Origin: Escherichia coli
GTDB taxonomy: Bacteria > Pseudomonadota > Gammaproteobacteria > Enterobacterales > Enterobacteriaceae
Length of the DNA: 31,491 nt
Reading direction: 5' to 3' (one strand)
Assembly: GCF_003334255.1 (NCBI RefSeq)
Contig: NZ_QOWU01000059.1
Below, one piece after another: positions 1-31,491 of this stretch. The position numbers and the translations under genes were made by a program. Below the pieces are notes generated by a model, which had not been told where the DNA came from, did not search any database, and saw only the letters and a list, made by a program, of their open reading frames with translations. Each line of letters starts with the position of its first letter. Within the stretch, counting starts at the first letter, position 1.

Positions 1-63
1 GACATCAGTACCCGTGATGAAGGCGGGGGCGGAAAGGTCGTGGTTATCGGGCGGCAGGGGTAA
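1..63 (+). CDS. 3' end of a phage tail assembly protein I-like gene (partial; start lies upstream of the window)
   Basis: Frame 1 runs open from base 1 to a TAA at 61-63 (…DISTRDEGGGGKVVVIGRQG*). It sits directly upstream of the J homolog, as gene I does in lambda. Identification rests on position and on the Gly-rich C-terminus only. Confidence 0.4.
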   Translation, partial: DISTRDEGGGGKVVVIGRQG

Positions 64-406
64 AAAGAATAAAAAAATCCCGCAGTGATCGCGGACAGGA
101 ACTGCGGGAGAGTTACGAAGATTAAGTGTAAGGAATTATTCTTATATCACGACAAAAAAATTAACGCAGAGAAATTATACGCGCCACAGTCAGTTTGTGA
201 AAATGTGAAGATATTCAGAATTTTTATGCCATTACCGGTTTTAACCAACAGGATTATCGGTGGGCATGAAAGAAAACCCCGGTATCTGCTGATACCGGGG
301 TTTCTCTTTAGCATGGCAGAAATGTGTTTCATGCTTTTCGGGCGAAGGATATCCGACTTCTGTACGGAATGGCAAGTGGCGGTTAATTTATTCAGGGGAA
401 GGCTGT

Positions 407-3400
407 ATGGGAAAAGGTGGCGGTAAGGCACACACGCCTCGTGAGGCGAAGGATAATCTCAAATCCACGCAGATGATGAGCGTGATTGATGCGATTGGTG
501 AGGGACCGATAGAAGGTCCGGTGAAGGGACTGCAGAGTATCCTGGTGAACAAAACCCCGCTGACGGACACGGACGGTAATCCCGTGATACACGGTGTGAC
601 GGCGGTCTGGCGCGCCGGGGAGCAGGAGCAGACACCACCGGAAGGCTTTGAGTCCTCCGGTGCTGAAACCGGACTGGGCGTGGAAGTGACGAAGGCAAAA
701 CCGGTGACGCGCACCATTACGTCCGCGAACATTGACCGCCTGCGGGTTACCTTCGGGGTGCAGTCACTGGTGCAGACCACGTCAAAGGGTGACCGAAACC
801 CGACATCCGTCCGCCTGCTGATTCAGTTACAGCGTAACGGTAACTGGGTGACAGAAAAGGATGTCACCATTAACGGCAAGACCACCTCGCAGTTTCTGGC
901 GTCGGTGATTCTGGATAATCTGCCTCCCCGTCCTTTTAACATCCGGATGGTCCGGGAGACAGCGGACAGCACCACGGACCAGCTGCAGAATAAGACGCTG
1001 TGGTCGTCATACACCGAAATCATCGATGTGAAACAGTGCTACCCGAACACGGCCATTGTGGGGCTGCAGGTGGATGCGGAGCAGTTCGGCGGCCAGCAGA
1101 TGACGGTGAACTACCATATCCGCGGTCGCATCATCCAGGTGCCGTCAAACTATGACCCGGAAAAACGCACGTACAGTGGTATCTGGGACGGCAGTCTGAA
1201 ACCGGCATACAGCAACAACCCGGCCTGGTGCCTGTGGGACATGCTGACTCACCCGCGCTACGGCATGGGAAAACGTCTGGGGGCGGCGGATGTGGACAAG
1301 TGGGCGCTGTATGCCATCGGGCAGTACTGCGACCAGACGGTCCCGGATGGTTTCGGGGGGACCGAGCCGCGGATGACCTTTAATGCGTACCTGGCACAAC
1401 AGCGTAAGGCGTGGGACGTTCTCAGTGATTTCTGCTCTGCGATGCGCTGTATGCCGGTATGGAACGGTCAGACGCTGACGTTCGTTCAGGACCGCCCGTC
1501 GGATGTGGTGTGGCCGTACACCAGCAGCGATGTGGTGGTGGATGATAACGGCGTGGGGTTCCGCTACAGCTTCAGTGCCCTGAAGGACCGGCACACGGCG
1601 GTGGAGGTGAATTACACCGACCCGCAGAACGGCTGGCAGACCTCCACGGAACTGGTGGAAGACCCGGAAGCCATACTGCGCTACGGACGCAACCTGCTGA
1701 AGATGGACGCGTTCGGCTGTACCAGCCGCGGTCAGGCCCACCGTGCCGGGCTGTGGGTGATAAAGACCGAACTGCTGGAAACGCAGACGGTGGATTTCAC
1801 GCTCGGGTCACAGGGGCTGCGTCACACACCCGGTGACATCATTGAAATCTGTGATAACGACTATGCCGGGACCATGACCGGCGGACGTGTCCTGTCCATC
1901 GATGCCGCCAGCCGTACCCTGACGCTGGACCGGGAGGTGACACTGCCGGAGACCGGCACGGCCACTGTTAATCTGATTAACGGCAGCGGTAAGCCGGCGA
2001 GCGTGGCCATCACCGCACACCCCGCGCCTGACCGGATACAGGTCAGCACCCTGCCGGATGGTGTGGAGACATACGGTGTGTGGGGACTCTCCCTGCCGTC
2101 ACTGCGTCGTCGCCTGTTCCGCTGTGTCTCCATCCGGGAAAACACGGACGGCACCTTTGCCATCACGGCGGTGCAGCACGTACCTGAAAAAGAAGCCATC
2201 GTGGATAACGGGGCCCGCTTTGAGCCGCAGTCAGGCACCCTGAACAGCGTTATCCCACCGGCAGTGCAGCACCTGACGGTGGAGGTGAGTGCAGCTGACG
2301 GTCAGTATCTGGCACAGGCGAAATGGGACACGCCGCGGGTGGTGAAGGGTGTGCGCTTCAGTCTGCGTCTGACCAGCGGAAGCGGAGAAGACAGCCGTCT
2401 GGTGAGCACCGCCAGCACCGCAGACACGGAGCACCGTTTCAGCGGCCTGCCACTGGGGGAATACACCCTGACGGTCAGGGCGATTAACAGTTATGGCCAG
2501 CAGGGCGAACCGGCCACCACCACGTTCAGGATTAACGCACCTGCAAAACCCGCCACCATTGAGCTGACGCCGGGGTATTTTCAGATAACGGCGGTCCCGC
2601 GTCTTGCGGTGTATGACCCGACGGTACAGTTTGAATTCTGGTTCTCAGAAAAACGCATCACGAACACAGCACAGGTGGAAAAATCTGCCCGTTATCTGGG
2701 GACCGGCAGTCAGTGGACTGTCCATGGGAGCCGGATTAAGCCGGGGACGGATTTCTGGTTTTACGTGCGAAGCGTCAACCTGGTGGGAAAATCTGCTTTT
2801 GTGGAAGCCAGCGGGCAGCCCAGCAATGATGGTGAAGGGTATCTGGAAATTTTCCGGGGGCTGATAGATGAGACGCTTCTGGGCCAGGCACTGAAAGAGC
2901 GCATTGATGCTTCAGCGCTGCGTACGGAGGTCACGCAACTGGAAGAAGACATCCGTCAGCGGATGGACACGGATATCGCAGAAGTGACCCGGAAAATCGG
3001 GAAGGCGGAAAACAGCCTCACGCAGCTGGTTGCGAAAAAGAATGAGGACCAGACACTGGCCATCGCGCAGGTGAGCCAGAAAGTGGACCGGGTGAGCAGT
3101 GAAATCTCACAGACTGTCAGCCAGGGGCAGTCAGAAAACGCCCGACAGATAGCACAGGTCCGCCAGTACGTGGATAAAAAAGGGAGTGAAATTACCTCGA
3201 CCACGGATAAAAAGCTGGGTGACCAGGCCGTGACCATACAGCAAATCCAGCGGGTTCAGTCAGACACGCGCAATGAGCTGAATGCCATGTATATGCTGAA
3301 GGTGCAGAAAACAAAAAACGGTATTCCCTATGTGGCCGGGATTGGCGCGGGGATTGAGGATGTTGATGGTCAGACGCTGAGCAGTATTCTGCTGCAGGCG

Positions 3401-4099
3401 GACCGTATCGCGATGATTACCCCGGAGAACGGCAACACCACGCCGCTGTTTGTGGCGCAGGGGAATCAGCTGTTCATGAACGACGTGTTCCTGAAGCGAC
3501 TGTTTGCGGTGAGCATCACGTCATCCGGCAATCCTCCTACGTTTTCCCTGACGCCGGATGGCAGGCTGACAGCCCGCAATGCGGATATCAGTGGAGCCAT
3601 CACGGCGAATACCGGCACGCTCAATAATGTCACCATTAACGAGAACTGTGTCATCAGAGGGAAACTGTCTGCAAACCAGATTGAAGGCGATCTCGTTAAA
3701 ACAGTGGGTAAGGCTTTCCCCCGTGACTCCCGTGCACCGGAGCGTTGGCCATCAGGAACCATTACCGTCAGGGTTTATGACGATCAGCCGTTTAACCGGC
3801 AGATTGTTATTCCGGCGGTGGCTTTCAGCGGTGCCAGACATGAGCGGGAGAACAGCGATACTTATTCGTCATGCCGCCTGATAGTACGGAAAAACGGTGC
3901 TGAAATTTATAACCGTACCGCGCTGGATAATACGCTGATTTACAGTGGTGTTATTGATATGCCTGCTGGTCGCGGCCACATGACGCTGGAGTTTTCTGTA
4001 TCAGCATGGTGGGTAAATGGCTGGTATCCCACAGCAAGTATCAGCGATTTGCTGGTTGTTGTGATGAAGAAAGCCACTGCAGGCATCACGATTAGCTGA
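407..4099 (+). CDS. J: Phage host specificity protein J (tail tip / central tail fiber), 1230 aa
   Basis: N-terminus [22 protein letters not shown]… and long collinear stretches (…[22 protein letters not shown]…, …[24 protein letters not shown]…, …[18 protein letters not shown]…) match lambda gpJ as I recall it. AGGGGAAGG Shine-Dalgarno lies ahead of the ATG at 407. About 100 aa longer than lambda J, with extra coiled-coil-like sequence near aa 820-950. Confidence 0.93.
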
Positions 4100-4118
4100 A
4101 TTTTATAACCCCAATACG

Positions 4119-4142
4119 GGCGCCAGAAATGGCGCCTTTTTT
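4119..4142 (+). terminator. Intrinsic terminator-like hairpin after J (GGCGCC-agaaat-GGCGCC followed by TTTTTT)
   Basis: Read directly: 6-bp GC stem 4119-4124 / 4131-4136, 6-nt loop, then a T6 run at 4137-4142. Confidence 0.55.
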
Positions 4143-4166
4143 ATTGCAGAAAAGCGAGAGGTAATT

Positions 4167-4766
4167 ATGCGTAAAGTTTGTGCAGCCATTTTGTCCGCAG
4201 CCATCTGTCTGTCCGTATCCGGTGCGCCTGCATGGGCGTCTGAACATCAGTCCACACTGAGCGCGGGGTATCTTCATGCCCGTACGAACGCTCCCGGCAG
4301 CGATAATCTGAACGGGATTAACGTGAAATACCGTTATGAGTTTACGGACGCGCTGGGGCTGATTACGTCCTTCAGTTATGCCAATGCTGAGGATGAGCAA
4401 AAAACGCACTACAGCGATACCCGCTGGCATGAAGATTCCGTGCGTAACCGCTGGTTCAGCGTGATGGCGGGGCCGTCTGTACGCGTGAATGAATGGTTCA
4501 GCGCGTATGCGATGGTGGGTGTGGCTTACAGCCGTGTGTCGACTTTCTCCGGGGATTATCTCCGCGTAACTGACAACAAGGGGAAAACGCACGATGTGCT
4601 GACCGGAAGTGATGACGGTCGCCACAGCAACACGTCTCTGGCGTGGGGGGCTGGCGTGCAGTTTAACCCGACCGAATCCGTAACCATTGACCTTGCTTAT
4701 GAAGGTTCCGGTAGTGGCGACTGGCGAACGGATGCATTTATTGTTGGTATCGGATACCGTTTCTGA
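4167..4766 (+). CDS. lom: Lom/Ail-family outer membrane beta-barrel protein (lambda lom homolog), 199 aa
   Basis: Signal peptide MRKVCAAILSAAICLSVSGAPAWA, C-terminal aromatic residue (…GIGYRF), GAGAGG Shine-Dalgarno, and the J-lom-stf order typical of lambdoid phages. Sequence resembles lambda Lom. Confidence 0.88.
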   Translation: MRKVCAAILSAAICLSVSGAPAWASEHQSTLSAGYLHARTNAPGSDNLNGINVKYRYEFTDALGLITSFSYANAEDEQKTHYSDTRWHEDSVRNRWFSVMAGPSVRVNEWFSAYAMVGVAYSRVSTFSGDYLRVTDNKGKTHDVLTGSDDGRHSNTSLAWGAGVQFNPTESVTIDLAYEGSGSGDWRTDAFIVGIGYRF

Positions 4767-4870
4767 CAACAGACGCCGATTTATCTTCTGTAAATATTGT
4801 TATGATACGCAGGTTCATCCACCTTATGGGGTGAACTGCGTTTGAGGAAACGTAAAGTTACACTGTCCTG

Positions 4871-4903
4871 AAGCCCGTGGCGTCACTGCTGCGGGCTTTT
4901 TTT
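4871..4903 (+). terminator. Intrinsic terminator-like hairpin between lom and stf
   Basis: aAGCCCG…CGGGCTt stem (4871-4877 / 4892-4898) with further wobble pairs inward, followed by T7 at 4897-4903. Confidence 0.55.
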
Positions 4904-4917
4904 ATTGGTGGAAAAGT

Positions 4918-7900
4918 ATGACAGTAAAAATTTCTGGCGTGCTTAAAGATGGCACAGGAAAACCAGTACAGAACTGCACCATTGTGCTGAAGGCCAGACG
5001 AACCAGCAGCACGGTGGTGGTGAACACGGTGGCCTCTGAAAATCCGGATGAAGCCGGACGTTACAGCATGGATGTTGAGCATGGCCAGTACAGCGTCACC
5101 CTGCTGGTTGAAGGTTTTCCGCCTTCACATGCCGGGACCATTACCGTCTATGAAGGTTCCAGACCAGGTACGCTGAATGATTTTCTCGGTGCCATGACGG
5201 AGGATGATGTCCGACCGGAGGCACTGCGCCGCTTTGAGCAGATGGTGGAAGAGGTGTCACGTAACGCCTCCGCGGTTGCACAGAATACGGCAGCCGCGAA
5301 AAAATCAGCCAGCGATGCCAGTGCATCAGCCAGCGAGGCGGCAACTCATGCAACCGATGCTGCAGCCTCAGCACGTGCCGCCAGCACGTCAGCCGGACAG
5401 GCCGCGTCGTCGGCTCAGTCAGCGTCTTCCAGCGCAGGAACGGCATCGACAAAGGCCCGTGAAGCAGCAAAAAGTGCTGCTGCTGCAGAGTCATCAAAAA
5501 GCGCGGCAGCTACCAGCGCCAGTGCCGCGAAAACGTCAGAAACGAATGCCGCAGCATCACAAAAATCGGCAGCCACTTCTGCATCCACAGCGACCACGAA
5601 GGCGTCAGAAGCTGCCACCTCGGCACGGGGTGCGGCGGCCTCAAAAGAGGCAGCGAAATCTTCAGAAACGAATGCATCATCAAGTGCCAGTAGTGCAGCT
5701 TCCTCGGCAACGGCGGCAGGAAATTCCGCGAAGGCGGCAAAAACGTCCGAGACGAACGCTAAGTCTTCTGAAACAGCAGCGGGACAGAGCGCCTCAGCTG
5801 CGGCAGGTTCAAAAACAGCGGCTGCATTATCTGCCAGTGCCGCGTCAACAAGTGCCGGGCAGGCCTCAGCCAGTGCCACCGCCGCCGGAAAATCGGCAGA
5901 AAGCGCCGCATCATCCGCTTCAACAGCCACAACGAAAGCTGGCAAAGCCACTGAGCAAGCCACTGCAGCAGCGAGGTCTGCTTCTGCAGCAAAAACCTCT
6001 GAAACAAATGCAAAGACTTCAGCAGACAATGCTGCTTCCTCTAAGGCGGCAGCCGCATCGTCAGCCAGTTCAGCGGCGTCATCGGCATCATCTGCGTCTG
6101 CTTCAAAAGATGAGGCGACCAGACAAGCGTCAGCAGCGAAAGGTAGTGCCACGACAGCAACAACGAAAGCATCAGAGGCGGCAGGCAGTGCGACGGCTGC
6201 ATCTCAGAGCAAAGTTGCTGCTGAATCCGCGGCAACGCGCGCCGAGACAGCAGCAAAACGGGCAGAGGATATTGCATCCGCCGTGGCGCTGGAGGATGCG
6301 AGCACGACGAAAAAGGGGATAGTACAGCTCAGCAGTGCAACAAACAGCACCAGTGAAAAGCTGGCGGCAACGCCAAAGGCAGTTAAAACTGTTAAAGATA
6401 GTTCAGTTCAAAAAACTGGCGACACAATGGGAGGGCAGTTAAAAATCAGCACGATAAATGCTCTTCGAATATTCAACCAAGCCTTTGGCCTTATTTTTAG
6501 GCGTTCCGAAGATCATCTTCATCTTATTCCGACTAATGAAGGGGAGGGGGAAAATGGAGACATCGGTTCATTAAGACCATTCTCTATAAACTTAAGATCA
6601 GGGTTGGTGTCCATCGGTAATGGACTAAAAGTTGGTGGTAGTGTTACTGGTAATTTGACCGGAAACGCAGATACTGCGACCAAGATCAAGACAGCACGTA
6701 AGATTGGGGGCGTGGCATTTGATGGATCGGCAGATATCAACTTGCCTGGAGTCAACGCTACCGGTAATCAAAACACTACAGGTAATGCTGCGACCGCCAC
6801 GAAACTTCAGGCAGCCAGAACGATTAACGGTGTGTCATTTGATGGTAGTGCAAATATCACATTGACCCCTTCAAATATTGGGGCATTGGCATTAACTGGA
6901 GGGACTCTTTCAGGTGGTTTAACTGCTGCTGGTGAGGTTATTTCAAGGTCAGCAAATGGTCTGCGTATTGCCTATGGCAACTATGGATTCTTTATCCGAA
7001 ATGATGGATCAAACACATATTTTATGTTGACAGATTCGGGTAACAGTCTTGGTACGCACAATAGCTTAAGGCCGTTTATAATTAGTAACCATACTGGCAA
7101 TGTTACAATTGCAACTAAATTAAACGCGAGTGGTGGTATCACTGGATCTTTATCGGGTAATGCAAGCACAGCAACCAAATTGCAAACTGCAAGGACAATT
7201 AACGGCGTAAAATTTGACGGCTCGGCAAATATTGAAGCGTTTCCGCCAGGTGTTCCGCTGCCGTGGCCATCAGATACACCACCTGCAGGTTATGCGATCA
7301 TGCAGGGGCAGACGTTTGATAAGGCAGCATATCCGAAACTGGCTATTGCCTATCCTTCAGGTGTTATTCCAGATATGCGCGGCTGGACAATCAAGGGCAA
7401 ACCCGCCAGTGGCCGGGCCGTATTGTCTCAGGAACAGGACGGCATAAAATCGCACACCCACAGCGCCAGCGCATCCAGTACGGATTTGGGGACGAAAACC
7501 ACATCGTCGTTTGATTACGGCACTAAATCCACGAATAACACCGGGGCGCATACGCACAGTCTGAGTGGCTCTACGGGGTCTGCCGGTGTTCATACTCATG
7601 GTAATGGTATTCGTTGGCCAGGAGGCGGCGGTTCTGCGTTAGCATTTTATGATGGCGGTGGGTTCACTTATGTCCAGAATTCACAGTATCAAGTAAGCCC
7701 GGAGACTTCTTCCTATAGATCGTATTATCAACGTATTCAGACACAGTCAGCAGGTGCTCATACCCACTCGCTGTCTGGTACTGCAGCAAGTTCTGGCGCA
7801 CATGCACATACTGTAGGTATTGGTGCGCATACGCACTCCGTTGCGATTGGTTCACATGGACACACCATCACCGTTAACGCTGCGGGTAACGCGGAAAACA

Positions 7901-7944
7901 CCGTCAAAAACATCGCATTTAACTATATTGTGAGGCTTGCATAA
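4918..7944 (+). CDS. stf: Side tail fiber protein (Stf-like), 1008 aa, mosaic
   Basis: N-terminus [22 protein letters not shown]… and C-terminus …[31 protein letters not shown] match lambda Stf as recalled. Contains an Ala/Ser/Thr-rich low-complexity segment, three copies of a G-N-x-x-TATK(L/I)-x-(T/A)AR-x-I-(N/G)GV-x-FDGSA(N/D)I phage tail-fiber repeat (about nt 6650-7240), and His-rich HTHS/HAHT repeats near the C-terminus. Confidence 0.9.
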
Positions 7945-8528
7945 TGGCATTCAGAATGAGTGAACAAGCACGGACCATAAAAATTTATAATCTGCTGGCC
8001 GGAACTAATGAATTTATTGGTGAAGGTGACGCATATATTCCGCCTCATACAGGTCTGCCAGCAAACAGTACCGATATTGCACCACCAGATATTCCTGCTG
8101 GCTTTGTGGCTGTTTTCAACAGTGATGAGGCATCGTGGCATCTCGTTGAAGACCATCGGGGGAAAACGGTTTATGACGTAGCGTCAGGGGACGAGTTATT
8201 TATTTCTGAACTCGGTCCGTTACCGGAAAATGTTACCTGGTTATCGCCGGAAGGGGAGTTTCAGAAGTGGAACGGCACAGCCTGGGTGAAGGATACGGAA
8301 GCAGAAAAACTGTTCCGGATCCGGGAGGCGGAAGAAACAAAAAACAACCTGATGCAGGTAGCCAGTGAGCATATTGCGCCGCTTCAGGATGCTGCAGATC
8401 TGGAAATTGCAACGGAGAAAGAAACCTCATTGCTGGAAGCCTGGAAAAAGTATCGGGTGTTGCTGAACCGTGTTGATACATCAACTGCACCTGATATTGA
8501 GTGGCCTACGAACCCTGTCAGGGAGTAA
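7944..8528 (+). CDS. tfa: Tail fiber assembly protein (Tfa), 194 aa
   Basis: [34 protein letters not shown]… is near-identical to lambda Tfa as recalled. The start overlaps the stf stop in a TAATG arrangement (translational coupling). Confidence 0.92.
8367..8528 (+). repeat. Direct repeat copy A (3' end of tfa), ~160 bp
   Basis: Nucleotide alignment by eye: gagcatattgcgccgcttcaggatgctgcagatctggaaattgcaacgg… versus gagtatattgcgccactgcaggatgctgtagatctggaaatcgcaacgg… at 9416; roughly 85-90% identity, same orientation. Confidence 0.75.
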
Positions 8529-8542
8529 TCATTGGGATTATG

Positions 8543-8590
8543 CCGCAGCACGTCTTAAGCAAGAACGTGCTGCGGTTGGATGCTATTTTT
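8543..8590. terminator. Hairpin plus T-run between convergent tfa (+) and methyltransferase (-); likely bidirectional terminator
   Basis: Perfect 11-bp stem CCGCAGCACGT (8543-8553) / ACGTGCTGCGG (8565-8575), 11-nt loop, then …tgctatttttt to 8590. Confidence 0.5.
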
Positions 8591-9251
8591 TCCCTGAAGC
8601 GGAAAACATTACTACAGTACCTTGAACCTTGGTTTTAACATTCTCGAAATGCTCTGAGAGTATATGTGTTAAGCCTTCTTCGGAATCTTTTGTGTTTGAA
8701 AAGATGCCTTTCTGATTGTAAATGCGCATCAGTTTTTGACCGAAGCTATTGTGCACAACTCCATCGCCAAGAATTGTGGCTCCGTATAGAGTTCCATCGT
8801 CAGTTAAGGCCTGCGCCGCATTGCGTATTACACAGCTTTTTGTAGATATATTTCCAGGCAGGCAGTGAAGAAGGTAAAACATGGAAATGGAATCAAATTG
8901 ACCATGTAACGCCGCGGGATAAGGTTCAAAAACATCATGGCTAATTTTATGTTTAATTTTTGATTCCCCAGCCCTTGTAGATGCCGCGTTCAGGCTAGCT
9001 TCGTTCAAATCCATTAAAGATATCAGACTACTCTCAGGTACGTGAGTAAGGTAAAACCCAGTTCCAACACCAATATCCAGATGGTTGTTACCTACATGTT
9101 CCAGAAAGTGTGGAAGAAGGTGTTCCTTTGTAGGACATCCCCATGCAAGCCGATTTGATACTCCCAAAACCCACCAGTCATAAAGCTTTAGGGTAAGTGG
9201 TGTGTAAATTTTAGCCCCATCATCTGTGTTTTTTTTCATTGATTTCACCAT
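8583..9251 (-). CDS. Class I SAM-dependent methyltransferase (prophage cargo gene), 222 aa from the first ATG
   Basis: Glycine-rich SAM-binding motif I (…HLDIGVGTGFYL…) followed by an acidic residue at the end of the next beta-strand (…ISLMDLNE…). Opposite strand to the tail genes and visibly more AT-rich than its flanks. The start is ambiguous: ATG at 9249-9251 (MVKS…) or ATG at 9236-9238 (MKKNT…, preceded by GGTGA at SD spacing). Confidence 0.75.
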   Translation of the reverse strand: MVKSMKKNTDDGAKIYTPLTLKLYDWWVLGVSNRLAWGCPTKEHLLPHFLEHVGNNHLDIGVGTGFYLTHVPESSLISLMDLNEASLNAASTRAGESKIKHKISHDVFEPYPAALHGQFDSISMFYLLHCLPGNISTKSCVIRNAAQALTDDGTLYGATILGDGVVHNSFGQKLMRIYNQKGIFSNTKDSEEGLTHILSEHFENVKTKVQGTVVMFSASGKK

Positions 9252-9307
9252 GTTATAGTTTTATTTGTGAATTAAATCAATTATGGCGATGAATTACAAG
9301 GGGTTAA

Positions 9308-9574
9308 ATGCTGCCGCAGCATAGCGATATTGAAATAGCCTGGTATGCTTCGATACAGCAGGAGCCGAATGACTGGAAGACCGTCACCACACAGTTCCAC
9401 ATCCAGGAATTCAGTGAGTATATTGCGCCACTGCAGGATGCTGTAGATCTGGAAATCGCAACGGCGGAAGAAAGATCGTTGCTGGAGGCATGGAATAAAT
9501 ATCGGGTATTGTTGAATCGTGTTGATACATCAACTGCACCTGATATTGAGTGGCCGACTTCACCTGCAGAGTAA
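9308..9574 (+). pseudogene. Partial second copy of tfa (C-terminal domain only, 88-aa ORF)
   Basis: C-terminal ~50 aa ([47 protein letters not shown]…) parallel the C-terminus of the Tfa at 7944-8528. The N-terminal part has no Tfa N-domain, so it is probably a remnant. Confidence 0.6.
9416..9574 (+). repeat. Direct repeat copy B (3' end of the tfa fragment)
   Basis: See copy A. The two copies bracket the methyltransferase gene. Confidence 0.75.
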
Positions 9575-9610
9575 TCAACGGCGCAGGGATGATATTTTGT
9601 GCTTGAAGTG

Positions 9611-9640
9611 CCTCCCCGACCATTCAGATAGTCGGGGAGG
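9611..9640. other. Perfect 10-bp stem hairpin (CCTCCCCGAC-n10-GTCGGGGAGG) near the prophage/chromosome junction
   Basis: Read directly. No clean U-tract on either side, so its role (terminator, att-associated structure) is open. Confidence 0.35.
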
Positions 9641-9805
9641 GGTATTGGGATTATACGCAATCAGTTTTAGTTAAAGACCGAAGCTCTCGAAAAATCTTTC
9701 TCCAAAACCAGAATGGAATTGATTGATTTTGATAGGATCTATAACGCCGTTACCTTAAACGGCAAAACCACTCAAAAACAAACTTAATGCATTGAATATA
9801 AAGGA

Positions 9806-10669
9806 TTAATCATCTAATTCGCTCACCTTCTTATTCAGCAGACGAGAAGCGCGCCAGTAAACCAGCAACATCAGGCCCATTACGATAGTCAGCGTAATGC
9901 TGGTGGCTGCACCAAATGGCCAGTCACGAATATTGAGGAACTGTACCTTGATGACGTTACCGATCAGCAGGTTTTTCGCACCGCCCATCAGGTCGGACAC
10001 ATAGAACAGGCCCATCGCTGGCAGCATCACCAGCAAACATCCGGCAATAATTCCCGGCATCGTCAGTGGAATAATGATACGGATAAAAGTCTGTAACTTG
10101 CTGGCACCGAGATCGCGCGCCGCCTCAAGCAACGGCTTATCCAGTTTTTCGATACTGGAGTACAGCGGCATCACCATAAACGGTAGCAGAATGTAAACCA
10201 GACCGATAATCACCGCACTGGGCGTGAACATGATACGAATTGGTGTGTCGATAACGCCCAGCCAGAGCAAAAACTCGTTGAGATAGCCTTTGGTGCTGAG
10301 GAAAATTTTCAGCCCGTAGATGCGAATCAGTGAGTTGGTCCAGAAGGGAACAATCAGCAGAAACAGCAGCAGCGGACGCACCTTGTGTGGCAGCTTCGCC
10401 AGAAACCAGGCAAACGGGTAGCCCAGCACCAGGCAGGCGAGGGTGGCGATCAGCGCCATATTCAGCGAGTGCAATAGCACTTCAAAATAGAGCGGATCGA
10501 GCAGACGCGTGTAGTTATCCAGCGTAAAGACCATTTTGACGAAACTGGCGTCGTCGCGGGTCAAAAAGCTGGTGCCAATGATCATCAGGTTGGGCAGAAA
10601 GACAAACAACACAAGCCAACCGACAATAGTGACAATCACTACATTCTGGAACTTACTTGTGTTCTTCAT
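9806..10669 (-). CDS. potB: Spermidine/putrescine ABC transporter permease PotB
   Basis: Multi-pass permease sequence (…[20 protein letters not shown]…[21 protein letters not shown]…) directly downstream of, and overlapping, potA as in potABCD. The 287-aa ORF from the first ATG may exceed the true length; the real start could be an internal GTG/ATG. Confidence 0.85.
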
Positions 10670-11789
10670 CAGCCAGTACGACCTCCCAGCTTTCTACCCA
10701 ATTAATGGCCATTTTTTGGTCGAGAGAGTGGTCAAAGTCAGGGTCGTCTTCATTGAAGAATTCGCTGACCATCACCATCTTGCCATTTTCCAGTTCAACA
10801 ACCGACTCCAGCGTCATGCCTTTGTAGTTACGCTCACGAACGTAACCAATCAGCCCTTCAGCGTGGTTGTCGTCGTTAATCTCTTCAACACGTAAGTCTT
10901 CCGGGCGCAGCAGAACATGCAGTTTTTGCCCCGGTTCAACGGCGAAGTTAACGTAGATATTACATTCGCGGCCTTCAACGTTGGCGCGTACGCGCTGCTC
11001 GTCTAGACGTTCGATGACAGTGGCGTTAAACATATTGATTTCGCCAATGAAGCCGGCAACAAACAGGTTTTTCGGCTCTTCGTAAATTTCGCGCGGTGTA
11101 CCATCTTGCTCAATACGACCCTCGCGCATCACCACAATCCTGTCTGACATGGTGAGCGCTTCTTCCTGATCGTGAGTGACAAAGACGAAGGTAATACCAA
11201 GCTTACGCTGTAACGCTTTCAGCTCGTTCTGCATTTGCTTACGCAGTTTGTAATCCAGCGCTGAGAGCGACTCATCCAGCAACAACAGACGAGGCTTGTT
11301 AACCACCGCGCGAGCAATGGCGACGCGTTGCTGTTGACCACCAGAGAGCTGATGCGGTTTACGTTGAGCGAAGGTTTCCAGTTGCACCATCCGCAGGGCT
11401 TCCATCACGCGGGGCGTAATTTCAGCAGCGGGGGTTTTTTGCATGCGCAACCCAAAGGCCACATTTTCGAACACGGTCATGTGGGGGAAAAGTGCGTAGC
11501 TTTGGAAAACAGTGTTCACATAGCGGTTTTCCGCCGGAACGTGGGTGATGTCCTCGTTATCCAGCATGATGCGTCCGGAATCAACAGTTTCCAGACCTGC
11601 AATCAGGCGAAGAACGGTTGTTTTACCGCAGCCAGAAGGGCCAAGCAGCGTGAGGAACTCGCCATTGTTGATAGTCAGATCCAGCTGGGGAATGACCTCT
11701 TTACCATCAAAGCATTTGCGAATTCCCGCCAATTGCACCAGCGGTGAAAGCGAACTCGGTTGTTTATTCAATTTTTTACTCTGTCCCAT
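10653..11789 (-). CDS. potA: Spermidine/putrescine ABC transporter ATP-binding protein PotA, 378 aa
   Basis: Walker [13 protein letters not shown] signature [14 protein letters not shown], Walker B LLLLDE; length and sequence match E. coli PotA. Confidence 0.93.
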
Positions 11790-12038
11790 GTAAACGCAAC
11801 GGATGGCTTACCGATGCGGGGTTTGTGGTTAACCACCTTGGTGACTCTTAATGAGGGCGGTAATTCTACGGCAAACCGCTTGAATCGCCAATCTTTGTTG
11901 TGAATTACTGGCTTAGCTTTATATTCATTAAGGTAATGCTGATAAATATTCCCGCTTGCAGGGGTAAAAGTGACCTGACGCAATATTTGTCTTTTCTTGC
12001 TTCTTAATAATGTTGTCACAAAAAGTGAGGGTGACTAC

Positions 12039-13265
12039 ATGGATAAACTACTTGAGCGATTTTTGAACTACGTGTCTCTGGATACCCAATCAAAAGCAGG
12101 GGTGAGACAGGTTCCCAGCACGGAAGGCCAATGGAAGTTATTGCATCTGCTGAAAGAGCAGCTCGAAGAGATGGGGCTTATCAATGTGACCTTAAGTGAG
12201 AAGGGCACTTTGATGGCGACGTTACCGGCTAACGTCCCTGGCGATATCCCGGCGATTGGCTTTATTTCTCATGTGGATACCTCACCGGATTGCAGCGGCA
12301 AAAATGTGAATCCGCAAATTGTTGAAAACTATCGCGGTGGCGATATTGCGCTGGGTATCGGCGATGAAGTTTTATCACCGGTTATGTTCCCGGTGCTGCA
12401 TCAGCTACTGGGTCAGACGCTGATTACCACCGATGGTAAAACCTTGTTAGGTGCCGATGACAAAGCAGGTATTGCAGAAATCATGACCGCGCTGGCGGTA
12501 TTGCAACAGAAAAAAATTCCGCATGGTGATATTCGCGTCGCCTTTACCCCGGATGAAGAAGTGGGCAAAGGGGCGAAACATTTTGATGTTGACGCCTTCG
12601 ATGCCCGCTGGGCTTACACTGTTGATGGTGGTGGCGTAGGCGAACTGGAGTTTGAAAACTTCAACGCCGCGTCGGTCAATATCAAAATTGTCGGTAACAA
12701 TGTTCATCCGGGCACGGCGAAAGGAGTGATGGTAAATGCGCTGTCGCTGGCGGCACGTATTCATGCGGAAGTTCCGGCGGATGAAAGCCCGGAAATGACA
12801 GAAGGCTATGAAGGTTTCTATCATCTGGCGAGCATGAAAGGCACCGTTGAACGGGCCGATATGCACTACATCATCCGTGATTTCGACCGTAAACAGTTTG
12901 AAGCGCGTAAACGTAAAATGATGGAGATCGCCAAAAAAGTGGGCAAAGGGTTACATCCTGATTGCTACATTGAACTGGTGATTGAAGACAGTTACTACAA
13001 TATGCGCGAGAAAGTGGTTGAGCATCCGCATATTCTCGATATCGCCCAGCAGGCGATGCGCGATTGCGATATTGAACCGGAACTGAAACCGATCCGCGGT
13101 GGTACCGACGGCGCGCAGTTGTCGTTTATGGGATTACCGTGCCCGAACCTGTTCACTGGCGGTTACAACTATCATGGTAAGCATGAGTTTGTGACTCTGG
13201 AAGGTATGGAAAAAGCGGTGCAGGTGATCGTCCGTATTGCCGAGTTAACGGCGCAACGGAAGTAA
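12039..13265 (+). CDS. pepT: Peptidase T (tripeptide aminopeptidase), 408 aa
   Basis: [21 protein letters not shown]… matches E. coli PepT. Start chosen at ATG 12039 (GTGAGGGTGA Shine-Dalgarno upstream) rather than the longest-ORF start at 11997. Confidence 0.9.
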
Positions 13266-13273
13266 GCGAAAAG

Positions 13274-13298
13274 GGATGCGGCATGTGATGCCGCATCC
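13274..13298. terminator. Hairpin between convergent pepT and roxA (GATGCGGCAT-gtg-ATGCCGCATC)
   Basis: 11-bp stem read directly; sits in the 48-bp gap between two convergent genes. Confidence 0.45.
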
Positions 13299-13313
13299 GG
13301 CTTAAATCCAAAC

Positions 13314-14435
13314 TTACCCTTCGAAGAACCAATACCCGCTATTGACCAGCGCCGCGAGCATCGCGAGGAATGACGGATCTTCCAGCGCATCGCCAAAATT
13401 CTCCGCAGTCAGCGCAATGTTGCTGGCGAGTGCATCCAGTGCCGGACGGTGCGGGGAATCGATCTTCTCACCATTGGCATACACGTCGTCGCCAATGCGC
13501 AATACGCGCAGACCACCCAGGCGCACCAGCACTTCACCTTGTTTCAGCGCATCGTAGATTTCATCCGGCTGATAAGGCGGCTCTGGCGGCGCGATATCCA
13601 GTTCATGACGTGACTGGGATATAAACTCGCCAAACCATTGCTTAAAGTGTTCCGGCTGGTTGATCAATTCGAGCATCATCTCACGCAGTTTATCCATCTC
13701 TTGCGGCAGAACATCCGCAGGATGAGCGCGAGGTGGAACATCCGGATCGCTGTAGTAGTTGCCGCCCAGTTCACGTTGCAGCACATAATCGGCAAATCCA
13801 CTAATCAGTTCCCGCGTATTTGGCGCGCGAAAGCCCACGGAATAGTTCATCGCATTTTCCAGCGCGTAGCCTTCATGCGGGAATCCTGGCGGAATATAAA
13901 GAATATCGCCAGGCTCCAGCTCTTCATCGATGATGGCTTCGAACGGATCGACCTGTAACAGATCCGGGTGTGGGCAGTGCTGTTTCATTTGCAGCTTTTC
14001 GCCCACTCGCCAGCGACGACGTCCGGTACCCTGAATGATAAACACGTCGTACTGATCGAGATGCGGGCCGACGCCGCCGCCAGGTACAGAAAAAGAGATC
14101 ATCAGATCATCAATACGCCAGTCCGGTAGTTCACGGAACGGTCGCATCAGCGCGGCGGTCGGCTCATGCCAGTGATTTACTGCTTGCACTAACAATGACC
14201 AGTTAGTTTCACCGAGATGATCGTAGCTTTCGAACGGACCGTGGCTGACCTGCCATTTGCCATCCTGGTGACTGACCAGTCGACTGTCGACTTCGCTTTC
14301 CATCGCCAGACCCGCCAACTCGTCTGGAGAGATCGGGTCAATAAAATTATTAAAGCCGCGTTTTAACACCACCGGGCGTTTCTGCCAGTGACGTTCAAGA
14401 AAATCGGGCCAGTTAAGAGTGAGTTGGTATTCCAT
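13314..14435 (-). CDS. roxA: Ribosomal oxygenase RoxA/YcfD (cupin/JmjC-like 2-oxoglutarate oxygenase), 373 aa
   Basis: MEYQLTLNWPDFLERHWQKRPVVLKRGF… matches E. coli YcfD. Start set at the internal ATG (14433-14435) that gives the K-12 length. Confidence 0.85.
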   Translation of the reverse strand: MEYQLTLNWPDFLERHWQKRPVVLKRGFNNFIDPISPDELAGLAMESEVDSRLVSHQDGKWQVSHGPFESYDHLGETNWSLLVQAVNHWHEPTAALMRPFRELPDWRIDDLMISFSVPGGGVGPHLDQYDVFIIQGTGRRRWRVGEKLQMKQHCPHPDLLQVDPFEAIIDEELEPGDILYIPPGFPHEGYALENAMNYSVGFRAPNTRELISGFADYVLQRELGGNYYSDPDVPPRAHPADVLPQEMDKLREMMLELINQPEHFKQWFGEFISQSRHELDIAPPEPPYQPDEIYDALKQGEVLVRLGGLRVLRIGDDVYANGEKIDSPHRPALDALASNIALTAENFGDALEDPSFLAMLAALVNSGYWFFEG

Positions 14436-14510
14436 GTTAAGCATCCACAGGCTGGTATCTGCAACCGATTATAACGGATGCTTAACGTAATGCGTGAAGT
14501 ATGGACATAT

Positions 14511-15971
14511 TTATTCATCTTTCGGCGCAGAATGCTGGCGACCAAAAATCACCTCCATCCGCGCACCGCCCAGCATGCTCTCTCCGGCGACGATTTTACC
14601 CTCATATTGCTCGGTGATTTCGCGGGCTACCGCCAGCCCTACACCTTGCCCAGGGCGTAAAGTATCAACCCGTTGACCACGGTCGAAAATGACCTCTCGC
14701 TTGCTTAATGGAATACCGGGTCCATCATCCTCGACCACAATATAGAGATGCTCGTCGGTTTGCCTTGCAGAAATTTCGACAAACTCGAGGCAATATTTAC
14801 AGGCATTATCCAGCACATTGCCCATCACCTCGACAAAATCGTTCTGCTCACCGACAAAGCTGATCTCTGGCGAAATATCGAGAGAGATATTGACCCCTTT
14901 GCGTTGATACACTTTGTTCAGCGCCGAGGTGAGATTGTCCAGCAGTGGGGCGACCGGATGCAGCTCGCGGCTAAGCAATGTCCCGCCGCGCATACTGGCA
15001 CGATGCAGGTAGTAGCCAATTTGCTGTGAAATGCGGCTGATTTGCTCCAGCATTACCGGTTCAGCATCACTGACGCTCATCTTTTCACTACGCAGAGAAC
15101 GCAGCGTACTTTGCAGCACCGCCAGTGGCGTTTTCAGACTATGGGTCAGGTCGGTGAGCGTCGTACGGTATTTGTCGTAACGTTCGCGTTCACTTTTTAA
15201 CAATCGGTTCAGGTTTCGTACCAGACTGGTCAGTTCTCGCGTTGTGGCTGGATTGAGCAATTCGCGGTTATGTTCTTCCAGTTCGCGGACTTCTTTTGCC
15301 AGGGCTTCGATGGGGCGTAAACTCCACCAGGCGGCGACCCACAGCAGCGGGATCACTAACAGCAGATTGGCTGAGAGCACATAGATAAACCAGCTCCAGA
15401 CCATATAGGAACTTTTTAGCTCCACCGGAATGGTATCCACCACCACAATGGTTAATTTTGGCATCCGCGATGTTGCCGGGTAGACGTTTACTGCCACCGA
15501 GTGGGTCATCTCCGCGTCGTCGTCATCTTCCCGCACTTCCTGCAACTGTTGCTGTATCGAATGATCTCCACTCAGCAAGAGGCTGGTATCGTTAACATCC
15601 GCTTCAATTTCATGAAAACCATTCGATTTCAGCCAGTCAGGCTGGATCATCTTCATCAGCCAGGGCACGTCACGTTGCGCCCATAAAAGCTGCCCGTTCT
15701 CATCATAAATTAGCGTCATGGTGGGGCTTTGCTTGTCGATATTTTCTGGTAACTCGACATGCAACTTATTGTTTTCCCACTTCGCAAGGGTATAGAACAG
15801 ATTGCTTTCGCCACGTAACAGCCGAAACGTAGTTTTATCGAAACTGACGCTATAACCGATCAGCGCGACCATTCCGTAGGCAAGCGAAAGCACCAGTACT
15901 ACCGCTGCCGTTGCCAACAGAAAACGTACCCGCAGCGAGAGCGGGAAAAAAAGACGCAGTAATTTTTTCAT
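14511..15971 (-). CDS. phoQ: Sensor histidine kinase PhoQ, 486 aa
   Basis: [25 protein letters not shown]…, acidic patch EDDDDAE, H-box [12 protein letters not shown]; full-length match to E. coli PhoQ. Start overlaps the phoP stop (ATGA). Confidence 0.95.
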
Positions 15972-16642
15972 CAGCGCAATTCGAACAGATAGCCCTGGCC
16001 GCGAACGGTGGTAATCACTTCTTGCGGATATTGTGCCTGAATTTTTTTGCGCAGACGTCCCATCAGTACATCAATGGTATGGCTTTCCCGCAGCTCCGCA
16101 TCCGGATAGAGTTGTAGCATTAACGAATCTTTGCTCACCACTTTGCCATTATTGCGTATCAACGTTTCCATAATGGTGTATTCGAACGCGGTCAGTTTGA
16201 TCACTTCGTCATTAATAGATAATTCACGGCGAGAGAGATCAACCTGAAACGGGGGGAGCGAAATGACCTGTGAAGCCAGACCGCTATTACGCCGCATTAA
16301 TGCCTGCATTCGCGCCATCACCTCTTCAATATGAAACGGTTTAGTCACATAATCATCAGCACCGGCACTTAATACTTCGACTTTGTCCTGCCAGCTTTCA
16401 CGGGCGGTTAATACCAGAATCGGCAGTGAAACATCGTTGCTACGCCAGCGGCGAATCAGTGACAGACCGTCCTCGTCTGGCAATCCGAGATCGACAATCG
16501 CAATATCCGGTATATGTTCATTGAGATAATAATCGGCTTCTTTGGCATCTTCTGCGTCATCGACCTGATGACCAGCATCCTGAATCTGAACTTTAAGGTG
16601 GTGACGTAACAACGCATTGTCTTCAACAACCAGTACGCGCAT
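15971..16642 (-). CDS. phoP: Response regulator PhoP, 223 aa
   Basis: [40 protein letters not shown]… is an OmpR-family receiver plus winged-helix protein matching E. coli PhoP. Confidence 0.95.
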
Positions 16643-16702
16643 TTTTATTTCTCCCTGTCTTAATTATTAAAATAGTGTAACGCGATTATGTGGTTATGGG
16701 GG

Positions 16703-16719
16703 TAAACATTAAATAAACC
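16703..16719 (-). promoter_or_regulatory. PhoP box (direct repeat GGTTTA-N5-TGTTTA on the minus strand) upstream of phoPQ
   Basis: Plus strand reads taaacattaaataaacc; the reverse complement is GGTTTATTTAATGTTTA, which fits the (T/G)GTTTA-N5-(T/G)GTTTA consensus, ~60 bp upstream of the phoP ATG. Confidence 0.6.
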
Positions 16720-16810
16720 AGCGGGGAGGGGAGGTAAAGTGAAAAAATAAAAAGCGGATAATCTTAATAAGCAGGCCGGACAGCATCGCCATCCGGCACT
16801 GATACGAGGT

Positions 16811-18184
<1,374 letters not shown>

Positions 18185-18832
18185 TCACAACTCCGGGGTT
18201 AAATGAGCAAGAATTTGTTTTGCCTGAGTGGTCAGGCGATTACGAGAAAACATCAGTTGCAGACGTCCGCCGCCGACCTGGTGCCAGAGCACGGTGGCGC
18301 GAATGCCTGCCAGCAGGGTTGCGCGAACTTTCGCCTGCACTTGTGGGCTTTGCAGTACAGCAGGGGAACCGGTGACCTGAATGCGCGGGCCAAGCGGGCT
18401 AATCACATCAACATAGATAGCAGCCATCGCGCTCATCAGCGTTTCGGACTGTAAATCGAAGTGTTCGAGCTGGCGTTGCAGGCCGTTGATCCGGTTGCCC
18501 AGAGTGTCGAGCGCGCCTTTCGCTGAGGAGAGTTTGCGCTCAAGCACCATCAAGCTGAGTGTGTAGCGGGTTAATTCGGCGTTTAAGCCCTGGCGACTGC
18601 TGGCATTGAGCACGCCGAGCAGGGTTTCCAGCCCGACGCGCAGGTTGGCTTCGCTACCGCCAAAAACCGCCAGCGTCGAGCTGGGGTTCATATCAATAAT
18701 ACTGTTGAGTGAGACGTGTAGCGCATCGGCATCACAATGCCCCTGGTGAGCGAGTTGTTGCACCAGGCGTGCCGACTGACAAATACCGGCCAGGGCGAGG
18801 GTGATGTCATAGTAATTCTTTGCCACGTTCAC
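18185..18832 (-). CDS. hflD: High-frequency lysogenization protein HflD (YcfC)
   Basis: …[46 protein letters not shown]… matches HflD. The true start may be a GTG two codons inside the longest ORF. Confidence 0.88.
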
Positions 18833-18861
18833 TGCTTCCTTGTTTTAAGTAAAGATAATAA

Positions 18862-20483
<1,622 letters not shown>

Positions 20484-20492
20484 TTTGCATCC

Positions 20493-21146
20493 TTAATCTG
20501 TCACTTCTCGCCATTCGCCATTGGCAAGATTATCCAAAGAGTAATCACCCATCGCATAGCGAATCAGTCGCAGCGTGGGGAAGCCAACATGGGCGGTCAT
20601 GCGGCGCACCTGGCGATTACGTCCTTCATATAAGGTGATCTTCAGCCAGCTGGTGGGAATACTTTTGCGTTCACGAATTGGTGGATTCCGCGGCCATAAC
20701 CACGCGGGTTCGTCAACCAGCTCCGCGCCGGCGGGCAGGGTAGGGCCATCATTTAAGGTTACGCCATTGCGCAAGGCTTCAAGTGCGTCTTGTGTGGGAA
20801 TACCTTCCACCTGCACATAATAGATTTTTCCGGTGCGTTTACCCGGCTGGGTTAAACGCGCCTGCAACGCGCCGTTATTGGTCAGCACCAGCAACCCTTC
20901 GCTATCGCGGTCAAGGCGACCTGCTGCATAAACGCCCTGAACCGGGATGAATTCTTTTAATGTTTTGCGTCCGGCTTCATCGGTGAACTGCGGAAGAACA
21001 TCGTAGGGTTTATTGAACAGGATCACACGCGTGGGCTGGTTTTCAGGTTTACGCCTGGTAGAACGTTGCGAGCTGAATCGCTTAACCTGGTGATTTCTAA
21101 AAGAAGTTTTTTGCATGGTATTTTCAGAGATTATGAATTGCCGCAT
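20493..21146 (-). CDS. rluE: 23S rRNA pseudouridine synthase RluE, 217 aa
   Basis: RsuA/RluE-family motifs (…[21 protein letters not shown]…); conserved position divergent from icd. Confidence 0.9.
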
Positions 21147-21317
21147 TATAGCCTAATAACGCGCATCTTTCATGACGGCAAACAATAGGGTAGTATTGAC
21201 AAGCCAATTACAAATCATTAACAAAAAATTGCTCTAAAGCATCCGTATCGCAGGACGCAAACGCATATGCAACGTGGTGGCAGACGAGCAAACCAGTAGC
21301 GCTCGAAGGAGAGGTGA

Positions 21318-22568
21318 ATGGAAAGTAAAGTAGTTGTTCCGGCACAAGGCAAGAAGATCACCCTGCAAAACGGCAAACTCAACGTTCCTGAAAATCCGAT
21401 TATCCCTTACATTGAAGGTGATGGAATCGGTGTAGATGTAACCCCAGCCATGCTGAAAGTGGTCGACGCTGCAGTCGAGAAAGCCTATAAAGGCGAGCGT
21501 AAAATCTCCTGGATGGAAATTTACACCGGTGAAAAATCCACACAGGTTTATGGTCAGGACGTCTGGCTGCCTGCTGAAACTCTTGATCTGATTCGTGAAT
21601 ATCGCGTTGCCATTAAAGGTCCGCTGACCACTCCGGTTGGTGGCGGTATTCGCTCTCTGAACGTTGCCCTGCGCCAGGAACTGGATCTCTACATCTGCCT
21701 GCGTCCGGTACGTTACTATCAGGGCACTCCAAGCCCGGTTAAACACCCTGAACTGACCGATATGGTTATCTTCCGTGAAAACTCGGAAGACATTTATGCG
21801 GGTATCGAATGGAAAGCAGACTCTGCCGACGCCGAGAAAGTGATTAAATTCCTGCGTGAAGAGATGGGGGTGAAGAAAATTCGCTTCCCGGAACATTGTG
21901 GTATCGGTATTAAGCCGTGTTCGGAAGAAGGCACCAAACGTCTGGTTCGTGCAGCGATCGAATACGCAATTGCTAACGATCGTGACTCTGTGACTCTGGT
22001 GCACAAAGGCAACATCATGAAGTTCACCGAAGGAGCGTTTAAAGACTGGGGCTACCAGCTGGCGCGTGAAGAGTTTGGCGGTGAACTGATCGACGGTGGC
22101 CCGTGGCTGAAAGTTAAAAACCCGAACACTGGCAAAGAGATCGTCATTAAAGACGTGATTGCTGATGCATTCCTGCAACAGATCCTGCTGCGTCCGGCTG
22201 AATATGATGTTATCGCCTGTATGAACCTGAACGGTGACTACATTTCTGACGCCCTGGCAGCGCAGGTTGGCGGTATCGGTATCGCCCCTGGTGCAAACAT
22301 CGGTGACGAATGCGCCCTGTTTGAAGCCACCCACGGTACTGCGCCGAAATATGCCGGTCAGGACAAAGTAAATCCTGGCTCTATTATTCTCTCCGCTGAG
22401 ATGATGCTGCGCCATATGGGTTGGACTGAAGCGGCTGACCTGATTGTTAAAGGTATGGAAGGCGCAATCAATGCCAAGACCGTAACTTATGACTTCGAAC
22501 GTCTGATGGAAGGCGCTAAGCTGCTGAAATGTTCAGAGTTTGGTGAAGCGATCATCGAAAACATGTAA
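21318..22568 (+). CDS. icd: NADP-dependent isocitrate dehydrogenase, 416 aa
   Basis: [45 protein letters not shown]… is a full-length match to E. coli Icd, with strong codon bias. Confidence 0.96.
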
Positions 22569-22591
22569 TCTCTCCATGTGTTAAATATTGA

Positions 22592-22622
22592 AACGGGCGT
22601 ATAACACGCCCGTTGTTTTATT
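22592..22622 (+). terminator. icd intrinsic terminator (AACGGGCGT-ataac-ACGCCCGTT followed by GTTTTATTTAT)
   Basis: 9-bp perfect stem followed by a T-rich run, 24 bp after the icd stop. Confidence 0.65.
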
Positions 22623-22670
22623 TATGTGGATATTATTAATAGCATATCGAGCATATTTATATGAAGCCCA

Positions 22671-22994
22671 TTACTTGAGCCCATATGGGCATATTTTTAT
22701 AATGCAACTATTATGTAAACATTTATTTGTTATTTTGCTTTCTCCTGGAGGACACTCTTGACTGCTTTTGAGTAAACTCCATAAATCCTTGTTGAATGGT
22801 GCGATGTGATAAATAGTAATAGGATATTCTTTATCCTTAAGGATAATACCAGACTTAACCGGTGTAAATATACTGCCAGGAGGGAGAAATATAGTAGATT
22901 GATACCAGATGATCATTTTCATATTACCCCATATGGCTGAAAAAGATATACCACATGTAGGTTGAATTACCGTGTCAATTACTATCCACTTCAT
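22671..22994 (-). CDS. iraM: Anti-adaptor protein IraM (RssB inhibitor; YcgW), 107 aa
   Basis: [32 protein letters not shown]… recognised as IraM; AT-rich gene immediately after icd, as in K-12 once e14 is discounted. Confidence 0.8.
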
Positions 22995-23454
22995 TTGTTA
23001 TGTCTTATCCCACGGTATTTAATATGGTTCATTAGGATGTTTATTTCTTGATTTTGCATATGAGTATATTACCCCCCCCTCAAAAAATAAATTAATTAAA
23101 ATGATGGCTTATATAAAATAAAATTTAAAGCAAGGAATCTCAATGGATGTTAAACAAAATGAGATTTTGTGAAAGCAATAAATTATTGACTTCGTTTTAG
23201 ATTTGTTTAGCTATAATGTTATACATTCAAATGACTGAACATCCTGTAATTAAAACATAGCCTTTATGCTACTTTGTACCAATTTGCTAAACATTATGGT
23301 TGCCTTTTTATATAACGATAATAATGAATATAAGCATGACATGAGAATAAGGTTTCAATTTTTGAGTTATATAGGAATGATTTAACCTGTTCCTGGCTAA
23401 AATACATATAACCGGATGATGACTAAACCAAAATACATGTGCGTTAAGTATTGA

Positions 23455-23485
23455 AACGGACGTGTGGCACGGCCGTTGTTTTTAT
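23455..23485 (+). terminator. Second, diverged copy of the icd-terminator-like hairpin (AACGGACGTG-tgg-CACGGCCGTT followed by GTTTTTATAAA)
   Basis: 9/10-bp stem then a T-run on the plus strand. About 45 bp (from ttgaaacgg…) resembles 22585-22625 at roughly 80% identity. Confidence 0.35.
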
Positions 23486-23692
23486 AAATATGTTAACCGT
23501 TATAAAATAACGTATCAAAAGTCAAGTGATCACATTTCAAATATCAAGTTGATAGTATTAGTCTGGTGATTATTTATGGGTGACAATAAAAAGACAGTAT
23601 TAATCATCCATAGAGATAGTCTCTGCACTTTTATTTCCATTATGCTAATGCCTTACTGAATTATGAAGCATTTCTTAAGTATCCAACTTTAG

Positions 23693-31491: not shown

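Follow-up and report, generated by a model that had tools for sequence, protein, structure and literature searches.

The potB/potC junction of an Escherichia coli genome carries the right arm of what is very probably a complete lambdoid prophage

The 31,491-nucleotide stretch of E. coli DNA analysed here (the window) starts within lambda-like tail genes and passes from these into the potABCD operon. This arrangement raises the questions of whether the tail genes belong to a complete prophage, where that element ends and what has become of potC. The reading that a complete lambdoid prophage of 45.3 kb is inserted at potB/potC, with positions 1 to 9837 as its right arm, was given a probability of about 0.95. 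Positions 1 to 12000 matched E. coli G1/2 at 100% identity and ATCC 25922 at about 99.6%. The gene content upstream of the window was taken from the annotation of G1/2, the identity of the window to this strain referring to its first 12 kb only.

An earlier note on this DNA had described five lambdoid ORFs in the order I-J-lom-stf-tfa, with a TAATG coupling stf to tfa. All five were found at the coordinates given there, with family matches far beyond chance, and the features of the tail region and of the segment 3′ of it were as follows.

1..63, + strand: 3′ end of tail assembly gene I, last 20 codons and stop (G1/2 annotation, phrog_4554)
407..4099, + strand: J, tail tip and host specificity protein, 1230 aa (NF049904, lambda BLASTP)
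4118..4137, + strand: intrinsic terminator-like site 3′ of J
4167..4766, + strand: lom, Ail/Lom outer membrane beta-barrel, 199 aa (phrog_108, lambda Lom)
4870..4899, + strand: intrinsic terminator-like site 3′ of lom, 13-bp stem then T run
4918..7944, + strand: stf, side tail fibre, intact 1008-aa ORF (PHROG and lambda BLASTP)
7944..8528, + strand: tfa, tail fibre assembly, 194 aa (phrog_105, lambda Tfa)
8543..8575: 11-bp inverted repeat where the convergent tfa and methyltransferase genes meet, with a T run after it on the + strand (read from sequence)
8583..9251, − strand: class I SAM-dependent methyltransferase, 222 aa, a moron opposing the late operon
9308..9574, + strand: tfa-like ORF, 88 aa, with the Tfa C-terminal domain and a different N-terminus
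9611..9640: 10-bp G+C-rich hairpin 3′ of the last phage ORF (9575-9665 folded at −31.3 kcal/mol, z = −2.57)

The 20 codons of gene I produced a weak profile match of their own (phrog_4554, E 0.004); the identity of the gene was confirmed because G1/2 carries an annotated full-length gene at the same place (‘tail assembly protein’, WP_001090032.1) that ends at window positions 1-63. The homology of J, Stf and Tfa to their lambda counterparts, proposed in the same note, held in BLASTP alignments. J scored 2313.5 bits against NF049904 (lambda_TipJ; curated cut-off, 1950 bits) and was 72% identical to lambda J over 856 aa, from which it differed by an extra coiled-coil segment of about 85 aa. Its C-terminal, receptor-binding part (292 aa) was homologous to that of lambda at 50% identity, and J proteins of O157/O55-type and PhiR49_2 phages were 91-98% identical to it. 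The literature, searched for a receptor of such J proteins, yielded no usable report. Stf matched phrog_295 (E 7e-195) and many further tail-fibre PHROGs; both its tail-attachment N-terminus and its C-terminal tip were lambda-like (77% identity to orf-401 and 65% to orf-314, respectively), and an overlapping tfa came next. Tfa was 94% identical to lambda Tfa (phrog_105, E 2e-100), and the stf stop and tfa start share one base in the TAATG at 7942-7946, as in lambda orf-314/orf-194. Gene order, strand and this one-base overlap were common to the window and lambda (NC_001416, 14773-22557), whereas stf is split into orf-401 and orf-314 in lambda PaPa and is uninterrupted here. An Rfam IS009 match at 8287-8485, considered as a separate RNA gene, lay wholly within the tfa CDS and is best read as tfa homology. 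The module had previously been drawn as 1-9660; its five ORFs end at 8528, however, and 8529-9660 is occupied by the methyltransferase gene, the tfa-like ORF and the hairpin. The end coordinate 9660 probably came from an ORF at 9304-9660 (− strand, 118 aa). This ORF was rejected as a non-gene, as were those at 85-426 (+ strand, 113 aa) and 8501-8638 (45 aa, annotated), and none of the three had a PHROG or NCBIfam match.

Lom matched phrog_108 over residues 1-199 of 199 (E 4.5e-109), was 42% identical to lambda Lom from end to end and fell below the cut-offs of the OmpX and PagC equivalog models, as expected of a paralogue. Judged from its predicted terminators, one on either side, lom has the layout of a moron. 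The methyltransferase, which is annotated by PGAP, matched Pfam Methyltransf_12, 23, 25 and 11 and, over its full length, phrog_2132 (E 4e-157), and a promoter-like site for its gene was detected at 9307 to 9280. The 88-aa ORF matched phrog_2341 over residues 1-88 of 88 (E 2.4e-60) and was 82% identical to Tfa residues 137-191; RefSeq labels 9401-9574 a tfa pseudogene. An invertible fibre segment of the Mu, P1 or e14 style was sought because related phages carry an invertase, and was rejected: 7900-9850 held no inverted repeats, and the two tfa 3′ ends were direct repeats (8352-8509 and 9401-9558; 158 nt, 86% identity). In lambda, by contrast, tfa is followed by ea47, ea31 and ea59. The arrangement of the window recurs in the isolated Escherichia phage 2G7b (NC_049954, Nesevirus; 53% query coverage, 84% identity), in which J, lom and fibre genes are followed by this methyltransferase gene, also on the minus strand, and by short tfa-like ORFs. 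The fibre genes of 2G7b differ from those of the window, and it has additional ones. The exact mosaic was without an isolated-phage deposit, since no record in the phage collection searched covered at least 80% of positions 1-10000, the best reaching 76% coverage at 93% identity.

The interval between I and J was 344 nt in the window and 60 nt in lambda, and in the window it contained a small RNA gene antisense to the tail genes.

69..167, − strand: PasB-family sRNA gene in the I-J gap (ends predicted from promoter and terminator)
174..201, − strand: near-consensus sigma-70 promoter of the PasB-like RNA, TTCACA-16-TATAAT (11/12)
268..310: G+C-rich hairpin with T runs, 5′ of the sRNA promoter (read from sequence)

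PasB of EPEC E2348/69 (NC_011601, 1466343 to 1466261; table S6, PMC8550237) is expressed as an RNA of about 83 nt that depends on Hfq (PMC8550237), and in a preprint on the Pas sRNAs it is proposed to be the oldest among them and the most conserved (10.64898/2026.05.13.724894). The window gene was identical to PasB of prophage PP6 of that strain in its I-J position and strand (PMC8550237; bioRxiv 10.64898/2026.05.13.724894), with its own promoter and a Rho-independent terminator (95 to 79, then a T run; predicted fold, z = −2.15), both of which were conserved in the seven variants aligned. Window 75-94 was identical to the first 20 nt of the 23-nt probe published for Northern blots, AATCCCGCAGTGATCGCGGA. 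Identity to E2348/69 PasB was about 78% over promoter and RNA; the central part, which is probably the seed, diverged. The Lom protein encoded downstream in PP6 is the same as that of the window (WP_001233154.1 in both). An assignment to AgvB/AsxR was rejected, as AgvB lies at the Q/PR′ moron site and Rfam returned no match even at E <= 10. RefSeq annotation of the PasB-family gene was found in none of the genomes sampled. The hairpin at 268..310 may be a bidirectional terminator or an insulator; Rfam matches to it were all below threshold.

The gene content of G1/2 upstream of the window was examined for the remainder of a prophage. In lambda order, it comprised lysozyme, Rz, terS, terL, W, portal, C, D, E, FI, FII, Z, U, V, G, T, H, M, L, K, I and J, and further upstream Q, RusA, cro/repressor, exo, xis and int. 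Thus int/xis, immunity, Q, lysis, terminase, head and tail genes all lay between the att repeats in this annotation, in agreement with the earlier note, which had placed the start of the window inside a lambdoid prophage and had proposed a search upstream for head, terminase, lysis and integrase genes. The upstream region also held the cargo genes hokD, dicB and iraM. Pseudogenes or fragments were present in the early and lysis regions (YdfR, DUF1737 and one frameshifted hypothetical gene), and the prophage may be non-inducible despite its complete structural set. It is possible, though rather unlikely, that the element is structurally complete but defective and has been domesticated, being kept for its morons (lom, the PasB-like RNA, the methyltransferase, hokD, dicB and iraM). 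These pseudogenes, the proposed age and conservation of PasB and the presence of the same junction in 932 of 5426 complete E. coli genomes (17%), including the reference strain ATCC 25922, are consistent with domestication. On the other hand, the structural, lysis, int and xis genes are all annotated as intact in G1/2, and plaque-forming isolated lambdoid phages carry closely related tail modules. An isolated tail-gene island, or a decayed remnant without head, packaging and integration functions, is a far less probable source of the window, which by itself displays tail genes only. Such remnants are common in E. coli genomes, as in PP6 of E2348/69, where a truncated stf is followed by fragments; here, however, stf is intact, and in G1/2 the tail genes are contiguous with every lambda morphogenetic gene and with lysis, Q, immunity, xis and int. 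An island or remnant is already refuted by these findings, provided that G1/2 (100% identity over 12 kb) or a strain closely related to it is the source of the window.

The boundary of the complete prophage was located by a three-way comparison of attB and the two junctions.

9685..9707, + strand: two TCTC(G/C)AAAA motifs, candidate arm-type integrase sites (from position)
9806..9823, − strand: phage-supplied last five potB codons and stop
9824..9837: 14-bp integration core CACCTTCTTATTCA, right prophage/host junction

The int-side copy of the core matched at 13 of 14 positions, and the two cores were 45,304 bp apart. K-12 had one core, at the potB/potC junction that forms its attB, and the core was duplicated around the element; genomes with an empty site matched the window only from 9824 on. 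The right arm, which had been predicted to end near 9600-9800, does abut potB, but its end is the core and not 9660. Likewise, a location of the module in the position of potC was correct in that potB adjoins the module where potC normally follows, but potC is displaced and intact, not replaced. Deletion or replacement of potC by the element, leaving a strain without this spermidine permease subunit, is a reading to which the title of the earlier note was open and which the lack of potC-like sequence after potB in the window would fit, but it has next to no probability and is already refuted by the full-length potC and potD beside int at the other end and by junctions that are a clean core duplication.

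Assignment of the arm-type sites was based on position because the count of the TCTCCAAAA motif across the whole window was not above chance; three similar motifs were present in the int-proximal arm. Lambda attaches at gal-bio and the present element at potB/potC; insertion of phages at potC has been published (PMC8065619, PMC11052207). The O157:H7 prophage at this site (e.g., in strain F8952; ‘potC’ site, PMC11052207) had the same insertion point, an identical Xis accession, an int-proximal arm matching at 200 of 201 positions, an integrase alike in length and annotated family, and a likewise intact potC beside int. Its right arm differed, with the T3SS effector genes espK/espN and IS elements in place of the methyltransferase cassette, and phage-side homology to the window began only about 30 nt before the core.

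A lambda-type tyrosine integrase very probably inserted the prophage at the 14-bp core (TGAATAAGAAGGTG in the potB sense) within the last potB codons. The insertion splits potABCD, with potAB at the right junction and intact potCD beside int. Upon induction, the late genes (the end of I, J, stf and tfa) would make the tail tip and side fibres, while lom, the PasB-family sRNA and the SAM-methyltransferase could use signals of their own for expression in the lysogen. The crossover lay in the potB 3′ end, with the potC start codon 10 nt downstream, and changed the end of PotB from ...NKKVELE to ...NKKVSELDD; the tail supplied by the O157:H7 prophage is ...KKATEIDN. The earlier note did not mention this phage-supplied PotB C-terminus, nor the PasB-family sRNA, the methyltransferase moron or the 88-aa tfa-like ORF. 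Displaced by 45.3 kb, potC is full length (WP_000580316.1, 795 nt) and lies with potD beside int in G1/2. The int-side junction kept the potC Shine-Dalgarno sequence and created an eight-codon mini-ORF (ATG AAT AAA AAG GTG GAA CTC GAA TGA), which terminates at the native ATGA overlap with potC. A scan of the int-potC interval for a potCD promoter detected no consensus site.

Overall, the region holds a textbook lambdoid tail module, the insertion site of which is already described in the literature, and all of its features are of known kinds. Its importance is small outside correct annotation, for which the boundary inside potB, the split of potABCD and the PasB-family sRNA gene left unannotated by RefSeq are useful. 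A more speculative and improbable suggestion is that the attachment module is built to keep the split potABCD working, through the new potB stop and the mini-ORF, and that potCD relies on read-through from int, because no promoter was recognisable between int and potC. If this were true, spermidine uptake would be tied to the state of the prophage in about 17% of E. coli genomes.

The earlier note read a lambda-like tail module (I'-J-lom-stf-tfa) at 1-9660 in the position of potC, and the ORFs lay where it had placed them. The following features were located in the window:

3' end of I: its last 63 bases only
201 to 174, minus strand: near-consensus promoter (TTCACA-16-TATAAT) in the I-J gap
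95 to 79, minus strand: intrinsic terminator of the I-J small RNA
407-4099: J, 2,313 bits against NCBIfam lambda_TipJ (cut-off, 1,950)
4118-4137 and 4870-4899: terminator-like sites bracketing lom
8583-9251, minus strand: class I SAM-dependent methyltransferase
9308-9574: tfa-like ORF of 88 aa (Tfa C-terminal domain), a full-length member of phrog_2341
9611-9640: strong hairpin
9824-9837: right copy of the integration core (prophage end)

Lom, Stf and Tfa matched their respective PHROG families at E-values no higher than 1e-100. BLASTP comparisons with phage lambda detected identities of 72% over 856 aa and 50% over the C-terminal 292 aa for J, 42% for Lom, 77% (orf-401) and 65% (orf-314) for Stf and 94% for Tfa. 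The homology of J, Stf and Tfa was thus upheld by alignment, and the tail-module observation therefore stands. The proposed TAATG coupling of stf and tfa was located at 7942-7946, and the one-base overlap is identical to that of lambda. An extra coiled-coil-like segment of ∼85 aa, missing from lambda J, was present at J residues ∼855-938 (2970-3220). In its C-terminal 270 aa, J shared 91 to 98% identity with its counterparts in O157/O55-type and PhiR49_2 phages but just 50 to 64% with lambda-type J, and hence the use of LamB should not be assumed.

The upstream sequence was supplied by the annotation of E. coli G1/2, whose chromosome (NZ_CP060083.1, reverse strand) exhibited a 100% match to 1-12000. 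Genes for lysozyme, Rz, TerS, TerL, head-tail joining, portal, protease, decoration and major capsid proteins and for FI, FII, Z, U, V, G, T, tape measure, M, L, K and I were contiguous with the window; farther upstream were holin, three tRNAs, Q, RusA, hokD, cro/repressor, dicB, exo, xis and int. A few genes of the early and lysis regions were annotated as fragments. Judged by gene content, the element is a complete prophage in lambda order and not an isolated tail island. The same prophage contains a second iraM paralogue, hokD and dicB-ydfABC, and its three tRNA genes, two for tRNA-Arg and one for tRNA-Ile, precede the lysis genes (2737-7231 of L002, prophage DNA outside the window). Elsewhere in the window, a low-GC stretch (0.32; 22500-24000) just downstream of icd holds iraM, ymgL and ycgX; no prophage genes were annotated immediately downstream of icd in G1/2.

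The ATCC 25922 assemblies matched 1-12000 at ∼99.6%, and 282 of 5,426 complete genomes had a single place covering 80% or more of that 12-kb stretch. No deposited phage covered at least 80% of 1-10000, the top match having 76% coverage at 93% identity; many lambdoid phages annotated J-Lom-side tail fibre-Tfa ranked below it.

A three-way comparison of K-12 and both prophage junctions was utilized to define the boundaries. The 14-bp core (TGAATAAGAAGGTG in the potB sense) occurs once in K-12 and once at each prophage end, the two copies being 13/14 identical and 45,304 bp apart. The right arm had been thought to end near 9660, but the core at 9824-9837 indicated that the prophage ends there; in empty-site genomes, the junction probe aligned solely from 9824 onward. 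The prophage does stand where potC would follow, but potC was displaced rather than replaced: an intact 795-nt potC, then potD, directly adjoins int. Crossover fell within the final potB codons, 10 nt ahead of the potC ATG, and PotB therefore ends on phage-supplied residues (...NKKVSELDD, with a phage-supplied stop at 9806-9808, versus ...NKKVELE in the unintegrated form). Integration swaps the last three PotB residues for five phage-encoded ones (9806-9837). At the int-side junction (L002 17859-17890), the potC ribosome-binding site is kept and an 8-codon ORF ending on the native potC ATGA overlap is created, which could, speculatively, be a lead toward potCD expression after the split; a scan of the int-potC spacer found no consensus promoter.

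The same potB junction was present in 932 of the 5,426 genomes, and the literature counts potC among the known sites of phage insertion (PMC8065619, PMC11052207). An O157:H7 prophage has an identical integration point, the same Xis accession, an integrase of equal length and annotated family (compared by length and annotation) and an int-side arm identical at 200 of 201 positions, whereas its right arm differs and carries effector genes.

Several features of 1-9660 had been overlooked. The I-J gap is 344 nt, versus 60 nt in lambda, and the promoter and terminator within it predict an RNA of ∼99 nt. The segment 69-201 (minus strand) holds an unannotated PasB-family small RNA gene, antisense between I and J. 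PasB is an Hfq-dependent sRNA validated in prophage PP6 of EPEC E2348/69 (table S6 of PMC8550237), where its position and strand are the same; promoter and terminator align, but the middle diverges, and the window is identical to the published 23-nt probe over the probe's first 20 nt. Relatives were detected in 1,836 of 5,426 complete genomes, with 633 records at least 99% identical to the window's variant. The I-J gap was the location of all six copies whose context was inspected, and no RNA was annotated at any of the 30 matches listed. The distribution of PasB is treated in a 2026 preprint (10.64898/2026.05.13.724894). A possible second small transcript (262-375, minus strand) has a weak promoter-like site (375 to 346) followed by two hairpins, GCATG...CATGC and 310-268, with a T run after them; PPompW-type phages have this segment, but the E2348/69 I-J gap lacks it.

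Also overlooked were the layout of lom, whose flanking terminator-like sites mark it as a moron, and the methyltransferase, tfa-like ORF and hairpin. A 158-nt direct repeat, formed by the 3' ends of tfa and the tfa-like ORF, flanks the methyltransferase moron (8352-9574); the tfa-like ORF is 82% identical to Tfa residues 137-191, and isolated phage 2G7b carries the same cassette. RefSeq labels part of this ORF a pseudogene despite its full-length phrog_2341 match. A RefSeq 45-aa hypothetical protein (8501-8638) overlapping the ends of tfa and the methyltransferase gene matched no family and is probably a spurious call. The sole Rfam match above the gathering score in the whole window, IS009 (222 bits, 8287-8485), lies wholly within tfa, and this family seems to model a tfa fragment.

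Overall, the earlier finding was correct and describes an ordinary element, of a known type and at an established site, that is common in E. coli. It is corrected as to its right boundary (9824-9837), as to potC, which is intact, and by the further features described above. Gene identities and order, the junctions and the frequency in the population are established here; beyond these, lambda biology suggests that the late genes would be silent in the lysogen and, on induction, transcribed from a Q-dependent late promoter, and that J and Stf/Tfa would set host range. With signals of their own, lom, the PasB-like RNA and the methyltransferase may, by the same analogy, be expressed from the prophage.

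Follow-up and report, generated by a model that had tools for sequence, protein, structure and literature searches.

PasB, short for pathogenicity-associated sRNA B, is an 83-nt small RNA (sRNA) of EPEC E2348/69 which was found by RIL-seq and confirmed by Northern blotting with the probe AATCCCGCAGTGATCGCGGAGCT (PMC8550237 Table S6); it is encoded on the minus strand of NC_011601 (1466343->1466261) between E2348C_1436 and E2348C_1437, and deleting hfq lowers its level (log2 fold changes of -6.8 and -2.4) (Pearl Mizrahi et al. 2021, PMC8550237). A survey published in 2026, which was run within Escherichia with word size 28 and >75% coverage, placed PasB inside an operon of phage structural genes with IS009 as a frequent neighbour, and described PasB variants as differing by a few nucleotides only (Zhu, Shabalina & Storz 2026, bioRxiv 10.64898/2026.05.13.724894). 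EcOnc22, EcOnc23 and EcOnc24 were reported as Hfq-CRAC peaks in the O157:H7 Sakai prophages Sp15, Sp14 and Sp11, giving RNAs of ~85 nt on Northern blots that are destabilised without hfq (Tree et al. 2014, PMC4104026). EHEC homologues were noted for PasA and PasD, not for PasB (PMC8550237 Table S6), and EcOnc22 was still given as function-unknown in a 2021 review. In the literature on these RNAs we found no statement to the effect that EcOnc22-24 belong to the PasB family.

The sRNA genes considered here also resemble the morons of lambdoid phages, reportedly described by Juhala et al. in 2000, in forming an autonomous promoter-gene-terminator unit that lies between two conserved phage genes and is expressed from the prophage, but they differ from these in that the cargo is an RNA and not a protein, and in that it points against the late operon. 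The OOP RNA of bacteriophage lambda is a 77-nt antisense RNA with a promoter and terminator of its own. Like PasB, it is a short phage RNA directed against a phage operon and fully complementary to its own mRNA there, whereas it overlaps the 3' end of cII and acts in cis with RNase III, PasB being wholly intergenic and having documented trans partners on Hfq.

E2348C_1436 is the tail assembly gene I and E2348C_1437 is J, and the PasB probe lies within the I-J spacer of E2348/69. In the window (the whole stretch of 31,491 nucleotides of Escherichia coli DNA that was analysed) the probe matches positions 76-95 at 20/23 nt, and as the match is to the plus strand, the RNA is on the minus strand. 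In our reading, to which we give a probability of about 75%, what separates I from J is a small 'moron' site with two independent non-coding modules, namely a PasB-family sRNA gene and a hairpin terminator or insulator. The features of the junction are the following:

1-63, plus strand: 3' end of tail assembly gene I, stop codon TAA at 61-63 (sequence and RefSeq annotation of the ATCC 25922 locus).
71-167, minus strand: predicted sRNA of the PasB/EcOnc22 family, divergent allele (PasB probe match; same place and strand as the PasB of E2348/69).
71-109, minus strand: predicted intrinsic terminator of the sRNA, stem CCCGCAG/CUGCGGG, arms 78-86/101-109, U7 tail 77-71 (scan).
110-152, minus strand: variable sRNA body with a partly conserved unpaired core, AAyUCCUUxxACxxUxAUCUUC (alignment and consensus fold).
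201-174, minus strand: predicted sigma-70 promoter, -35 TTCACA at 201-196, 16-nt spacer, -10 TATAAT at 179-174, 11/12 consensus positions.
204-219, no strand assigned: conserved dyad TGTGA-N6-TCAGA with CRP-like half-sites, upstream of the sRNA promoter.
233-373, no strand assigned: right-hand module, called R-W here, not in the E2348/69-type spacer (alignment with E2348/69).
274-303, no strand assigned: perfect hairpin, 13-nt arms 274-286/291-303, 4-nt loop, 100% complementary.
407-4099, plus strand: tail tip/host specificity gene J (gpJ), ribosome-binding site (RBS) GGGGAAGG at ~395-402, ATG at 407 (ORF list and RefSeq annotation).

The borders given by the original prediction, i.e. an I stop at 61-63 and a J start at 407, agree with those that RefSeq gives for E. 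coli ATCC 25922, whose locus is 99.9% identical, and the 343-bp spacer is AT-rich as it had been described (GC 0.34-0.48, against 0.51-0.65 in J). The statement that in lambda J comes almost directly after I is roughly right, the gap there being 60 bp (I end 15444, J start 15505). Among the matches listed, RefSeq has nothing annotated in the spacer. Searching positions 1-500 against Rfam gave zero matches at the gathering threshold and, at E-values of up to 10, only sub-threshold matches at chance level, the PasB or EcOnc22 family being absent from both outputs. The sole Rfam match in the window is IS009, at 8287-8485.

A possible small RNA had been proposed for this spacer, and the kind of element was right, its place being wrong: the gene runs along the other strand, and it is the minor repeat at ~80-110, not the 13-bp hairpin, that forms its predicted terminator. 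This shorter inverted repeat was correctly recognised, having perfect 9-bp arms (78-86/101-109, 100% complementary) with 14 nt between them. On the minus strand, a consensus scan called both the promoter (TTCACA-16-TATAAT) and the terminator (hairpin and U7), as it did for the same signals in E2348/69, and the predicted gene (71-167, minus strand) lies within the I-J gap, opposite to the tail genes. The primary transcript predicted from these signals is ~97 nt long (167->71), while the ends carried over from the annotated 83-nt PasB of E2348/69 would be 152->71. The predicted length (97-98 nt) exceeds the 83-85 nt published for the sister alleles, meaning that either the 5' end is processed or the predicted start is off.

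Compared with PasB, the window copy occupies the same I-J slot, lies on the strand antisense to the tail genes, and has the same promoter (TTCACA-16-TATAAT) and upstream dyad; the 25-nt 3' half of the terminator including U7 is identical and the CU-rich core is partly conserved. The two are unlike in the 5' stem (GUCGUGAUAUAAGAAUAAUU against GCCCGAGUAACAAAAACAAC), in the core and in the terminator loop, which is 5 nt longer in the window. With blastn at word size 28, the PasB of E2348/69 gave no match to the window, and at word size 11 it matched only the 25-nt terminator (30% coverage of PasB). Homology of the cassette as a whole is clear from synteny and from intermediate mosaic alleles, the body being divergent.

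The three EcOnc22-24 peaks all fall within I-J spacers, on the strand opposite to the tail genes. The first 23 nt of the EcOnc22-24 probe (GGGAGAGAACGATGAAGATTAAC…) match the RNA body exactly in the spacers of Sp15, Sp14 and Sp11, and since this segment lies directly upstream of a PasB-type terminator in all three spacers, EcOnc22-24 and PasB are alleles of one family. When the Sakai coordinates were taken at face value, the peaks appeared to lie on the antisense strand of the right-module hairpin in these spacers, which proved to be a genome-version artefact: for AgvB1, at 1.94 Mb, old and new Sakai coordinates are shifted by about +140, and it was the probe sequence that settled the identity of EcOnc22-24. 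The AgvB/AsxR anti-sRNAs were also considered and set aside, as these occupy the moron site downstream of PR' and not the I-J junction. EcOnc22-24 resemble the window copy in their position in I-J spacers (of Sakai), in their strand opposite to the tail genes and in sharing the terminator and core motif, but they represent a third body allele (…AACUCCAUAACGUUAAUCUUCAUCGUUCU…) with another -35 region, and their spacers carry a short right module, called R-E here, in place of the module with the 13-bp hairpin. A literature search with the window allele's own sequence or with the hairpin sequence found no paper.

Family diversity was assessed on loci gathered in three ways: through the conserved promoter block, through similarity of the I protein, and from E. 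coli genomes. The gathered loci contain 31 distinct RNA alleles, which have in common the -10 (retained as TATAAT or AATAAT in all of them), a 5' GCGUUA…U-run, the partly conserved unpaired core (AAyUCCUU..AUCUUC) and the U7 tail, the body of each being a mosaic of alternative segments. The terminator stem CCCGCAG/CUGCGGG is identical in 13 of the 14 aligned alleles and shorter in the remaining one, with a loop of 4-16 nt. Pairwise comparison of the loci that had not been picked via the promoter block gave mean identities of 0.96 for the 3' arm of the terminator with its U tail, 0.88 for the dyad half-sites, 0.87 for the adjacent I coding sequence, 0.72 for the body/seed and 0.48 for the terminator loop. 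The window allele itself is the most common one in the viral sample, and 633 matching E. coli records have it at 99% identity or more, among them that of the standard quality-control strain ATCC 25922 and those of many ExPEC isolates. With its blastn settings, and given the divergence from PasB, the 2026 survey very probably missed the window allele as well as the Sakai one. These alignments indicate a PasB family much more diverse than in the published account, in which the window copy is a common, undescribed allele whose body differs from that of both characterised alleles, and whose target set probably differs as well.

As to whether the spacer is universal and coding in related phages, it is widespread (~27-34% of complete E. 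coli genomes) and appears not to be coding. The left (sRNA) module was found in 1848 of the 5426 complete E. coli genomes, with up to 9 copies per genome, and R-W in 1446 of the 5426 genomes, being at least 99% identical in 1441 of 1451 matching records. All 77 loci picked only by I-protein similarity have the PasB terminator signature within the I-J gap; 49 of these spacers are of the R-W type and 22 of the R-E type, one has R-W with the hairpin precisely deleted, and in five a sodC gene is inserted at the I-J junction on the minus strand. In E2348/69, R-W is replaced by the shorter segment R-E, in which a different hairpin precedes TTGTTTTT on the plus strand. Window-type sRNA genes are paired with R-W in 43 cases and with R-E in 9, and E2348-type ones with R-E in 25 and with R-W in 23, other pairs also occurring. 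These combinations point to a free assortment of the left and right modules, and hence to recombination in the conserved promoter block.

The dyad upstream of the sRNA promoter (TGTGA-AGATAT-TCAGA in the window) agrees with TGTGA-N6-TCACA at 9/10 core positions, and no other site in the 31-kb window comes within one mismatch of this core. Among loci not selected through the dyad, the half-sites are kept, the six central bases occur in five forms and the adjoining -35 region drifts; this retention of half-sites around a variable centre suggests a candidate site for a dimeric factor at 204-219. Its centre (211.5) is at about -44.5 from the predicted start (~167), away from canonical CRP positions such as -41.5 and -61.5, so the sRNA promoter was not filed as CRP-dependent. 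The dyad may bind CRP in another mode, or another dimeric factor. Spot 42 is an sRNA repressed by CRP. In EPEC grown in non-activating medium, PasB was found to be higher and Spot 42 about 5-fold lower (PMC8550237). Activation of PasB by CRP would fit these opposite changes.

Together with the published evidence that two sister alleles are expressed and depend on Hfq, these features suggest that the first module (64-232, minus strand) would be a complete gene for a trans-acting sRNA of the Hfq type, comprising a CRP-like dyad, a sigma-70 promoter and an RNA of ~97 nt with a U-rich/A-rich 5' hairpin. The CU-rich single-stranded core of this RNA, with its UCCUU resembling an anti-Shine-Dalgarno sequence, is presumed to be the seed, and the terminator (7-bp GC stem and U7) would double as the Hfq-binding 3' end. 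We infer that the window allele is expressed in the same manner, i.e. that the sRNA would be transcribed in the lysogen, opposing the silent tail operon, and would control host and island mRNAs through base pairing.

The second module contains the hairpin to which the original prediction had given most weight. Both the perfect 13-bp stem at 274-303 and its strong fold were confirmed, the palindrome itself being longer than had been claimed (~264-314) because the flanking A and T runs pair too. On the plus strand, positions 270-312 fold at -25.2 kcal/mol (z -7.6), and on the minus strand positions 262-315 fold at -28.4 kcal/mol (z -8.6), none of 200 shuffles being as good in either case. The hairpin has T-rich tails on both strands (UUUCUCUUU on the plus and UUUUCUUUC on the minus strand), with 6-7 T in 8 positions if the A/T extension is left out of the stem, and given the good T-run also on the minus strand (UUUUCUUUC), it could act both ways. 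It is like known intrinsic terminators in its GC-rich stem (10-13 bp), 4-nt loop, and T tracts after and A tracts before the stem on both strands, and unlike a typical one in that its T-runs (UUUCUCUUU, UUUUCUUUC) are interrupted and that the consensus terminator scan did not call it, these runs being pairable with the upstream A-runs. As R-W is nearly invariant, it lends no covariation support to any structure.

A search for the origin of R-W in the phage collection gave 13 identical copies and no distant relatives. When the hairpin arms were searched for in one genome per species, unrelated hairpins in unrelated phyla were found, the only matches to the spacer being in E. albertii and in a contig of a Collinsella MAG; the latter is likely E. 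coli contamination, having the window flanks in common. Among the matches listed, R-W has no annotated feature of its own, the few exceptions being neighbouring tail genes.

The R-E hairpin, by contrast with that of R-W, was called as a plus-strand terminator by the scan, and its nine variants have 98.9% of cells paired, with one compensatory change of a C-G to a U-A pair and an invariant T-run. In lambda, the 60-bp I-J gap also has a plus-strand hairpin (AAACCGCC-tgcg-GGCGGTTTTGTCATTT) with a T-run. A hairpin followed by a T-run, on the strand of the tail genes and directly before the RBS of J, is therefore present in three unrelated sequences (R-W, R-E and lambda). An attenuator or terminator, as had been proposed for the 13-bp hairpin, is a reasonable reading, and since other spacer types and lambda have a different hairpin with a T-run in the same place, we infer an intercistronic, probably bidirectional, intrinsic terminator or insulator. 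Module 2 (233-373), centred on the 13-bp hairpin, would most likely be a factor-independent terminator or insulator directly upstream of the J RBS. On the plus strand, the hairpin would halt polymerase that is not Q-modified before it reaches J and the cargo genes beyond, and on the minus strand it would keep antisense transcripts that leave J from reaching the sRNA promoter; during lytic growth, Q-modified polymerase would read through it. A terminator has no obvious lytic role inside a Q-antiterminated operon, which is an observation against it.

The alternative that survives best, which we still consider unlikely, is that the hairpin is a processing or stability element of the late mRNA and not a terminator, either capping the 3' end of the upstream tail-gene message after cleavage or forming a 3'-derived RNA of the plus strand, and that it would in this way set the ratio of upstream tail-gene to J message in lytic growth. 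The recurrence of a plus-strand hairpin before the J RBS in lambda, R-E and R-W, in unrelated sequences, speaks for it as well, and positions 226-312 of the plus strand form two strong hairpins (-41.3 kcal/mol, z -7.1). Q-modified polymerase ignores terminators, so that a role in the lytic cycle fits a stability element better than it fits termination. The conserved T-run after the stem (TTGTTTTT in R-E), however, is the mark of a terminator and would be needless for a stability hairpin. An independent plus-strand RNA is disfavoured by the scan, which shows no plus-strand promoter; a promoter for a hairpin RNA on this strand was looked for and none was found at the scan threshold, the best candidate by eye being ACGACA-18-AATTAT (8/12).

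Somewhat less probable still is a second minus-strand sRNA gene in tandem with the PasB-like one, with a weak promoter at 375-346, an RNA of ~75 nt (~339->265) and the 13-bp hairpin with UUUUCUUUC as its terminator. Such a gene would be consistent with a promoter-like TTGCCA-18-TATCCT (9/12; minus strand, 375-346), which is a weak match and lacks a conserved dyad upstream, and with the fold of the minus-strand RNA at 264-340 (-32.2 kcal/mol, z -6.2). A spacer with two PasB-like units occurs in strain JNE170426, and its inter-unit segment aligns weakly with window positions 221-312 (1 of 1000 shuffles equal, none better); the junction GGGCATGAAAGAAAACCCCG also resembles the junction of the I stop with the PasB terminator (GGGGATGAAAAAAAATCCCG). 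Yet no homology was detected between R-W and the PasB module, the alignment score being at the shuffle mean and the similarity not significant, and no EcOnc Hfq peak is listed for the R-W-carrying spacer of Sakai Sp12 in the published Hfq-CRAC list, which gives top peaks only (PMC4104026); this absence is to be set against the main reading as well. In R-E, moreover, the T-run is on the plus strand only, which makes the conserved property at the hairpin position a plus-strand one.

It is also conceivable, and in our view doubtful, that the PasB-family RNAs, besides being trans-acting Hfq sRNAs, are allele-specific cis-antisense regulators of the late tail mRNA. As the sRNA gene is reversed inside the late operon, any RNA that it yields in a lysogen has perfect complementarity to the I-J junction in the late transcript, both that of the resident prophage and that of a superinfecting phage with the same allele. 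Directly upstream of J, the message could be cleaved or silenced by such pairing, which would damp spontaneous virion production or interfere with related phages; the body, a fast-diverging mosaic between an invariant dyad and terminator, would in that case be the outcome of diversifying selection among competing prophages. In a variant of this proposal, the -10, being symmetric (TATAAT when read on the minus strand and AATTAT on the plus), would also fire rightward, and the conserved plus-strand terminator before J would stop the resulting transcript.

The weakest alternative, in which the spacer codes for a small protein (a 66-aa ORF at 226-426 or a 113-aa ORF at 85-426) as a degenerate or small cargo gene, is very improbable: both ORFs are present, and the 66-aa frame is annotated as a hypothetical protein in one phage record (phage ASU11) and has a hydrophobic stretch of 19 residues, but this stretch is partly the palindrome's own translation, there is no Shine-Dalgarno sequence ahead of the ATG at 226, in ASU11 stop codons interrupt the 113-aa frame, several copies show a frameshift, truncation or deletion of the 66-aa frame, both frames are missing from the many phages in which R-E replaces the whole module, and the RefSeq annotation is blank here among the matches listed. 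The ORFs had been described as having no recognisable similarity, in agreement with the lack of a significant PHROG match (best E-value 0.095); the degenerate cargo gene that had been suggested alongside was not supported, with no family matches, frames broken in some copies and none in R-E spacers.

In conclusion, a locus of this type first appeared in the literature in 2014 and a second time in 2021; what is new is the link between PasB and EcOnc22-24, the wider diversity of the family, the candidate operator, the modular spacer and the recurrent hairpin before J. Roughly one in three complete E. coli genomes has the I-J slot filled, often several times over. The hairpin and T-run before J, from lambda onward, is a minor feature that has gone unremarked in a classic operon and would be cheap to test, the conserved dyad offers a testable regulator for the sRNA, and the exchangeable bodies of the PasB/EcOnc22-24 RNAs constitute a natural allelic series for finding sRNA targets.

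The hairpin of the I-J spacer lies rightward of the predicted promoter of the PasB-family prophage sRNA on the minus strand, and the -10 element of that promoter is symmetric, since the minus-strand TATAAT overlaps a plus-strand AATTAT at window positions 173-179 with an offset of one base. The features used here, including the equivalent gap of phage lambda, are:

149-154, plus strand: weak candidate plus-strand -35 element, ACGACA
8287-8485, plus strand: IS009 (Rfam), full-length match, 222 bits, E-value 1.5e-54
Lambda I-J gap (locus L178, 746-805, equal to phage lambda 15445-15504), plus strand: hairpin, fold of -21 kcal/mol for the 60-nt gap

Judging from the sequence, the symmetric -10 would put divergent starts about 18 bp apart, at 167 and ~185, and the predicted rightward transcript would reach the hairpin. 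Lambda's 60-bp gap also holds a plus-strand hairpin with a T-run (AAACCGCC-tgcg-GGCGGTTTTGTCATTT), and to our knowledge no named terminator or element has been assigned to it.

Changes in the right-hand module, in which the window's hairpin lies, were found in several loci. The hairpin is cleanly deleted between two AGAAA repeats in the L115/L211 locus, while two IMG/VR loci (L066 and L105) carry an insertion after ...CAACAGGATT, equivalent to window ~256, which opens with an ORF starting MNKKTKRTFTPEF, a candidate IS3-family orfA by its appearance. The window's hairpin with identical flanks is also present on a contig assigned to a Collinsella sp. MAG (L150, genome_contigs), which suggests that E. 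coli prophage DNA was misbinned into an unrelated MAG. Coordinates of the EcOnc sRNAs in Table S2 of Tree et al. 2014 (PMC4104026) are offset by about +140 bp near 1.94 Mb relative to Sakai NC_002695.2, the current RefSeq version, and peaks from that study mapped directly onto NC_002695.2 are misplaced.

ATCC 25922 served as the reference for the layout of window ~9800-23000 and 23600-31491. The last genes of the prophage are those for the tail fibre and a methyltransferase; its end adjoins potB and is followed by the host genes potBA, pepT, roxA, phoQP, purB, hflD, mnmA, nudJ, rluE and icd. The icd locus is the integration site of another lambdoid prophage, which has integrase, excisionase, exo/bet/gam, kil and cIII and contains a copy of ISEc52. 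PasB is often neighboured by IS009 (2026 Pas preprint, bioRxiv 10.64898/2026.05.13.724894); in the window the IS009 match is enclosed by an ORF (7944-8528) annotated in ATCC 25922 as a tail fibre assembly protein.

Other I-J gaps carry further cargo. In E. coli JNE170426 (L175, 392-871) the spacer is 471 bp long and contains a pair of PasB-like units in tandem, both of which have a dyad, a promoter and a terminator of their own; they are separated by a duplicated stretch resembling the end of I. Five of 77 loci selected by I protein have a gap of ~850 bp of another type, exemplified by IMG/VR locus L198 (2080-2930), with a minus-strand sodC (Cu,Zn superoxide dismutase; NF007628, 218 bits) in place of the PasB promoter; directly downstream of this gene come the body and terminator of PasB, which are likely the 3' UTR and terminator of sodC. 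Because this gene is also found in the gap, the I-J junction is a recurrent moron site.

Follow-up and report, generated by a model that had tools for sequence, protein, structure and literature searches.

The side tail fibre gene and its surroundings

The window, a 31,491-nucleotide stretch of Escherichia coli DNA, contains a lambdoid prophage that carries an intact side tail fibre gene, stf. The open reading frame (4918..7944, + strand), also annotated in RefSeq, encodes 1008 amino acids, lies between J/lom and tfa, and specifies a product equal to WP_000216487.1 of E. coli ATCC 25922. It is followed by tfa (7944..8528, +), an open reading frame annotated in RefSeq as 'tail fiber assembly protein' and encoding the tail fibre assembly chaperone. 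The gene order J-lom-stf-tfa of the lambdoid tail module was recovered from the open reading frames, from the RefSeq annotation of an identical locus and from the lambda reference. The gene has 100% identical counterparts in ATCC 25922 and in related genomes; among 5426 complete E. coli genomes, 423 match at least 80% of its length.

An NCBIfam search with the whole Stf protein returned no family match. Pfam identified the N-terminal tail-attachment domain (phage_tail_N, PF08400, E 5.6e-70) at residues 1-134 (5319 being its last nucleotide; 4918..5319, +). The adjoining Ala/Ser-rich proximal rod (5320..6300, +; GC2 0.81) is homologous to the proximal coiled coil in the lambda Stf domain map; within it, 306 nt (5826-6130) appeared as a blastn gap against lambda and were matched contiguously in phages 204576 and mEp332. 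At the opposite end of the protein, the receptor-binding tip (residues 773-1008; 7234..7941, +) comprises a collar (Pfam Collar, 778-825), GxHxH needle repeats detected by Pfam as Phage_fiber repeats, and a head patch. The tip aligned with the T4 gp37 tip over the full length of PDB 2xgf (E 1.3e-81) and was 65% identical to the C-terminus of lambda Stf. Its distal head patch was divergent (about 7594-7764), in agreement with a gap in the DNA alignment to lambda and mEp332 at about 7570-7765. Judged from its PF08400 domain, the gene order and the gp37-like tip, the protein is classed as a lambda-type Stf; the missing hinge and distal coiled coil of lambda, described below, is an allelic difference inside the Stf family and does not exclude the protein from it.

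Domains, motif copies and composition of the AT-rich segment

Between the rod and the tip lies a segment that a sequence-only reading had described as a low-GC mosaic insert with three tandem tail-fibre repeats. It is entered through a conserved box at residues 462-498 (6301..6411, +), ending in …ATPKAVK, which was delineated by DNA alignment and by Pfam Phage_fiber_2 (PF03406); this family was missed in the scan of full-length Stf and was picked up on fragment P0004 (E 3.9e-17), whose sequence across the box is the same. Two beta-prism-type knob domains follow. The first, D1 (residues 501-581; 6418..6660, +), was recognized by its similarity to the second and by matches to the tail fibre families phrog_454 and phrog_6859. 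The second, D2 (residues 667-746; 6916..7155, +), was assigned from Pfam and PDB homology: together with motif copy 2 it matched the Gp34_trimer family (PF21446) at residues 620-722 with E 1.8e-25, whereas D1 alone gave only a weak match at residues 468-557 (E 0.22). D1 and D2 were 32% identical over 81 residues (E 6.6e-11). Among solved structures, D2 matched the S fibre of Mu (5yvq, E 2.2e-32) and T4 gp34 (4uxe, 5nxf and 9x3r, E about 1e-16), the alignment spanning gp34 residues 997-1121.

We also modelled residues 455-830 as a monomer with AlphaFold2. The model was of low confidence (mean pLDDT 60, pTM 0.36; 44-sequence alignment), and the input alignment of 1588 columns was ragged because the homologues differ in module order. 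Foldseek with this poor model returned 5yvq and 4uxg as top matches at a TM of only about 0.2. The Foldseek matches are consistent with the assigned fold but do not prove it. As the monomer model is poor, we assigned the fold from homologous sequences; an intertwined trimeric beta-prism and triple beta-helix is the predicted fold of the segment.

The three repeats are real but are not in tandem. The 26-residue motif, with the consensus GNAxTATKLxxARxIxGVxFDGSxxI, occurs at residues 582-607 (copy 1; 6661..6738, +), 622-647 (copy 2; 6781..6858, +) and 747-772 (copy 3; 7156..7233, +, in the downstream joint region); copy 2 starts 40 residues after copy 1, and copy 3 starts 125 residues past the start of copy 2, behind a beta-prism domain. 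A custom profile, for which we took 25 occurrences of the motif from other proteins, none more than 80% identical to the Stf copies, scored the three at 48.8, 56.0 and 56.5 bits, against 8.8 bits for the best of 1000 shuffled controls, and pairwise BLASTP comparison of the copies gave E values of 5e-13 to 6e-16, far above chance. In the Pfam scan that had been proposed for these repeats, no dedicated repeat family covers the motif copies, PF03406 matching the upstream GIVQLSS…ATPKAVK box (residues 462-498) and PF03335 (Phage_fiber) the GxHxH repeats of the tip, so that both were rejected as the motif family. When the motif region was compared by itself with the PDB, nothing better emerged than a weak match to the phage L protein Dec (E 0.14), and a literature search on the motif string returned only noise. 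Across fibres, the motif occurs one to five times each with a modal spacing of 40 residues. At the nucleotide level, the copies share 51-53 of 78 positions (65-68% identity) with saturated silent sites, and TRF found no tandem repeat in 6300-7250. Because of this divergence and the silence of TRF, recent tandem duplication in situ is ruled out; the copies are old, and any duplication long predates the present arrangement of the gene.

The low GC content also proved genuine. No stretch of the tail region has a lower GC content than positions 6387-7236 (approximately; GC 0.43), and the 831-nt window at 6400-7230 falls in the bottom 0.8% of such windows across positions 1-8528, the minimum starting at 6381. 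We checked whether composition is uniform across stf, which would have counted against the sequence-only reading, and it is not: GC was 0.41-0.47 over about 6300-7250, compared with 0.56-0.61 upstream and 0.54 downstream. Nevertheless, much of the contrast with the rod reflects the proteins themselves, since the GC expected from amino-acid composition was 0.634 for the Ala-rich rod and 0.535 for the AT-rich segment, accounting for about 0.10 of the 0.16 difference (about 60%). At the codon level, the segment still had the largest GC deficit (-0.10, versus -0.01 to -0.05 elsewhere), and its GC3 of 0.348 differed from that of the remainder of stf (chi-square p = 0.002). Low GC together with low GC3 suggests a past in lower-GC phage genomes.

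Breakpoints and the probable role as a shaft cassette

Alignment to lambda stf and to other lambdoid fibre genes, the check proposed with the initial reading, mapped the breakpoints sharply. The DNA resembles that of lambda, phage 204576 and mEp332 up to 6386/6387, and the similarity restarts at 7237 for lambda and at 7261 for phage 204576 and mEp332; between these points, each of the three has its own different sequence. In the junction alignments, four sequences part after 6386 and five rejoin at …CCGTGGCCATCAGAT (PWPSD), placing the upstream joint at the conserved box ATPKAVK and the downstream joint at the conserved box FPxGxPxPWPSD. Similarity to the myophage vB_EcoM-613R2 begins at about 7151. 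These data bear out that the side tail fibre has undergone domain shuffling and that the segment is mosaic, but as a replacement and not as an insertion. Residues of about 394-528 in lambda Stf, read from the sequence, are the hinge and distal coiled coil, in agreement with a published map (hinge 394-422, distal coiled coil 423-525; PMC12617516), and neither blastn nor tblastn found similarity between our residues 499-764 and lambda Stf. A simple insertion is excluded because lambda's own 124 residues are absent; 265 residues stand here in their place, a net gain of about 141. The protein is indeed 234 residues longer than lambda Stf, close to the roughly 230 that had been ascribed to this segment, but the segment contributes only about 60% of them (141), a further 102-105 or so arising in the rod (5826-6130) and the tip being about 11 residues shorter. 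The natural joints coincide with R393 and S528, the points at which working engineered chimeras of lambda Stf were fused (Brodel et al. 2024, PMC11338833).

The segment and the tip also assort independently. P0123 carries the same rod and segment (95% identity) with a different N-terminus and a different distal end, diverging right after motif copy 3, while phage 204576 and vB_EcoM-613R2 combine the same tip with unrelated shafts. In the population, the segment occurs in 423 genomes, compared with 3514 of 5426 for the upstream box segment (6131-6400), and its family comprises 6277 cluster representatives. The distal domains of gp34 have been described as mobile pseudo-domains (PMC12143355). 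A near-identical DNA donor was not found among 50,697 phage records, the best matches reaching about 71-75% (Cyrano, CMS-2020a, P1 and Mu fibres).

We conclude, with a rough probability of 0.85, that this lambda-type stf gene carries, at approximately 6387-7236, a shaft cassette that can be exchanged. What was observed directly is where the cassette begins and ends, what it is homologous to, how its repeats are arranged, how it is distributed in the population and that it assorts independently of the tip; to these we add a predicted trimeric fold, a putative recombination mechanism and a putative functional role. The cassette would consist of D1 with a motif, D2 with a motif and one extra motif between the two units, occupying the place of the lambda hinge and distal coiled coil (about 394-528). 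It probably entered the gene through recombination at two short boxes that are conserved among many unrelated fibres, namely the PF03406 box ending in …ATPKAVK and, downstream, the motif plus the beginning of the collar (FPxGxPxPWPSD). Three chains are predicted to intertwine, the motifs forming a narrow triple beta-helix that the two beta-prism knobs interrupt, and the resulting stable trimeric spacer would link the proximal coiled-coil rod to the gp37-like tip (residues 773-1008), which may fold together with Tfa. Fibre length and stiffness would be set by the cassette.

Because the cassette occurs with other tips, it most likely acts as a trimerising shaft spacer and not as a determinant of host range. 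Receptor specificity probably resides in the gp37-like tip downstream; a direct effect of the AT-rich segment on host range, as had been proposed, is unlikely given that tip (E 1e-81) and the independent assortment of the two. The part to examine for host range is accordingly the tip patch at about 7594-7764 rather than the AT-rich segment. The cassette may plausibly affect how long or how stiff the fibre is or the geometry of its hinge, and through these the kinetics of adsorption.

We also considered whether the cassette is itself a receptor- or glycan-binding module whose knobs add a second specificity (e.g. for LPS, O-antigen or capsule) and thereby change host range directly. Some contribution of the knobs to binding is conceivable, as the homologous segments of the S fibre gene in Mu, P1 and P7 belong to its invertible part, which switches host range; furthermore, the Dec paper speculates that the beta-helix could bind carbohydrate (PMC6449081), and this site accommodates several alternatives, the cassette among them (423 versus 3514 genomes). 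However, the closest solved homologue besides Mu is T4 gp34, a phage-proximal half-fibre distant from the receptor (PMC5537660), the domain is 70-85% conserved across fibres with different tips, which is unexpected for a specificity determinant, and further downstream there is a complete gp37-type tip that has a hypervariable patch of its own, so that we regard such a module as improbable. We hold it similarly doubtful that the cassette is in a broader sense more than a passive spacer, either through glycan binding by the knobs, giving this widespread lambdoid prophage a two-site fibre with a glycan-binding shaft and a porin-binding tip, or through the replacement of lambda's flexible hinge by a rigid beta-structure that alters the hinge-opening step observed when Ur-lambda adsorbs; if either were true, the shaft cassette would determine adsorption behaviour independently of the tip. 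Least credible of all is that nothing was acquired horizontally, the AT-richness being a by-product of a composition rich in N, T, S, G, I and K and the motifs arising by local duplication: composition does cover the share of the GC difference given above, and D1 and D2, each with its motif, resemble a duplicated unit, but the codon-level deficit is twice that of any other segment, GC3 is shifted, the sharp breakpoints are common to several phages with unrelated cassettes between them, the cassette is joined in further proteins to different N-termini and different distal ends, and the motif copies are too diverged at the nucleotide level, with TRF silent.

Collectively, the AT-rich stretch is real yet ordinary tail-fibre mosaicism, built from a widely shared block.

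Relation to known fibres

Modular exchange among tail fibres has been known since the early 1990s; Haggard-Ljungquist in 1992 and Sandmeier in 1994 reportedly described the classical form of this mosaicism, in which segments are exchanged at short conserved boxes. The locus offers a clear-cut natural case of this long-known phenomenon, and the scientific surprise is small. We know of no experimental characterisation of the present combination of rod, cassette and tip. The two natural joints match fusion points with which lambda-based delivery particles have already been engineered. Since about 8% of the complete E. coli genomes, that of the reference strain ATCC 25922 among them, contain the cassette, chimeric fibres could draw on it as an alternative shaft that nature has already validated. 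Unlike the engineered Stf chimeras (PMC11338833), the Stf described here is a natural allele.

One of the closest systems is the Stf/Tfa pair of lambda (Ur-lambda), which shares the position in J-lom-stf-tfa, 77% amino-acid identity over residues 1-352 (attachment domain and Ala/Ser rod) and a gp37-like tip (65%). In contrast to lambda Stf, which lacks any copy of the 26-residue motif, the present protein carries a 265-residue cassette of beta-prisms and motifs in place of lambda residues of about 394-528, a rod longer by 102 residues and a different distal head patch in the tip. For the cassette, the closest solved homologue of D2 is Mu S (gp49, 5YVQ; E 2e-32, about 80% identity over 82 residues). 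Mu S, which we group with the S and H fibres of P1, P7 and P2, also has the GIVQLSSAT…ATPKAVK box in common with Stf, and the DNA is about 75% identical over about 175 nt; Mu S nevertheless differs in its single knob, in having no motif after the knob, in its other distal receptor-binding domain and in its location on an invertible gene segment. The D2 alignment also covers the triple beta-helix and beta-prism of the T4 gp34 C-terminal region (4UXE/5NXF, PF21446), although gp34 is the proximal half-fibre of a myovirus, Stf is the side fibre of a siphovirus, and gp34 lacks GNAxTATKL at the aligned positions. Finally, one motif copy is recognizable in the C-terminal spike of the phage L decoration protein Dec (6E3C), as NAETADKLSTARTI…SFDGSANVT; Dec, however, decorates the capsid and does not form a fibre, the similarity is weak (E 0.14), and the structure in that region comes from homology modelling.

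Position and joints of the AT-rich segment in stf

The window includes a lambdoid prophage's right end, with J (407-4099), lom (4167-4766), stf (4918-7944, + strand, 1008 aa) and tfa (7944-8528, +); after these come a methyltransferase gene, a remnant of tfa and the chromosomal genes potB-potA-pepT-phoQP. The encoded Stf is 100% identical to WP_000216487.1 of E. coli ATCC 25922, whose annotation goes no further than "prophage tail fiber N-terminal domain-containing protein". Among 5426 complete E. coli genomes, 423 contain stf at a coverage of 80% or more. The methyltransferase gene (8583-9251, -), of low GC content and encoding a class I SAM-dependent enzyme, lies between tfa and potB on the strand opposite to tfa, together with the C-terminal 88 aa of a second tfa (9308-9574, +; a RefSeq pseudogene). 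The pair resembles a moron insertion, or else a scar left at this end of the prophage when a fibre cassette was exchanged earlier. A full-length match to Rfam IS009 (RF02111; 8287-8485, +; 222 bits vs a gathering score of 117) falls wholly within the 3′ half of tfa, and this family of sRNA candidates seems to have been built from tfa sequences of prophages. About 340 nt (64-406) separate the tail assembly protein I homologue from J and contain no annotated gene, just short overlapping ORFs; in lambda this interval spans about 60 nt.

DNA similarity to lambda covers 4918-5825 and 6131-6386 and begins again at 7237, and similarity to phages 204576 and mEp332 covers 4918-6387 and begins again at 7261; at the protein level, similarity to lambda Stf stops at aa 499 (lambda aa 394) and restarts at aa 764 (lambda aa ~519-529). 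At the upstream joint, all four aligned sequences are conserved through …GCAACGCCAAAGGCAGTTAAA (ATPKAVK) and diverge directly after, and at the downstream joint all five aligned sequences reconverge at …CCGTGGCCATCAGAT (PWPSD). Lambda's sequence between the joints (PLDSPALTGTPTAPTA…DALNTLNELAAALGNDP…) is unrelated to the cassette and makes up two parts of the Ur-lambda fibre, its hinge (394-422) and its distal coiled coil (423-525; PMC12617516). Given that lambda carries its own unrelated hinge and coiled coil here, the segment, which the sequence-only reading had taken for an insert, is a replacement, with 265 aa standing in place of 124 (+141). Both natural joints coincide with R393 and S528, the two positions used to engineer working chimeras of lambda Stf (PMC11338833). 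The roughly 230 extra residues credited to the AT-rich segment hold as a total (234 aa over lambda Stf), but about 45% of the surplus comes from rod nt 5826-6130 (306 nt, 102-105 aa), which is absent from lambda and present in phages 204576 and mEp332; the tip is ~11 aa shorter. At this rod stretch, lambda may be the deleted form. The GCN-periodic rod region is also overlapped by a 372-aa ORF in another frame (5204-6322, +) and a 245-aa ORF (5415-6152, -), both of which look like compositional artefacts; in lambda, orf206b is annotated in the same region on the strand opposite stf.

The low GC content of the AT-rich segment was only partly as it had seemed. GC is 0.41-0.47 over ~6300-7250, and 6400-7230 (831 nt) lies in the lowest 0.8% of tail-region windows, with the tail-region minimum beginning at 6381; the visible contrast, however, arises largely because the upstream Ala/Ser-rich rod has a GC2 of 0.81. 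When expected GC was computed from amino-acid composition with local codon usage (rod 0.634, module 0.535), the observed 0.433 of the module fell 0.10 under expectation, compared with 0.01-0.05 for the remaining stf segments, and its GC3 of 0.348 differed from the rest of stf (p = 0.002; J, 0.685). Codon usage thus shows a genuine dip, though one smaller than it appears.

Knob domains and motif copies

For every Stf domain there is either a curated family or a homologue of solved structure. Pfam placed phage_tail_N at aa 1-134 (E 5.6e-70), Gp34_trimer at aa 620-722 (E 1.8e-25) and weakly at aa 468-557 (E 0.22), Collar at aa 778-825 (E 8.6e-10), and weak GxHxH Phage_fiber repeats in the tip (E 0.038 to 3.5). 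Stf aa 462-498 (6301-6411), just upstream of the module, belong to Phage_fiber_2 (PF03406; E 3.9e-17), an assignment made on P0004, a 276-aa protein fragment identical to Stf over these residues; this family was unreported in the Pfam scan of full-length Stf, probably through the HMMER bias filter acting on Ala/Ser-rich sequence. Self-comparison aligned two knobs of predicted beta-prism type, D1 (aa 501-581) and D2 (aa 667-746), at 32% identity (E 6.6e-11), which shows them to be homologous. Over 82 aa, D2 is ~80% identical to tail fibre S of phage Mu (5yvq; E 2e-32), and it aligns to residues 997-1121 of T4 gp34 (E ~1e-16), a triple beta-helix punctuated by beta-prism domains (Granell et al., PMC5537660). 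The AlphaFold2 monomer model built for aa 455-830 had low confidence (pLDDT 60) and showed a short beta-hairpin at the equivalent place in every motif copy, and Foldseek matched this model best to 5yvq and 4uxg, a result consistent with a gp34/Mu S-type fold but not decisive.

The three 26-aa motif copies were found at aa 582-607 (6661-6738), 622-647 (6781-6858) and 747-772 (7156-7233), all on the + strand. Pairwise BLASTP (E 5e-13 to 6e-16) indicates that they are clearly related to one another, and a profile HMM derived from 25 occurrences in other proteins, each at most 80% identical to the window's copies, scored them at 48.8, 56.0 and 56.5 bits against a maximum of 8.8 over 1000 protein shuffles. 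The copies are thus genuine repeats, but not tandem ones, as had been proposed: their starts lie 40 and then 125 aa apart, and Tandem Repeats Finder reported no DNA repeat at the motif region. A …GxxTGxLS/T-GNAxTATK… sequence comes after both D1 and D2, and the knob homology, each with its trailing motif, gives the module order D1-motif1-linker-motif2-D2-motif3. Between copies, 51-53 of 78 nucleotides and 18-23 of 26 residues are identical, and the copies are old and maintained by protein-level selection. Retrieved homologues carry the motif one to five times per protein, most commonly spaced 40 aa apart, or 125-134 aa across a knob; with the motif alone as query against the PDB, the sole match was the phage L Dec C-terminal spike (E 0.14, weak).

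Cassette and tip assort independently

Directly upstream of the cassette, a conserved segment (6131-6400) is present at 5221 places in 3514 of the 5426 genomes, and the cassette itself in 423, nearly always at ≥99% identity; the cassette is one of several alternatives at its position. Phage 204576 shares the tip at 94.6% identity, but its middle is different and longer, with a single motif copy; the P2-like myophage vB_EcoM-613R2 has the same motif, collar and tip from ~nt 7151 behind an unrelated N-terminus and shaft. P0123, a much longer fibre protein of 1422 aa, shares rod and whole cassette (Stf aa 208-772; 5539-7233) at 95% identity but differs in its N-terminus and continues directly after motif 3 into another 650-aa distal part, which holds additional motif copies and another D1-like knob. 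The module family comprises 6277 representatives of 50%-identity clusters (E ≤ 1e-3), and a single protein often matches along many stretches. The distal gp34 domains have been characterised as pseudo-domains that move between classes of fibre (PMC12143355). The shared joints, the unrelated middles and these other combinations of cassette and tip bear out the suggestion of domain shuffling in the fibre.

A probable shaft cassette and the receptor-binding tip

The best-supported reading of these comparisons is that the cassette is an exchangeable, trimerising shaft of beta-prism knobs and beta-helix rungs, probably swapped in by recombination at the conserved boxes, which would connect a gp37-type receptor-binding tip with the proximal rod. 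The cassette would most likely act directly on fibre length and stiffness and entail the loss or change of lambda's hinge. The main rival, that the cassette knobs themselves bind a surface structure, draws on homologous segments located where the fibre genes of Mu, P1 and P7 are invertible; we consider it improbable, and an influence of the cassette on the choice of receptor appears unlikely. The host-range change earlier attributed to the AT-rich segment is better sought in the tip, the C-terminal 236 aa of Stf, which match the T4 gp37 receptor-binding tip (2xgf) over its full length (E 1.3e-81). Within the tip lies a hypervariable patch (~7594-7764, aa ~893-948) that found no DNA match in lambda (gap 7594-7764) or mEp332 (gap 7569-7738), carries ~25 extra residues relative to T4 gp37 and also differs in vB_EcoM-613R2. 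Judged from these alignments, the tip, chiefly this patch, is the likeliest host-range determinant, and the patch the likeliest receptor-contact region of Stf.

Mosaicism of tail fibres at conserved motifs is textbook knowledge, reportedly going back to Haggard-Ljungquist in 1992, Sandmeier in 1994, and Hendrix and Duda in 1992. The T4 gp37 tip is a close homologue, from which the window's Stf differs in its longer and divergent distal patch. This stf allele is uncharacterised and new; the kind of system to which it belongs is well known.

Follow-up and report, generated by a model that had tools for sequence, protein, structure and literature searches.

Within a 31,491-nt window of an Escherichia coli contig (NZ_QOWU01000059.1, assembly GCF_003334255.1), the side tail fibre gene stf contains a stretch (positions 5250-6300) that had been marked from the letters alone as an Ala/Ser/Thr-rich, low-complexity shaft. 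Is this stretch a loose linker or an ordered structural element, and do the long open reading frames that overlap it encode anything? We found that the Ala/Ser/Thr stretch is a phased heptad array, more than loose low complexity. The product of this segment is very probably the proximal shaft of a lambda-type Stf, a three-stranded α-helical coiled coil with an Ala core. The evidence comprises composition, register, predicted helicity, homology to lambda Stf, length classes among homologues and repeat-flanked deletion ends.

Genomic context of the stf gene

The genes around the segment follow the order J-lom-stf-tfa of a lambdoid tail module (Table 1). The tfa call is based on position and on a 194-aa length equal to that of lambda orf-194, and phage matches of this gene are labelled tail fiber assembly. 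Pfam searches of Stf detected phage_tail_N (PF08400) at aa 1-134 (E = 5.6e-70), Gp34_trimer at aa 620-722 and Collar at aa 778-825, and no family at aa 135-467; across 5250-6300, Stf is the one ORF with domain support. The StfN collar/phage_tail_N domain at the N-terminus is that of a lambda-type side fibre, and the collar is the anchor of the fibre on the tail (PMC12617516). At the other end of the protein, aa 743-1008 matched the T4 gp37 tip (PDB 2xgf_A, E = 1.2e-79). Right after the conserved junction that follows the shaft (alignment A1, columns >401), the homologues split into several unrelated distal modules.

Table 1. Coordinates of the genes, domains, repeats and overlapping reading frames discussed here
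Feature	Position	Strand	Remarks
J homologue	407-4099	+	NF049904 lambda_TipJ, 2313 bits (cut-off 1950)
lom, Lom/OmpX-like ORF	4167-4766		scores under curated cut-offs
stf, side tail fibre gene	4918..7944	+	1008 aa; from ORF list
StfN collar domain, aa 1-94	4918..5199	+	PDB 9e7m/9mgh chains, E 3.6e-47
Antisense ORF, 118 aa	5141-5497	-	
Alternative-frame ORF (+1 relative to stf), 372 aa	5204..6322	+	Pro/Gln/Arg-rich; by-product
Heptad array, aa 100-463	5215..6306	+	~52 consecutive heptads (364 residues), single register; true extent of the feature
Antisense ORF, 245 aa	5415..6152	-	Ala/Asp/Phe/Val-rich; counterpart of lambda orf206b (same antisense frame)
KTSETNA heptad copy 1, aa 205-211	5530..5550	+	repeat family D2
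KSSETNA heptad copy 2, aa 247-253	5656..5676	+	left boundary of the 84-nt piece with which the 336-nt difference begins
KTSETNA + KSSETAA, adjoining heptads, aa 275-288	5740..5781	+	
Antisense ORF, 84 aa	5759-6013	-	
KTSETNA heptad copy 5, aa 359-365	5992..6012	+	336 nt (112 aa, 16 heptads) from copy 2
Conserved junction, aa 462-490	6301..6387	+	shaft terminus; alignment A1 columns invariant or nearly so
Receptor-binding tip with HxH motifs	7144..7941	+	T4 gp37 needle homologue
tfa, tail fibre assembly gene	7944..8528	+	194 aa; partner of the Stf tip

A single-register heptad array

Positions 5250-6300 correspond to aa 111-461 of Stf, and the composition of these 351 residues (A136, S82, T38, K25, E20) bears out the original prediction: Ala, Ser, Thr, Lys and Glu account for 85.8%, and Ala, Ser and Thr for 72.9%. 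Elsewhere in Stf, the A/S/T content is 13-50% per 30-aa block. Large hydrophobic residues in aa 111-461 are limited to 4 V, 2 L and 1 I.

We compared the protein with itself at successive offsets, and found that the identity was 0.41 at multiples of 7 and 0.20 otherwise. The top 17 offsets up to 119 were precisely the 17 multiples of 7, so that the internal periodicity on which the original prediction had staked itself is present. All repeated 7-mers of the shaft lie at offsets of 0 mod 7, and the Fourier power of Ala was 41 at a period of 3.5 and 18.6 at 7.0 (all others ≤6). The heptad consensus is x-[TS]-S-A-[ST]-x-A, with Ser in column 3 in 37 of the 52 heptads, Ala in column 4 in 36 and Ala in column 7 in 47; column 4 is Lys or Glu in 11 further heptads. 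Together, core columns 4 and 7 contain 83 Ala at 104 positions, compared with 45±2.4 in shuffled sequences (maximum 58 in 20000). The best register was identical in all 28-aa windows starting from aa 92 to aa 421 and tied-best until aa 442, and a single register thus spans aa 92 to about aa 448. The array contains one Pro, which is its first residue, no Cys, and 11 Gly, none at either core column. Heptad periodicity with apolar a and d positions is thus sustained over many repeats, as in coiled coils. We also sought a higher-order repeat in the shaft (for example, a 154-aa or 112-aa duplication), and no offset exceeded the general heptad signal; the best 42-aa windows were merely 25-26/42 identical, at several different offsets.

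The recurring units had been described as AKTSETNA(K/A)SS. KTSETNA does recur in phase, but the repeating unit is a 7-residue heptad and not an 11-residue one. AAKTSETNA occurs three times (aa 203, 273 and 357), AAKSSETNA at aa 245 and KSSETAA at aa 282; these copies are dispersed, without a tandem layout, at spacings of 42, 28, 7 and 77 aa, each a multiple of 7. KTSETNA is therefore a form of the heptad that recurs, with Glu in column 4, the first of the two core columns.

At the DNA level, self-identity was 0.437 at multiples of 21 nt versus 0.367 at other multiples of 3. The direct-repeat DNA families are 62-82% alike and dispersed, and do not form head-to-tail tandem copies at about 70% identity or more. 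A VNTR-like DNA array was considered and rejected, as Tandem Repeats Finder applied to 4900-8000 gave two trivial matches (26 nt and 29 nt). Because this program detects no DNA array, the repeat is degenerate and is seen mainly in the protein.

Length variation among homologues

The original prediction held that repeat number may vary between prophages. When the N-terminal 134 aa were used in a protein search, nearly all matches were partial fragments of 116-235 aa, which are useless for lengths, and shaft lengths were accordingly determined in a set of homologues from 80 viral contigs. Between the two conserved flanking anchors, these homologues carry 20, 36, 37, 51 or 52 heptads, so the repeat number does vary. 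The corresponding anchor-to-anchor distances were 134, 246, 253, 351 and 358 aa, all 1 mod 7 (46 out of 50 loci). Two rarer classes, of 138 and 350 aa, were out of phase (L048, +4 residues; L012 and L013, −1 residue), and since these break the phase, the register need not run on without interruption.

MAFFT and pairwise alignments showed single gaps of 7, 105 and 224 aa. The 21-nt gap of L009 sits between two copies of ATCAGCCAGCGA, and the 672-nt gap of L043 sits between the D4 copies CGTCAGCC. A 336-nt difference occurs in L017, L024, L030 and L034; in L017 its first 84-nt piece runs from KSSETNA at 5656 to KTSETNA at 5740, and the copies at 5656 and 5992 are themselves 336 nt apart, which is the full size of the difference. 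In the divergent homologues L017, L065 and L046, DNA gap placement is ambiguous (non-triplet pieces summing to multiples of 21, or 315 nt in L065), and protein alignments and anchor distances were used for them instead. Where alignments are unambiguous, deletions end on in-phase direct DNA repeats, KTSETNA copies included.

These observations suggest that recombination or slippage between in-phase copies of the degenerate 21-nt repeat may add or remove whole heptads, with the KTSETNA copies and the ATCAGCCAGCGA and CGTCAGCC repeats as possible endpoints. Since such a repeat would exchange whole heptads, most length variants would keep the coiled-coil register. The in-phase indels may stem from the phased repeats alone, without selection on register.

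Predicted structure and alternative readings

An AF2 monomer prediction (34-sequence alignment) placed helices at aa 95-280 and 285-474, with pLDDT mostly 80-94 over the array, and this predicted helix, uninterrupted by helix breakers within the array, is what a coiled coil would require. In the best model the helix folds back at aa 281-284; the mean pLDDT of the other four models was 56-64. The hairpin-like tertiary arrangement of the monomer is an artefact. PDB searches with the whole Stf and with the shaft alone turned up no experimental atomic structure for this part in any homologue, and the shaft gave only weak matches (T7 gp17, E = 0.037; 9cod, E = 0.017).

We considered whether the segment could instead be an intrinsically disordered, flexible linker, in which the A/S/T richness matters and the register has no role. 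A composition of 73% A/S/T with nearly no large hydrophobic residues would suit such a linker, as would the position of aa 135-467 outside every Pfam family and the absence of the shaft from the Ur-lambda cryo-EM models, of which aa 1-94 alone were deposited. However, a disordered segment would not be expected to hold a strict 3.5/7 periodicity in one register through ~50 heptads, to confine its single Pro to the array start and keep Gly out of its core columns, to be predicted as a confident helix, or to vary in length mostly by whole-heptad steps. Moreover, the fibres seen by cryo-ET in Ur-lambda are extended and were modelled by the authors as a coiled coil (PMC12617516), and we regard the disordered linker as highly improbable. 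The 'flexible or coiled' shaft originally proposed is thus coiled on the evidence of heptads, AF2 helix and lambda Stf homology, and the flexible alternative is less supported. The fold-back in the best AF2 monomer, two helices with a turn, could also be taken at face value, as an antiparallel Alacoil-like hairpin that would halve the length of the shaft and give the trimer six strands. Ala at a and d is typical of antiparallel Alacoil pairs, and Gernert et al. reportedly described it in 1995 as the signature of such tightly packed pairs. Against this, the turn falls in an ordinary heptad (AKSS) that has no Gly or Pro and is not specially conserved, one-sided deletions of 105-224 aa in homologues would unpair the arms, and the remaining four models scored far lower. 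A similarly folded AF3 model of full-length gpStf was judged inconsistent with cryo-ET by the Ur-lambda authors (PMC12617516). We thus consider the hairpin highly improbable, and favour the parallel three-stranded coiled coil.

The composition of the segment might also be shaped by dual coding, if one of the overlapping ORFs were a real second gene. The candidate is the antisense ORF at 5415-6152: 29 of 31 homologues keep its frame open, at identities as low as 84%, its product matches phrog_560 ('unknown function', E = 3e-115), and orf206b is annotated in the lambda reference record. However, a stop can arise in this antisense frame only where stf has a Tyr, His or Gln codon, and such codons are very scarce (10 opportunities); given also the shared wobble position, the frame is open by default. 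When the stf codons were reshuffled synonymously, the mean antisense run was 217 codons, and the observed 262 was reached in 26% of trials. Changes that are synonymous in the antisense frame and nonsynonymous in stf were accepted at 15.7% of those possible, similar to changes nonsynonymous in both frames (14.4%), whereas changes synonymous in stf and nonsynonymous in the antisense frame were accepted at 24.6%. Among stf-synonymous transversions, there was no excess of antisense-synonymous ones (66% versus 62% possible, P = 0.34). These comparisons, whose power is limited, the wobble position being shared with stf, thus gave no sign of purifying selection on the antisense ORF in its own frame. 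The protein predicted from this ORF is of low complexity too (A/D/F/V/E), a mirror image. In the stf frame, third codon positions vary twice as often as first or second ones (240 versus 118 and 124). On the plus strand, the 5204..6322 frame is interrupted by 1-3 stops in 19 of the 31 homologues aligned without gaps, its ORF had no match in a PHROG search, and reshuffling gave a mean open run of 306 codons, with the observed 372 reached in 20%. A second gene is therefore extremely improbable, and the amino-acid composition accounts for the long ORFs in other frames as by-products, in keeping with their description as artefactual in the original prediction. That prediction had attributed them to biased GCN/AGC codons; long frames are indeed open on both strands, but Ser in the shaft is encoded mostly by TCN (TCA 29, TCT 13, TCC 10 and TCG 9), with AGC used 10 times.

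Comparison with known fibres

Lambda Stf belongs to the same family and has the same J-lom-stf-tfa order, and its StfN aligned over aa 1-94 (E = 3.6e-47). When lambda orf-401 is written in rows of seven, the array has the same start residue, register and end motif, and many heptads, KTSETNA, ESSK.AA and TKASEA among them, are common to both proteins; by sequence, the Ala/Ser heptad shaft is thus colinear, heptad by heptad, with that of lambda Stf, as expected of a lambda-type side fibre. The lambda array has 37 heptads, and that of the present Stf exceeds it by 15 (105 aa, about 16 nm). Lambda Stf has a total length of 774 aa, compared with 1008 aa here. Past aa 490 the distal arrangement is unlike that of lambda, although both proteins end in a gp37-like tip. 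In Ur-lambda, a 2025 study combining AF3 segments with cryo-ET assigned StfN to residues 1-91, a linker to 92-101 and a proximal coiled coil to 102-393; the side fibre consists of three protein copies, with four trimers per virion on the tail tip (PMC12617516).

In the K-12 Rac prophage, stfR matched bases 1-1050 of the 1051-nt segment in a single piece at 89.4% identity; because this is one full-length piece, the stfR shaft is essentially equal in length. Other E. coli prophage proteins with the tail fibre N-terminal domain, stfR among them, differ by ~10% in sequence, and their distal modules vary by prophage. Of 5426 complete E. coli genomes, 4078 carry the segment, with as many as 7 places in one genome and 6534 places in all. 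In the trimeric T7 fibre protein gp17, a coiled-coil rod likewise comes after an N-terminal domain that binds the tail, and gp17 is the only tail-fibre chain among PDB entries that the shaft alone matched, marginally and over residues 172-265. This region has Ala/Ser/Asn-rich heptads (for example, SAGNSASAAHQSEVNAENSATASANSA), but the gp17 rod falls far short of the Stf shaft in length and in places contains aromatic and large hydrophobic residues. Small Ala side chains at heptad a and d positions are a feature of alanine-zipper trimeric coiled coils (Lpp-56 core) and of the Alacoil, in which structures of known fold contain Ala segments of few heptads inside conventional cores. In the present Stf, by contrast, Ala occupies ~80% of core positions across ~52 heptads, as read from sequence. 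A literature search on alanine-rich heptad tail fibres and trimeric alanine zippers found nothing, and a Nature 2024 paper on chimeric STFs is silent on shaft structure.

A model of the shaft and its implications

In the model that we favour, three Stf chains would be joined N-terminally by the StfN collar and C-terminally by the β-structured distal domains, and between these ends they would form a parallel three-stranded α-helical coiled coil, its trimeric state and orientation being partly taken from the literature. The core would be nearly all Ala at a and d with Ser flanking it, while Ser, Thr, Lys and Glu would face outward. With 0.148 nm per residue, 364 residues would give a thin rod of ~54 nm, which may act as a spacer that keeps the gp37-like tip off the tail so that the tip meets the receptor first. 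A core made entirely of Ala should contribute little stability, so that stretches of the rod could pack loosely or flex. A bolder proposal, which we offer tentatively and consider rather unlikely, treats the shaft as an extreme coiled coil: ~50 heptads with near-pure Ala at a and d and Ser at g would make a thin, weakly stabilised, elastic trimeric rod, in which regularly spaced Glu and Lys at a (KTSETNA, xxSKxxA) might act as soft spots or ion-binding layers, and whose length might be tuned to O-antigen or capsule depth in ~1 nm heptad steps by in-phase recombination.

The feature is an ordinary one that is widespread in E. coli and known from earlier work on phage lambda. Because this 'low-complexity' stretch is in fact a structural element with exact phasing, designers of chimeric Stf proteins for phage-derived delivery particles should change its length by multiples of seven residues. 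Heptad coding also explains spurious overlapping ORFs in pipelines and databases, such as lambda orf206b and phrog_560, and the presence of up to 7 copies per E. coli genome may be the reason that contigs of draft assemblies are often broken within stf. Finally, the discrete shafts of 20 to 52 heptads, ~21 to 54 nm, constitute a natural series in which the reach of the fibre can be related to adsorption.

Heptad register and predicted structure of the Stf shaft

The region 5250–6300 encodes residues 111–461 of Stf, the 1008-residue side tail fibre, and had been described from the sequence as biased toward Ala, Ser, Thr, Lys and Glu; these residues indeed account for 86% of it (A136, S82, T38, K25 and E20 of 351). 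The KTSETNA-type words also recur as described, with three copies of AAKTSETNA and the close variants AAKSSETNA and KSSETAA. However, KTSETNA is not the repeat unit but a single heptad, K-T-S-E-T-N-A, recurring in phase within an array of 52 heptads. When the array was laid out in rows of seven starting at residue 100, Ser occupied column 3 in 37 of 52 rows, Ala occupied column 4 in 36 rows, and column 7 contained Ala in 47 rows and Val in 3. At the core columns (4 and 7) together, Ala was found at 83 of 104 positions, compared with a mean of 45±2.4 and a maximum of 58 in 20000 shuffles, for each of which the best of seven registers was scored.

The predicted internal periodicity was evident upon self-comparison (identity of 0.41 at each multiple of 7 vs 0.20 at other offsets), and the offsets between repeated 7-mers were all 0 mod 7. 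Fourier analysis of the Ala positions yielded no peaks other than those at 3.5 (power 41) and 7.0 (18.6), and neither a period-2 (β) nor a period-11 signal. One register was uniquely best in all 28-residue windows beginning at residues 92 to 421, and tied for best in those starting up to residue 442; neither stutters nor stammers were found over approximately 50 heptads. The array contains one Pro (its first residue), no Cys, one aromatic residue and 11 Gly, none of them on core columns. No higher-order repeat stood out in the shaft, and its DNA was too degenerate for the array to be detected by Tandem Repeats Finder.

An AlphaFold2 monomer prediction based on a 34-sequence alignment comprised continuous helices at residues 95–280 and 285–474 (pLDDT mostly 80–94 over the array), folding back at residues 281–284. 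This fold-back is best read as a product of monomer prediction applied to an oligomeric rod. The same problem was encountered with AlphaFold3 on full-length gpStf of Ur-lambda, where, according to the authors, it contradicted the tomograms (PMC12617516). In rows of seven, lambda orf-401 showed the same array from residue 100, with many identical heptads and the same ending, but with 37 heptads rather than 52. Judged by this sequence match, the shaft is homologous to the lambda domain that has been interpreted as forming a trimeric coiled coil. By analogy, a parallel trimer would be expected from the work on lambda and from the chain topology: all three chains begin in a single collar and finish in a single β-structured distal part. 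With 0.148 nm for each residue, the rod would measure ~54 nm, compared with ~38 nm in lambda.

Length variation among homologues

We collected 80 viral contigs encoding the N-domain, representing 72 distinct Stf proteins of 258–1680 residues. In almost every homologue, a register-tracking HMM placed the start of the shaft at one and the same residue, with the end ranging from residue 142 to 457. As a gauge of shaft length, we used the distance from MVEEV to G[IV][IV]xLS, two conserved anchors. The distances of 134, 246, 253, 351 and 358 residues bear out the suggestion that repeat number may vary among prophages; all are 1 mod 7 (20, 36, 37, 51 and 52 heptads; 46 of 50 loci), the off-phase exceptions being 138 (+4) and 350 (−1). 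Homologue shafts keep a single register except at locus L048, where a stutter-like junction at residues 141/142 moves it by +4, and at L012/L013, where a 1-residue deletion at ~residue 180 breaks the phase. The shaft thus tolerates at least single discontinuities.

Alignments of close relatives contained single gaps of 7, 105, 112 and 224 residues, and gap ends coincided with direct repeats wherever the DNA alignment was unambiguous. For example, a 21-nt gap in one homologue (L009) ends on ATCAGCCAGCGA direct repeats, and a 672-nt gap in another (L043) ends on the CGTCAGCC pair (repeat family D4, spacing 672 nt). In a third (L017), the total difference of 336 nt equals the spacing between copies at 5656 and 5992, and its first piece (84 nt) is bounded by the KSSETNA copy at 5656 and the KTSETNA copy at 5740. 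Since every one of these direct repeats lies in phase, recombination or slippage between them would alter shaft length by whole heptads. In-phase repeats may by themselves account for the whole-heptad steps, or selection for register continuity may contribute as well.

Overlapping reading frames

Long ORFs were confirmed on both strands of the shaft. The antisense ORF is open in 29 of 31 ungapped homologues, is the same-frame counterpart of orf206b, an ORF annotated in lambda (NC_001416 20147–20767; L081 648–1268, −), and matches a protein family; the +1 ORF is broken in 19 of the 31. However, the antisense ORF and stf have a common wobble position, and an antisense stop can arise only where stf encodes Tyr, His or Gln. 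When the same protein was recoded with redrawn synonymous codons, open runs matched or exceeded the observed length in 26% (antisense) and 20% (+1) of trials. Among the 31 homologues, variable sites fell at third stf codon positions in 240 cases, compared with 118 at first and 124 at second. Of possible substitutions, 24.6% were accepted when synonymous in stf only, 15.7% when synonymous in the antisense frame only, and 14.4% when nonsynonymous in both, the second being no higher than the third. Codon redrawing and substitution acceptance agree with the original prediction that these ORFs are artefactual: they are by-products of shaft composition, and phrog_560 appears to be a family built from such by-products of Ala/Ser heptad coding.

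Gene neighbourhood and distal modules

The window holds the terminal part of a lambdoid tail module.

Features of the tail module, Stf and overlapping ORFs
Feature	Position (nt)	Strand	Stf residues	Match
J homologue	407–4099	+		NF049904 lambda_TipJ, 2313 bits
Lom/OmpX-like gene	4167–4766			
stf (1008 aa)	4918–7944	+		
tfa (194 aa)	7944–8528			
Collar domain			1–94	Ur-lambda 9e7m/9mgh, E 3.6e-47
phage_tail_N			1–134	Pfam
Junction motif	6301–6387	+	462–490	
Gp34_trimer			620–722	Pfam
Needle tip	7144–7941	+	743–1008	T4 gp37 2xgf, E 1.2e-79
Collar			778–825	Pfam
+1 ORF	5204–6322			
Antisense ORF	5415–6152	−		phrog_560 ('unknown function'), E 3e-115
222-aa ORF	8583–9251	−		

Residues 135–467 of Stf matched no Pfam family, and in the search against solved structures no chain covered the Ala-rich part; the N-terminus resembled the Ur-lambda side-fibre collar, and the tip was closely homologous to that of gp37. 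The tip carries seven HxH motifs (e.g. SHTHS, GAHTHS and GVHTHG), which we interpret as gp37's iron-binding His pairs. These features suggest a receptor of the OmpC/LPS type, like those of lambda and T4. In the 1230-residue J homologue, the best lambda_TipJ stretch covers only residues 1–898 and residues ~830–960 resemble a charged coiled-coil insertion; lambda J and this homologue probably have different receptor-binding C-termini. The 222-residue ORF directly after tfa carries a methyltransferase-like glycine motif (LDIGVGTG), had no NCBIfam match at E ≤ 1e-5, and may be either cargo of the prophage or the first of the host genes flanking it.

Homologues change to unrelated distal modules directly after ...ATPKAVK, a mosaic pattern familiar from tail-fibre genes. 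The junction motif is near-invariant, with divergence right after it, and on sequence looks like the standard recombination joint of proximal and distal fibre parts. In three homologues (L041, L048 and L055), it (QKGI[IV]...) is repeated ~40 residues downstream.

Frequency and novelty

The 1051-nt segment occurs in 4078 of 5426 complete E. coli genomes, at up to seven places per genome, and is routinely annotated as a prophage tail fibre protein; stfR of K-12-derived strains matches it along its full length (89.4% identity). Nearly all of the best database homologues found for the N-terminus of Stf (P0001–P0120) are 'partial' (116–235 residues), which suggests that draft assemblies often break within the shaft, probably because several prophages of one genome share the segment. 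Phage fibres are known to use coiled-coil rods of differing length as a building block (PMC12143355). The Ala-rich shaft is confirmed, has a good explanation and was known before; the modest additions made here are the description of a strict single-register Ala/Ser heptad array and of length classes that are mostly whole-heptad, with repeat-flanked deletion ends.

Follow-up and report, generated by a model that had tools for sequence, protein, structure and literature searches.

A lambdoid side tail fibre of Escherichia coli with a histidine-box tip homologous to that of T4 gp37

The window considered here, by which we mean the whole stretch of DNA that was analysed (31,491 nucleotides of the E. 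coli contig NZ_QOWU01000059.1, assembly GCF_003334255.1), contains a prophage whose side tail fibre gene ends in a conspicuous series of His-x-His (HxH) motifs. The question that this locus raises is what these histidines are for: they could belong to a metal-binding tip of the kind solved for the long tail fibre of phage T4, they could matter at the level of the DNA or at the surface of the fibre, or they could simply reflect a biased composition.

The fibre gene and its surroundings

The genes J, lom, stf and tfa follow one another in the same order as in lambda, as a lambda-like tail module, and they are located as follows:

407-4099: lambda J homologue, upstream of the stf-like gene
4167-4766: lom homologue, between J and the stf-like gene
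4918..7944, + strand: stf-like side tail fibre gene, a 3027-nt ORF encoding 1008 aa
7944..8528, + strand: tfa, tail fibre assembly chaperone gene, 194 aa, its start codon overlapping the stf stop codon

Stf is assigned to PHROG 295 (tail fibre, E 7e-195) and Tfa to PHROG 105 (tail fibre assembly, E 2e-100), and no NCBIfam model matches either protein. In Stf, Pfam recognises the prophage tail fibre N-terminal domain phage_tail_N at aa 1-134 (PF08400, E 5.6e-70), the gp34 trimerisation domain Gp34_trimer at aa 620-722 (PF21446), for which there is a second, weak match at aa 468-557, and the phage tail Collar at aa 778-825 (PF07484, E 8.6e-10), directly before the needle that is described below; weak matches of the 14-residue Phage_fiber repeat coincide with the HxH units. 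The stf-tfa segment (4918-8528) is 100% identical to that of a lambdoid prophage beside potB in E. coli ATCC 25922, where the only description given to stf is 'prophage tail fiber N-terminal domain-containing protein'. For annotation, the use of the present analysis is that it fixes the boundaries of collar, needle and head in this prophage fibre. Long ORFs in other frames overlie the Ala/Ser-rich part of stf (5204-6322 on the + strand and 5415-6152 on the - strand), and they are rejected as composition artefacts, since it is the 4918-7944 frame that has full-length Stf homology and since RefSeq places only stf there in ATCC 25922.

Segment-wise BLAST aligns Stf aa 1 to ~498 with lambda Stf 1-394 and aa ~765-1008 with lambda Stf 519-774, and it finds no lambda Stf counterpart for aa ~500-765 (6410-7215). 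The initial annotation, which was made from the sequence alone and had described a tip conserved with lambda Stf behind an exchanged middle, was therefore right in this respect. Identity to lambda Stf is 73-90% in the first 300 aa and reaches 90% over aa 1-60, and the segment at ~500-765 resembles T4 gp37 550-640, the C-terminus of T4 gp34 and protein S of phage Mu (residues 283-350 of PDB 5YVQ), so that the shaft, to judge from these alignments, reads as a clear mosaic. An Ala/Ser/Thr-rich low-complexity stretch of the shaft, at ~5245-6330 (aa ~110-470), exceeds its lambda Stf counterpart in length by ~112 aa, and its composition also gives rise to several shorter spurious ORFs in other frames.

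Just after tfa, at the end of the prophage, lies a gene for a class I SAM-dependent methyltransferase of 222 aa (8583-9251, - strand; PHROG 2132, unknown function), which is possibly a moron or cargo gene. It is followed by a second tfa remnant of 88 aa (9308-9574, + strand), which is N-terminally truncated, lies ~230 bp from potB, is annotated as a pseudogene in ATCC 25922, and may be the trace of a previous tail-fibre module or prophage. The end of the prophage adjoins potB (9806-10669, - strand), which is followed by potA, and potC and potD are absent from that side. In E. coli K-12, potC and potD follow potB, and the prophage therefore appears to be inserted at the potB/potC junction. Beyond icd (21318-22568), the last part of the window, up to 31491, enters the ycgX-bluR-bluF-ycgZ-ymgABC region. 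Two ORFs within it, 25254-26543 (- strand) and 28276-29841 (+ strand), are long and uninterrupted, and their order after bluR suggests bluF and the diguanylate phosphodiesterase gene as their identities. If those identities hold, the two genes contrast with those of ATCC 25922, which are annotated as frameshifted and N-terminally truncated, and over 21318-31491 the window would then derive from another strain.

The histidine motifs and their counterparts in T4 and lambda

Seven HxH motifs are found in the C-terminal part of Stf, between nt 7453 and 7863, and they are distributed over two segments that are termed ascending and descending strand from their alignment to T4 gp37:

7453-7461, + strand: H846/H848, ascending strand
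7549-7557, + strand: H878/H880, ascending strand
7591-7599, + strand: H892/H894, ascending strand, the equivalents of T4 H929/H931
7759-7767, + strand: H948/H950, descending strand
7801-7809, + strand: H962/H964, descending strand
7828-7836, + strand: H971/H973, descending strand
7855-7863, + strand: H980/H982, descending strand

HxH repeats had been noticed initially at 7440-7870, and every motif quoted then is present in the Stf translation, with which the DNA concurs. All 14 histidines within aa 841-990 belong to such motifs. When the 150 residues of this segment are shuffled, at least seven HxH appear in 4 of 200,000 permutations, and shuffling of the whole protein yields at least eight in none of 20,000, with a maximum of five. 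TRF reports no DNA tandem repeat in the stf gene, and the direct DNA repeats within it are only 12-15 nt long, which indicates that the repetition of the motif is kept at the protein level and does not stem from recent DNA duplication.

A phmmer search of all PDB chains with the last 324 residues of Stf (aa 685-1008) matches 2XGF, the crystal structure of the receptor-binding tip of T4 gp37, at E = 2.7e-81, aligning Stf 743-1008 with the entire deposited chain (chain residues 2-242). Each of the seven motifs has its own HxH partner in gp37, at T4 positions 883, 915, 929, 966, 980, 989 and 998, and the distances from motif to motif (32, 14, the head, 14, 9 and 9) are those of gp37. The likeness to the iron-binding repeats of the T4 long tail fibre tip, which had been proposed at the outset as a resemblance, thus turns out to be true homology. 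A tblastn alignment that takes in 96-99% of the query gives 62-63% identity with T4 and 60% with lambda, and the last 15 residues of Stf are the same in lambda and T4. The tip can be divided, along this alignment, into four parts, which differ in their identity to the two reference proteins:

7249..7437, + strand: Collar domain, aa 778-840 (Pfam Collar; aligns to the start of the 2XGF chain); 83% identity to lambda Stf, 81% to T4 gp37
7438..7605, + strand: ascending needle strand, aa 841-896, with three HxH (aligned to T4 gp37 H883/885, H915/917 and H929/931); 88% to lambda Stf, 78% to T4 gp37
7606..7749, + strand: variable head, presumed receptor-binding domain, aa 897-944 (48 aa); 25% to lambda Stf, 19% to T4 gp37
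7750..7941, + strand: descending needle strand and C-terminus, aa 945-1008, with four HxH (aligned to T4 gp37 H966/968, H980/982, H989/991 and H998/1000); 88% to lambda Stf, 75% to T4 gp37

The description of the tip as conserved with lambda has to be qualified in this light, as it applies to the collar and needle (83-88%) but not to the head, and as the tip outside the head is nearly as close to T4 (75-81%). The divergence of the head also means that the OmpC specificity of lambda is not to be assumed for this fibre. A further difference is that lambda Stf has eight HxH, three upward and five downward, compared with seven (3+4) here. Its extra units are the 10-aa SFDYGTKTTG in the upward strand and the 9-aa IGAHQHPVV in the downward strand, a paired gain of the kind that would be needed in a layered needle whose chains go up and come back down.

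The Tfa encoded here shares 94% identity with lambda Tfa and 30% with T4 gp38 (E 9e-20), and chaperones of this kind are needed for such a tip to fold. That the chaperone is so well conserved while the head has no more than 25% identity with that of lambda suggests that Tfa recognises the conserved collar and needle rather than the head.

Structure prediction was applied both to the single chain and to a joined form of the tip. The AlphaFold2 monomer, built from a 64-sequence alignment, has a pLDDT of 62.6 and a pTM of 0.31, with only the collar at ~80, and a Foldseek search with this low-confidence model returns 2xgf_A as the sole significant match (E 3.6e-16, TM 0.42-0.45), a result that is largely sequence-driven. 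A linker-joined pseudo-trimer, in which three copies connected by 25-residue Gly/Ser linkers were folded as a single chain from a 14-row tripled alignment, reaches a pLDDT of 33.8. As the identity to the crystal structure exceeds 60%, the argument from homology is stronger than either of these low-confidence models.

Needle repeat units and the variable head in the family

The relatives of this tip were collected by a HMMER search of 1.84 billion cluster representatives, which gives 1688 proteins at E <= 0.001 and 259 at E <= 1e-30. Complete tips that bear a collar carry from 4 to 10 HxH, seven being the commonest number, and the ending NYIVRLA is found in 80 of the surveyed representatives. 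Conservation was examined in a set of 64 tips that are pairwise less than 80% identical, and in this set eight of the 14 His columns are invariant, two are His in 97% and the other four are His in 39-84% of the tips. His 962-982 are among the invariant ones, and those beside the head, 892/894 and 948/950, vary because this pair of repeats is missing from shorter needles. The head itself is mostly gaps or non-conserved residues in the same alignment, and cannot be aligned.

In 208 of 214 complete tips, which comprise seven architectures, repeat units on the ascending strand vary in step, one by one, with those on the descending strand. A first upward gap of 32+10k residues pairs with 2+k nine-residue steps downward, and the 14-residue steps are matched on both strands; the Stf described here has the T4 architecture, which is the commonest (152 of the 214 tips). 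Such co-variation is what one would predict for two strands that lie next to each other and surround common metal layers, and no statement of this rule was found in the accessible papers. It can tentatively be proposed that the head is a distinct receptor-specificity variant and that, at the same time, pairing in the needle is strict, with each 10-aa SFDYGTK-type unit going up answered by a 9-aa IGAHxHxVx unit going down and with the 14-aa units matched, although we regard it as somewhat doubtful that both parts of this proposal hold together. If the pairing rule is true, the length of the needle and the number of its metal ions would be tuned in whole paired layers. For host-range work, as with chimeric Stf delivery particles, the 48-aa head would be the part to study or to swap, and the conserved needle together with Tfa looks like a portable scaffold.

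Proposed architecture of the tip and its place among known fibres

In two sources on gp37, its tip is described as a trimer and the needle as holding seven iron ions that are coordinated by paired histidines (PMC11705849, PMC9659904). H929 and H931 of T4 are named as iron ligands in a further study, and the same work found that the substitutions H929A and H931A are lethal in T4, that iron is critical for folding, and that OmpC and LPS are bound by distal tip residues of gp37 (PMC6957217). Lambda Stf has a tip of the gp37 type, and both proteins bind OmpC (PMC12617516). The C-terminus of T4 gp37, encoded at the 3' end of g37, and g38 have been traced to a lambda-like phage as their origin (PMC3157838).

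Against this background, the region very probably forms the tip with which a trimeric lambdoid side tail fibre binds its receptor, a tip of the collar-needle-head type with buried axial ions. Trimerisation, the identity and occupancy of the metal, its structural role and the contact of the head with a receptor are all proposed by analogy with T4 gp37. In the model that this analogy provides, each chain would run up the needle (aa 841-896), form the distal head (aa 897-944) and come back down (aa 945-1008), so that the needle of the trimer would consist of six intertwined strands. On the three-fold axis each HxH would come together with its counterparts of the two partner chains, and the six imidazoles of such a layer would hold one buried metal ion octahedrally, this ion being iron in T4 gp37, with seven ions stacked in the needle core. 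Their function would be structural, as rivets that hold a thin needle together and that are needed for folding, for which the adjacent chaperone Tfa would also be required. The head would be the part most likely to touch the host receptor.

It could be argued that the architecture is the same but that the metal is not iron (Zn, Ni or Co, for example), or that the sites are filled only in part or according to the environment, and this we consider unlikely. The sequence alone does not specify the metal, and His-lined sites related to these have been reported with other metals in other phage fibres. The short tail fibre gp12 of T4 binds zinc, and both the PDB sequence search and the fold search show a distant, collar-level similarity of Stf to short tail fibres. 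Against a metal other than iron stands the match of all seven motifs, at identical spacing, to gp37 sites that are reported to hold iron (PMC11705849, PMC6957217), and the residues that flank the histidines, G-x-H-x-H-S/T, are conserved as well.

A second argument places the function in the DNA, where the His-box segments would serve mainly or additionally as recombination anchors for the swapping of heads, their conservation being a consequence of modular exchange. The fibre plainly has a mosaic build, tips with 94% identity are carried by proteins that range in length from 463 to 1096 aa, and, among 5426 complete E. coli genomes, the head DNA of this Stf is present in 720 but the whole stf+tfa, at >=80% coverage, in only 423. 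On the other hand, the conservation is one of amino acids and extends down to single histidines in tips that are only ~55-60% identical overall, the DNA repeats within the gene do not exceed 12-15 nt, and Ala substitution of the homologous histidines in T4 abolishes function (PMC6957217). As a substitute for the metal-binding needle this explanation is very improbable; a role as recombination anchors is plausible as an extra, which would add to the needle and present no alternative to it.

It has also been discussed for HxH-bearing fibres that they act as a 'Ferrojan horse', showing iron as bait to siderophore or iron receptors of the host (PMC11705849). For the present tip this is hardly credible, as the ions of the gp37 structure lie inside the needle on the axis and not at its surface, as homologous fibres use the head to bind OmpC or LPS (PMC6957217, PMC12617516), and as the variable part, the one that looks like a determinant of specificity, is here the head and not the His region. 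A chance His-rich stretch of low complexity without a specific role, for which the other low-complexity region of Stf (Ala/Ser-rich, aa ~110-470) might be invoked, is refuted by the shuffle tests, the conserved His columns and the homology with the solved 2XGF tip.

The metal-bearing needle is thus retained as the preferred reading, and in that reading the tip is an already known kind of object, an ordinary prophage tail-fibre tip that belongs to a long-known and structurally solved family. Knowledge of the HxH 'His boxes' in the gp37/Stf tip, of the iron that they bind and of the relationship between lambda and T4 goes back to 1983-2010, and the finding is of little weight as a discovery.

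The principle proposed here, an HxH from each of three chains and a buried axial ion that is octahedrally held, is seen in the apex of P2 gpV, in R-type pyocin fibres and in the fibre of the Alteromonas phage R22Y, but there as a single site or a few sites in different folds, unlike the seven predicted sites of the present needle; the PDB sequence search with the Stf tip does not return these three proteins, with which it has no detectable sequence homology. With the T4 gp37 tip, by comparison, Stf has in common the last 266 aa (~62% identity), the register and spacing of the seven HxH, the collar and the C-terminal end, and in both phages a homologous chaperone gene lies directly downstream, which here encodes a Tfa of the lambda type, only distantly related to gp38. 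What sets the two apart is the head, enclosed by the third and fourth HxH, which is unrelated in sequence and ~19 residues longer in Stf, and the rest of the fibre, which is lambdoid with a phage_tail_N N-terminus and is not a T4 distal half-fibre.

Follow-up and report, generated by a model that had tools for sequence, protein, structure and literature searches.

A ybcY–tfaX cassette between duplicated tfa ends in a lambda-like prophage of Escherichia coli

ybcY, a gene of the DLP12 prophage of Escherichia coli K-12 (locus b0562), lies in a region annotated, in this order, as a pseudogene for tail fibre assembly, a frameshifted class I methyltransferase gene, a fragment of a tail fibre assembly gene, appY, and ompT. 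The spacer between ybcY and tfaX of K-12 is bound by RpoD holoenzyme in vitro, harbors a promoter of the form TTGATT-17-TATAAC, and contains an H-NS site (PMC3946193). Searches of the literature yielded only passing mentions of ybcY and nothing relevant on tfaX and tfaD or on morons with methyltransferases. A K-12 ybcY mutant was unremarkable in the single screen that these searches located, the K-12 copy being frameshifted anyway; the frameshift in the standard laboratory strain may itself explain the lack of study.

Accessory genes of this kind are described as morons, a concept of Juhala, Hendrix and colleagues. The tail fibre genes are also sites of exchange: lambda captured DNA of the Rac and Qin prophages through stf–tfa homology, mainly via Red-beta, and the relaxed recombination between lambda and defective prophages in this region is Red-beta/RecA-dependent and tolerates 88–96% identity (PMC3945230). 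Among enzymes, DovB (nearly identical to VerB), AurB, CtvB, and AstB of fungi O-methylate an alpha-pyrone hydroxyl (PMC12312803).

The cassette and its place in the prophage

The window, a stretch of 31,491 nucleotides of E. coli DNA, contains a lambda-like prophage integrated at the potB/potC junction with the order J, lom, stf, tfa, cassette, attR. J, Lom, and Stf are encoded upstream of the cassette, and the late operon ends with a plus-strand tfa that is ~93% identical to lambda tfa at the nucleotide level. The features of the region are the following:

7944..8528, plus strand: intact tfa, which encodes a lambda-type tail fibre assembly protein of 194 aa (phrog_105, 2e-100)
8352..8531, plus strand: direct repeat copy 1, the tfa 3′ end, which encodes the conserved Tfa C-terminal domain (repeat search, alignment)
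8469..8506, plus strand: 38-bp core of copy 1, identical to 9518–9555 and the longest identical run (alignment)
8542..8576, no strand: stable 15-bp hairpin at the point where tfa and the methyltransferase gene converge (folding)
8583..9251, minus strand: ORF of 222 aa for a ybcY-type class I SAM-dependent methyltransferase (ORF translation, profiles, predicted structure)
9252..9307, no strand: AT-rich divergent promoter spacer (sequence reading, promoter scan, PMC3946193)
9308..9574, plus strand: tfaX-type remnant, an 88-aa ORF (phrog_2341, 2.4e-60)
9401..9577, plus strand: direct repeat copy 2 (repeat search, alignment)
9578..9823, no strand: prophage right end and attR region (homology comparison)

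Read from left to right, the cassette begins with the 3′ end of a lambda-type tfa and its hairpin; the methyltransferase gene follows in convergent orientation, and after it come the AT-rich spacer with divergent putative promoters and what remains of a second tfa. The sequence at 9578–9823, which includes a second hairpin at 9611–9640 (found by folding), is confined to the prophage lineage of the potB site and is the same in the allele that lacks the cassette. Homology to the host begins at ~9824, 18 nt into the potB ORF; the host junction lies in the 3′ end of potB. Taken as a whole, the region is best explained as a ybcY–tfaX cassette, i.e., a moron-type accessory module that starts the “b region” of a lambda-like prophage; we give this explanation, including its mechanism, a probability of roughly 0.75.

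An earlier note on this DNA had placed a minus-strand ORF of 222 aa between an intact tfa and a tfa C-terminal fragment, and had pointed to a SAM-binding DIGVGTG motif and to an AT-rich composition. All three elements are located in the window, the motif (motif I) occupies residues 59–65 of the ORF, and the GC content of the gene is 41.1% (GC3 36%) compared to 52% for the prophage part of the window. The spacer is even richer in AT (9252–9307, 26.8% GC).

Judged by sequence, the gene is already catalogued: it is ybcY of the K-12 DLP12 prophage, where the same tfaD–ybcY–tfaX layout occurs, and the match to DLP12 extends over 761 bp at 98.8% nucleotide identity. Phage records name it “putative uncharacterized protein YbcY”, the best match in AFDB is an “AdoMet-dependent methyltransferase DLP12 prophage”, and residues 5–222 align with positions 1–218 of the 218-position profile of PHROG 2132 (phrog_2132, E 4.2e-157). 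The names ybcY, tfaD, and tfaX follow phage annotations and PMC3946193. The ATG at 9251 abuts the −10 element of the ybcY promoter and the homologues are 218 aa long; for these reasons the ATG at 9239, which yields 218 aa, is the likely start.

The gene is found in 3838 of 5426 complete E. coli genomes (~71%), at up to four copies per genome, as well as in the inducible lambdoid phages 2G7b, ev243, and the PhiR series. That it is nevertheless a functionless relic that hitch-hikes in prophages appears unlikely. In favour of a relic, K-12 has a frameshifted copy, truncations are frequent among the clustered proteins, and E. coli and phage copies differ from one another at only 0–4 positions per pair, a divergence too low for dN/dS to gauge selection. 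However, the window, inducible phages, and the dominant protein cluster (222 aa, 6589 sequences) all have an intact ORF; the fold is predicted confidently, and conservation of the family extends from Enterobacterales to fungi, with residues of active-site type being invariant.

On the minus strand, the spacer harbors a putative promoter with TTGATT (9280–9275) as the −35 and TATAAC (9257–9252) as the −10 element, separated by 17 nt. These hexamers are identical to those of the RpoD-bound ybcY promoter of K-12. An alternative minus-strand pair consists of TTAACC (9307–9302) and CATAAT (9285–9280) with 16 nt between them, and a plus-strand pair (ATGGCG, 15 nt, TTAAAT) is directed at tfaX. A promoter consensus scan returned three promoter-like sites compared to a mean of 4.0 in shuffles, i.e., without enrichment. 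Going by the hexamers and by the in vitro binding in K-12, a lysogen would express ybcY from a sigma-70 promoter belonging to the gene itself and not as part of the late operon, and H-NS would probably damp this transcription.

The hairpin at 8542–8576 has fold energies of −32.2 and −29 kcal/mol, with z-scores of −4.0 on the plus and −4.6 on the minus strand. It is homologous to the hairpin 3′ of lambda tfa, and a C:G pair replaces an A:T pair of lambda in the alignment. A simple terminator scan does not call it; it was detected by folding. On the plus strand, a run of six U residues lies 9–10 nt past the hairpin; this T-run (8586–8591) is the reverse complement of the last two lysine codons of the methyltransferase. 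Read along the strand of the methyltransferase, the sequence past the hairpin is CAUAAUCCC, which offers no U-tract, and neither folding nor the scan finds a canonical terminator on this strand. Of the hairpin/T-run terminator that the earlier note had assigned to the methyltransferase gene, the hairpin is therefore real, whereas its assignment as the gene's own terminator does not hold: it is the hairpin of lambda tfa.

Duplicated tfa ends and the proposed movement of the cassette

Both flanks of the cassette are direct repeats of ~85% identity because both encode the conserved Tfa C-terminal domain. The repeat search pairs 8352–8509 with 9401–9558 at 86% identity, and a gapped local alignment of 8352–8531 with 9401–9577 matches 151 of 180 positions (84%) with a score of 212; the maximum among 200 shuffles was 31. 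The earlier note had described repeats of ~160 bp with roughly 85–90% identity at the tfa ends; as measured, the identity is 84–86%, with an identical core of 38 bp.

In the tfaX-type ORF, the C-terminal 55–60 residues represent the universal Tfa C-terminal domain, and the N-terminal ~30 residues are unique. The latter match only other tfaX ORFs, and the idea that tfaX arose by truncation of a known full-length tfa was rejected on these grounds. The ORF is decaying, as its length ranges from 44 to 101 aa across phages and the K-12 version has an internal stop.

Rfam family IS009 (RF02111) matches copy 1 at 8287–8485 with 222 bits, above the gathering threshold of 117, and copy 2 at 9331–9534 with 108.8 bits, just under the threshold. 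Both matches fall within the coding sequence of tfa and have its orientation.

No inverted repeat pairs were detected by the repeat search in 7800–9900, and the ORFs of the window include no recombinase gene between tfa and attR. An invertible tail fibre segment of the Gin/Cin/Pin type was rejected because the repeats are direct, and also for lack of an adjacent recombinase gene. A pin gene is found near the cassette only in the relative PhiR68_2.

The potB site exists in two states. The cassette adjoins potB in 821 genomes, while in 44 genomes a single location covers 80% or more of the sequence predicted for a deletion between the repeats; in each of the best 30 of these 44, all 652 bases are matched in one contiguous piece. 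This survey of related prophages, which the earlier note had proposed, thus yields both filled and empty sites. In O104:H4 2009EL-2071 and E2348/69, stf and tfa are followed by attR and potB, and the methyltransferase is missing. Up to 8468, the tfa at the empty site of O104:H4 2009EL-2071 agrees with copy 1 at 20 of 21 diagnostic sites; from 8507 on, it agrees with copy 2 at all six, such that the switch between the two occurs within the 38-bp core (8469–8506 / 9518–9555). The flanks of filled and empty alleles are 99–100% identical.

The segment that the cassette shares with other prophages also has recurrent ends. Across hundreds of genomes, its right end falls at 9532 or 9554–9558, within the 38-bp core, while the left ends are located at 8363–8431 (copy 1) or 8537–8556 (hairpin). 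In PhiR68_2, pin and ynaE rather than tfa directly precede the cassette; the left repeat is therefore not always adjacent.

The repeats could be incidental and take no part in the gain or loss of the cassette, which would move, if at all, by other means; the second tfa fragment would then be debris of an old rearrangement. The decay of tfaX (variable ORF length, internal stop in K-12), its first 30 residues that are unrelated to tfa, and the different left neighbour in PhiR68_2 would fit such an origin. We regard it as quite improbable, since the empty allele switches from copy 1 to copy 2 inside the 38-bp core between nearly identical flanks, the right homology ends of hundreds of genomes cluster in the same core, and recombination through stf–tfa homology has been demonstrated experimentally (PMC3945230).

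The data are consistent with both gain and loss as the event at the cassette. It is hypothesized that the repeats serve as portable homology for Red-type (phage) or RecA (host) recombination between co-resident tfa genes, which would install, delete, or re-assort the cassette among co-resident phages and prophages. The earlier reading of the gene as cargo, namely a methyltransferase acting on something other than DNA at the tail fibre locus with the tfa 3′ repeats as its recombination boundaries, is supported by the filled and empty alleles and by the ends of homology.

The methyltransferase and its relatives

Pfam class I methyltransferase domains match the ORF, and the AlphaFold model is a single domain with a pLDDT of 90.4. 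The profile matches and the seven-stranded fold both correspond to the class I (Rossmann-fold) type. The HMM and structure comparisons that had been suggested at the outset thus return a conserved class I methyltransferase fold, and the protein is predicted with confidence to be of the small-molecule type. Twelve residues are invariant across homologues with 33–56% identity. Family-invariant residues are Y24, W37, H57, D81, S121, H129, N186, and D189, of which D81 is the invariant acidic residue at the end of strand 2. H129 lies in a conserved LLHCLPG segment at the putative active site. Profile matches in the PDB are JHAMT, UbiG, and ToxA; PDB sequence searches matched only their SAM-binding core.

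Among characterised enzymes, the nearest relatives are the fungal O-methyltransferases VerB/DovB, AurB, and CtvB, which act on alpha-pyrones. VerB (A0A1V6NVX3) was matched in a structure-plus-sequence search (E 8e-26, 36% identity, TM 0.91/0.89); an identity of 36% to VerB does not fix the substrate or the regiochemistry. The only relatives with a demonstrated reaction are those of the VerB/DovB, AurB, CtvB, and AstB group. An Aspergillus homologue is 44% identical (E 2e-59), and other fungal members are 40–47% identical. A Fusarium homologue adjoins genes for an HR-PKS and two P450s, and one relative is a methyltransferase–P450 fusion. A further search for homologues that started from a fungal domain returned no named characterised enzyme.

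The ybcY product would be a soluble SAM-dependent methyltransferase of ~25 kDa that acts on a small molecule. On the basis of its homology to VerB/DovB, AurB, and CtvB, the most likely reaction would be O-methylation of a hydroxyl of the acidic enol or hydroxy-heterocycle type. To our knowledge, E. coli has no obvious alpha-pyrone pathway. No PKS is encoded near the methyltransferase in the window or in the prophage contexts examined, and no conserved partner gene stands beside eight divergent homologues (two from Salmonella and one each from Erwinia, Yersinia, Aeromonas, Enterobacter, E. albertii, and Klebsiella). Because a conserved neighbouring partner is lacking, YbcY probably works by itself on a compound that is either common or exogenous, and its role is probably that of a lysogen fitness factor.

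Other functions are less well accommodated. An enzyme of anti-phage defence or counter-defence, which may methylate a signalling nucleotide or a phage component, would suit a hotspot of accessory genes: the region holds other morons (lom here, ompT and appY in relatives), and the Salmonella and E. albertii homologues are located in island cargo regions. Such a role is nevertheless very unlikely, as PADLOC returns no significant match, partner genes are absent, and many homologues reside in ordinary chromosomal or fungal biosynthetic contexts.

It is more doubtful still that YbcY is a PmtA-like phospholipid N-methyltransferase that converts phosphatidylethanolamine of the lysogen towards phosphatidylcholine and changes its membrane. 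The top Foldseek match in the PDB is a bacterial phosphatidylethanolamine N-methyltransferase of similar length (8ys9, E 1.3e-11), and the N-terminal helix is rich in aromatic residues. In NCBIfam, only sub-threshold matches were obtained (CpaM, RquA, and PmtA, 16–18 bits against cutoffs of 175–390); the weak PmtA match (NF045882) reaches 15.7 bits against a family cutoff of 390, and the profile comparison with 8ys9 gives an E-value of 0.068.

An orphan phage DNA methyltransferase that shields phage DNA from host restriction, to which the frequency of such methylases in phages, the SAM-binding fold, and a weak PADLOC match to the methylase component mad2 (E 0.009) might point, is already largely refuted and has hardly any probability left: the protein is a single domain of just 218 aa that lacks a target-recognition domain, matches no DNA-methylase family of Pfam, NCBIfam, or PADLOC above noise and carries no DPPY/NPPY or PCQ/ENV motif, its structural neighbours are overwhelmingly small-molecule enzymes (0 DNA methylases), and its close homologues are stand-alone chromosomal genes and genes of fungal polyketide clusters. 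Direct reading of the 222-aa translation, in which neither [DNS]PP[YFW] nor PCQ occurs, bears out what had been noted earlier about the DNA-methylase motifs.

Significance and comparison with known systems

As a sequence feature, the cassette is ordinary: the gene is annotated and sits where prophages usually have it, and its mosaic boundaries exemplify a well-established mode of lambdoid evolution. Few accessory genes of E. coli prophages, however, are as widespread as ybcY (~71% of complete genomes), and its unexpectedly close kinship (36–47% identity) to fungal polyketide O-methyltransferases suggests concrete substrate classes. The filled and empty alleles at potB show cleanly, in nature, how cargo is gained or lost via a duplicated coding segment, and may be used as a ready-made assay of phage–prophage recombination.

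A bolder reading, which we consider unlikely, holds that YbcY is a stand-alone detoxifying or signal-quenching O-methyltransferase spread by prophages, and that the duplicated segments for the Tfa C-domain are selected as a portable recombination adaptor. In that event, the target of YbcY would be an exogenous hydroxy-heterocycle made by competing microbes, such as an alpha-pyrone, a 4-hydroxy-quinolone, or a compound of the tetronic/tetramic-acid type, whose acidic hydroxyl the enzyme would cap; YbcY would then represent a phage-borne chemical defence in ~70% of E. coli strains. The adaptor would likewise allow cargo to hop between any phages that encode the Tfa chaperone C-domain. The analogy to detoxifying enzymes of the Rv0560c type is a functional speculation, as the heterocyclic toxin methyltransferase Rv0560c (7bgg) is 15% identical and no closer than dozens of other methyltransferases.

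As a ybcY–tfaX accessory cassette, the region most closely resembles that of K-12 DLP12, where tfa, the hairpin, the opposite-strand methyltransferase, and the tfa C-terminal fragment recur with the same promoter hexamers. In DLP12, however, ybcY is frameshifted, tfaD and tfaX are pseudogenes, and appY and ompT follow. In the window, neither the methyltransferase gene nor the tfa upstream of it is disrupted, and attR at potB comes next after the cassette.

The fungal enzymes VerB/DovB, AurB, CtvB, and AstB are, like YbcY, single-domain proteins of ~220–230 aa and belong to the same family. They are tailoring enzymes encoded beside an HR-PKS, whereas ybcY of prophages has no biosynthetic partners. 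We know of no matching substrate in E. coli.

With the lambda morons lom and bor, ybcY shares its location between conserved phage genes and a deviant GC content, and it may resemble them in a candidate promoter of its own. Like them, it is an accessory gene that is dispensable for lytic growth and is present or absent among close relatives (821 filled, 44 empty). It differs in being bracketed by a duplicated coding segment and in lacking a terminator of its own. In terms of the lambda b region, the gene stands where lambda has ea47, immediately beyond the shared hairpin and in convergent orientation to tfa.

As in mosaic tail fibre exchange, the junctions at the cassette lie in stf–tfa homology. 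In the window, this homology is duplicated in cis around the cargo and, unlike in the exchange described for lambda (PMC3945230), can also delete the cargo within one molecule.

Layout of the prophage end and its cargo

The left third of the window is the late end of a lambda-like prophage, followed by host genes.

407-4099: J, central tail fibre
4167-4766: Lom
4918-7944: Stf, side tail fibre
7944-8528 (+): intact tfa, 194 aa; phrog_105 at 2e-100, about 93% nucleotide identity to lambda tfa
8583-9251 (-): methyltransferase ORF, 222 aa, with DIGVGTG
9308-9574 (+): tfaX-type ORF, 88 aa, with the Tfa C-terminal domain as its final 55-60 residues
9578-9823: prophage right end with attR (9792-9824)
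From 9806: host genes potB (9806-10669), potA, and pepT

The earlier note had described an AT-rich methyltransferase gene between the intact tfa and a second, C-terminal tfa fragment, and this observation is confirmed. The gene has 41.1% GC and the spacer upstream of it (9252-9307) 26.8%, versus 52% for the prophage part. The real start is probably ATG 9239, because the first ATG (9251) lies right against the -10 hexamer, the homologues are 218 aa long, and the PHROG profile alignment begins at residue 5. The spacer between ybcY and tfaX is bound in vitro by RpoD holoenzyme and carries divergent promoters and an H-NS mark; the ybcY promoter is TTGATT-17-TATAAC (PMC3946193). Both hexamers are present in the window on the minus strand, at 9280-9275 and 9257-9252.

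Neither the gene nor its layout is new: both are annotated, the gene being ybcY of the DLP12 prophage. The protein belongs to PHROG 2132 (phrog_2132, "unknown function"), which it matches end to end, phage records name it "putative uncharacterized protein YbcY", and its best AlphaFold-DB neighbor is "AdoMet-dependent methyltransferase DLP12 prophage". In K-12 MG1655, the DNA lies at about 582 kb in DLP12, where RefSeq lists a tail fibre assembly pseudogene, a frameshifted class I SAM-dependent methyltransferase, a second tail fibre assembly fragment, appY, and ompT. Methyltransferase DNA occurs in 3838 of 5426 complete E. coli genomes, with up to four copies per genome. The ybcY-tfaX cassette is also carried by the inducible lambdoid phages 2G7b, ev243, PhiR26_1, PhiR30_1, PhiR49_1, PhiR68_2, Turner, and Kati; in these, ompT, appY, or an alpha/beta hydrolase gene comes next, and then int. 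The literature on ybcY consists of incidental mentions; a K-12 ybcY mutant showed nothing remarkable in a Hha toxicity screen (PMC2408971).

The segment 9578-9823 is assigned to the prophage right end and attR because homology to prophage-free E. coli genomes begins only at about 9824. This puts the junction within the 3′ end of the potB ORF, about 18 nt in, so that the last six potB codons come from the prophage. The prophage parts potAB from potC/potD, which are absent on this side of it. O157:H7 genomes harbor a different element at the potB site, with homology beginning at 9792 (92.7%). Within stf, a long Ala/Ser/Thr-rich low-complexity stretch (about 5200-6300; GC 0.56-0.61, strong AT skew) yields long spurious ORFs of 372 and 245 aa in other frames and on the opposite strand.

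Probable cassette exchange at the tfa repeats

That the two tfa 3′ ends form direct repeats holds: 8352-8509 (copy 1) and 9401-9558 (copy 2) are 86% identical without gaps, and 8352-8531 and 9401-9577 are 84% identical (151/180) with gaps, at an alignment score of 212 versus at most 31 across 200 shuffles. A core of 38 bp is perfectly identical (8469-8506 = 9518-9555). A recent local duplication is rejected as the origin of tfaX, which differs from copy 1 by about 15% and whose first ~30 codons match other tfaX ORFs alone. Rather, tfaX is what is left of another tfa gene, now decaying and moving together with the methyltransferase gene; the 88-aa remnant has a family of its own (phrog_2341), ORF lengths among phages range from 44 to 101 aa, and the K-12 copy has an internal stop. 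The Rfam family IS009 (RF02111), which stands for a predicted E. coli sRNA, scores 222 bits against the tfa 3′ coding region (8287-8485, +) and 108.8 bits against the tfaX copy (9331-9534, +); its gathering threshold is 117 bits. Thus, the "sRNA" family coincides with the conserved Tfa C-domain coding sequence, i.e., the direct repeat.

The earlier note had proposed recombination at the tail-fibre locus and a presence/absence survey, and the survey bears the proposal out. The in-register recombination product (window 8100-8440 joined to 9490-9800) was searched in complete E. coli genomes and found at 80% or more in one place in 44 of them; among the best 30 of these, all 652 bases matched in one contiguous piece, with up to 98.8% identity. 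In O104:H4 2009EL-2071 and EPEC E2348/69, the annotation reads stf, tfa, potB, with the methyltransferase absent, while the methyltransferase 5′ end, tfaX, attR, and potB are contiguous in 821 genomes. At the 27 positions that differ between the copies, the O104:H4 empty-site tfa has the copy-1 base at 20/21 sites up to 8468 and the copy-2 base at 6/6 sites from 8507 on; therefore, the switch lies inside the 38-bp core. Beyond tfa, this allele and the stretch that follows copy 2 are 100% identical. As an independent line, cassette homology to other phages and prophages ends on the right inside the same core, at 9532 (2G7b, PhiR26_1) or 9554-9558 (K-12, PhiR68_2), and on the left at 8363-8431, inside copy 1, or at 8537-8556, at the hairpin 3′ of tfa. 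Cutting and rejoining of these genomes thus takes place in the conserved coding segment for the Tfa C domain.

The cassette is polymorphic for presence and absence with its junctions in the repeats; gain or deletion for a given allele, and the recombinase acting, we infer. There is experimental precedent: lambda takes up Rac and Qin prophage markers via stf-tfa homology of 88-96% identity at ~2e-6, with Red-beta as the chief route (PMC3945230). The window is 98.7% identical to PhiR26_1 over 8250 to 9532, the match already beginning at 7900; the best description is of a left part resembling PhiR26_1 that meets, within the core, a right end specific to the potB-site lineage. The locus is a clean case from nature of cargo gained or lost by way of repeats.

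In PhiR68_2 (L007, 1854-3027), tfa is separated from the hairpin-ybcY-tfaX cassette by two genes, one for a Pin-type serine recombinase and one ynaE-like, so the cassette can sit downstream of an invertase module, as arranged in Rac and Qin, instead of immediately after tfa. The window locus itself does not belong to the invertible tail-fibre systems.

Hairpins at the cassette ends

A hairpin/T-run terminator of the cargo's own, as claimed earlier, does not hold up. The hairpin (8542-8576) does exist, with a stable fold (z about -4 on both strands), and aligns with the lambda hairpin 3′ of tfa, which lies between tfa and the convergent ea47; a C:G pair here is A:T in lambda. The T-run (8586-8591, + strand) is merely the reverse complement of the last two Lys codons of the methyltransferase, on whose strand the hairpin is followed by CAUAAUCCC. 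The hairpin is therefore a tfa/late-operon 3′ structure common to two convergent genes and not a cargo-borne terminator. It is kept in the window prophage, K-12 DLP12, and lambda (L002, about 2140-2180), with at least one compensatory pair change. With convergent genes on either side of it in both phages and no U-tract next to it on either strand, it may serve the late operon as a conserved element that ends transcripts in both directions or stabilizes RNA.

In K-12 (L001, 3962-4099) and many other genomes, RefSeq places a 45-aa "nucleocapsid protein" (WP_071592174.1) across the stop codon of tfa, the hairpin, and the 3′ end of the methyltransferase gene. The window has this ORF too (8501-8638, +); it looks like a spurious call. 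Beyond tfaX, the prophage right end contains a second strong hairpin (9611-9640; CCTCCCCGAC...GTCGGGGAGG, 10-13 bp), which the cassette-free O104:H4 and E2348/69 alleles carry without change.

Family and candidate chemistry of YbcY

The assignment as a methyltransferase stands: YbcY is a class I enzyme that matches generic Pfam domains only (Methyltransf_12 at 6e-9, plus _23, _25, _11, and _31), and its AlphaFold model (38 homologues) is confident, with pLDDT 90.4 and pTM 0.86. NCBIfam and PADLOC give no match above noise. The non-DNA substrate that the earlier note drew from missing motifs is likewise upheld, as the protein has no DNA-methylase motif or profile; DNA methylase is rejected on these grounds, and YbcY is not placed with PmtA either.

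The family comprises 1326 clusters (50% identity) at E below 1e-3 and 197 below 1e-30, from Enterobacterales, Pseudomonas, Aeromonas, Vibrio, actinomycetes, and many fungi. Twelve residues (Y24, W37, H57, G61, G65, D81, S121, H129, G157, N186, D189, and F216) do not vary among homologues of 33-56% identity. Salmonella, Enterobacter, Erwinia, Yersinia, and Klebsiella homologues are stand-alone chromosomal genes without a conserved neighbor; in other Salmonella strains and E. albertii, the homologue lies in island or prophage cargo regions, adjoining int, a ricin-type lectin, OspG-like kinases, or CdtA. Homologues that are 56-65% identical occur as single genes of the chromosome at stable sites outside prophages; in Salmonella enterica (L003/L004) the site is between a PMT_2 glycosyltransferase gene and cybB/ydcF/hrpA, and in Enterobacter hormaechei (L015-L018) it follows the liv transporter operon. 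These stable homologues suggest an enterobacterial housekeeping or accessory gene as the source of the prophage gene.

The strongest lead to a function comes from fungal AlphaFold-DB neighbors of YbcY (TM about 0.9, 36-47% identity), among them "Methyltransferase verB" (36% identity, TM 0.91/0.89) and, from a lichen, a "putative O-methyltransferase". An Aspergillus homologue is 44% identical (E 2e-59), a Fusarium homologue adjoins an HR-PKS and two P450 genes, and one relative is a methyltransferase-P450 fusion. DovB, nearly identical to VerB, O-methylates the alpha-pyrone hydroxyl of the deoxyverrucosidin precursor, as shown through heterologous expression and deletion, and AurB, CtvB, and AstB perform the same O-methylation in their own pathways (PMC12312803). 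YbcY probably acts on a small molecule (probability roughly 0.8). On the basis of the VerB/DovB-type kinship, O-methylation of an acidic enol or hydroxy-heterocycle would be the leading candidate chemistry, a tentative proposal. With no biosynthetic partner gene in the prophage, YbcY would take a common metabolite or an exogenous compound as its substrate. Of note are the very wide distribution of this uncharacterised gene and its unexpected kinship with fungal enzymes.

By homology, YbcY falls among the VerB/AurB-type O-methyltransferases, but the prophage gene lacks their genomic association with a PKS. The cassette behaves like a lambda moron at the position of lambda ea47. Unlike a lambda moron, it is bracketed by duplicated Tfa-domain coding sequence, which probably mediates its exchange.

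Follow-up and report, generated by a model that had tools for sequence, protein, structure and literature searches.

The end of potB in the Escherichia coli DNA analysed here (a 31,491-nt stretch of contig NZ_QOWU01000059.1, hereafter the window) is, almost certainly, the attachment junction of a lambda-like temperate phage that integrated site-specifically in the last codons of the gene (positions 9575–9837). The site is already known and is very common among E. coli genomes, and the finding is a correct identification of it. The features on which this reading is built are collected in Table 1.

Table 1. Features at and around the potB junction (window coordinates; elements of the attachment site are candidates named from sequence).
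Feature	Position	Strand	Basis or remark
Right-hand 9.8 kb of a 45.3-kb lambdoid prophage	1–9830		J, lom, tail fibre, tfa, methyltransferase moron, tfa remnant, attP arm
5'-truncated tail fibre assembly remnant, last phage CDS before the junction	9308–9574	plus	partial pseudogene in the G1/2 annotation
GC-rich hairpin CCTCCCCGAC...GTCGGGGAGG	9611–9640		phage arm; fold −24.4 kcal/mol, z = −4.0 on the minus strand
Candidate arm-type integrase site TTTTGGAGAAA (TTTTGGAGAA), P' arm	9697–9707	minus	motif invariant in three divergent attL arms
IHF-like site AATCAATCAATTC (AAAATCAA-CA-TT)	9716–9728	minus	conserved island in alignment A2
CTTTATATTCAA, block conserved in three divergent attL arms	9792–9803	minus	alignment A2
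potB, permease	9806–10669	minus	intact ORF, 287 aa; terminal codons phage-derived
Phage-supplied potB 3' end AGC GAA TTA GAT GAT TAA, holding ATGATT	9806–9823	minus	contiguous with the int-side arm in the phage contig
AAGGTG, candidate core-type Int-binding site (C'/B')	9824–9829	minus	sequence; common to attB and attP
TGAATAA, presumed overlap (strand-exchange) region	9831–9837	minus	7-bp block common to attB, attP, attL and attR
potA, ATP-binding subunit	10653–11789	minus	intact ORF, 378 aa; annotated WP_000531601.1

The host side of the junction is undisturbed. The operon's first gene, potA, adjoins the operon promoter region and encodes the same protein as in BL21(DE3), and it overlaps potB by 17 nt; the first-pass annotation had rightly read both genes as intact and overlapping, and rightly noted that potC fails to follow them. 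Behind potB lie ~230 nt of AT-rich non-coding DNA and then, in order, the tail-fibre-assembly remnant and the genes for a methyltransferase, tfa, the tail fibre, lom and J. By megablast, homology to every insertion-free genome stops at window position 9824, while the same junction—the exact attL with the tfa remnant—is present in 907 of 5426 complete E. coli genomes; the break at the end of potB is therefore no chance feature. A prophage/chromosome junction at the potB 3' end, as the first-pass annotation had proposed, is thus what we find, with homology lost in the last potB codons and phage DNA beyond them. Over window positions 1–20000, E. coli G1/2 (NZ_CP060083.1) and strain G8 each match at 100%; matches at 99% include ATCC 25922, which has this junction too.

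Alignment of the four attachment sites places the crossover. Compared with the uninterrupted potB–potC junction of BL21 (attB), the alignment that had been suggested for defining the att core yields TGAATAA, the sole block identical across attB, attP, attL and attR. Specifically, attB reads ...CGTCTGC TGAATAA AAAGGTGGAACTCGAATGATCGGTCG... (in short, CTGC-TGAATAA-AAAGGTGGAACTCGAATGATCGG); attL, in the window, reads ...CGTCTGC TGAATAA GAAGGTGAGCGAATTAGATGATTAATCCTTT... (CTGC-TGAATAA-GAAGGTGAGCGAATTAGATGATTAA); attR, in G1/2, reads ...GTCCCGCCTTA TGAATAA AAAGGTGGAACTCGAATGATCGGTCG... (CCTTA-TGAATAA-AAAGGTGGAACTCGAATGATCGG); and attP, in the viral contig IMGVR_UViG_2534681703_000014, has int followed by ...GTCCCGCCTTA TGAATAA GAAGGTGAGCGAATTAGATGATTAATCCTTTATATTCAATG... 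(CCTTA-TGAATAA-GAAGGTGAGCGAATTAGATGATTAATCC). The base to the left of TGAATAA is bacterial in attL and phage in attR, and at an A/G difference to its right (9830) attL carries the phage G and attR the bacterial A; both exchanges therefore took place within the 7 bp. The megablast breakpoints agree with TGAATAA as the crossover block, and we infer the exact cleavage positions within it from the sequences. The original placement of the junction at the potB end stands, but the crossover lies ~20 nt farther upstream, in a block 1–7 nt outside the interval first delimited for it (9575–9830). Beside this block, AAGGTG forms an imperfect inverted repeat around the overlap with CGCCTT, which lies on the other side in attP, and for that reason we propose it as a candidate core-type Int site.

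The attP site was located by an exact-pattern search of IMG/VR with the junction predicted for the excised phage (CCTTATGAATAAGAAGGTGAGCG). The search gave one exact match, in which attP reads as predicted from attB, attL and attR. This contig is 45,442 bp long, with one 123-bp sequence present at both ends (L006, 1–123; L013, 11360–11482), which marks it as the excised phage assembled as a circle; its unique length of ~45.3 kb is the size of the prophage. Its existence suggests spontaneous excision or replication of the potB phage in one strain or more. The source of the contig is an isolate-genome project. In the GenBank phage collection, queried with int plus the arm and then with the in-silico attP, no free-phage attP was found. 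The sole full GenBank matches, vB_EcoS-813R8 and vB_EcoS-640R1 (ON470619 and ON470612; partial genomes), were set aside as prophage regions with host flanks and not virions; both records contain the host genes potC, potD, ymfA and ycfZ. A match to phage cdtI was also rejected as an attP, being a partial internal homology between cif and cdtA.

With the crossover upstream of the stop codon, the terminal codons of potB are encoded by the attP arm and the target ORF stays open. The PotB protein of the window and that of BL21(DE3) agree in 282 of the 283 residues aligned, as far as ...RLLNKKV, and diverge after it: the former ends in ...KKVSELDD* (287 aa), the native protein in ...KKVELE* (285 aa). 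Phage DNA from 9830 to the stop codon reads AAG AAG GTG AGC GAA TTA GAT GAT TAA, and the tail SELDD* is encoded in the attP of the circular contig, which bears out the earlier suspicion that the C-terminal codons of PotB may be phage-supplied. Among lysogens the tail follows the prophage lineage and not the host, i.e., KKVSELDD in the window, KKVSEIDD in strain E9 and KKATEIDN in O145, all of them in 287-aa proteins with an acidic end. The string GAATTAGATGATTAA, which the first-pass annotation had quoted as following the potB stop, is indeed present (9820–9806, minus strand, with ATGATT at 9813–9808), but it does not lie behind that stop: it is the last four codons of potB together with the TAA (9808–9806).

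The prophage itself can be followed to its other end in G1/2, where its core-to-core length is 45,304 bp and it lies in direct orientation in the order potA-potB-(prophage)-xis-int-potC-potD-ymfA, colinear from the tail genes through xis-int. It is a complete-looking lambdoid element with terminase, portal, capsid, tail and lysis genes, a Q-like antiterminator, a Cro/CI-type region, dicB, a recE-like exonuclease, xis and int. The integrase is a full-length homologue of lambda Int, i.e., a lambda-family tyrosine integrase with an arm-binding domain. Its N-terminus (residues 1–64) matches Pfam PF09003, Arm-DNA-bind_1 (E = 7.3e-21), and its C-terminus PF00589, Phage_integrase (E = 3.8e-18); residues 26–371 align with lambda Int (1z1b; E = 4e-54), and the catalytic positions R (vtgqR), K (qgKtg), H-x-x-R (tfHeqR), H (llgHk) and Y (tdrY) are conserved. 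The gene upstream of int is an excisionase (phrog_629).

Several further features of the prophage and of the window were recorded along the way. The tail-fibre protein (4918–7944, 1008 aa) contains a ~350-residue Ala/Ser/Thr-rich low-complexity stretch of AAKTSETNA-like units, across which run spurious long ORFs (5204–6322 on the plus strand, 5415–6152 on the minus strand). Downstream of it (region 7944–9574), a 158-nt direct repeat with 86% identity links the 3' end of the full tfa (8352–8509) to the truncated copy (9401–9558), and between the two copies sits the methyltransferase moron (8583–9251, minus strand; 222 aa, class I SAM-dependent; phrog_2132, function unassigned). The moron is on the potAB strand, 555 nt downstream of the potB stop, and could therefore be reached by read-through from the potA promoter. 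The prophage also carries a second iraM homologue (L001, 32237–32572), three tRNA genes, hokD and dicB. The prophage of O145 RM8843 at the same site (L009, 1780–2160) has the type III effector gene espK as its junction-proximal cargo, not tail-fibre genes, and between its arm and that of the window the core, the IHF-like site and the arm-type site alone are conserved. Host iraM, encoding an anti-adapter protein (22671–22994, minus strand), adjoins icd (21318–22568). A second prophage junction at icd was considered and rejected, as iraM, ycgX and bluR lie directly next to it in the manner of e14-free strains; icd has no e14-type element in this strain. The window ends (~30419–31491) within the autotransporter gene ycgH, a pseudogene (frameshift and internal stop) according to the annotation of the identical genome.

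Apart from the potB end, the interval 9575–9830 is attP arm, and the phage arm extends to ~9690. When three otherwise divergent attL arms were compared (window, O145 RM8843 and E9; alignment A2), the conserved islands were the core, the block CTTTATATTCAA, an IHF-like site and an arm-type motif. Measured against the established IHF consensus WATCAANNNNTTR, the IHF-like site is mismatched at the last position in the window and matched there in O145 and E9. The arm-type motif, TTTTGGRGARA, occurs four times in 49.9 kb of prophage-locus sequence (L001), compared with 0.17 occurrences expected, and all four copies fall within the two att arms: one is that of Table 1, and the other three stand in tandem in the int-side arm, outside the window, 46–80 nt from the core. 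These candidate arm-type repeats carry TTTTGGAGA. Judged by motif, these would be the places at which Int and IHF bind.

The same arm contains a GC-rich hairpin ~190 nt from the core, with no T run on the potAB strand; in strain E9 a hairpin spelled differently occupies the same place, and the O145 prophage has none. A search of 9200–10000 by the hairpin-plus-T-run rule returned no intrinsic terminator. The hairpin may end the convergent tail-fibre transcripts and any read-through from potAB, as a terminator or a 3'-end structure, or it may be an element like lambda sib/tI. A second, smaller hairpin (9746–9763) was dismissed, being indistinguishable from shuffles (z = −1.8) and not conserved in the O145 arm.

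The far junction lies beyond the window, and its placement is by proxy, taken from G1/2 as a genome identical over the 20 kb compared. There potC is not contiguous with potB, and it is the other end of the 45.3-kb prophage that carries potC and potD, both intact, with xis-int immediately in front of potC on the same strand; the expectation that the whole prophage separates potC and potD from their promoter was therefore sound. At attR both the potC start (ATGATCGGT) and its native Shine-Dalgarno region (AAAGGTGGAACTCGAATGATC) are intact. PotC and PotD of G1/2 are identical to the proteins of BL21(DE3), which lacks the insertion, and PotC is the same in BL21, G1/2 and EDL933, with PotD intact in all three. 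The int stop codon is 166 nt from potC, and potCD are ~45 kb from the potA promoter. Between int and potC no intrinsic terminator was predicted, and a scan between xis and potC found no consensus sigma-70 promoter; laxer scanning of the xis-int-potC segment gave weak candidates only, e.g., TTGCCA-19-GATAAT inside int.

Published expression data touch on this arrangement in O157:H7. In strain Sakai, potC mRNA was detected and growth-phase regulated (PMC2241611), and the gene numbering of that strain suggests a prophage at potB; in EDL933, for which we verified that int adjoins potC, potABCD are reported, as a group, to be among the genes raised in an rpoS mutant (PMC2907692). The limited literature searched held no measurement of the effect of the split on potCD expression or on polyamine uptake.

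Taken together, these data are best explained as follows. A lambda-family tyrosine integrase, acting with IHF, would exchange strands within the TGAATAA common to attP and attB, and excision would follow the same scheme with the addition of the adjacent excisionase (Xis). We hold with high confidence that integration and excision proceed in this lambda-like manner, in view of the integrase homology and the anatomy of the site. On the potB side the phage arm supplies a substitute potB 3' end, such that PotB remains full-length with the acidic tail SELDD instead of ELE; the IHF-like site and a single candidate arm-type site lie in the same arm. At the other junction, 45.3 kb away, the native potC ribosome-binding site and start are retained behind xis-int. 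The potABCD operon is thereby cut in two, with potAB remaining on the potA promoter. For potCD, which encode the second permease (PotC) and the periplasmic binding protein that is also an autoregulator (PotD), transcription would have to start inside the int end of the prophage or pass through it.

Two readings of the junction itself compete with simple integration, and we give next to no credence to either. In one, the crossover fell at or after the potC start codon, with PotB bacterial up to that point and ATGATT a truncated beginning of potC; the first-pass annotation had taken the hexamer for such a left-behind start. The resemblance behind this idea is real, as native potB and potC overlap in ATGA (GAATGATCGG) and the lysogen reads GATGATTAA at the same relative place, as a remnant would. 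Yet in the circular phage contig all of GAAGGTGAGCGAATTAGATGATTAATCC is joined without a break to the int-side arm and is thus phage-borne; the potB prophage of O145 RM8843 has ATAATT, with no ATG, at the position of ATGATT; homology to attB ends at 9824, before the hexamer is reached; and attR holds the complete native AAAGGTGGAACTCGAATGATCGG, so the bacterial sequence that had lain to the right of TGAATAA is now at the other junction. The attP sequence refutes ATGATT as a potC stump, and the hexamer belongs to the phage. In the other, a large rearrangement (an inversion or inter-prophage recombination) moved potAB away from potCD with no simple integration. In O157:H7, inversions that have a potC prophage at one breakpoint are on record (PMC10925052), but in G1/2 potB and potC flank a single 45.3-kb prophage in direct orientation with complete, colinear gene order, and the att sites fit a simple reciprocal exchange, which refutes such an origin for G1/2 and makes it exceedingly improbable for the window.

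Site-specific integration leaves a separate question, namely how potCD fare in a lysogen. Indirect evidence favours their continued expression, because lysogenic lineages show no decay of PotC or PotD, potC mRNA is present in Sakai and potABCD are reported to respond together in EDL933. Our best guess, to which we give about an even chance, is that transcription reaches them by reading through from the int side of the prophage; the alternatives are that int or the arm contains a weak promoter, or that the insertion is truly polar. Were it polar, potCD would be silent or strongly under-expressed, and about a quarter of E. coli would have no spermidine uptake through PotABCD and would depend on synthesis or on other transporters. 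In favour of polarity, E. coli makes spermidine via SpeE and has other polyamine transporters, and the PotABCD transporter is dispensable in the laboratory; moreover, potCD lie 45 kb from the sole described operon promoter, and the scan found no consensus promoter in the int–potC interval. Against polarity stand the conservation of PotC and PotD across prophage-bearing lineages, with no sign of decay, the regulated potC mRNA of Sakai, the retained native ribosome-binding site and the lack of a predicted terminator between int and potC, and we consider it unlikely. We think it improbable, and advance it as speculation, that prophage state sets uptake, with PotAB and PotCD uncoupled, potCD placed behind the early-left/xis-int unit and the hairpin of Table 1 serving as the new potAB 3' end, after the model of lambda sib, which acts on int as a 3'-end element. 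If this were true, spermidine uptake would be low in stable lysogens, raised on SOS induction and restored on excision, in about a quarter of strains, and the element might count as a regulatory-switch prophage (active lysogeny) like phi10403S at comK, where the function of a host gene hinges on reversible excision or on the state of the prophage.

The frequency of the insertion is considerable. Contiguous potB-potC is found in 3800 of the 5426 complete E. coli genomes; in the remainder each half of the query matches on its own, with the break at the core. The int-attR-potC junction occurs in 1392 (of 5426), including O157:H7 and O104:H4, and EDL933 has, directly upstream of potC, the same excisionase (WP_000003742.1) and a near-identical integrase (matched by product and position; the accession differs). 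In previous studies the site appears under several names: ‘PP_potB’, the prophage at potB in O157:H7 clade 8 (PMC9997748); ‘PhipotB’ of CFT073, 44 kb (PMC3573123); and ‘prophage 5 (potC)’ of O157:H7, a breakpoint of a 650-kb inversion (PMC10925052). The gene potC is also given as a Stx-phage insertion site in LEE-negative STEC (Steyert et al., as cited in PMC8065619).

The potB/potC site is, in short, a hotspot, used by Stx and effector-bearing phages in pathogenic lineages and a breakpoint of large inversions, and a four-subunit transporter operon is halved in about a quarter to 30% (roughly 26–30%) of sequenced E. coli. The practical value of the present analysis lies in annotation: it gives the prophage boundary and attL (core at 9831–9837, arm to ~9690), and it accounts for the many genomes in which PotB has 287 aa and a variant tail, a form that is no sequencing or annotation error. 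With the known potB/potC prophages the element shares the chromosomal site, the position between potB and potC and the int gene adjoining potC; these prophages differ by lineage in cargo, in the junction-proximal arm and in the phage-supplied PotB tail, e.g., tail-fibre genes and a methyltransferase moron here and espK in O145.

Among integration systems at large, lambda (attB between gal and bio) is a close parallel, in that both have a full-length Int or Int homologue with an arm-binding N-domain and catalytic residues, an xis adjoining int and an identical overlap of 7 bp; arm-type repeats on both sides of the core and an IHF-like site are present here as candidates recognised from sequence motifs, and the hairpin ~190 nt beyond our core recalls the position of lambda sib/tI. 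The two differ in core and arm-site sequence, in how many arm sites there are and how they are laid out (three plus one candidates here, two plus three in lambda) and in the target, which in lambda is intergenic and here lies inside a CDS within an operon. In that last respect the phage resembles phage 21 and e14 at icd. Under Campbell's rule, phages that insert into genes carry a substitute 3' end, as those two do at icd, and here likewise the insertion is in the 3' end of a protein-coding gene that phage replacement codons keep intact. The replacement, however, amounts to only ~8 codons at potB compared with ~50 at icd, and whereas icd is monocistronic, potB precedes two more cistrons of the same operon, which the insertion severs from their promoter.

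Follow-up and report, generated by a model that had tools for sequence, protein, structure and literature searches.

A PhoP box at promoter P1 of phoPQ in an Escherichia coli contig that also carries the reported PhoP target gene iraM

Introduction

Is the direct repeat upstream of phoP in this stretch of Escherichia coli DNA the site through which PhoP controls its own operon, and how much of that answer can a motif scan carry? The whole stretch analysed, hereafter the window, comprises 31,491 bp of contig NZ_QOWU01000059.1 (assembly GCF_003334255.1). The autoregulatory PhoP box of phoPQ has been known since the 1990s, and the phoPQ promoter P1 of E. coli K-12, with its PhoP box, was reportedly described by Kato, Tanabe and Utsumi in 1999. 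An earlier note, made from the letters of the window alone, had read a repeat upstream of phoP as such a site, had called the region K-12-like, and had offered it, along with iraM, as an internal control for motif scanning.

Results

The exact pattern GGTTTANNNNNTGTTTA occurs once on the two strands of the 31,491-bp window. The match lies on the minus strand at 16703..16719, where it reads GGTTTATTTAATGTTTA, that is, GGTTTA at 16719..16714, the spacer TTTAA at 16713..16709 and TGTTTA at 16708..16703. It agrees without a single mismatch with the definition of the PhoP box as two direct-repeat (T/G)GTTTA hexamers 5 nt apart. By arithmetic from the base composition of the window, the exact pattern would be expected about 0.005 times, and it appeared in none of 100 dinucleotide-preserving shuffles. 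Exactly 60 nt lie between the 3' end of the box (16703) and the phoP ATG (16642..16640), so that the earlier observation of a GGTTTA-N5-TGTTTA direct repeat on the minus strand, about 60 bp upstream of phoP, was borne out. The interval that had been given for it, 16643-16810, is the whole purB-phoP intergenic spacer; the motif is inside it but takes up only 16703..16719.

Read along the minus strand, the spacer presents CCTCCCCTCCCCGC, T, GGTTTA, TTTAA, TGTTTA, CCCCCATAACCA, CATAAT, CGCGTTACAC and, further on, GACAGGGAGAAATAAAA and the ATG. The curated PhoP-binding site of E. coli phoP consists of the two blocks TGGTTTAT and ATGTTTAC (Harari 2010, Figure S2), and the box in the window equals this entry letter for letter. 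The whole spacer (16643..16810) shows no mismatch to K-12 MG1655, and 16300..16720 is likewise 100% identical, so that the K-12 phoPQ P1 promoter has the same nucleotides throughout the spacer and on into phoP for its first 340 nt. The C-rich tract CCTCCCCTCCCCGC stands directly 5' of the box (16721..16734, minus strand) and is one C longer in ATCC 25922; most species have a C-rich stretch, not conserved in sequence, between the purB terminator and the box.

All the genes next to the box lie on the minus strand. The open reading frame at 15971..16642 is phoP, which encodes the 223-aa response regulator, and purB occupies 16811..18181; both assignments agree with the RefSeq annotation of identical DNA. 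The gene for the 486-aa sensor kinase, phoQ (14511..15971), shares 1 nt with the phoP stop and belongs to the same operon. Nucleotides 15900..18300 are 100% identical to several E. coli chromosomes, in which RefSeq annotates phoQ, phoP, purB and hflD, and the PhoP, PhoQ, PurB and IraM proteins are identical to those of K-12 MG1655.

The description of the region as K-12-like therefore holds for the sequence of the locus, where the element is no different from that of K-12 phoPQ, but not for the layout of its surroundings, which lack e14 and in which a lambdoid prophage end adjoins potB. The window aligns to K-12 over 9824..22619, through icd, and over 22404..24990 to K-12 DNA past e14. Since the K-12 alignment resumes beyond it, the e14 prophage (15.2 kb, running from icd to iraM in MG1655) is absent; iraM comes directly after icd, as in E. 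coli HS, with 22569..22670 as the stretch from icd to iraM, and lies 6 kb from phoP compared with about 21 kb in K-12. At the other end, a lambdoid prophage that K-12 lacks fills 1..~9823 with its tail end, and this DNA matches a prophage of ATCC 25922 at 100% identity. Its genes here are gpJ (407..4099), a member of the Lom family (4167..4766), one gene each for a tail fibre (4918..7944) and for tail fibre assembly (7944..8528) and, on the minus strand, a SAM methyltransferase gene (8583..9251). Homology to K-12 begins at 9824, 12 nt within the 3' end of potB, and the window contains neither potC nor potD. From this starting point of the homology, the phage would sit at the potB/potC junction and replace the last potB codons. 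The sole Rfam match in the window, IS009 (RF02111, 222 bits) at 8287..8485 (plus strand), lies inside the tail fibre assembly gene of this prophage.

Downstream of the box, a gap of exactly 12 nt, CCCCCATAACCA (16702..16691), leads to CATAAT (16685..16690, minus strand), which its sequence and its position 12 nt 3' of the box mark as the -10 hexamer of the PhoP-dependent promoter P1. Zwir et al. defined architecture I by one box in direct orientation that ends 12 nt 5' of the -10 hexamer (11 nt in yrbL), and promoters of this type, which include Salmonella phoP and mgtA, are class II promoters with the box over the -35 position (Zwir 2012). The same layout was found here: a single box on the phoP strand, 12 nt from CATAAT and over the -35 position. 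At the proper spacing from CATAAT, the -35 position reads TTTAAT and matches the consensus at 3 of 6 letters. A consensus sigma-70 scan of the spacer did not detect P1, and it returned no usable P2 either; P1 was missed because it has no -35 hexamer, as expected of an activator-dependent promoter.

The stretch CGCGTTACAC (16675..16684, minus strand), which conservation singles out, comprises the discriminator and the presumed start region of P1. Judged by its position 7 nt after the -10, the most likely transcription start is the A near 16678, and the 5' leader would then span about 36 nt. A Shine-Dalgarno sequence, GGGAG (16651..16655, minus strand), is seen 8 nt 5' of the phoP ATG, and AGGGAGAA is kept in most species. 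At the far side of the spacer, a terminator scan and RNA folding picked out the hairpin GCCGGATGGCGATGCTGTCCGGC (16775..16797, minus strand; -20.3 kcal/mol, z = -2.9), which is likely to be the purB terminator. The Rfam scan of the whole window gave nothing in the purB-phoP spacer.

We compared the locus across the family using a PhoP-based scan with one genome per species, which yielded 80 Enterobacteriaceae loci with PhoP identities of 91-100%. The pattern (T/G)GTTTA-N5-(T/G)GTTTA is perfect in 41 of the 80 species, and has one mismatch in 9 and two mismatches in about 9-12. About 60 of the 80 keep the box in place, with the ATG 57-64 nt and the -10 hexamer 11-12 nt away. In the 80-species alignment, the two hexamers of the box carry 1.08 and 1.34 bits per column, compared with 0.55 for the 5-nt spacer and 0.66 for the 12-nt gap; this contrast between conserved hexamers and a variable spacer is the expected footprint of a protein target with two half-sites. 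The -10 hexamer reaches 1.51 bits per column with a mean conservation of 92%, and the start region CGCGTTACAC, at 1.57 bits per column, is the best-conserved non-coding stretch. Conservation of the box has also been reported in ten species (Perez et al. 2009). Within E. coli, every one of the 5,426 complete genomes has the locus, spacer included, and 4,050 of 5,425 records match a 50-nt core at 100% identity. Three of four other sampled strains differ in this core, only within the 12-nt gap, with hexamers and -10 unchanged.

The box is not indispensable across the family, as about 18 of the 80 species have none at the phoP-proximal position. Loci of this kind include members of the Citrobacter freundii complex and the Enterobacter cloacae complex (L018, 138..1427; L030, 1143..1427), and in them homology to E. 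coli restarts at the -10 hexamer (CATAATCAGCGTTAAAC). In C. braakii the gene for a 429-aa tyrosine integrase ends about 70 nt 5' of phoP, and E. hormaechei retains an integrase remnant, with purB 952 nt away. The restart of homology at the -10, taken with the integrase, therefore points to an integrative element that inserted within P1, between the box and the -10. Two further loci, from Citrobacter amalonaticus S646 (L010) and Intestinirhabdus alba (L068), have a perfect box 187 and 211 nt 5' of the phoP ATG in place of the usual distance of about 60 nt, which suggests an insertion between promoter and gene.

E. coli phoPQ is transcribed from one PhoP-P-activated promoter and from one constitutive promoter, P2 (Ram & Goulian 2013). 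The primers P5 and P6 of that study map exactly to the window and set the published deletion at 16734..16807. The fragment left after this deletion (16733 and downstream) still responded to PhoP-P (Ram & Goulian 2013), and sequence from 14 nt 5' of the box therefore suffices for PhoP-P control, in DNA with the same letters as the window. The deletion also marks 16734..16750 (minus strand) as the region with the -35 of P2, for which TTCACT (16743..16738) and TTTACC (16738..16733) are candidates. Our hexamer search gave only weak candidates (TTTACC-17-TATTTA), so that P2 is placed here by the published deletion and not by sequence. Its -10 would then lie within the PhoP box, at about 16710-16720. 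This position raises a second role for the site, compatible with activation of P1: box-bound PhoP-P could also occlude the -10 of P2, and the operon would, when induced, switch from P2 to P1. We consider this rather unlikely, with some weight left to it. The PhoP-independent phoP transcript is indeed more abundant in high than in low Mg2+ (Zwir 2012), but phoP mutants show the same drop in low Mg2+ (Zwir 2012), which argues against occlusion by PhoP as the cause, and the weakness of the P2 hexamers tells against the proposal as well.

The box region is also approached from the opposite strand. Transfer of the K-12 annotation (b4843, 1190165..1190508, offset 1,173,805 nt) places the antisense RNA AsphoP at 16360..16703 (plus strand), a span that covers the 5' coding region of phoP, the leader and the -10 hexamer of P1. 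Its annotated 3' end (K-12 1190508, window 16703) abuts the box on the promoter-proximal side. The AsphoP promoter and RNA have been validated in K-12, where a 300-320-nt species was seen in an rnc mutant, and the annotated 3' end derives from RNA-seq coverage (Lejars 2022). A 318-nt duplex would reach from the AsphoP start to the P1 start proposed above, and is consistent with that start. The coincidence of the annotated end with the box edge could be taken to mean that the repeat serves primarily another OmpR-family regulator, or as a roadblock or endpoint for AsphoP, and is not an activator site. Such a reading is very improbable: the hexamers are a perfect PhoP consensus, (T/G)GTTTA, and the northern fragments of 300-320 nt would place the AsphoP end at about 16660-16680, not at the box. 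Moreover, the box is conserved family-wide, whereas conservation of the AsphoP promoter does not extend beyond E. coli (Lejars 2022), and AsphoP therefore does not account for the conserved box.

To scan the window for PhoP sites, we built a 16-column matrix from 44 distinct curated non-phoP sites of E. coli and Salmonella (Harari 2010, Figure S2). The phoP box, at 15.25 bits, exceeded the median of the training sites (14.7) and took rank 1 of 62,946 positions, and ranks 2-4 all fell inside the 698-bp region upstream of iraM. The matrix comparison of phoP with iraM that the earlier note had proposed as a check was thus run and did not refute the motif. With an E. coli-only matrix of 19 sites the box came fourth, behind the three sites of the iraM region. 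When all 19 columns were scored, matrices from Table 1 of Zwir 2012 put it at rank 3 (25 activation sites) or rank 1 (38 sites). A matrix of 16 direct Salmonella sites with the spacer columns scored (Zwir 2012, Table 1) left the box outside the top 15; as evidence against the box, we rejected this matrix as over-fitted, given its few sites, its scoring of the spacer and its penalty on the C in the 3' flank.

Within the 168-bp purB-phoP spacer, local shuffles gave P = 0.004 for the score of the box, and the curated matrix found no further site of at least 9 bits. Over the whole window, 46 of 200 shuffles (23%) reached 15.25 bits, and the matrix alone is not significant at this scale; since a top score is so common in shuffled DNA, it is the geometry (12 nt to the -10) and the conservation that secure the call. 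The suggestion that the locus could act as a control for motif scanning needs the same qualification, as the box is a verified positive control but the matrix is weak by itself, its score being matched in 23% of shuffles. Further matches of 11-12 bits with the 44-site matrix lie at 25951..25969 (plus strand), within the bluF coding region, and at 30445..30476 (plus strand), where two overlap about 120-150 nt 5' of the open reading frame 30591..31436; both places are in AT-rich DNA, and these matches are probably background.

That the box is a chance T-rich direct repeat in an AT-rich spacer, with no regulatory role, is effectively excluded: PhoP-like matrix matches are common in AT-rich DNA, as the frequency of the score in shuffles and the 15 matches in the window to KGTTTA-N5-KGTTTA with at most two mismatches (8.2 expected; uninformative alone) both illustrate, but the exact 12-base consensus is hardly ever expected or met in shuffles, the box stands at a functional distance from a conserved -10 hexamer, about 60 of the 80 species keep the hexamers and not the spacer, and the sequence is identical to the experimentally studied K-12 promoter.

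The other PhoP-related gene of the window, iraM (22671..22994, minus strand), encodes the 107-aa RssB anti-adaptor, as taken from the RefSeq and K-12 annotations. Its induction is PhoQ-dependent and about 20-fold (PMC5740661), and a review states that it is under PhoP/PhoQ control on Mg2+ starvation (PMC10948607). The presence in the same window of a reported PhoP target thus stands, with the dependence on PhoQ and PhoP resting on the literature. Literature searches returned no usable mapped promoter or PhoP site for iraM. The three matrix hits upstream of it are candidates for such a site. The one nearest the gene is a direct candidate, TGTTTA-ACATC-CATTGA at 23140..23156 (minus strand; matrix span 23139..23157; 13.04 bits, rank 4), which is followed after 12 nt by a -10-like TAAATT (23127..23122), the distance of architecture I/II. 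Farther upstream are two candidates in reverse orientation to iraM, both on the plus strand: CGTTTT-AGATT-TGTTTA at 23193..23209 (span 23192..23210; 14.46 bits, rank 2), which the degenerate consensus search also recovered, and TATATA-GGAAT-GATTTA at 23368..23384 (span 23367..23385; 14.36 bits, rank 3).

The 698-bp region holds three matches of 13 bits or more, compared with 0.23 expected (P = 0.0035 by local shuffles), a figure to be read with the 29% G+C of the region, which inflates such matches. In a gapped alignment all three candidate boxes are identical in K-12, and the region upstream of iraM differs from K-12 by one SNP (23278) and one T in a T-run, and by nothing else. This T-run, T6 here and T7 in K-12, stands with a G8 run at 23076..23093 (TTTTTTGAGGGGGGGG, minus strand) in the presumed iraM leader.

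Discussion

We conclude that the direct repeat at 16719..16703 is almost certainly the PhoP box of the phoPQ promoter P1, with the binding of PhoP-P and the PhoP dependence of P1 taken from the literature. The autoregulatory reading put forward earlier is upheld by identity to K-12 and to the curated site, by the 12-nt geometry, by rank 1 in the matrix scan and by the phylogenetic footprint. In the mechanism we propose, low Mg2+ or other PhoQ stimuli would lead PhoQ to phosphorylate PhoP, and a PhoP-P dimer would bind both hexamers head to tail, over the -35 position. As the box lies over a -35 position that has no usable -35 hexamer, PhoP-P would recruit RNA polymerase as a class II activator. 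Transcription would then run from about 16678 through phoP and phoQ, giving positive autoregulation, while the constitutive P2 just upstream would supply basal PhoP and PhoQ.

Related systems share parts of this arrangement. Salmonella enterica phoP has the same direct box with the hexamers GGTTTA and TGTTTA, 12 nt from the -10 and overlapping the -35 position. Its spacer reads TTAAC where that of E. coli reads TTTAA, and its 3' flank has T in place of C. The Salmonella leader of 34 nt (Zwir 2012) is short, as is the leader of about 36 nt proposed here. Deletion of the phoP box in Salmonella abolished growth in low Mg2+ (Perez et al. 2009). Positive autoregulation through a PhoP box is shared with y1795-phoPQ of Yersinia pestis (Perez et al. 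2009); there, however, the box lies 5' of the preceding gene y1795 and none adjoins phoP (Perez et al. 2009), whereas in the window it is immediately 5' of phoP. The mgtA/treR box of E. coli has the consensus direct repeat and class II geometry in common with phoP, but both halves of the mgtA site read GGTTTA and the mgtA leader is long and regulatory, while the phoP leader is short and phoP is also served by a constitutive promoter.

Beyond the box itself, two more speculative possibilities arise, to which, taken jointly, we give only a slim chance. The cluster of three hits, with its direct candidate 12 nt from TAAATT, may mark a PhoP-dependent promoter of iraM; or else AsphoP, which runs from inside phoP through the start and -10 of P1, may end at the box edge because PhoP-P or a P1-bound RNA polymerase blocks it. 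If AsphoP were stopped in this way, PhoP occupancy would set the length or the amount of an antisense RNA relative to PhoP's own mRNA.

The PhoP box of phoPQ is an element already known and ordinary, and brings nothing new to biology. It can serve motif scans of this window as a verified positive control and helps to calibrate PhoP matrices: of about 63,000 positions, the four best are at phoP and in the iraM region, but about a quarter of shuffled windows reach as high a top score by chance.

Follow-up and report, generated by a model that had tools for sequence, protein, structure and literature searches.

Duplicated icd terminator around iraM in Escherichia coli, a probable fossil of integration at the 3′ end of icd

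The window analysed here is a stretch of 31,491 nucleotides of Escherichia coli DNA (contig NZ_QOWU01000059.1). It carries icd, the anti-adaptor gene iraM and two copies of the icd terminator, termed T1 (left) and T2 (right). The features of the icd-ycgX region are as follows.

21318–22568, plus strand: icd, intact, 416 amino acids (open reading frame list)
22577–22619, plus strand: T1, left repeat copy and working icd terminator (repeat search and folding)
22620–23439, no strand: bracketed iraM cassette, 820 bp, 30% GC
22671–22994, minus strand: iraM, 107 amino acids, directly 3′ of icd
22995–23439, minus strand: iraM upstream region, 28% GC
About 23072–23079: C8 homopolymer in the iraM upstream region
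23250–23294, minus strand: ymgK, a small 14-amino-acid open reading frame in the iraM upstream region
23440–23482, plus strand: T2, right repeat copy, a decayed duplicate of the icd terminator
23483–23525, plus strand: right flank of T2, also found 3′ of the single terminator in iraM-less strains
23530–23640, minus strand: ymgL, neighbour beyond the putative scar
23693–24097, minus strand: ycgX (DUF1398), neighbour beyond the putative scar

IraM, which belongs to the PmrD fold family (PF11183), is an RssB anti-adaptor and one of the three classical ones by which E. coli stabilises RpoS. It is under PhoPQ control at low Mg2+, and the iraM promoter is controlled by PhoP and H-NS. The annotated genes of the 820 bp cassette are iraM and ymgK, with no others, and the annotated genes of the gap all lie on the minus strand. 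The GC content of the cassette (30%) is far from that of icd (50%).

An earlier note on this DNA described a full-length icd followed directly by iraM, with the e14 genes absent and the attachment region unoccupied. This is borne out: icd is an intact reading frame of 416 amino acids, iraM follows directly on the minus strand, and no e14 gene is present in the window. The insertion point of e14 and phage 21 in icd (about 22404) is empty, and 22404–22568 matches icdC of K-12 identically. In K-12, attL and attR of e14 at icd take the form of an icd/icdC duplication (Hill et al. 1989, summarised in PMC6379469). The e14 boundary is annotated 165 nt before the icd stop codon, and the prophage sits between icd and icdC; the last 165 nt of icd in the window, together with T1, are identical to K-12 icdC and its terminator. 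The T1-iraM-T2 unit of K-12 lies outside e14, 268 nt past its annotated right end, and e14 carries its own, third terminator variant. By this comparison iraM is not part of e14. The retrieved passages of PMC4045071 place iraM "on the e14 prophage" and do not give boundaries; the present analysis sets them at the duplicated icd terminator, with iraM outside e14.

A repeat search of the window returned one direct-repeat family, consisting of 22577–22619 and 23440–23482 (43 nt, 84% identity or 36/43, spacing 863). The second terminator copy had been described in the earlier note as about 45 bp long, in the same orientation, at about 80% identity and about 850 bp downstream, and these figures are accurate. 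When a 2-nt indel is allowed, the similarity of T2 reaches ~8 nt further left (TACATGTG) and the repeat unit becomes about 23436–23485. A degenerate 34-nt pattern with three mismatches allowed matches only T1 and T2 in the 31.5-kb window, with 0 matches expected from 100 shuffles. An nhmmer profile of terminator variants likewise detects only two plus-strand copies (E = 5e-15 and 1.8e-13); the sole other match below E = 0.01 is the T1 palindrome read on the minus strand. No third copy or older relic further right was found in the window with this profile.

Both copies are GC-rich palindromes within AT-rich DNA, and nothing else speaks for a chance likeness between two hairpins or for membership of a dispersed REP/BIME-like family. 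There is hardly any probability left in this reading. The earlier note had itself named both ways in which its observation could fail, and neither occurs: the similarity persists on alignment and takes in 15 non-palindromic nucleotides 5′ of the stem, and T2-like places number 1–4 per genome, with a median of 2, in 5,426 complete E. coli genomes (BLAST in distant mode, E ≤ 10). Each copy inspected has as its neighbour icd itself, a displaced piece of the icd 3′ end or an icd 3′ end carried by a phage. On the shuffles, the genome copy count and the nhmmer result, the chance or REP-family reading is refuted. The short target-site duplication of a transposase (2–15 bp) was also considered and rejected; the repeat here is 43–65 nt and the cassette is without a transposase. 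The inverted-repeat list of the window holds no inverted repeat at the cassette ends. An Rfam scan of 22300–24300 (E ≤ 1) gave only chance-level matches (SNORD72, L20 leader, tpke11), far under the gathering scores.

The two copies differ in their secondary structure. The T1 hairpin (22592–22614) displays a 9-bp stem, the loop ATAAC and a following T-run, with energies of −18.4 kcal/mol on the plus strand and −17.3 kcal/mol on the minus strand. As T1 folds equally well on the minus strand, transcripts of iraM probably also end there. The 61-nt context of T1 folds at −22.6 (z = −4.95), and no variation of the T1 stem was seen in any strain or in any of the T1-type and phage 21-type copies that were examined. 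The T2 hairpin (23455–23477) is imperfect, with an A-G mismatch inside the stem, and is followed by T5. In the window allele, the terminator-type hairpin of T2 (centroid structure) reaches −10.2 kcal/mol and is at about −10 on either strand. The 61-nt context has a minimum free energy of −13.4 on the plus strand (z = −0.29), no better than shuffles, and −9.7 on the minus strand (z = −1.45). A terminator scan at T2 detects only a 5-bp sub-stem.

Among strains, T2 alleles form a series of perfect-stem, one-hit (L059), three-hit (K-12 and the window), BL21 and further-hit forms. Stem-breaking hits occurred independently in at least three lineages and compensatory changes in none; in L037 the T2 copy is deleted. 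The least-decayed alleles are only about four changes from T1. T2 is decaying, with the T1 stem kept invariant.

The earlier note had proposed, as one of two explanations, that T2 is a plus-strand terminator for an unannotated transcript in the iraM-ycgX gap. This role is not supported: the stem is mismatched, the context folds no better than shuffles, stem-breaking alleles and a lineage without the copy exist, and an upstream plus-strand gene is absent from a gap whose genes all lie on the minus strand. A wider form of the proposal is that T2 is kept as a working terminator or insulator, either for an unannotated RNA on the plus strand or on the minus strand, where ycgX-ymgL transcription would end before the iraM promoter region. 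The single terminator of iraM-less strains must serve both directions, as it stands between the convergent icd and ymgL-ycgX, and T2 would have inherited the minus-strand task. Perfect-stem T2 alleles of other strains do fold at −15.3 kcal/mol on both strands, and the BL21 substitution, a mismatch on the plus strand (−9.9), still forms a G-U pair on the minus strand (−13.4). The window allele, at about −10 kcal/mol either way, points in the other direction, as do a poor minus-strand U-tract (UUUCAAUACUU) and the uncompensated hits. The consulted part of the Term-seq supplement of PMC7815308, which covers few growth conditions, has no 3′ end near K-12 1,212,465–1,212,500 and no entry in 1,211,5xx–1,212,6xx. 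Retention of T2 for function is unlikely.

The earlier note had overlooked that the repeats bracket iraM, and also that strains differ in the segment between them, which some have, some lack and some have in a larger form. The T1-iraM-T2 cassette is present in about 3,880 of the 5,426 complete E. coli genomes. It is absent from 1,037, where one terminator is joined to the right flank of T2; the named cassette-less genomes are B2 strains. In strains B2.3 and CU532-9, for example, the alignment has a single terminator with icd on its left and the T2 right flank on its right. This single terminator is T1-type through the hairpin and acquires the T2-side flank only after CCGTTG. Six such junctions, from four sequence types, were read, and all have a pure T1-type hairpin with no chimaeras. 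T2 of the window differs from the iraM-less terminator at 7/43 positions. The first 24 nt of the flank beside T2 are identical to the iraM-less flank, and overall identity is about 94%; flank divergence of B2 from other strains is roughly 6%. Within E. coli the cassette falls into identity classes of 93–100%.

In 19 of the 5,426 genomes the bracketed segment is enlarged to ~5.9 kb, with a cassette allele that is 80% identical and an iraM upstream region that is ~74% conserved. This lineage (L038, L039, L026 and N96) has an e14-type arm directly after T1, and then come an unknown 455-amino-acid gene, trkG, an iraM homologue (iraM′), a ymgB-like gene and the right-hand terminator copy, T′. A transposase fragment is also present. 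The island trkG is about 90% identical to a prophage trkG that adjoins lysis genes in many E. coli, K-12-derived strains included, and it matches the PHROGs phage protein family phrog_1916. Neither the 0.86-kb nor the 5.9-kb segment contains an integrase, an excisionase or a recognisable phage structural gene.

The profile match of T′ (E = 3e-9) sets in 15 nt before the end of the icd coding sequence. A full icdC relic 5′ of T′ was sought in L026 and discarded: the 218-nt spacer scored z = 1.9 (p = 0.046) against the icd tail, and controls score as well. At T′ only these last 15 nt of icd coding sequence are clearly retained, and the similarity in the rest of the spacer is marginal. In the window, the T2 match starts 5 nt past the position of the stop codon, and no icd coding similarity was detected 5′ of T2 (p = 0.15, 0.57 and 0.78).

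The contents of the segment have phage affinities. IraM homologues are encoded in 46 phage records. Those examined lie in the late region of lambdoid/Stx prophages downstream of the antiterminator gene Q, several on the strand opposite to their neighbours. This is the position of lambdoid morons, self-contained accessory genes between Q and lysis, such as those next to stx2. Like morons, chromosomal iraM has a low GC content, its own upstream region and a terminator at its end; unlike them, it lies outside any recognisable prophage, and the flanks of phage-borne iraM paralogues show no similarity to the chromosomal cassette outside the coding region. The neighbour ycgX is also a phage-type gene. 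Its homologue in E. albertii is inside a lambdoid prophage, and that of Escherichia sp. E10V10 is found elsewhere in the genome (near fliDST/yedF). The only informative locus anchored on ycgX is that of a Citrobacter sp., in which icd, a single terminator and ycgX are present but iraM is not.

The right flank of T2 resembles the arm found 3′ of the terminator in e14-type phage attachment regions, with repeated GTTATCAAAA-like motifs. Local alignment to three e14-type arms gave p = 0.001–0.007, with controls not significant, and BLAST detected 75% identity over 92 nt, terminator included. A separate GTTAGGCTG match between the e14 arm and sequence 3′ of the Citrobacter terminator was dropped; it looks like an IS200 end, and that Citrobacter sequence closely matches DNA beside an annotated IS200C transposase in strain GPT24.

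A duplicated icd 3′ end is a known mark of this locus. About 28 lambdoid phages carry an icd 3′ end with its terminator. Phage 21-type int/xis genes are found directly 3′ of icd in O157:H7 and E. albertii, and in ST131 the sit island lies between icd and a displaced icd fragment. In phage 21-type (Jouyvirus) attachment regions the terminator hairpin is identical to T1, and the homology to the host ends right past the T-run, the same right limit as that of the T1/T2 repeat. Phage 21 differs in having arm sites (YYTTCCCCAAAA) and int/xis beside the terminator; the window displays no such likeness 3′ of T1 or 5′ of T2. With e14 the locus shares the target gene and orientation, the supply of a new icd 3′ end and terminator by the element, and the displacement of the older copy to the right, as well as the e14-type arm after T1 in the large-island lineage. 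It differs in the duplicated unit, which is ~45–65 nt (the terminator and no more than 15 nt from the end of icd) instead of 165 nt and the terminator. The bracketed segment, moreover, is 0.86 kb without int/xis and persists in e14-free strains such as that of the window.

T2 is probably a fossil attachment-site duplication left by a mobile element at the 3′ end of icd. Direct repeats in the same orientation lie at both edges of a segment that is missing elsewhere, the site is unoccupied and the repeat present only once in related genomes (1,037 of 5,426), and the cargo bears marks of mobile origin (46 phage records, the island trkG, 30% GC). An integrase or excisionase inside the segment is lacking from this set of attributes of an attachment duplication, an absence that fits a degraded element without proving one. 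We infer that integration, and not another route, made the duplication. The relic of integration that the earlier note had suspected is accordingly the favoured reading of the locus; its tie to e14 falls, as K-12 has T1-iraM-T2 outside e14 and the e14 terminator is a third variant.

Elements that enter the icd 3′ end bring their own icd end and terminator, so that icd stays intact and the older copy is pushed to the far side. An element of this sort, carrying the prophage-type accessory gene iraM, would have entered icd at its very 3′ end. T1 now terminates icd, and T2 would be the copy at the right edge of the element, still joined to the old downstream flank. The element would then have shed its other genes, any integrase included, to leave a remnant of ~820 bp (iraM and its regulatory region) in most E. 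coli and of ~5.9 kb in a rare lineage. T2, relieved of terminating the highly expressed icd, would be free to drift. Judged from these comparisons, T2 is in all likelihood the older 3′ end of icd in its displaced position, and iraM would be the surviving prophage-type cargo; we infer in the same manner which copy is the older and the type of integrase. The locus would be a scar of a known kind and reveals no new mechanism.

Several observations stand against a scar. The 165-nt icd duplication expected of an e14/phage 21-type crossover is absent, both segments are devoid of integrase, excisionase and phage structural genes, and no extant phage was found with iraM beside an icd-type attachment region.

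The same event can be read in reverse, with T2 as the attachment homologue borne by the element, T1 as the original host copy and a crossover in CCGTTGTTTT, which both copies have where the hairpin ends on its 3′ side. The iraM-less junctions, T1-type up to CCGTTG, favour this assignment, as does a T2 that has diverged at 7/43 positions next to a flank with 24 identical nucleotides. For the same reason, the T1-type hairpin of the iraM-less terminator, an older T2 requires that purifying selection or phage-borne replacement has kept T1 and the B2 copy alike. The reversed assignment is nevertheless improbable. The ~4 changes of the least-decayed T2 alleles are of the same order as the divergence of B2 flanks from those of other strains (roughly 6%); in the large-island lineage the phage-type arm follows T1 and not T′; and T′ bears the last codons of icd on the host-flank side. 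The T2-type signature, moreover, occurs in phages and IMG/VR contigs only within chromosomal icdC-T1-iraM-T2. No free phage with a T2-type terminator, marked by TTAAG and the loop ATGGC, was found, and 28/28 IMG/VR matches come from prophage predictions whose borders run into chromosomal icdC-T1-iraM-T2-ycgX.

A further question is polarity. The occupied state may be ancestral, in which case the iraM-less B2 allele would be a later deletion that arose when T1 recombined with T2, or when longer duplicates of the icd end, then still intact, recombined with each other. This is a tentative possibility that concerns polarity only and is compatible with an integration scar. The cassette is old and diverse, as seen in its 93–100% identity classes and the 80%-identical large-island allele, and the junction lies inside the repeat, as expected of a recombination product. 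Excision of e14 by icd/icdC recombination recurs in the laboratory (bioRxiv 10.64898/2026.06.14.732165). The Citrobacter locus without iraM, however, and the six of six pure T1-type junctions weigh against a secondary deletion. So does the terminator-plus-arm unit of e14-type phages, which mirrors the empty arrangement. As the junction of T2 and its flank mirrors this unit, it would predate the insertion of iraM, with the new DNA entering on its left. A search of species-representative genomes for TTRWAACGG-N13-CCGTTGTTTT returned E. albertii only (a phage 21-type remnant 3′ of icd) and chance matches; as E. coli itself was not among the results, the search does not bear on polarity.

A broader reading extends the integration scar to the whole region downstream of icd, as a stack of successive integrations that each shifted the previous icd end and terminator to the right. 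In K-12 one would read, starting from the left, first the terminator of e14, then icdC with T1, then T2, and last an e14-type arm relic beside ymgL-ycgX. iraM, and perhaps ycgX and beyond, would be domesticated from serial prophage decay, and in perfect-stem lineages T2 may still insulate the iraM promoter, which is under PhoP/H-NS control, from ycgX-ymgL on the minus strand. This extension is speculative and rather doubtful.

Hryckowian et al. (2014, PMC4045071) report that iraM is missing from some E. coli, among them CFT073 and many UPEC, and that this family is labile in evolution. The single-terminator junction would explain the lack of iraM in B2/UPEC strains at base-pair resolution, and the published placement of iraM on e14 is corrected. 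With the exact boundaries, alleles can be exchanged cleanly between strains that have iraM and strains that lack it. For iraM, a chromosomal gene of prophage-type origin, the analysis points to a concrete source as cargo of an element inserted at the icd hotspot. The locus also illustrates, in a worked case, how displaced terminators stay behind at integration hotspots as scars that can be dated.

The region read around icd has the following gene order, from left to right.

rluE, minus strand, first in the region read, before icd
21318-22568, plus strand, icd, intact, 416 aa
22671-22994, minus strand, iraM
23250-23294, minus strand, ymgK, small ORF
23530-23640, minus strand, ymgL, small ORF
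23693-24097, minus strand, ycgX
bluR and bluF, minus strand, beyond ycgX

Gene and ORF inspection of the region found no e14 genes in the window, and the final 165 nt of icd plus the terminator match the displaced icdC of K-12 and its terminator base for base (alignment A2). The DNA is therefore from an E. coli without e14, the e14/phage 21 insertion point in its icd being unoccupied, as an earlier note made from the sequence had proposed. That note's second, diverged icd terminator downstream is also real. A repeat search of the window yields a 43-nt direct repeat, 22577-22619 (T1, the icd terminator) and 23440-23482 (T2), with 84% identity and 863 bp apart. A degenerate pattern allowing up to three mismatches matches at these two sites only and never in 100 shuffles. 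With an nhmmer profile of seven terminator variants, T1 and T2 are the sole plus-strand copies (E = 5e-15 and 1.8e-13); beyond minus-strand readings of both palindromes, nothing better than E = 3.6 appears over 31.5 kb. By sensitive BLAST (E <= 10), T2 is found at 1-4 places per genome (median 2) in 5,426 complete E. coli genomes, and the inspected copies all adjoin icd or a displaced icd fragment, or represent a phage-borne icd 3′ end. These counts and locations rule out a dispersed REP-like family, the alternative that the earlier note had asked to be checked.

The repeats bracket iraM and its upstream region (22620-23439), a point absent from the earlier note. This cassette has 30% GC, compared with 50% for icd. 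In megablast searches, at least 80% of the query 22400-23700 is covered in 3,862 genomes; in others coverage is only ∼37%, in two pieces ∼435 bp apart in the record. Strains B2.3 and CU532-9 have one terminator, flanked on the left by icd and on the right by the sequence found right of T2 (alignment A1). A 151-nt probe across this empty junction matches 1,037 genomes without a break, and a T1-type hairpin is present at all six empty junctions read, from four sequence types. Genomes without iraM include ATCC 11775, ATCC 25922, ST131, 536 and JJ1886, all of phylogroup B2.

Presence and absence of iraM in E. coli has already been published, with iraM placed on e14 (Hryckowian et al. 2014, PMC4045071); the passages of that paper retrieved by term search give no cassette boundaries. 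In K-12, iraM lies 268 nt past the annotated right end of e14, with icdC and T1 between, and it is retained in e14-free strains such as that of the window. The T1-iraM-T2 unit is not part of e14.

Smaller variations are found at the same locus. In GPT24 (L044, ∼1240-1900), T2 is closely followed by an annotated IS200C transposase, the insert starting right after the T2 T-run; the P31_YH1 match to the megablast query also has an IS200C transposase inside the region, and an IS200-like remnant directly follows the icd terminator in a Citrobacter sp. (L035, 7150-6600). IS200 seems to favor the 3′ edge of the terminator as a target. In the window, a C8 homopolymer followed by A6 (23072-23085) lies about 80 nt ahead of the iraM start. 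The tract is C8 + A7 in K-12 and NRZ96606, C5 + A7 in GPT24, and has fewer than five C in BL21, EC6868 and 23CRST046; it lies in the leader or promoter region of iraM and varies in length.

T1 has the textbook terminator form: a 9-bp stem, the loop ATAAC and a T-run (61-nt context −22.6 kcal/mol, z = −4.95). T2 of the window has an A-G mismatch within the stem; the terminator-type hairpin reaches −10.2 kcal/mol, and the fold of the 61-nt context (MFE −13.4, z = −0.29) is not more stable than that of shuffles. In GPT24-01 (L044 ∼327-404, the ortholog of window 22592-22614), T1 carries the exact reverse complement of its central 13 nt, GCGTGTTATACGC versus GCGTATAACACGC. The hairpin top is inverted with the stem kept, apparently by palindrome-mediated inversion.

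T2 alleles in 9 complete genomes and 28 IMG/VR prophage calls
EC6868, GPT24, JNE25-001, D8, CUVET16-465, L067, L069, L072, L074: perfect T1-like stem, loop ATGGC, −15.3 kcal/mol
L059: one G-to-A hit
K-12/window: three hits, A-G mismatch
BL21: C-to-A, mispaired on the plus strand, G-U on the minus strand
23CRST046: as BL21, plus additional hits

No compensatory pair changes are seen among these T2 alleles. The T1 stem is identical in all strains and in all T1-type/phage 21-type copies examined. T2 is decaying, not conserved. The series argues against a functional plus-strand terminator, which the earlier note had offered as an alternative; nor is there a plus-strand gene or convincing promoter upstream. 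T2 may retain a minus-strand role in ending ycgX-ymgL transcripts, as the single terminator of iraM-less strains must do. The G-U pair of the BL21 allele hints at this role, as one data point. Among the Term-seq entries read in the supplement of PMC7815308, which may be truncated and covers few growth conditions, none places a 3′ end here.

A third arrangement, of ∼5.9 kb, was reached via the closest ycgX variants (L037-L039, L026 and the complete genome N96) and is found in 19 of 5,426 complete genomes. Its core flanks are ∼96% identical to the window.

Order of elements in the large island
icd
T1, with T1-type hairpin
e14-type arm, phage attachment-region sequence directly after the terminator (TTTGTTAGCCTGCTAACGGTTATCAAAATTTTATCAAAAC)
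455-aa gene, directly after the arm (L037 13558-14925, minus strand; L048 3825-5192)
transposase fragment
trkG, ∼90% identical to prophage trkG in many E. coli, including K-12-derived strains
a different terminator
iraM′, the iraM of this lineage, 80% nucleotide identity
ymgB/ariR-like gene, between iraM′ and its upstream region (L038 10242-10496; L048 8905-9165)
iraM upstream region, 74% identity
spacer of ∼220 nt
T′, the counterpart of T2
ymgL′ and ycgX

The 455-aa protein has two internal repeats, weak PHROG matches to function-unknown families and no Pfam hit on record; some of the prophage trkG copies adjoin lysis genes. The ymgB/ariR-family gene, paralogous to the ycgZ-ymgA-ariR cluster that lies a few kb off, adjoins iraM′ on its upstream side and runs in the same direction, at a point where the K-12-type cassette has ∼100 nt; the two genes possibly form one operon. 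Against a profile built from twelve icd 3′ ends, the match of T′ already starts within icd coding sequence, at its final 15 nt (ATCAAGAATATGTtAA..., E = 3e-9), and that of T2 in the window begins 5 nt past the icd stop. Because the T′ match includes icd codons, the right-hand copy comes from a true icd end and is not merely a similar hairpin. Relative to this lineage, ∼230 bp immediately left of T2 are lost in the window. In L037 a 435-bp deletion took all of T′ and part of the ymgL side (L037 flipped ∼8950 versus L038 flipped 8515-8951), so the right-hand terminator copy is dispensable.

The sequence right of T2 is that found after the single terminator of iraM-less strains. It is significantly similar and colinear to e14-type phage arms (p = 0.001-0.007 versus three arms); the phage 21 arm and T1's own flank gave chance-level scores in the same comparison. 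This resemblance marks the terminator/arm-like junction as an old unit, with iraM DNA entering on its left, as expected when an element integrates at the 3′ end of icd. Along with two features of the large island, the phage-type arm that follows T1 and the icd codons in T′, it favors, as the better reading, T2 as the displaced older copy and T1 as element-supplied. The reverse assignment, with T1 the original host copy and T2 element-borne, draws on the pure T1-type hairpin of the empty-site terminator, from which T2 of the window differs at 7 of 43 positions. It is nevertheless unlikely: the least-decayed T2 alleles are about four changes from T1 (a 2-nt indel, one A-to-G and loop AA-to-GG), close to the ∼6% by which the flanks of B2 strains diverge from those of others, and no T2-type signature was found outside the chromosomal context in phage or IMG/VR contigs.

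The iraM-less allele may be a never-occupied site. A Citrobacter sp. with icd, one terminator and ycgX, without iraM, speaks for this, and e14-type phages mirror the empty arrangement. Secondary loss of the cassette is the somewhat less probable history, to which its age and diversity in E. coli (93-100% identity classes), the 80%-identical allele of the large-island lineage and the frequent laboratory recombination between icd-end duplicates (bioRxiv 10.64898/2026.06.14.732165) all point. One scan of species-representative genomes returned E. albertii only, with a prophage at that locus.

The icd end is a known hotspot of integration, with duplicated icd ends as its signature. K-12 has three terminators: an e14 variant after the e14-supplied icd end, T1 after icdC, and T2. 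The last ∼165 nt of icd, together with a terminator that has the T1 hairpin, are also found in about 28 lambdoid phages, phage 21 and ev017 among them, and their host homology ends right after the T-run. Phage 21-type int/xis directly follow icd in O157:H7 and the E. albertii type strain, and in ST131 and relatives icd is separated from a displaced icd fragment by a sit-carrying island. By tblastn, IraM homologues (∼65% identity) are found in 46 phage records, mostly Stx2-converting phages. Those prophage copies examined are in the late region, downstream of antiterminator Q, and several lie on the opposite strand, with stx2B or phage tRNA genes on one side and the nanS-p esterase on the other, the classic moron position. 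Similarity between phage iraM and the chromosomal cassette is confined to the coding region.

Homologues of ycgX (70-77% aa) are found at other sites (L029-L031 and L032-L034, both 6001-6405): adjoining yedE/yedF near fli genes in non-coli Escherichia (Escherichia sp. E10V10 and relatives), and, in E. albertii, inside a lambdoid prophage, with terminase genes on one side and lysis genes on the other. The gene ycgX is itself a mobile, phage-type gene. A contig labelled Sporosarcina psychrophila MAG (L013, ∼193-356) displays an E. coli-type icd 3′ end, a T1-type hairpin and an e14-type arm, 97.6% identical to L037; mis-binning has probably put a prophage fragment of enterobacterial origin into this Firmicute MAG. 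Among the IMG/VR loci (L053-L080), 25 of 28 stored loci end exactly 655 nt right of T2, approximately at the far end of ycgX, this end point being the limit of the stored locus or of the contig. As the ends are beyond T2, prophage calls at icd take in icdC-T1-iraM-T2 and ymgL-ycgX as viral DNA, and such overrunning calls inflate apparent counts of phage-borne iraM.

Duplication of the icd end by integrative elements is a well-known phenomenon, and no new mechanism is involved here. T1-iraM-T2 shares target and logic with the icd/icdC duplication of e14 and phage 21 but has neither an integrase nor their defining 165-nt duplication. It fits best as one more scar of this kind, older and more eroded, that bounds a domesticated moron-type gene. 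The relic of an ancient integration or excision at icd suggested by the earlier note is thus favored as an older integration-type scar, one separate from e14. The part of the literature covered by searches makes no mention of the duplicated-terminator boundaries, the three allelic states or the T2 decay series. Read in this way, the locus accounts for the origin and patchy distribution of iraM, a well-studied RpoS regulator, and corrects its published placement on e14 (PMC4045071).

Follow-up and report, generated by a model that had tools for sequence, protein, structure and literature searches.

Does the AT-rich and apparently empty stretch between iraM and ycgX of Escherichia coli hold a small RNA or a small protein that has escaped notice? 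The question arose from an initial annotation of positions 22995-23692 of a 31,491-nucleotide stretch of contig NZ_QOWU01000059.1 (assembly GCF_003334255.1), the whole of which was analysed and is called here the window. Our answer is that the locus is already known, and consists of the regulatory DNA of iraM together with the small-protein genes ymgK and ymgL. With a probability of about 0.75, the interval is an AT-rich mosaic between two phage-family genes, whose functional content on the minus strand has already been catalogued and to which a PhoP promoter may be assigned by inference.

The interval comprises 698 bp; its G+C fraction is 0.292 and that of the whole window 0.481. It is AT-rich, as had been stated, and this base composition (29% versus 48% G+C) is its only property beyond chance. 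The ORF map confirmed that every ORF in 22995-23692 is shorter than 60 aa; the longest plus-strand ORF has 39 aa, and the two longest on the minus strand have 37 and 36 aa. The flanking genes are those named in the initial annotation, i.e. iraM (22671-22994, minus strand; NCBIfam NF007393, E 2.5e-51), which encodes an anti-adaptor protecting RpoS from RssB/ClpXP, and ycgX (23693-24097, minus strand). The phoP (15971-16642) and phoQ (14511-15971) genes are present in the same window, about 6.4 kb to the left of the interval.

The ORF map and megablast against 5426 complete E. coli genomes placed the interval in the icd-iraM-ycgX-bluR-bluF region of an E. coli chromosome without the e14 prophage, icd being located at 21318-22568 on the plus strand. 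The closest genomes were those of the human isolates G1/2 and G6/7, with 99.9-100% identity. K-12 shares about 99.6-99.7% nucleotide identity with the interval, and K-12-type strains, which share 99.6-99.9% identity with the window, carry annotated ymgK and ymgL at the corresponding coordinates. Ten E. coli lineages aligned across the interval showed 89.6-100% identity, and no copy diverging further was found among the 5426 genomes. A homopolymer of variable length is located at 23072-23079, some 80 nt before the ATG of iraM; it reads C8 in the window strain (G8 when read in the iraM direction) and C9 in K-12, and is interrupted in the remaining lineages.

On the plus strand, TTGACT (23186-23191) and TATAAT (23212-23217) had been proposed as promoter-like. 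Their positions and the 20-bp spacer were correct, but a spacer of this length is non-functional and the hexamers are not conserved: among the 9 other sequences compared, 6 have TTCACT in place of TTGACT and 4 have TAAAAT in place of TATAAT. The interval contains 12 sigma-70-like sites, compared to 9.0 ± 3.5 in shuffled sequences, i.e. no enrichment, and the TTGACT/TATAAT pair is absent from these 12 because of its 20-bp spacer. The TGTTTA half-sites mentioned nearby are present on the plus (23038-23043 and 23204-23209) and minus strands (23151-23156 and 23288-23293). The two very short plus-strand ORFs also exist, one of 14 codons at 23216-23260 and one of 29 codons at 22962-23051, the latter with a TTG start and overlapping the start of iraM, while the 39-aa plus-strand ORF is interrupted by stop codons in 4 of the 10 lineages. 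The hexamer pair and the short ORFs are most likely products of chance in AT-rich DNA.

The plus strand is nevertheless not silent, since it shows weak, Rho-curtailed transcription in LB. Adams 2021 (PMC7815308, supplementary file 2) reported a plus-strand Rho-termination region, classed as orphan, at K-12 coordinate 1,212,310 (score 2.57, P = 9.4e-5), the peak of which corresponds to about position 23300 of the window (23295-23305), just beyond the ymgK start. In 800-nt windows, 45 reads upstream and 42 downstream were counted without bicyclomycin (BCM), and 122 and 293, respectively, with BCM. The same work placed a minus-strand Rho region inside ycgX, at K-12 coordinate 1,212,983, and its Term-seq data (K-12, LB or M63) showed zero 3' ends within 1,211,600-1,212,799.

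Additionally, binding in vitro was recorded for the spacer between iraM and ycgX by genomic SELEX, with H-NS marked and a peak of the sigma-70 holoenzyme (PMC3946193). The promoter proposed in that study for the peak, TTCATA-17-CATAAT on the minus strand (23639-23667, read 23667-23639), is unable to serve ymgL, because its -10 hexamer overlaps the ymgL ATG. Matches to a loose H-NS high-affinity motif are about 3.6-fold denser in the interval than in the window, though base composition explains this density, as it does the number of PhoP-box-like matches. With a G+C fraction of 0.29 against 0.48, and with flanking genes of phage families, the interval has the features of low-G+C xenogeneic DNA. 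Repression of iraM by H-NS has reportedly been observed.

These features are consistent with the plus-strand hexamers, short ORFs and weak transcripts being functionless by-products of AT-rich foreign DNA, restrained by H-NS and Rho, and we consider this the probable explanation of the plus strand. It accommodates the chance frequency of promoter-like sites, the mutation of TTGACT and TATAAT in most lineages, the broken 39-aa ORF, the scarcity and Rho limitation of the transcripts, and the H-NS marked in the spacer. It accounts less well for a PhoP-box-like repeat on the same strand, CGTTTTAGATTTGTTTA at 23193-23209, which is followed after 12 nt by TACATT (23222-23227), in a segment (23186-23227) that also contains TTGACT and TATAAT. 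The repeat and TACATT are invariant in the 10 lineages, and their spacing is correct.

The small proteins are encoded on the other strand. RefSeq and the K-12 annotation both place two minus-strand small-protein genes inside the interval, each coinciding with its K-12 counterpart in ORF, orthologous position and strand. The first, ymgK (b4738, 23250-23294), encodes the 14-aa peptide MFSKLVQSSIKAMF. The second, ymgL (b4739, 23530-23640), encodes a 36-aa protein and begins 52 nt beyond the stop codon of ycgX. Both YmgK and YmgL were detected by chromosomal SPA tagging in MG1655 grown in LB (VanOrsdel 2018, PMC6001520), and the entries for the two genes in that study match in sequence and in the flanking genes iraM and ycgX. 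The suggestion that the locus is a small-protein candidate was, thus, right in that small proteins are encoded here; these are, however, already annotated and detected, and they lie on the minus strand and are not the plus-strand ORFs of 14 and 29 codons.

The two ORFs differ in their substitution patterns. For ymgK, the pN/pS ratio over the ten lineages is 0.07, a value derived from just 6 substitution events, of which 4 are synonymous and 2 nonsynonymous (nominal P ~0.02), both replacements being singletons. For ymgL, the ratio is 0.73, close to the 0.62-0.63 of out-of-frame controls, and at least 11 of the 36 residues are variable. For comparison, the ratios are 0.27 for iraM and 0.08 for ycgX. 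The amino-acid sequence of ymgL is without sign of selection, and the label "gene" may overstate its role. This absence of a selection signal on YmgL, compared to YmgK, is an addition from the present work.

Considering these ratios, ymgK and ymgL could both be translational noise, originating from chance ribosome-binding sites and ATG codons in AT-rich transcripts. The agreement of ymgL with its out-of-frame controls points in this direction, as does the result that neither ORF found a family match in the NCBIfam and PHROG searches; in addition, annotation and conservation failed to predict which small proteins were detected (PMC6001520). On the other side, both ORFs are open and constant in length in 10 of 10 lineages despite the stop-codon-rich DNA, the events in ymgK are mainly synonymous, and AAGG precedes the ATG by 8-10 nt in both genes (8 nt for ymgK). 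We give noise appreciably less than an even chance as the explanation of the two ORFs.

The two genes bordering the interval belong to phage protein families. IraM matches PHROG 4407, and iraM homologues with 72.6% nucleotide identity are located immediately downstream of stx2 in Stx2 phages. The ycgX gene (DUF1398; PHROG 413, E 1.5e-41) is a homologue of lambda right-end genes, with 72% nucleotide identity to lambda 47322-47527. Searches of phages and plasmids returned no phage homologue of the interval itself, only the coding parts of iraM and ycgX matching phages. The plasmid matches were discarded as mislabelled chromosomes or large chromosome-derived replicons.

Within the interval, at 23440-23482 on the plus strand, lies a diverged copy of the icd intrinsic terminator. 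The original (22577-22619, plus strand) consists of a hairpin at 22592-22614 followed by a T-run, with a folding energy of -18.4 kcal/mol (z -3.4), and is identical to the terminator found after icd in the iraM-less strain SF-468. The two form a 43-nt direct repeat with 84% identity. The hairpin of the right copy is weakened here to -11.3 kcal/mol, compared to -16.8 kcal/mol in L011, and is intact in other lineages. No icd coding homology was found upstream of the right copy, the repeat being confined to the 43 nt.

The repeats delimit an 863-bp module (22620-23482), which comprises iraM, its upstream region, ymgK and, at its right end, the diverged terminator copy. This module is present in 3933 of the 5426 complete E. 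coli genomes and missing from about 28% of them. In SF-468, Ecol_542 and 48956, three strains without iraM, the sequence that follows 23482, with ymgL and ycgX next, is preceded directly by the icd terminator or by a piece of the icd 3' end that a prophage left behind. The 43-nt direct repeats thus stand at both ends of the module and the presence/absence polymorphism falls exactly there, as in an att duplication. The only genes found in the 863 bp were iraM and ymgK, with no integrase or recombinase, and the module is at most the relic of a site-specifically integrated element. In other strains, IS200C and IS1 insertions, prophages or islands occupy the same junction. Insertion of the module appears favoured over its deletion, because the terminator of the iraM-less strains is of the left type at every diagnostic position. 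The delimitation of the iraM-ymgK module by a duplicated terminator is likewise an addition from the present work.

We then turn to the regulation of iraM. That the interval is the upstream region of iraM was borne out, and the PhoP activation ascribed to this gene agrees with the PhoP/PhoQ dependence in the literature: iraM mRNA showed an about 20-fold PhoQ-dependent induction (PMC5740661), ycgW, the iraM orthologue, was expressed at 0.09 of the wild-type level in a Shigella phoPQ mutant (PMC5775216), and a review describes the control of IraM by Mg2+ via PhoP/PhoQ (PMC10948607). A scan of both strands for PhoP boxes, run as a mismatch count, returned two 17-mers with at most 2 mismatches, against 0.65 expected, which is no excess over AT-rich shuffled sequences (P = 0.14). 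The best matches to the consensus (T/G)GTTTA-N5-(T/G)GTTTA were the plus-strand repeat at 23193-23209, with 2 mismatches, and TGTTTAACATCCATTGA at 23156-23140 on the minus strand, with 3 mismatches. The second half-site of this minus-strand box reads TATTGA in four lineages.

Both boxes resemble the phoP P1 promoter of the window, in which a perfect box (16703-16719) is followed after 12 nt by CATAAT. A composite search was made for a box with one perfect half-site, a gap of 11-13 nt and then TAnnnT. It found exactly two sites in the interval, both with a 12-nt gap, arranged back to back and 36 bp apart. Shuffled sequences gave a mean of 0.125 (P = 0.007), a figure that overstates the support, the test having been designed after the sites were seen. 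The minus-strand site (23122-23156), with its box 12 nt ahead of TAAATT (23127-23122), is the likeliest iraM promoter as judged from sequence, and would place the start at about 23115 and give iraM a leader of some 120 nt. The plus-strand box may be either an auxiliary upstream PhoP site, which would help to overcome H-NS, or part of a divergent promoter.

A full-text literature search with the box sequence found no relevant paper. Outside E. coli, no orthologous iraM upstream region was found; a scan of genome contigs with IraM yielded just the iraL gene of E. albertii, which lies at another locus, and a contaminant contig. When the upstream regions were aligned, those of iraL and of the Stx2-phage iraM-like gene were related to each other, and that of iraM could not be aligned with either.

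If the plus-strand box did serve a promoter, PhoP could activate an RNA of about 70-250 nt, antisense to ymgK, that would start at about 23234 and end either through Rho (about 23300) or at the relic terminator of icd (about 23488). Its target would be ymgK, or iraM if the iraM mRNA starts further upstream. In favour of such an RNA are the box, with just 2 mismatches, the 12-nt gap of phoP P1 and an invariant TACATT, the Rho region, whose peak is about 65 nt beyond the predicted start, and the relic terminator, whose hairpin and T-run lie downstream and are intact in most lineages. Spurious Rho-terminated transcripts are, however, common from H-NS-bound AT-rich DNA, and the number of PhoP boxes is within chance. 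The reads behind the Rho region are few (45 and 42) and its significance is borderline for 800-nt windows. The absence of Term-seq 3' ends from the K-12 segment in LB and M63 also argues against this RNA, and the candidate, 23234-23490, folds no better than shuffled sequences (z +0.71). An Rfam 15 scan of 22000-25000, with E up to 1, gave no family at gathering score, the sub-threshold matches (eukaryotic and archaeal snoRNA models, the L20 leader and tpke11) being due to chance.

The initial suggestion of a small-RNA locus was, therefore, not upheld, no Rfam family and no stable 3' end in K-12 (LB, M63) having been found. A stable small RNA on the plus strand is unsupported by the LB and M63 data, although some plus-strand RNA may be made, and a PhoP-activated RNA antisense to ymgK is in our view unlikely. 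Quite unlikely, too, is the wider proposal that the back-to-back boxes constitute a divergent pair of PhoP-controlled promoters, with one arm directed to iraM and the other producing a short ymgK-antisense RNA truncated by Rho at about 23300 or by the relic terminator.

The proposal of a long iraM leader in which ymgK serves as an upstream regulatory ORF, translation of ymgK setting how much transcription or translation reaches iraM after the model of mgtL ahead of mgtA, appears very improbable: ymgK does share the orientation of iraM, stops 255 nt short of the iraM ATG, is always co-inherited with it inside the 863-bp module, encodes a peptide conserved while synonymous sites vary and has a promoter-like TTCTCA-18-TATTAT upstream, but no terminator or attenuator hairpin lies between the two genes, the iraM leader region shows no structure excess on folding (z +0.96), the best PhoP-type promoter candidate of iraM is downstream of ymgK, the peptide has no obvious sensing residues, and the selection signal derives from 6 substitution events.

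The reading that we prefer is, then, that of a mosaic with its functional content on the minus strand. Read from right to left on that strand, the spacer would begin with the ycgX trailer, carrying the translated 36-codon ymgL, and continue with the decayed duplicate of the icd terminator, which would mark the edge of the 863-bp iraM module; the translated 14-codon ymgK would follow, and then the iraM promoter and leader. Phosphorylated PhoP would act via one or both of the back-to-back PhoP-box-like repeats (23156-23140, minus; 23193-23209, plus), and in ordinary medium the entire AT-rich block would be kept quiet by H-NS and Rho.

The main value of this analysis is a correction, an apparently unexplored gap being in fact occupied by a regulatory region that has been studied and by two small-protein genes listed in databases. 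The spacer would join two separately acquired relics, and the absence of the module from about 28% of the genomes would explain why strains differ in how Mg2+ and PhoP are coupled to RpoS. PhoP is predicted to act at 23140-23209, a site that may fire both ways. If it does, the divergent promoter pair would add an unrecognised RNA, encoded inside a phage-derived module, to the Mg2+/PhoP regulon of E. coli.

The closest known counterpart is the iraM-ycgX spacer of K-12 MG1655 itself (b1160-b1161). Gene order and orientation are identical, YmgL is identical and YmgK is alike at 13 of 14 residues. The window strain differs from MG1655 in having no e14 in icd, with iraM directly after icd, in the A6V replacement in YmgK (residue 6 being A in K-12), and in C8 instead of C9. 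With the integration of e14 or phage 21 at the 3' end of icd, the module shares the hot spot and the duplicated icd 3' sequence that flanks phage-gene-related DNA. In contrast to these prophages, its repeat is the 43-nt terminator only, with no icd coding sequence, and its 863 bp contain no integrase.

Pervasive or antisense transcription that is suppressed by Rho and H-NS has reportedly been described in E. coli, and the interval resembles it in its low-level transcripts on both strands, which are raised by BCM in an H-NS-bound AT-rich region. The difference is that a PhoP-box-like motif of correct spacing coincides here with the plus-strand signal, so that initiation might be regulated and not spurious. 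Compared with phoP P1, both candidate boxes have the same direct hexamer repeat 12 nt ahead of a -10-like hexamer, but 2-3 mismatches where the P1 box has 0. Finally, pagC and ugtL of Salmonella are horizontally acquired genes that are silenced by H-NS and activated by PhoP, i.e. by counter-silencing. The iraM region is similar to their promoters in its AT-rich, phage-gene-linked DNA, its PhoP-dependent expression, its H-NS binding and its imperfect PhoP-box-like repeats, one of which is upstream and in reverse orientation relative to iraM. It differs from them in that iraM shows no sign of a SlyA-type partner, and in that one candidate iraM box has the canonical spacing of ancestral PhoP promoters.

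The iraM gene, its promoter and ymgK lie in an 863-bp module that is flanked by a duplicated icd terminator, the two copies of 43 nt at 22577-22619 and 23440-23482 being 84% identical. Among complete E. coli genomes, about 28% do not carry this module and, in those, ymgL directly adjoins the icd terminator. The site immediately 3′ of this terminator is a repeatedly used insertion site across strains. In strain 48956, the junction after the icd terminator is occupied by IS200C (3435-3893 of the comparison sequence L006), and in strain 2018-166 by an IS1 element together with a deletion reaching ymgF (L014, 2682-3379). The sitABCD genes are found upstream of an icd 3′ fragment in strains without iraM (L004 and L005). 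On the strand opposite icd, the minus strand, there is a 393-aa ORF (21234-22415), almost certainly not a gene but a frame artefact of icd, which is highly expressed.

Within the module, a C8 tract is present at 23072-23079 (G8 on the iraM strand), approximately 80 nt 5′ of the iraM ATG. The length and integrity of this tract differ among strains, with C8 in the window, C9 in K-12 and a broken-up run in other phylogroups, and it may constitute a slippage-prone run in the leader or promoter of iraM, or close by. The YmgK encoded here presents an A6V substitution (23278) that was found only in the strain type of the window itself (the closest genomes, G1/2 and G6/7), and the RefSeq name of this variant ORF is "hypothetical protein", not YmgK.

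Outside the module, a Rho-termination region has been reported within ycgX, at K-12 position 1,212,983 on the minus strand (PMC7815308, supplementary file 2), which corresponds to approximately 23973 in the window. Therefore, transcription from ycgX into ymgL is probably curtailed in LB.

We found E. coli iraM at 100% identity in a 558-bp contig labelled Oceanospirillum linum, which is probably a contamination. Among GTDB species representatives, the sole IraM relative is an iraL-type gene of E. albertii NBRC 107761 (L015, 3001-3336), located at a different locus, whose sequence agrees with the published iraL 5′ end. Additionally, 45 phage records, nearly all of Stx2 or related E. coli phages, contain an iraM homologue with 72.6% nucleotide identity to the window iraM (22671-22994), directly 3′ of stx2AB on the opposite strand, as in Stx2-converting phage 1717 (L017, 2501-2824). 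This similarity is confined to the coding sequence, and the region 5′ of the phage homologue is iraL-like, not iraM-like.
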